Origin: Candidatus Thorarchaeota archaeon
GTDB lineage: Archaea > Asgardarchaeota > Thorarchaeia > Thorarchaeales > Thorarchaeaceae
Assembly (NCBI GenBank): GCA_016839445.1
Contig: JAEOUG010000168.1
Location: 1 to 11,618, forward strand
Length of the DNA: 11,618 bases
Reading direction: 5' to 3'
The notes below the pieces were generated by a model. The model was not told the DNA's origin. It worked only from the letters and a program-made list of their open reading frames with translations, and searched no databases. Below are positions 1-11,618 of the stretch, piece by piece. How positions within the stretch are numbered: position 1 is the first letter of the stretch; each line of letters opens with the position of its first letter. Both the position numbers and the translations under genes were made by a program.

Positions 1-2
1 CA

Positions 3-263
3 GTACAGGCGAGCATAAAGAGCACCACAATTGAATACACTCTAGGGCCCTACTCTGCAAACACGAACATCACGTACCACTTCCTCATCTACGACAGATA
101 TGATGGCATGTTCGTGCTGTCCGAGGATACGTACACCGCATTTGAAACGACAGGAGGCGGAGGAGGCACACCTCTGAGCCCCATCATCCTCGTCGGTGCA
201 ATTGGAGGAACAGTTGCAGTCATCGCGGTGGTGGTCGTCCTAGGCAGGAGAAGAGGAACCTAG
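3..263 (+). CDS. 3' end (partial) of a C-terminally membrane-anchored surface protein
   Basis: Manual translation of frame 3 is open from the window edge to TAG at 261-263: ...YTLGPYSANTNITYHFLIYD...TTGGGGGTPLSPIILVGAIGGTVAVIAVVVVLGRRRGT*. This gives a beta-rich segment, Gly linker, hydrophobic helix and RRR tail. Not in the ORF track. Confidence 0.85.
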   Translation, partial: VQASIKSTTIEYTLGPYSANTNITYHFLIYDRYDGMFVLSEDTYTAFETTGGGGGTPLSPIILVGAIGGTVAVIAVVVVLGRRRGT

Positions 264-283
264 TTCAGCGCGTCTTGGCGCAC

Positions 284-294
284 TACTTAATAGC
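284..294 (+). promoter_or_regulatory. Putative archaeal TATA box for the gene at 318 (likely leaderless or short leader)
   Basis: TTAATA at 287-292, about 25 nt upstream of ATG 318, with no clear SD. Confidence 0.45.
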
Positions 295-317
295 AGTGCC
301 AGACACCATGAGGACTC

Positions 318-2222
318 ATGAAGAGAAAATGGGTTGTCTTGGCACTGCTTCTAATGCCCATGCTTCCGGCAGCAATCGTGATGCCGAATGCCATTCAGGC
401 TGACGCATGGGGCCTTGTCACGCACATGTTCATAGTCAACGAGTGTATTGATGACATAGCAAACCAGAGCTGGGCCGAGGCGTTCGATTACTACAGCCCG
501 GAGCTCATCACAGGCTCAACAACACCAGATCAAGTCTGGCAAGACTGGGAGAACCACCTCTACTATCCCGAAAACGGAAACAACACTGCACCACAAGCAG
601 CTCAGAGATGGTACGATTTCGCGAGGGGCAATTTCACGATAGGAAACTGGGAGGACGGCTTCTTCGCGGCAGGTGTCATGTCACACTATGCCATCGATCC
701 CTGCATACCTGCTCACACAGGTCCAAACTGGCCGGGTCACTCGGCCTACGAAGGGGACATCAACGGCCACCTTGGGTCTCTTGTACTAGGATCACGCACT
801 GAGAACACCGTTTCCAATGTGAGCCAGCTAGTTGTAGATGGAGCAACCTACTCACACCAGTACTACGACTACGTTGTAGATGCCTATCCCACATCTGAAA
901 CAACGGCAATAGAGACCAACTCCACAATCAAAACGCTCACTGAGGAATGCCTCACACTTGCCTTGAACAACACACTGTGTCTGTTCTACACACTGACAGA
1001 GGGTATCAACGCTCCTGATGTCGAGATTGTGTACGAGTACAAGGCCGTATTCGACTTCGCTCATGACAACGACTACGTCTATGACGAAGCTCTCAACTCT
1101 GTGAACCAGAGTTTGGCGAGACTCGGCTACGAGATGGTAATCTGGGAGGACCCAATCAATACTACTGCACTCGCGGGCGCAGACCTCTTCGTGGCCACTT
1201 GTGCGCTGGATGAATACACTACTGCGGAGTTGGATGCAATAGCCACTTGGGCGGCCTCAGGGAATAAGTCCATACTCCTGACGGGCAGAGGTGACTTCGA
1301 TGCATACACAGACAATGCGCGCCCCAATCAGATTCTTGAGGCGATAGGCTCGCACATCAGAGTGAATGATGACAACGTGTACATGCCAGGCACCTACCAG
1401 CTGTGGTACAACGATCTCTATGATATTCCTGCAGCTGGAGTTACTGCTGGACTAACGGAGGATGTGGATTCGTTCCATATGTTCTCTCCCACGAGTCTCT
1501 ACTTCACGGATGATGACCCTATACTGCCTGTGATCTATGCAGATCCGTCTGGATATCAAACGGACCAGAACACACCAGCGATAGATGTGATCTATGACAA
1601 CAAAGATGACGGTGAGTACGGTGAGCAGATACCGCTCGCGGCAGTTGAGGAGATTGGTACCCTTCGGCTCTTGGTGACAGGAACCACCTTCTTCAGCGAC
1701 TTCGATTACGGCAAGGAGGCCGAATTCGACAACGTCGTTTTCTTAGAGAACTTCCTTGTCTGGGCCTATAACAGATCCATTGGCTCTGTTTCTCTTGAGG
1801 ACGAGGTCGGCCCAAGAGTAGGAGGTGTATACTGGGCTCCAACAAGCCCGAGTAGTGGCCAGTCAGTCGAGTTCTTTGCCACCATCACCGATCCTAGTGG
1901 TGTGGCCTCAGCAGAGCTGGTTGTGGAATCCTCTGGGGGTACTCAGACAATATCCATGACCGCGGACGGAGACACCTACAATGCAACAATCAGTGGGTTC
2001 TCTGGAGAGGTCATAACGGTGAAGATCACTGCCGAAGACACTGAAGGGAACAACATCACTCGAGCATACTTCAGTATCACTTGGGCCTCATCGACAACAG
2101 GCACGGGCACCGGTACAGGCACTGGCACAGGCGAGAGTTCTCAGTGGTTGCTCATCACCGTAGGAATCGGAGTGATAGGTGTAGTAGCAATAGTGGCTCT
2201 CATCTTCCTACGTCGGAGGTAG
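318..2222 (+). CDS. Secreted, membrane-anchored Zn-dependent phospholipase C / P1-nuclease-fold protein with GIFT/DUF4350-like and Ig-like domains
   Basis: Signal peptide ends ADA|WGLVTH, giving a mature N-terminal Trp. Tri-zinc ligand motifs are present: W..H, TPD, ENH, HYAIDPCIPAH, HSAYE. The central domain has AVFDFAHDND...NQILEAIGSHIRVNDD...GTTFFSD. The C-terminus has an Ig-like domain, (TG)6 linker, TM helix and RRR. Confidence 0.8.
   Translation: MKRKWVVLALLLMPMLPAAIVMPNAIQADAWGLVTHMFIVNECIDDIANQSWAEAFDYYSPELITGSTTPDQVWQDWENHLYYPENGNNTAPQAAQRWYDFARGNFTIGNWEDGFFAAGVMSHYAIDPCIPAHTGPNWPGHSAYEGDINGHLGSLVLGSRTENTVSNVSQLVVDGATYSHQYYDYVVDAYPTSETTAIETNSTIKTLTEECLTLALNNTLCLFYTLTEGINAPDVEIVYEYKAVFDFAHDNDYVYDEALNSVNQSLARLGYEMVIWEDPINTTALAGADLFVATCALDEYTTAELDAIATWAASGNKSILLTGRGDFDAYTDNARPNQILEAIGSHIRVNDDNVYMPGTYQLWYNDLYDIPAAGVTAGLTEDVDSFHMFSPTSLYFTDDDPILPVIYADPSGYQTDQNTPAIDVIYDNKDDGEYGEQIPLAAVEEIGTLRLLVTGTTFFSDFDYGKEAEFDNVVFLENFLVWAYNRSIGSVSLEDEVGPRVGGVYWAPTSPSSGQSVEFFATITDPSGVASAELVVESSGGTQTISMTADGDTYNATISGFSGEVITVKITAEDTEGNNITRAYFSITWASSTTGTGTGTGTGTGESSQWLLITVGIGVIGVVAIVALIFLRRR
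2097..2132 (+). repeat. Six ACNGGY hexamers encoding a (Thr-Gly)6 linker
   Basis: acaggc acgggc accggt acaggc actggc acaggc, in frame before the TM anchor. Confidence 0.85.
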
Positions 2223-2228
2223 AGTGAC

Positions 2229-2270
2229 AATAGGTGGTCCAGCTACCGCTGGGCCACTGTCTATTTCTTT
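2229..2270 (+). terminator. Hairpin plus U-rich tract, probable terminator
   Basis: GTGGTCCAGC-TACC-GCTGGGCCAC (10 bp, one G:U; 2234-2257), extendable by AATAG/CTATT, followed by TTTCTTT just after the stop at 2222. Confidence 0.6.
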
Positions 2271-2398
2271 AGAATCGCTCCCACAAATCTCACTTCTGTT
2301 CGAAAACCAATAGGGAATTACCAAAAATCGAACGGAGAGAGTGCTGCGAATCTTCATATGTTCAGCCGACCTATTTACCTACGAGCTGGGTCTTCTCA

Positions 2399-3052
2399 GT
2401 GGGGATTGAGAGAGAGATGTCCTTTAGCATGGGCTCTGAAGAGATGGACAGGGAGATAGAGAGAGCTATTGTCCGCTCCTTCGGCTGGGCGGTAATCGAG
2501 TTCGAGGCGGTGCTCTTCCAGAAATTCCTTGTAGTGTCAGGGCCAACTTCTCTAATGACTGAGGACATGTTCAAAAAGCACCTGATGGACATGGAAGCAA
2601 AGGGCTACATCACACCAGTCCAATTCCACAACAAGAGGGCATGGAAGAGGCTTGTTATCGAATCTGACATGGACGAACCGGAGCTGACCCCAGAGGAAGT
2701 GAGGGCATTCTTGGAAAAGGCCAAGGCCATGGAGAAGAAGGACCAGAAGAGGATGAGAAGCGACGGGCTCGTGAGCGAATCCAGATCTCTCGCAGAAACC
2801 ATTCTTCGCACTCTGGAGAAGGAAATGCACTCAAAACAGCTCCGGCGAGGAACGCCAAGTATGATAGACCACGTTGAAGCAATGCATCACGCTCTTAGCG
2901 AATCAAGGGAGGATTTCCTCGACTACATCAAGAAGAACATGCCAAGGATACAGAGAACGATGGGCAAACTCCTCGATGACAAGGGGGAGGAGATTGTACT
3001 GCTAAGCCTTAGGCTGATAGAGTCGGGACATCAGGTGTATCCACCTCGCTGA
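2399..3052 (+). CDS. Hypothetical soluble protein, possible N-terminal winged-helix-like domain; true start may be ATG 2417
   Basis: 217-aa ORF of charged, helical composition that fills the gap. The segment FKKHLMDMEAKGYITPV...KRAWKRL resembles a helix followed by a wing. No recognisable family. Confidence 0.7.
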   Translation: MGIEREMSFSMGSEEMDREIERAIVRSFGWAVIEFEAVLFQKFLVVSGPTSLMTEDMFKKHLMDMEAKGYITPVQFHNKRAWKRLVIESDMDEPELTPEEVRAFLEKAKAMEKKDQKRMRSDGLVSESRSLAETILRTLEKEMHSKQLRRGTPSMIDHVEAMHHALSESREDFLDYIKKNMPRIQRTMGKLLDDKGEEIVLLSLRLIESGHQVYPPR

Positions 3053-3071
3053 GTATCATATCATACCCAGG

Positions 3072-4001
3072 CTAGAAGTAGAGCTTTCCCTTGAGTACAG
3101 TGACTCCCGTTCCACTCACTTTGACCTGATCAATGGATTCCTTGCCGCCCCGAACTTCAACGAACACCTTGCCAGCCCTGCCTACGTAGTGACCTTGTTC
3201 AACTACGATGCTAGTGATCGGATAAGTGGGTTCCATAAGCCCGTACTGGATGATGTAGGAACCCAGGCTCCCGGCAGCAGAGCCGGACACGGGGTCTTCA
3301 GGAACACCAAGTGCCGGTGCGAAGTGCCTAACCTGTGCATCAGAAGTGGGGTCTCTAGTCTTTCTCGTGAACAGGCTGATGGAGGCATAGTCGCCACTCT
3401 CATGTAGTTCCTCAAGCTTGTCCCAGTCAGGCCGAATCCGATCAAGAGACCTCTGTGTGCTAAGGGGAATCATCAGGTGAGGGGTCCCAGTACTAACTGT
3501 CTGAAGGGGATTTGGTGACAGAATGTCTGCCAGAGAAAGCCCAAAGGCGTCGGTGTACTCCTTGGGGTCGTAGGTCTCGAGGAAACGAGGTTTCTTGTGA
3601 GTGATTTGAACCTCATGTATCTGAGTCATTTCATTCTTGACGATGTCAACATTGAGAATCCCAGTCTTCGCCTCCAAACTGAATGTGTTGACATCCGATC
3701 GAAGCTGTATTCTTCCCTCATCAACCAGAGCCAGGAAACCAGCGATGGTTGGATGACCTGAGAAGCCCAGCTCACCCTTCGGTGTCATGTACCTGAACCG
3801 ATAGTCAGCAGAAGATGAACCCGAAATGAAGACAGTCTCACGAACGTTCATCTCTTGGGCGATGTGTACCATTGTCTCATCGCTGACATTGTTTGCGTCA
3901 AGGACAACAGCAGCAGGGTTGCCGCCGAATGGAATGTCTGTGAACACATCGACCTGTATGACATCAAGCTGGCGTCTGAGACTCAAGAGCATCAACCGCA
4001 A
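3072..4001 (-). CDS. PhzF family (DAP-epimerase fold) isomerase; start may be TTG 3986
   Basis: Motifs VDVFT..PFGGNPAAVV, IAQEMNxxETVFI, RYMTPxxELxFxGHPT, VSTGTPH, RHFAPxxGVPEDPVSGSA and EQG..GR. Confidence 0.93.
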   Translation of the reverse strand: MRLMLLSLRRQLDVIQVDVFTDIPFGGNPAAVVLDANNVSDETMVHIAQEMNVRETVFISGSSSADYRFRYMTPKGELGFSGHPTIAGFLALVDEGRIQLRSDVNTFSLEAKTGILNVDIVKNEMTQIHEVQITHKKPRFLETYDPKEYTDAFGLSLADILSPNPLQTVSTGTPHLMIPLSTQRSLDRIRPDWDKLEELHESGDYASISLFTRKTRDPTSDAQVRHFAPALGVPEDPVSGSAAGSLGSYIIQYGLMEPTYPITSIVVEQGHYVGRAGKVFVEVRGGKESIDQVKVSGTGVTVLKGKLYF

Positions 4002-4029
4002 GCCAATCAGACAGTTGTGTAATGAACTA

Positions 4030-4059
4030 TTCCATAGGGTTCTGATGGAACTTATATCG
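4030..4059 (+). promoter_or_regulatory. TATA box (CTTATATC) with an adjacent inverted repeat TTCCAT-N9-ATGGAA in the divergent PhzF/methyltransferase gap
   Basis: TTATAT at 4052-4057 lies about 25 nt before ATG 4082. The IR arms are at 4030-4035 and 4045-4050. Confidence 0.55.
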
Positions 4060-4081
4060 ACCTTCTTAAACGGACTACTGC

Positions 4082-4939
4082 ATGAGAGGATTGGAGAAGC
4101 TCCGGGAGAAACTGCCGAAGTACAAGGGACGCAGGATTGCCCTCATTCCCATTCTGTTCATCGTTTCTGTGACAGTCGGTGTCTGTATCCAGATACTGTT
4201 TGATGTTGCATCAAGGATGCTCCCCACCATTCCCTTAATGTTTGACCTGGAACCGGTTCTTCCAATCCTTGGAAGTTGCGTCGTCTCTGCCATGGGGCTG
4301 ATACTGATCTCGGGGTTGTGGCGGAACAAGAAGGCGCTCAAGGAAAGACTAGGAAACCTAGCATATCAGAGGGTCATTCCAAGGGGAGTGGTCGGTGTCA
4401 CGTTTGTCTTCGCGCTCGCCATTCATAGCTACGTATCAGTTCGGTCGGTATCTCCAGTGGCGCCGGTCAATCCGCTCACAATCGAGCTTTCGCGCTCGGT
4501 GCTCTCAATGTTTGGCGTGACAACGGAGATTGACATAGTCGTCAGGGTGATGGTTGGGGTCTTCATCTTCTTGCTCGGGTTTGCTTCTGCAATGAGGGCG
4601 CTACTCGACTTCGGACTAGATTACATGTTGGTTCTCTATCTCTACTTCCCAGAAGAGTCAGAAGTACAGACACACAAGATCTACTCAGTGATTCGGCATC
4701 CCGCGTATTTTGCGCTGATACTTGTCGGACTCGGTGCGTTCTTTCTGCGGCTATCAGTGTATTCCTTGGCCTTCTTTCTAATCGTCTACGTCACACTGAG
4801 GATACACATCAGAGTGGAAGAGAAAGAGTTGGTCGAGCGGTTTGGAGAGGGCTATCTCGATTACATGAGCAAAGTGCCCGGACTCTATGTGCGACCGAGG
4901 GACATTGGTAGCTACCTTCGCTATCTCCGCGGTGGATAG
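4082..4939 (+). CDS. Isoprenylcysteine carboxyl methyltransferase / PEMT (Ste14)-family integral membrane methyltransferase
   Basis: Multiple TM helices and the C-terminal signature IYSVIRHPAY...EEKELVERFGEGYLDYMSKVP. Confidence 0.9.
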   Translation: MRGLEKLREKLPKYKGRRIALIPILFIVSVTVGVCIQILFDVASRMLPTIPLMFDLEPVLPILGSCVVSAMGLILISGLWRNKKALKERLGNLAYQRVIPRGVVGVTFVFALAIHSYVSVRSVSPVAPVNPLTIELSRSVLSMFGVTTEIDIVVRVMVGVFIFLLGFASAMRALLDFGLDYMLVLYLYFPEESEVQTHKIYSVIRHPAYFALILVGLGAFFLRLSVYSLAFFLIVYVTLRIHIRVEEKELVERFGEGYLDYMSKVPGLYVRPRDIGSYLRYLRGG

Positions 4940-4949
4940 GTCACTCTTC

Positions 4950-5216
4950 TCACTTAGAGGACATATGCTGAGAGAACTCATCCTTATGTGAAACATGATG
5001 AACCGCTGCACCGGGGGGGATTGCCTTGCCAGGACCGAATCTGACCTTTGCAGGCTCATAATCGCAATCAAGTAGTGTGGCGGCCCACATGTCGCGTCCA
5101 TGCTTCAGAGGCCTAACCAGCTTCTCGCCAGATCTTCCCTTTTCCACTCTGCCTGCGTATACGTAGAACATCACAGCAAGAGCGAGTCCACCGAGAAGGA
5201 GAAGGATTGCGAACAT
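4950..5216 (-). CDS. Small hypothetical protein with an N-terminal TM anchor
   Basis: Hydrophobic N-terminus MFAILLLLGGLALAVMFYVY. It fits the gap without overlap and has an upstream TATA (CTTATATC, minus strand 5249-5242) about 26 nt from the ATG. Confidence 0.7.
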   Translation of the reverse strand: MFAILLLLGGLALAVMFYVYAGRVEKGRSGEKLVRPLKHGRDMWAATLLDCDYEPAKVRFGPGKAIPPGAAVHHVSHKDEFSQHMSSK

Positions 5217-5240
5217 CTGGACTTTAACAATCGTGAAGAC

Positions 5241-5250
5241 CGATATAAGG
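5241..5250 (-). promoter_or_regulatory. TATA box for the 4950-5216 gene
   Basis: Minus strand reads CCTTATATCG, at leaderless spacing from ATG 5216. Confidence 0.55.
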
Positions 5251-5267
5251 ATTCACTTAGGTATCGT

Positions 5268-6173
5268 CTATTGAACGACGCCACTCTCACGAATCATCTC
5301 CTCTAGCCAGACTCTTCGTGGTCGGGGGAAGAGCCGTGAGGGATACATAAGGTACGTGTCTGCGTGCTTGACTCTGGGCGATGATTCTAACACTGTGTCA
5401 ATCTCTTCCATTTCGCGGACATGTTCAAGAACGAATACCGAGAAGAAGACGGGTTGACTTGCCGAGATGTAGGCATACCAGAACTGCTTGTCGAATGTCG
5501 TGTATAGCCAGTTGTTTGACTCAGCCACGTCGAAACTAGGAGCCCATGTGATCTCCGACAGGATTGCGGTCGAGTCACCTAAATTCGGATTCCATCGGCT
5601 CATGAAGTGTATGGTCTCATCATCATAGCACTTATTCAGAGCCCGTCTGGCGCGCCTGGCTGAGATACCGGCCTCTTCAGCAATCGCTGTGATTGGCTTT
5701 CTGACGTCATCCAAGAGAGCGGCCAGTACTCTCAGCTGGTCCTTTGTGAACTCACCCTTCTTGCCTCTCTGTGTGATTATCGTGTGAGCCTCAACCTCTG
5801 TGACTGTGTTTCTCGTCCTGATGAACTGGAGCAACTCAGCAAGTTCGGACGGCGTTCGGTAGTCAGCAAACACATGAAGGAGTCCGTCAGGAAACGGGTT
5901 CAGTACATAGGTCAAGGGATGCTGCCCAATCTCCTCAATGATCTCATCGCTTGTCACGTTGCTCTCCGTGACCACCTTGACAAGAACCGGATCTGCCCCC
6001 ACCTGTGCATAGCTGAGAACAACGTCGAACTCAATGACACCCCGTTCAATCAGATTGGCCACGCGAGCTCTCACCGCATTTGCTGTCATATCGAGCTGCT
6101 GAGCTAGGGCGTTGTAAGATATCCTGCAGTCGACAATCATCGCTCCGATGATTCTTGCATCGGTCCAGTCCAC
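5268..6173 (-). CDS. Lrp/AsnC-family transcriptional regulator with two tandem HTH + effector-domain units
   Basis: HTH1 is MDWTDARII...DCRISYNALAQQLDMTANAVRARVANLIERGVI. HTH2 is QLRVLAALLDDVRKPITAIAEEAGISARRARRAL. At 301 aa it is about twice a normal Lrp. Confidence 0.88.
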   Translation of the reverse strand: MDWTDARIIGAMIVDCRISYNALAQQLDMTANAVRARVANLIERGVIEFDVVLSYAQVGADPVLVKVVTESNVTSDEIIEEIGQHPLTYVLNPFPDGLLHVFADYRTPSELAELLQFIRTRNTVTEVEAHTIITQRGKKGEFTKDQLRVLAALLDDVRKPITAIAEEAGISARRARRALNKCYDDETIHFMSRWNPNLGDSTAILSEITWAPSFDVAESNNWLYTTFDKQFWYAYISASQPVFFSVFVLEHVREMEEIDTVLESSPRVKHADTYLMYPSRLFPRPRRVWLEEMIRESGVVQ

Positions 6174-6221
6174 CCACGCGCACGCTCACAAGTCCGGTTG
6201 CTTGGTTCGGCAGCTTTACCC

Positions 6222-6233
6222 TTGTATATATTG
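6222..6233. promoter_or_regulatory. Palindromic TATATA box, probable bidirectional promoter for the regulator and the beta-helix gene
   Basis: TTGTATATATTG is the main AT-rich element in the divergent gap 6174-6302. SD GGAGGGG at 6291-6297 precedes TTG 6303. Confidence 0.55.
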
Positions 6234-6302
6234 ACTTCGACTCTCACTGAACCGGAAAGGAGAAAGGCAGAACTAGTGTAGACAGCAGATGGAGGGGCGT
6301 CG

Positions 6303-8732
6303 TTGCCGCCGCTGTGGAAGAGGAAGATTGCTCTCACGATTCTTGCATTGCTTCTAGCCGCTCCAGTTGTACTCACGCTGGAGGGGCCGAGTGAGTTCAG
6401 CAGGAGCCCTTCAGAGAAAGATGCCCTTCGGATGCCACTCGAATCAGATCTGATTGAACATGCAGCAATCACCATCCACAACGATTCGGAGCTCGCTGGT
6501 CAAGGCTGGCCTGGCAACGGAAGTGTATCTAATCCATTTGTCATATCCAGCCTGAATATCACCACCAACGGCACCTGCTTGGCAATCATGAATACACGGG
6601 CACATGTTCTGGTCAATGAGTGCATATTCACGAGAGCAGCATCCGAAGACGGCACTAGCATCTTCCTGGGAAATGTCACCCATTGCTCAGTCACGCACTG
6701 CCAGATTGCAGGCGGCTCGTTTACCATCGACCACTCCTACTACTGCAGCATCACACGGTGCAACGTAAGTGGATGCGTAGAGGGAATCTACTTCTACACT
6801 GTATCATACAGCAATGCAACCGAGAACCGGGTCTATGACTGTGGTACTGGTATCAAGTGTCGCTTGGTCGCCGAGAACCTCATCATGCACAACCAGGTGT
6901 TTCGCTGTGGGAGCGGTATTCACAGCAACTACGAGAATGATGATTACCCAGCCTACTATCTGAATAACACGGTCAGCAACTGCACGAGAGGACTGTATAT
7001 TGAGAATGGAGGTGTATTCAGGAACAATGCGATTCATGACTGCCATACGGCTGTCAAGATCGGCTTTGGATATCTGAGCGTCGTAGAGAACAACTCCATC
7101 GACACATTCTCTCACTACGGCATCTATGCAGACTGGTCAGACAGGTCCACAATCGCCAACAACTCGATTATCGGGGGAAGTACTGCAGGCATTGTGCTAT
7201 CGCACTGTGAGGAGTGTGTTGTCATGAACAACCTCCTGACGGCGTGTGGCCTCTCGCTCGGGGAGTTCTACCTGAGCGACTCCCCACGCTATCGGACGAC
7301 CACAATAGAAGGGAACCTTGTGAACGGCAAGAGCCTCGTGTACATCAGCAACCTCACAGGCGGCTCGATAGTGATGGCGGACTACGGCCAGCTGATAGCT
7401 GTTAACTGCTCCAATCTAGTGCTTACCGGTGGCTTCTTCGAGAACGTCTGCGATGCCGTGTTGCTTGCATACTGTACCTCGATTCAGATTTCCTCCATAA
7501 TGGTAGTGGGGGGCTCACCCGGGGTATGCAACGGAGTATCACTCTTCGAGTCGACGGGGTGCACAATCGAGGATTCCGATTTCTTCCAAGCCGGCATCAA
7601 TATCGCAGGAAGGGTTTCTGAATCATGGAATCACTCTGTGTCAAACTGCTACTGCAATGGCAAGGAACTCAGACTCGTGCACGGCGAGTCAGGATTGGTT
7701 CTCGATGCTGATGACTTTGGCCAGCTGATACTGGCCAACTGCAATGATACTGAGGTCAGAGATGGAACTATCGCAGACGGGGTTACGGGAATAGTCCTCG
7801 GATTCTGTCAGGACTGCCGGGTTGTAAACGTAACAACGGTCGGTCACTCGGACAGTGGAATACGGGTCTCCTGCTCCGAGGACTGCATAGTTGAGCTATG
7901 CCACGTTTCAGACTGCAGATATGGACTCCACCCGTACTTGTCAGACCATTCCCACTTCAGAAACTGCACTGTAGAGAGAAACGAAGTAGGGGTATACTAC
8001 TGGGGAGGGATGGAGTCGAGGGTCTACTACAACCTGATTAGGCAGAATGAGCTCAATGCCAGATCCACTTCGATAAGCAGCTACTGGGATGACGGGTTGT
8101 GTCTCGGCAACTTCTGGGACGACTACGATGGAGTCGATTTCTACGAGATTTACCATGATTTCTCGAGCGGGACGGGGTATTACGACATTGTTGACAGATT
8201 CCCCAACGGAACGAGGCATGATTGGGATGCTCCGGTGATAACGGTCGTTCCCGAAGACCTCGAATACATCGACGATGGAGTCACGCATCACATCCTTCAG
8301 TGGGACGTGGAAGATGAGCACTCTGGTCGCTATCAGATCTTCTTGGATGGCGAGCTGATTAGATACGGCTGGTGGTGGCCGTACCCAGACACCTACGGAG
8401 GACCCATTGTGGCCATCTATCCGGGACTGGAGCCGGGTACACACAATGTCACGATACTTGTCGAGGACCTAGGTGCCTTCTTCGCATCGGCGACCACGTA
8501 CGTAACCGTTCTGCCCAGTACTACTACCAGCACAACCACAACCCAGACAACTACTACAAACACAGGCACGACCACGACCACTTCTGGTACCGGGACAACC
8601 TCTAACACCAACGGGACCCAAGGAAGCGCAATGCAGATTATCCTCTTGCTGACTAGTGTGGCTAGCGTTGTCGTGATTGTAGTATTCGGCGGGCTATCCA
8701 CCAGAAGGTTGAGGCGCAAGGGTTTCGCGTGA
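6303..8732 (+). CDS. Cell-surface right-handed parallel beta-helix (NosD-like/CASH) protein with Ig-like domain, Thr-rich stalk and C-terminal TM anchor
   Basis: Signal peptide, N-cap GWPGNGSVSNPFVI and many GIxl...N..I..N repeats. It also has a WDDG..GNFWDDY...DRFP cap, a Thr-rich linker (about 8520-8620) and a TM helix followed by RRLRRK. Confidence 0.88.
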   Translation: MPPLWKRKIALTILALLLAAPVVLTLEGPSEFSRSPSEKDALRMPLESDLIEHAAITIHNDSELAGQGWPGNGSVSNPFVISSLNITTNGTCLAIMNTRAHVLVNECIFTRAASEDGTSIFLGNVTHCSVTHCQIAGGSFTIDHSYYCSITRCNVSGCVEGIYFYTVSYSNATENRVYDCGTGIKCRLVAENLIMHNQVFRCGSGIHSNYENDDYPAYYLNNTVSNCTRGLYIENGGVFRNNAIHDCHTAVKIGFGYLSVVENNSIDTFSHYGIYADWSDRSTIANNSIIGGSTAGIVLSHCEECVVMNNLLTACGLSLGEFYLSDSPRYRTTTIEGNLVNGKSLVYISNLTGGSIVMADYGQLIAVNCSNLVLTGGFFENVCDAVLLAYCTSIQISSIMVVGGSPGVCNGVSLFESTGCTIEDSDFFQAGINIAGRVSESWNHSVSNCYCNGKELRLVHGESGLVLDADDFGQLILANCNDTEVRDGTIADGVTGIVLGFCQDCRVVNVTTVGHSDSGIRVSCSEDCIVELCHVSDCRYGLHPYLSDHSHFRNCTVERNEVGVYYWGGMESRVYYNLIRQNELNARSTSISSYWDDGLCLGNFWDDYDGVDFYEIYHDFSSGTGYYDIVDRFPNGTRHDWDAPVITVVPEDLEYIDDGVTHHILQWDVEDEHSGRYQIFLDGELIRYGWWWPYPDTYGGPIVAIYPGLEPGTHNVTILVEDLGAFFASATTYVTVLPSTTTSTTTTQTTTTNTGTTTTTSGTGTTSNTNGTQGSAMQIILLLTSVASVVVIVVFGGLSTRRLRRKGFA

Positions 8733-8739
8733 ACCACAA

Positions 8740-8754
8740 CACTAGGGCCTAGTG
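8740..8754. other. Perfect inverted repeat CACTAGG-G-CCTAGTG just after the beta-helix gene
   Basis: 7-bp arms with a 1-nt spacer, starting 8 nt after the stop. It could be a terminator, processing signal or operator. Confidence 0.35.
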
Positions 8755-8894
8755 AGTCTCCCTCTGTACACAACAGCCCAGACCCCAACGACGACACCCG
8801 CAATCCCATCGGTCCCACACTCGAGCTCGTCTTTGAAGAGCTTGTACTTCGCATGCTGGGGTTCGCGAAAAGCTAACTGCCCAGTAAACAACAT
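8742..8894 (-). pseudogene. 50-codon ORF resembling a remnant of a membrane-anchored surface-protein gene
   Basis: MLFTGQLAFREPQHAKYKLFKDELECGTDGIAGVVVGVWAVVYRGRLTRP*, with a short hydrophobic stretch and basic tail. Confidence 0.25.
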
Positions 8895-8939
8895 GGCTTT
8901 TATGCGCCAGAAGCCCAGAGGTGGTTTGAGAAACGTGAA

Positions 8940-9401
8940 ATGACTGAATCTGAGGAGCGATATTCTGATTACCTTAGCCTTGTATCTAACATAAATAGCA
9001 TGGCTGCAGTCTTCGCTGGTTTCATCATTACCATCCTCACCTTACTCCTCACCCAACTCCCTCCAACGTCTCTCAGCGACGCCATCATTCAGTTGATTCT
9101 CCTCTTCTTGGCTCTGTTGTTTCATTTTTGGGTCTTCTTGGTTGGAGTCAACTTGATTGGAGCTTTCCTCACCGTTCGCACGATCCCCTCTTCAGTAAAG
9201 ACTTCAGCGCGATCCATCCCCATCTTCATCATCGCCTATTGGGCCATGGGAATGGCCATCCCCCTTTTGTTCCTGATTTGGGCCTTGTTTCTCCTGGCAA
9301 TCTTGGCAACGGCCATTTGGACTCTCTTCTTCATTGTATCGATACTTGCCCAATATGAACCACTGAAAGAATACCGAAGTGCCCGTGAAGCTCAACAGTG
9401 A
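8940..9401 (+). CDS. Hypothetical four-TM membrane protein
   Basis: 153 aa with four hydrophobic segments and polar termini. Confidence 0.8.
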   Translation: MTESEERYSDYLSLVSNINSMAAVFAGFIITILTLLLTQLPPTSLSDAIIQLILLFLALLFHFWVFLVGVNLIGAFLTVRTIPSSVKTSARSIPIFIIAYWAMGMAIPLLFLIWALFLLAILATAIWTLFFIVSILAQYEPLKEYRSAREAQQ

Positions 9402-9459
9402 AAGACTGAGTACCATATTCTAGATGAATAGCTAGCTGCTGTCTAGCTCAGAGAGTAGA

Positions 9460-9607
9460 AGAAGGTGGCGAGCATGCGGGAATCGTGGTAGGAGGGGGGA
9501 GTTTCGTAATTGAGGGCATGTAACGAAAAACTAGCCCACACGCTCGCCTTTGCATCCCAATTCACTGAGGAACGATGCCCTATGCCTCGACCCTCCGGTG
9601 AATTATC
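9460..9607 (-). ncRNA. Candidate structured ncRNA (~145 nt): two hairpins with complementary loops
   Basis: A 14-bp stem (9548-9535 with 9480-9467) pairs fully only on the minus strand, using two G:U. There is an inner stem (9532-9521 with 9509-9500) and a 5' hairpin (9604-9559). The loops AGGGCA(U) and (A)UGCCCU are complementary. TATA CTTTAAAT lies about 25 nt upstream and a pyrimidine tail follows. Confidence 0.65.
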
Positions 9608-9626
9608 TGAAGGAAACCGAGGTAGG

Positions 9627-9640
9627 ATTTAAAGTTTACT
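9627..9640 (-). promoter_or_regulatory. BRE/TATA promoter for the candidate ncRNA
   Basis: Minus strand reads AGTAAA-CTTTAAAT. The predicted TSS near 9606-9607 coincides with the base of the first hairpin. Confidence 0.55.
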
Positions 9641-9813
9641 TTAATGACGCCGTTCCAATTCCTCTATTGATTATTGAAAGATTTACGGCCCCTCTCGTGC
9701 TCGTCTATTGGAGTTCTGGTCCAACACGCATGAGTGCCGCATGAGCAATCTGGAGACTTAAAGTCACCTAGCTTTAAGATGGCCCATCGACACAGATTTA
9801 TGGTACGCCTTCG

Positions 9814-9837
9814 CGACATGTTCTGTTGTACATATCG
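9814..9837. promoter_or_regulatory. ModE-like palindromic operator CGACATGT-N8-ACATATCG
   Basis: Arms match at 7/8 and the CG-to-CG span is 24 bp, as in ModE boxes. It sits between a TATA-like TTTATG (9797-9802) and ATG 9855 of a molybdopterin-oxidoreductase-like gene. Confidence 0.55.
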
Positions 9838-9854
9838 AGAAGCGTGAATCGACA

Positions 9855-10856
9855 ATGGAAGGAAGACAGATCGCCGCTCTAGCAATAACAGCAATACTAC
9901 TGGTCACCGGAGTTGCCGCCCTGGTAGTGTTTCTCCCTGACACAGGGAACGGAAATGCGACCACCACAACGGATCCAGACACCGATCCCAGTGCAAGCGT
10001 CATTGTGACAATAGGAGAGAGTTCGGAAATGTACAATTTCTCGGAGCTAAAGGAGCTTCCATCTGTTACTGGTGAAGGGGGACACAGAAAGACCACCGGA
10101 ACCATCGTCGGGCCTTTCACCTACACGGGTGTGCCAATGTATACGCTACTGAACTCAGTTGCAGACGTCCCAGCTGGCTACACGCTGGAAGTGATTTCCC
10201 GTGATGGGTACACTACCTACTTCACTCGAGCTCAAGTGGAAGGCAGATTCGATGGTTACTCACCGACTGGAGAGCCTATCGGGATAATCAACTGCACCCT
10301 CATTCTCGCCTACTACGAGGACTCAGAGCCACTGCCGGAGGGAGGGCCACTCAGGGTGGTCACACTGAATGATGATGGAAACCTGACAGATGGGCACTTC
10401 TGGGCAAAGGATGTCGTGAACATTACTCTCATCGATGAGGTGGAACCCTGGGAACTTGAACTGATGGGAGTGGAATCTCTGAACCTGACACACGACGAGT
10501 ACTACTCGGTAGCCTCGTGTCCTCATCATGCAAGAGACATCGCCGTTGGGGCAGACGTATACTCAGGAGTAGCTCTCTGGACTATCGTCGCGGCCATGGA
10601 CGGTGCAGATGATGACCACTTCCTGTTCAATGGATCCTTGGCCGTCGAGGGCTATGATCTTGTCGTCAGCGACGGTGAAGGCAACAACGTCACAATCAGC
10701 TCGATCACCTTGGCCTACAACTACTCAATCATAGTTGCGGGTTGGCTCAATGGCAGCTTGCTTCAAGCCCCTGAGTGGCCCCTCGCCCTTGTGACGTCTG
10801 CTGGTGTCTTGATAGGCAATATCGTCAGCATGGAAATGGTGTTCTCTGAGGAGTAG
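9855..10856 (+). CDS. Membrane-anchored extracellular protein with two molybdopterin-dependent oxidoreductase (sulfite oxidase/MsrP-like) domains
   Basis: N-terminal TM and T/D linker. Domain 1 has YTGVPMYTLL, SRDGYTTYF, ILAYYEDSEPL..GGPLRVV and WAKDVVNI. Domain 2 has YSGVALWTIV and IIVAGWLNG..L..PEWPLALV. Confidence 0.8.
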   Translation: MEGRQIAALAITAILLVTGVAALVVFLPDTGNGNATTTTDPDTDPSASVIVTIGESSEMYNFSELKELPSVTGEGGHRKTTGTIVGPFTYTGVPMYTLLNSVADVPAGYTLEVISRDGYTTYFTRAQVEGRFDGYSPTGEPIGIINCTLILAYYEDSEPLPEGGPLRVVTLNDDGNLTDGHFWAKDVVNITLIDEVEPWELELMGVESLNLTHDEYYSVASCPHHARDIAVGADVYSGVALWTIVAAMDGADDDHFLFNGSLAVEGYDLVVSDGEGNNVTISSITLAYNYSIIVAGWLNGSLLQAPEWPLALVTSAGVLIGNIVSMEMVFSEE

Positions 10857-10888
10857 CCAAATCCTAACGAGCAATCTACACGATGGCG

Positions 10889-11170
10889 TCAGGCAGCTGG
10901 TTTCTTCGGGGCTATCCATGTGTCGCGGTATATCCAGACCTCGCCGATGGATCCCCTCTTGCCCTCGCCCTGTGGAAGTCGCCCTCTGAGAGTCTTCCTG
11001 AACGGTGTGAGAGTAATCCCGAAACTTGTCATTTCACCATGTGAGAGACTGAATCCGCCCTTGTATCTTCCAGGCTCAAGGCGGTAGAAGTCAGCGACAT
11101 ACTTCGGTACATAGAAGCCAAGATGCTTCTTGTCATACTCGTTCAATCTAGCTATGAATCTGATTGGCAT
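10889..11170 (-). CDS. Small basic hypothetical protein, AbrB/SpoVT-like swapped-hairpin candidate
   Basis: HLGFYVPKYVADFYRLEPG resembles the AbrB/MazE motif (xIPKx+R+xxxLxPG). SD AAGGAG at 11187-11182. Confidence 0.65.
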   Translation of the reverse strand: MPIRFIARLNEYDKKHLGFYVPKYVADFYRLEPGRYKGGFSLSHGEMTSFGITLTPFRKTLRGRLPQGEGKRGSIGEVWIYRDTWIAPKKPAA

Positions 11171-11311
11171 TATTCTGCTCGCTCCTTAGAATACTCCACA
11201 TTCAGTTGGAGGAGCAGACATATCTCACTTGCGCAGTGTCAAATCCGGCCACAGGGGCTGCAAAGAGCCAGCATACGGACAGGCGGTCAGGAATCGACCA
11301 TATGGGGCAAC

Positions 11312-11354
11312 AAGAAAGAGGAGAGGAAGAGGGGAACTGCTGGCCCCTCACCCT
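11312..11354 (-). terminator. Hairpin plus pyrimidine tract after the tes-like gene
   Basis: Minus strand GAGGGG-CCAGCAGTT-CCCCTC, then TTCCTCTCCTCTTTCTT. Confidence 0.6.
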
Positions 11355-11360
11355 TTCGCT

Positions 11361-11618
11361 CTAGCCCTGATAGGGCTTGCTGATGCTCTCTTCTTCGACT
11401 TTGTCGGGCTTGTGGCCAGTGCGCCACTCCTCGAGGGTCTTGGAGAACTTCTCCTCCACTCTCGAGCGATGAATAGTGTTCATGGTGCAGAACGGAATGA
11501 TGCGGCCATCAGGGACTGCGTAGTTGATGTCGCAGTGTTGGACCCTCTCAAGATCGAAGTTGTAGGGGTCCTGGAAGTGCATCATACCAATCATGATGAC
11601 TCGGCGCATGAACTTGGC
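11361..11618 (-). CDS. tes: 3' end (partial) of a radical SAM protein, tetraether lipid synthase Tes / GDGT-MAS (MJ0619 family)
   Basis: C-terminal signature MHFQDPYNFDLERVQHCDINYAVPDGRIIPFCTMN. The frame stays open to the window edge (AKFMRRV...). A Tes-like paralogue cannot be excluded from this fragment. Confidence 0.8.
   Translation of the reverse strand, partial: AKFMRRVIMIGMMHFQDPYNFDLERVQHCDINYAVPDGRIIPFCTMNTIHRSRVEEKFSKTLEEWRTGHKPDKVEEESISKPYQG

Follow-up and report, generated by a model that had tools for sequence, protein, structure and literature searches.

The minus strand of an 11,618-nt stretch of Candidatus Thorarchaeota DNA (contig JAEOUG010000168.1 of assembly GCA_016839445.1, hereafter the window) carries at 9605-9450 what is almost certainly a real non-coding RNA gene of an undescribed family. 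The functional core of the family is the second of two hairpins, in which a freely changing paired stem presents an almost frozen loop of approximately 50 nt, and the conserved unit is this hairpin 2 alone (9548-9467). Among the genomes searched, the family is confined to the order that holds the Thorarchaeota. The gene, its strand, the stem, the distribution, the paralogy and the promoter boxes are established by the comparisons described below. The features located or predicted in the window are the following:

9637-9627, minus strand: TATA-like promoter box AAACTTTAAAT, about 22 nt upstream of hairpin 1
9604-9559, minus strand: hairpin 1, a lineage-specific 5' leader hairpin predicted by RNAfold, with GGAGG/CCUC in its stem
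9581-9575, minus strand: AGGGCAU, within the loop of hairpin 1
9558-9549, minus strand: purine-rich linker GGGAUGCAAA; A-rich linkers occupy the same position in relatives
9548-9535, minus strand: 5' strand of the closing stem of hairpin 2, GGCGAGCGUGUGGG, which pairs with 9480-9467
9534-9481, minus strand: near-invariant 54-nt loop of hairpin 2, its columns in alignment A1 (see below) invariant or at least 90% conserved
9530-9526, minus strand: U-tract in the loop of hairpin 2
9528-9523 with 9507-9502, minus strand: inner stem UUUCGU/ACGAAA
9521-9511, minus strand: module 1, ACAUGCCCUCA, in the loop of hairpin 2
9503-9487, minus strand: module 2, AACUCCCCCCUCCUACC, in the loop of hairpin 2
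9480-9467, minus strand: 3' strand of the closing stem, CCCGCAUGCUCGCC, giving 14 bp that include two G:U pairs
9466-9450, minus strand: 3' tail, ACC and then a pyrimidine/U-rich run, the predicted and probable transcript end

The initial annotation, which had been made from the window alone, described both hairpins, the two G:U pairs, the TATA-like box and a 7-nt complementarity between the loops, and all of them were recovered. The AGGGCAU in the loop of hairpin 1 is complementary to AUGCCCU at 9519-9513 in hairpin 2, the apical sequence of the inner stem of hairpin 2 is CAUGCCCUCAA, and a pyrimidine tail lies 3' of this hairpin, ACC(U/C) standing directly 3' of the closing stem in nearly all copies of the family. 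Folding of the minus strand with RNAfold predicted both hairpins at -57.4 kcal/mol (z = -2.2, a level reached by 4 of 200 shuffles), while the plus strand was no better than its shuffles (z = +0.6). It is the conservation and covariation in relatives, and not the fold energy alone, that place the element beyond chance.

The distribution of the element was determined by BLAST, with positions 9640-9440 as the query, in 61 genomes comprising 60 relatives and the genome of the window itself, and matches were obtained in 38 of them. Hairpin 2 was present in all 36 genomes of the same family and in the one genome of a sister family in the same order, and in none of the 23 genomes from 16 other families of the phylum. 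The matches started at query positions 85-93, which limits the conserved part to hairpin 2 and its tail (approximately 9553-9450), with 88-98% identity over hairpin 2 in the best match of most genomes. Hairpin 1 is not conserved by sequence, since matches begin only at those positions, and it could not be aligned in the relatives any more than the flanks could. R1, a covariance model derived from 96 copies, was run over 151 genomes of the phylum; it matched 26 of 26 genomes of the same family, the single genome of the sister family and the window's own genome, and gave a single weak match (27.5 bits, E = 0.002) in the other 123; the number of copies per genome ranged from one to nine. A pattern scan over one genome per prokaryotic species matched at least 120 stretches, and among the 80 matches listed the record titles read Thorarchaeota, Promethearchaeota or unnamed archaeon, with the exception of one Hermodarchaeota and one bacterium. 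The bacterial record gave no R1 match at E <= 1 and was discarded as a chance match. The Asgard host that the initial annotation had guessed agrees with these titles, the carriers among the matches listed being mostly Thorarchaeota or Promethearchaeota.

The closing stem covaries in the relatives, as would be expected of an RNA helix. RNAalifold predicted 11 stem pairs on alignment A1, which holds 96 distinct copies of the subfamily to which the window copy belongs (subfamily A), and compensatory double changes were found in all 11. When the same 96 sequences were examined against a second structure, of 22 pairs, both sides had changed in 12 of the 14 pairs of the closing stem. Paired cells amounted to 91.7% against 85.2% in shuffled alignments, and none of 500 shuffles reached the observed value, a figure that overstates the significance because the sequences are kin; two other measures are independent of kinship, namely the fall to 39-54% when the partners were slid by one to three columns and the count of pair types. 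Over the 11 RNAalifold pairs, G:U or U:G occupied 157 cells and A.C only 10, from which it follows that the transcript is the minus strand of the window. The minus-strand RNA gene that had been claimed is therefore borne out both by the covarying stems and by this asymmetry. The inner stem UUUCGU/ACGAAA hardly varies, yields no informative covariation and is absent from the other two subfamilies.

The pattern returned 209 instances from 212 loci, 166 of them distinct, which by type of loop comprise subfamily A with 103 copies (including that of the window), subfamily B with 39 copies, whose stems start with GUGGUC, and subfamily C with 24 copies, which have a short loop with CUCAUAACUCC. Common to all three are the U-tract, ACAUGCCCUCA, AACUCCCCCC(C)UCCUACC, the long closing stem and the ACC(U/C) that follows it, and the same loop modules are present in the sister family. 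The stems of B and C are dissimilar to that of A, yet they covary, with double changes in 8 of the 17 predicted pairs of subfamily B (28 sequences; 4 of 32 were left out of the alignment because the extracted ranges were too long) and in 9 of the 19 predicted pairs of subfamily C (21 sequences; 2 of 23 were left out). The subfamilies thus differ in stem, in the spacing between promoter and stem and in gene neighbourhood, and have the loop in common. In the genome of the window each subfamily is represented by one copy, namely the window copy, a subfamily B copy at 24483-24548 of contig C53 and a copy at the end of contig C38. Additional hairpins, 14-61 nt long, are inserted between the modules or inside the C-run in part of the family (L062, on contig C1 of genome G034, and L236, L237 and L238/L239), which implies that the loop is modular.

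The genomic context was analysed by clustering 1150 ORFs of at least 90 codons found within 2.5 kb of the copies at 130 loci. Upstream of subfamily A a radical-SAM protein recurs (46 ORFs in 45 loci), downstream a PhzF-family protein is encoded on the same strand at a median of 160 nt (36 loci), and a TldD/PmbA protein is a further neighbour. Subfamily B is accompanied by a PAS histidine kinase and a 514-aa protein, and subfamily C by an OsmC-like and a VWA protein in convergent or divergent orientation. Neighbour clusters almost never cross subfamilies, one cluster of 11 loci, mostly B, including a single A locus. In the window, two of these neighbours are preserved in synteny, namely the PhzF gene (3072-4001) and, from 11229, a homologue of the divergent gene upstream; homologues of the two lie near RNA copies in 52 and 72 loci, respectively. 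Five genes of the window (4082-9401 and 9855-10856) are interposed between the RNA and its syntenic neighbours; they encode a PEMT-like methyltransferase, an AsnC/TrmB-type regulator, a NosD/beta-helix protein and unknowns of 153 and 333 aa, and were found near no other RNA copy in the loci retrieved.

Signs of mobility were sought around the element and its relatives. No direct repeats of at least 14 nt link the RNA to its flanks and no shift in GC content was found, on which grounds an integration site or mobile island around it was rejected; phage records and IMG/VR viral contigs gave no match to the family, and no transposase occurred among the recurrent neighbour clusters scanned against Pfam, which hold housekeeping-type genes. 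A MITE or a transposon-borne RNA such as the omega/reRNA of IS200/IS605 elements was likewise rejected, given stems that diverge with compensation, no flanking repeats and no transposase in those clusters. The possibility of dispersed mobile copies, raised in the initial annotation, thus met with stable subfamily-specific neighbourhoods, no flanking repeats and no viral copies. The three subfamilies are anciently diverged paralogs at fixed places and not mobile copies.

The element had also been described as stand-alone and as unlikely to be a riboswitch leader. The first description holds for the window and for subfamily C, but not for most relatives, whose orthologue has phzF on the same strand about 160 nt downstream. 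The second one is upheld, as the next gene in the window (8940-9401) lies on the plus strand and converges on the RNA, only subfamily A orthologues precede phzF, and there is no consistent downstream gene across the subfamilies.

Promoter boxes predicted from the sequence occur at fixed distances from the conserved stem. Nearly all B copies (27 of 30) and C copies (22 of 24) have a box of the CTTA(A/T)TAGG type at -34 to -26 relative to the first base of the stem, so the RNAs of these subfamilies should start at the stem base. Among the 97 subfamily A copies the box lies further upstream in 59, either at -85 to -61 (38 copies with a long leader) or at -60 to -45 (21 copies with a short leader); it lies at -34 to -26 in a single copy, and 37 copies have no box that the regular expression recognises. 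The window is of the long-leader type, though its AAACTTTAAAT was missed by this expression; it aligns with the AAACTTTAATA(A/G)GT box that precedes the conserved stem by approximately 65-72 nt in long-leader relatives. The promoter that had been proposed for the window copy thus has counterparts in its relatives. Among the copies with no box are about 18 of the 97 in subfamily A (the L093 type) that immediately follow the stop codon of a gene upstream and show no recognisable TATA-like box, and such copies may derive from the 3' end of an mRNA.

Hairpin 1 occurs only in long-leader copies, and its sequence differs between groups of species, even though the long-leader hairpins keep a G-rich loop (GGGCA, GGGUA or GGGCU, and GGGAG/GGGAC in another group). 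Leaders carry GGUAGG(A), GGAGGG or GUAGGAG, which are complementary to CCUCCUACC, and 3' of these motifs there is often a GGGCAU or GGUAUG complementary to (C)AUGCC(C). Of 44 long-leader copies, 20 can match ACAUGCCCUCAA with at least 5 complementary nt that stay single-stranded when the leader is folded by itself. The leader-loop duplex had a mean energy of -17.1 kcal/mol, compared with -9.2 for a control region 60 nt further upstream, and relative to shuffled leaders the mean z was -1.39, with z < -2 in 37 and z > 0 in 18 of the 97 copies. By clusters of leaders, a perfect complement of at least 6 nt to module 2 was found in 9 of 24 (3.4 expected), one of at least 5 nt to module 1 in 10 of 24 (7.3 expected), and complements to both modules in antiparallel order in 4 of 24 (0.7 expected). 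From these sequence comparisons, pairing between leader and loop appears plausible as an enriched, and not universal, property of subfamily A; covariation cannot prove it, because the loop never changes. The kissing-loop architecture of the initial annotation is therefore supported in part, by the 7-nt complementarity of the window copy, and does not describe the family as a whole, given that hairpin 1 is variable and limited to part of subfamily A, that fewer than half of the long-leader copies have an unpaired complement to AUGCCC, and that B and C are without hairpin 1. The putative kissing loop of the window is one instance of a leader-loop tendency and does not define the family.

The family matched no catalogued RNA family and is undescribed. 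None of the 4227 covariance models of Rfam 15 matched the window at the gathering score; at E <= 10 over 9350-9900 the minus strand gave no match and the plus strand two weak ones outside the element, and at E <= 1 over ten paralog loci the only result was a chance-level snoRNA match (20 bits against a cut-off of 100). The novelty that had been made dependent on Rfam thus holds, and so do the negative judgements on tRNA, C/D RNA and H/ACA RNA. ARAGORN found no tRNA or tmRNA gene in the window, no RUGAUGA or CUGA end boxes were found in 9450-9605, where Rfam gave no minus-strand C/D match either, and the subfamily A stem is followed by ACC and not ACA, with no Rfam H/ACA match. The loop around the inner stem is highly asymmetric (4 nt versus 20 nt), and no GA.AG motif was seen by eye. 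A hairpin upstream of the subfamily B paralog on contig C53 (L002 1416-1468) combines a CUGA on the 5' side with a UGAUG on the 3' side; its reading as a K-turn was dropped, since by eye it fails the K-turn rule. A scan for sigma-70 promoters and intrinsic terminators relied on bacterial models that are inapplicable to archaea, and its one match (9445-9417) lies downstream of the RNA. A literature search, outside which lay subscription journals and supplementary files, returned no description of such an RNA.

In Y RNAs, which occur as several paralogs, the 5' and 3' parts form a long duplex beneath a large, pyrimidine-rich loop. The Thorarchaeota RNA is outwardly like them in the long stem, the big pyrimidine-rich loop and the paralogs; it has a conserved loop on a variable stem, whereas Y RNAs show the opposite pattern. 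The Ro60/TROVE domain (PF05731) was found in none of 41 Thorarchaeota genomes, while control matches were obtained in Deinococcus and Bacteroides, and identity with Y RNA was discarded on this basis.

The coding potential and the expression of the element were also considered. The window copy contains an ORF of 35 codons. An ORF starting at the AUG of the loop has 3 codons in all 21 C copies and many different lengths in A and B, and since the C-run varies between 4 and 8 residues the reading frame shifts, so that a coding reading is unsupported. An index of contigs from RNA libraries gave 20 rows from 18 studies that contained 10-23% of the words of 9380-9700. The initial annotation had expected a discrete minus-strand transcript in metatranscriptomes. 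Four of these runs, from four studies, were examined, and each yielded one short contig (157, 158, 185 and 199 nt, at a depth of 2.8-7.7) covering hairpin 2 from 9460-9486 to 9550-9556 with 0-3 differences; strand, ends and transcription itself are not visible in such contigs. The contig flanks were unlike the window in all four runs, which indicates that the contigs come from relatives or paralogs, and for this reason the uncovered stretches (9380-9459 and 9557-9700) are uninformative. As DNA may also have been present in the libraries, the contigs are a weak hint that the RNA is abundant.

The sequence CCUCCUA is common to the loop and to the 16S rRNA 3' end of relatives, and the genome of the window uses Shine-Dalgarno sequences, GGAGG being enriched 3.7-fold at -18 to -5 of 1633 crude start codons. 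Searches for a partner RNA gave no signal above chance. Duplex energies of the loop with the 16S and 23S rRNA of relatives were no better than those of shuffled loops (24-30 of 30 shuffles equal), and shared 8-mers with these rRNAs were at chance level, the 23S slice of one genome (G001), possibly cut in the wrong orientation, giving zero. Complementary 7-9-mers in the 19 tRNAs parsed from the incomplete genome were at the level of shuffles, and genome-wide complements of at least 10 nt amounted to 336 scattered sites that were patternless and chance-like. Three AAAAGGAGGGGGGAG sites in the same genome (G000; contigs C54 at about 4357, C79 at about 1333 and C141 at about 9008) have 12-13 nt complementary to the C-run/CCUCC, a number of sites equal to the chance expectation. 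The rRNA genes themselves showed irregularities in the L215/L216 pair (G035:C2, G031:C23), as the 16S gene of one Thorarchaeota relative has 2411 nt for 1478 model positions and that of another has about 30 extra bases just before its anti-Shine-Dalgarno end; these extras are insertions or introns.

The closest functional parallels are found in bacteria. The cia-dependent small RNAs (csRNAs) of Streptococcus are highly similar paralogs with their own promoters, whose most conserved part is unpaired, is complementary to the Shine-Dalgarno sequence and AUG, and is thought to block translation initiation (PMC3091779). The Thorarchaeota RNA resembles them in that a genome holds several similar paralogs under separate promoters, and in the order of its loop, where CAU lies 5' of CCUCCU, as needed to pair with a Shine-Dalgarno sequence followed by AUG. 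It differs from them in that the csRNA hosts are bacteria and there is no similarity by sequence or covariance model, that the unpaired csRNA region lies between two stem-loops while the Thorarchaeota loop of approximately 50 nt is closed by one long stem, and that its invariant stretch is far longer. In subfamily A, moreover, the distance from CAU to CCUCC is too long for an ordinary initiation region, unlike the csRNA logic. CCUCCU and CAU are present and predicted to be unpaired, and the RNA may belong to the anti-TIR sRNAs, a functional and not a homologous class. RsaE/RoxS of Firmicutes have C-rich UCCC loops presented by stems and thought to pair with G-rich ribosome-binding sites. The likeness lies in a C-rich unpaired loop on stems and the difference in short repeated UCCC motifs in bacteria versus one long frozen loop in archaea, with no Rfam match.

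The reading that we tentatively prefer, though we would put it at somewhat less than an even chance, is that of an independently promoted RNA of approximately 150 nt that would act in trans by base pairing and occlude G-rich, Shine-Dalgarno-like sites. The long covarying stem would hold open the frozen loop with its U-tract, ACAUGCCCUCA and AACUCCCCCCUCCUACC, the exposed C-run and CCUCCU would mimic the mRNA-docking end of 16S rRNA, and this anti-Shine-Dalgarno-like loop would pair with G-rich, Shine-Dalgarno-like mRNA sequences. The paralogs, under their own promoters, would deliver the same 'seed' under different conditions, and in subfamily A the G-rich leader (hairpin 1) may pair with the loop and either mask or pre-organise it. 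Of the trans-acting ncRNA proposed in the initial annotation, the undescribed, Rfam-negative family stands; trans action, mRNA pairing and the role of the leader are what we infer, and base pairing is favoured by CCUCCUA, the use of Shine-Dalgarno sequences, the CAU-CCUCCU order, the G-rich complements in leaders and the csRNA logic. Against it speak the searches of rRNA, tRNA and genome-wide complements, which gave no target, and the frozen stretch of approximately 45 nt, which far exceeds the usual seed of an sRNA and would fit a protein or a large RNA partner at least equally well. Further points against it are the leaders with z > 0 (18 of 97), the mere 4 of 24 clusters with both modules in order, and the orthologues in relatives that precede a same-strand phzF by about 160 nt and may be co-transcribed with it. 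The same long invariance, which extends across paralogs and genera, together with the conserved U-tract and the lack of a target, keeps close behind base pairing another reading that we nevertheless hold to be rather unlikely in itself, in which the frozen loop is a binding platform of an RNP scaffold or protein sponge, the stem presents it, and the paralogs titrate or carry a protein. That protein might be Sm-like and sit on the U-tract, it might be of the poly(C)/KH type, or it might be a factor whose normal target is the CCUCCU end of 16S rRNA. Such a platform would be in keeping with a U-tract that is conserved in B and C though its pairing partner ACGAAA is missing, and with extra hairpins that are tolerated between modules and not within them; it is harder to reconcile with neighbours that differ by subfamily and include no linked partner gene, with the absence of Ro60/TROVE from the 41 genomes searched, and with the G-rich loop complements kept in many leaders, which point to pairing between RNAs. 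A more specific form of this reading, which we regard as a long shot, makes the element the RNA subunit of an undescribed Thorarchaeota RNP in place of an ordinary regulatory sRNA, with an Sm-like protein on the U-tract and a loop that pairs with or mimics a universal RNA site, for example the 16S rRNA end at which mRNAs dock, combined with the initiator anticodon (CUCAUAAC in B and C).

An improbable alternative is a compact pseudoknotted core that binds a ligand or is catalytic, in which the 'loop' would be a conserved tertiary core, held in place by the leader or by the upper end of the stem. Aptamers and small ribozymes show a similar pattern, with a closing stem that covaries, unpaired nucleotides that do not change and fixed sites where inserted hairpins are tolerated, and leader and loop have a bipartite complementarity, but no Rfam ribozyme or riboswitch matched even at E up to 10, B and C are without the leader and no downstream gene is consistent, and an invariant loop gives no covariation for tertiary pairs. 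The PhzF-family gene of one neighbour cluster, which follows on the same strand in all of its 36 loci at a median of 160 nt, would suggest a cis-acting 5' leader of a phzF-type operon; this appears more doubtful still, because the phzF of the window (3072-4001) is 5.4 kb away behind a convergent gene, the neighbours of subfamily C are convergent or divergent, and the same loop stands before unrelated genes or none. Hardly any weight falls on a DNA-level repeat (a MITE, an attachment site or a protein-binding site) or a small protein gene, which several copies per genome, some of them at contig ends, and the 35-codon ORF of the window copy might have suggested. A repeat is contradicted by stems that differ and yet stay paired, with G:U on one strand only, by stable synteny, and by flanks free of direct repeats and composition shift in a family with no viral-contig or phage matches, and a peptide gene by the 3-codon ORF of all 21 C copies and the variable length of the C-run.

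No known prokaryotes are more closely related to eukaryotes than the Asgard archaea, and to our knowledge almost nothing has been learned about their non-coding RNAs. The family described here is order-wide and has several paralogs, and its loop is more tightly conserved than the surrounding protein genes, a strength of selection which implies a central partner. With the covariance model, the three subfamilies, the promoter boxes and the syntenic anchors, annotation of the RNA is now feasible for all Thorarchaeota genomes. Should Shine-Dalgarno sequences be what the loop acts on, as under the base-pairing reading, the family would be an archaeal counterpart of the bacterial anti-Shine-Dalgarno sRNA families. 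If instead it is part of an RNP, it would represent a new cellular particle, and in the form with an Sm-like protein and a universal RNA site this particle would exert general control over translation initiation or RNA processing in close prokaryotic relatives of eukaryotes.
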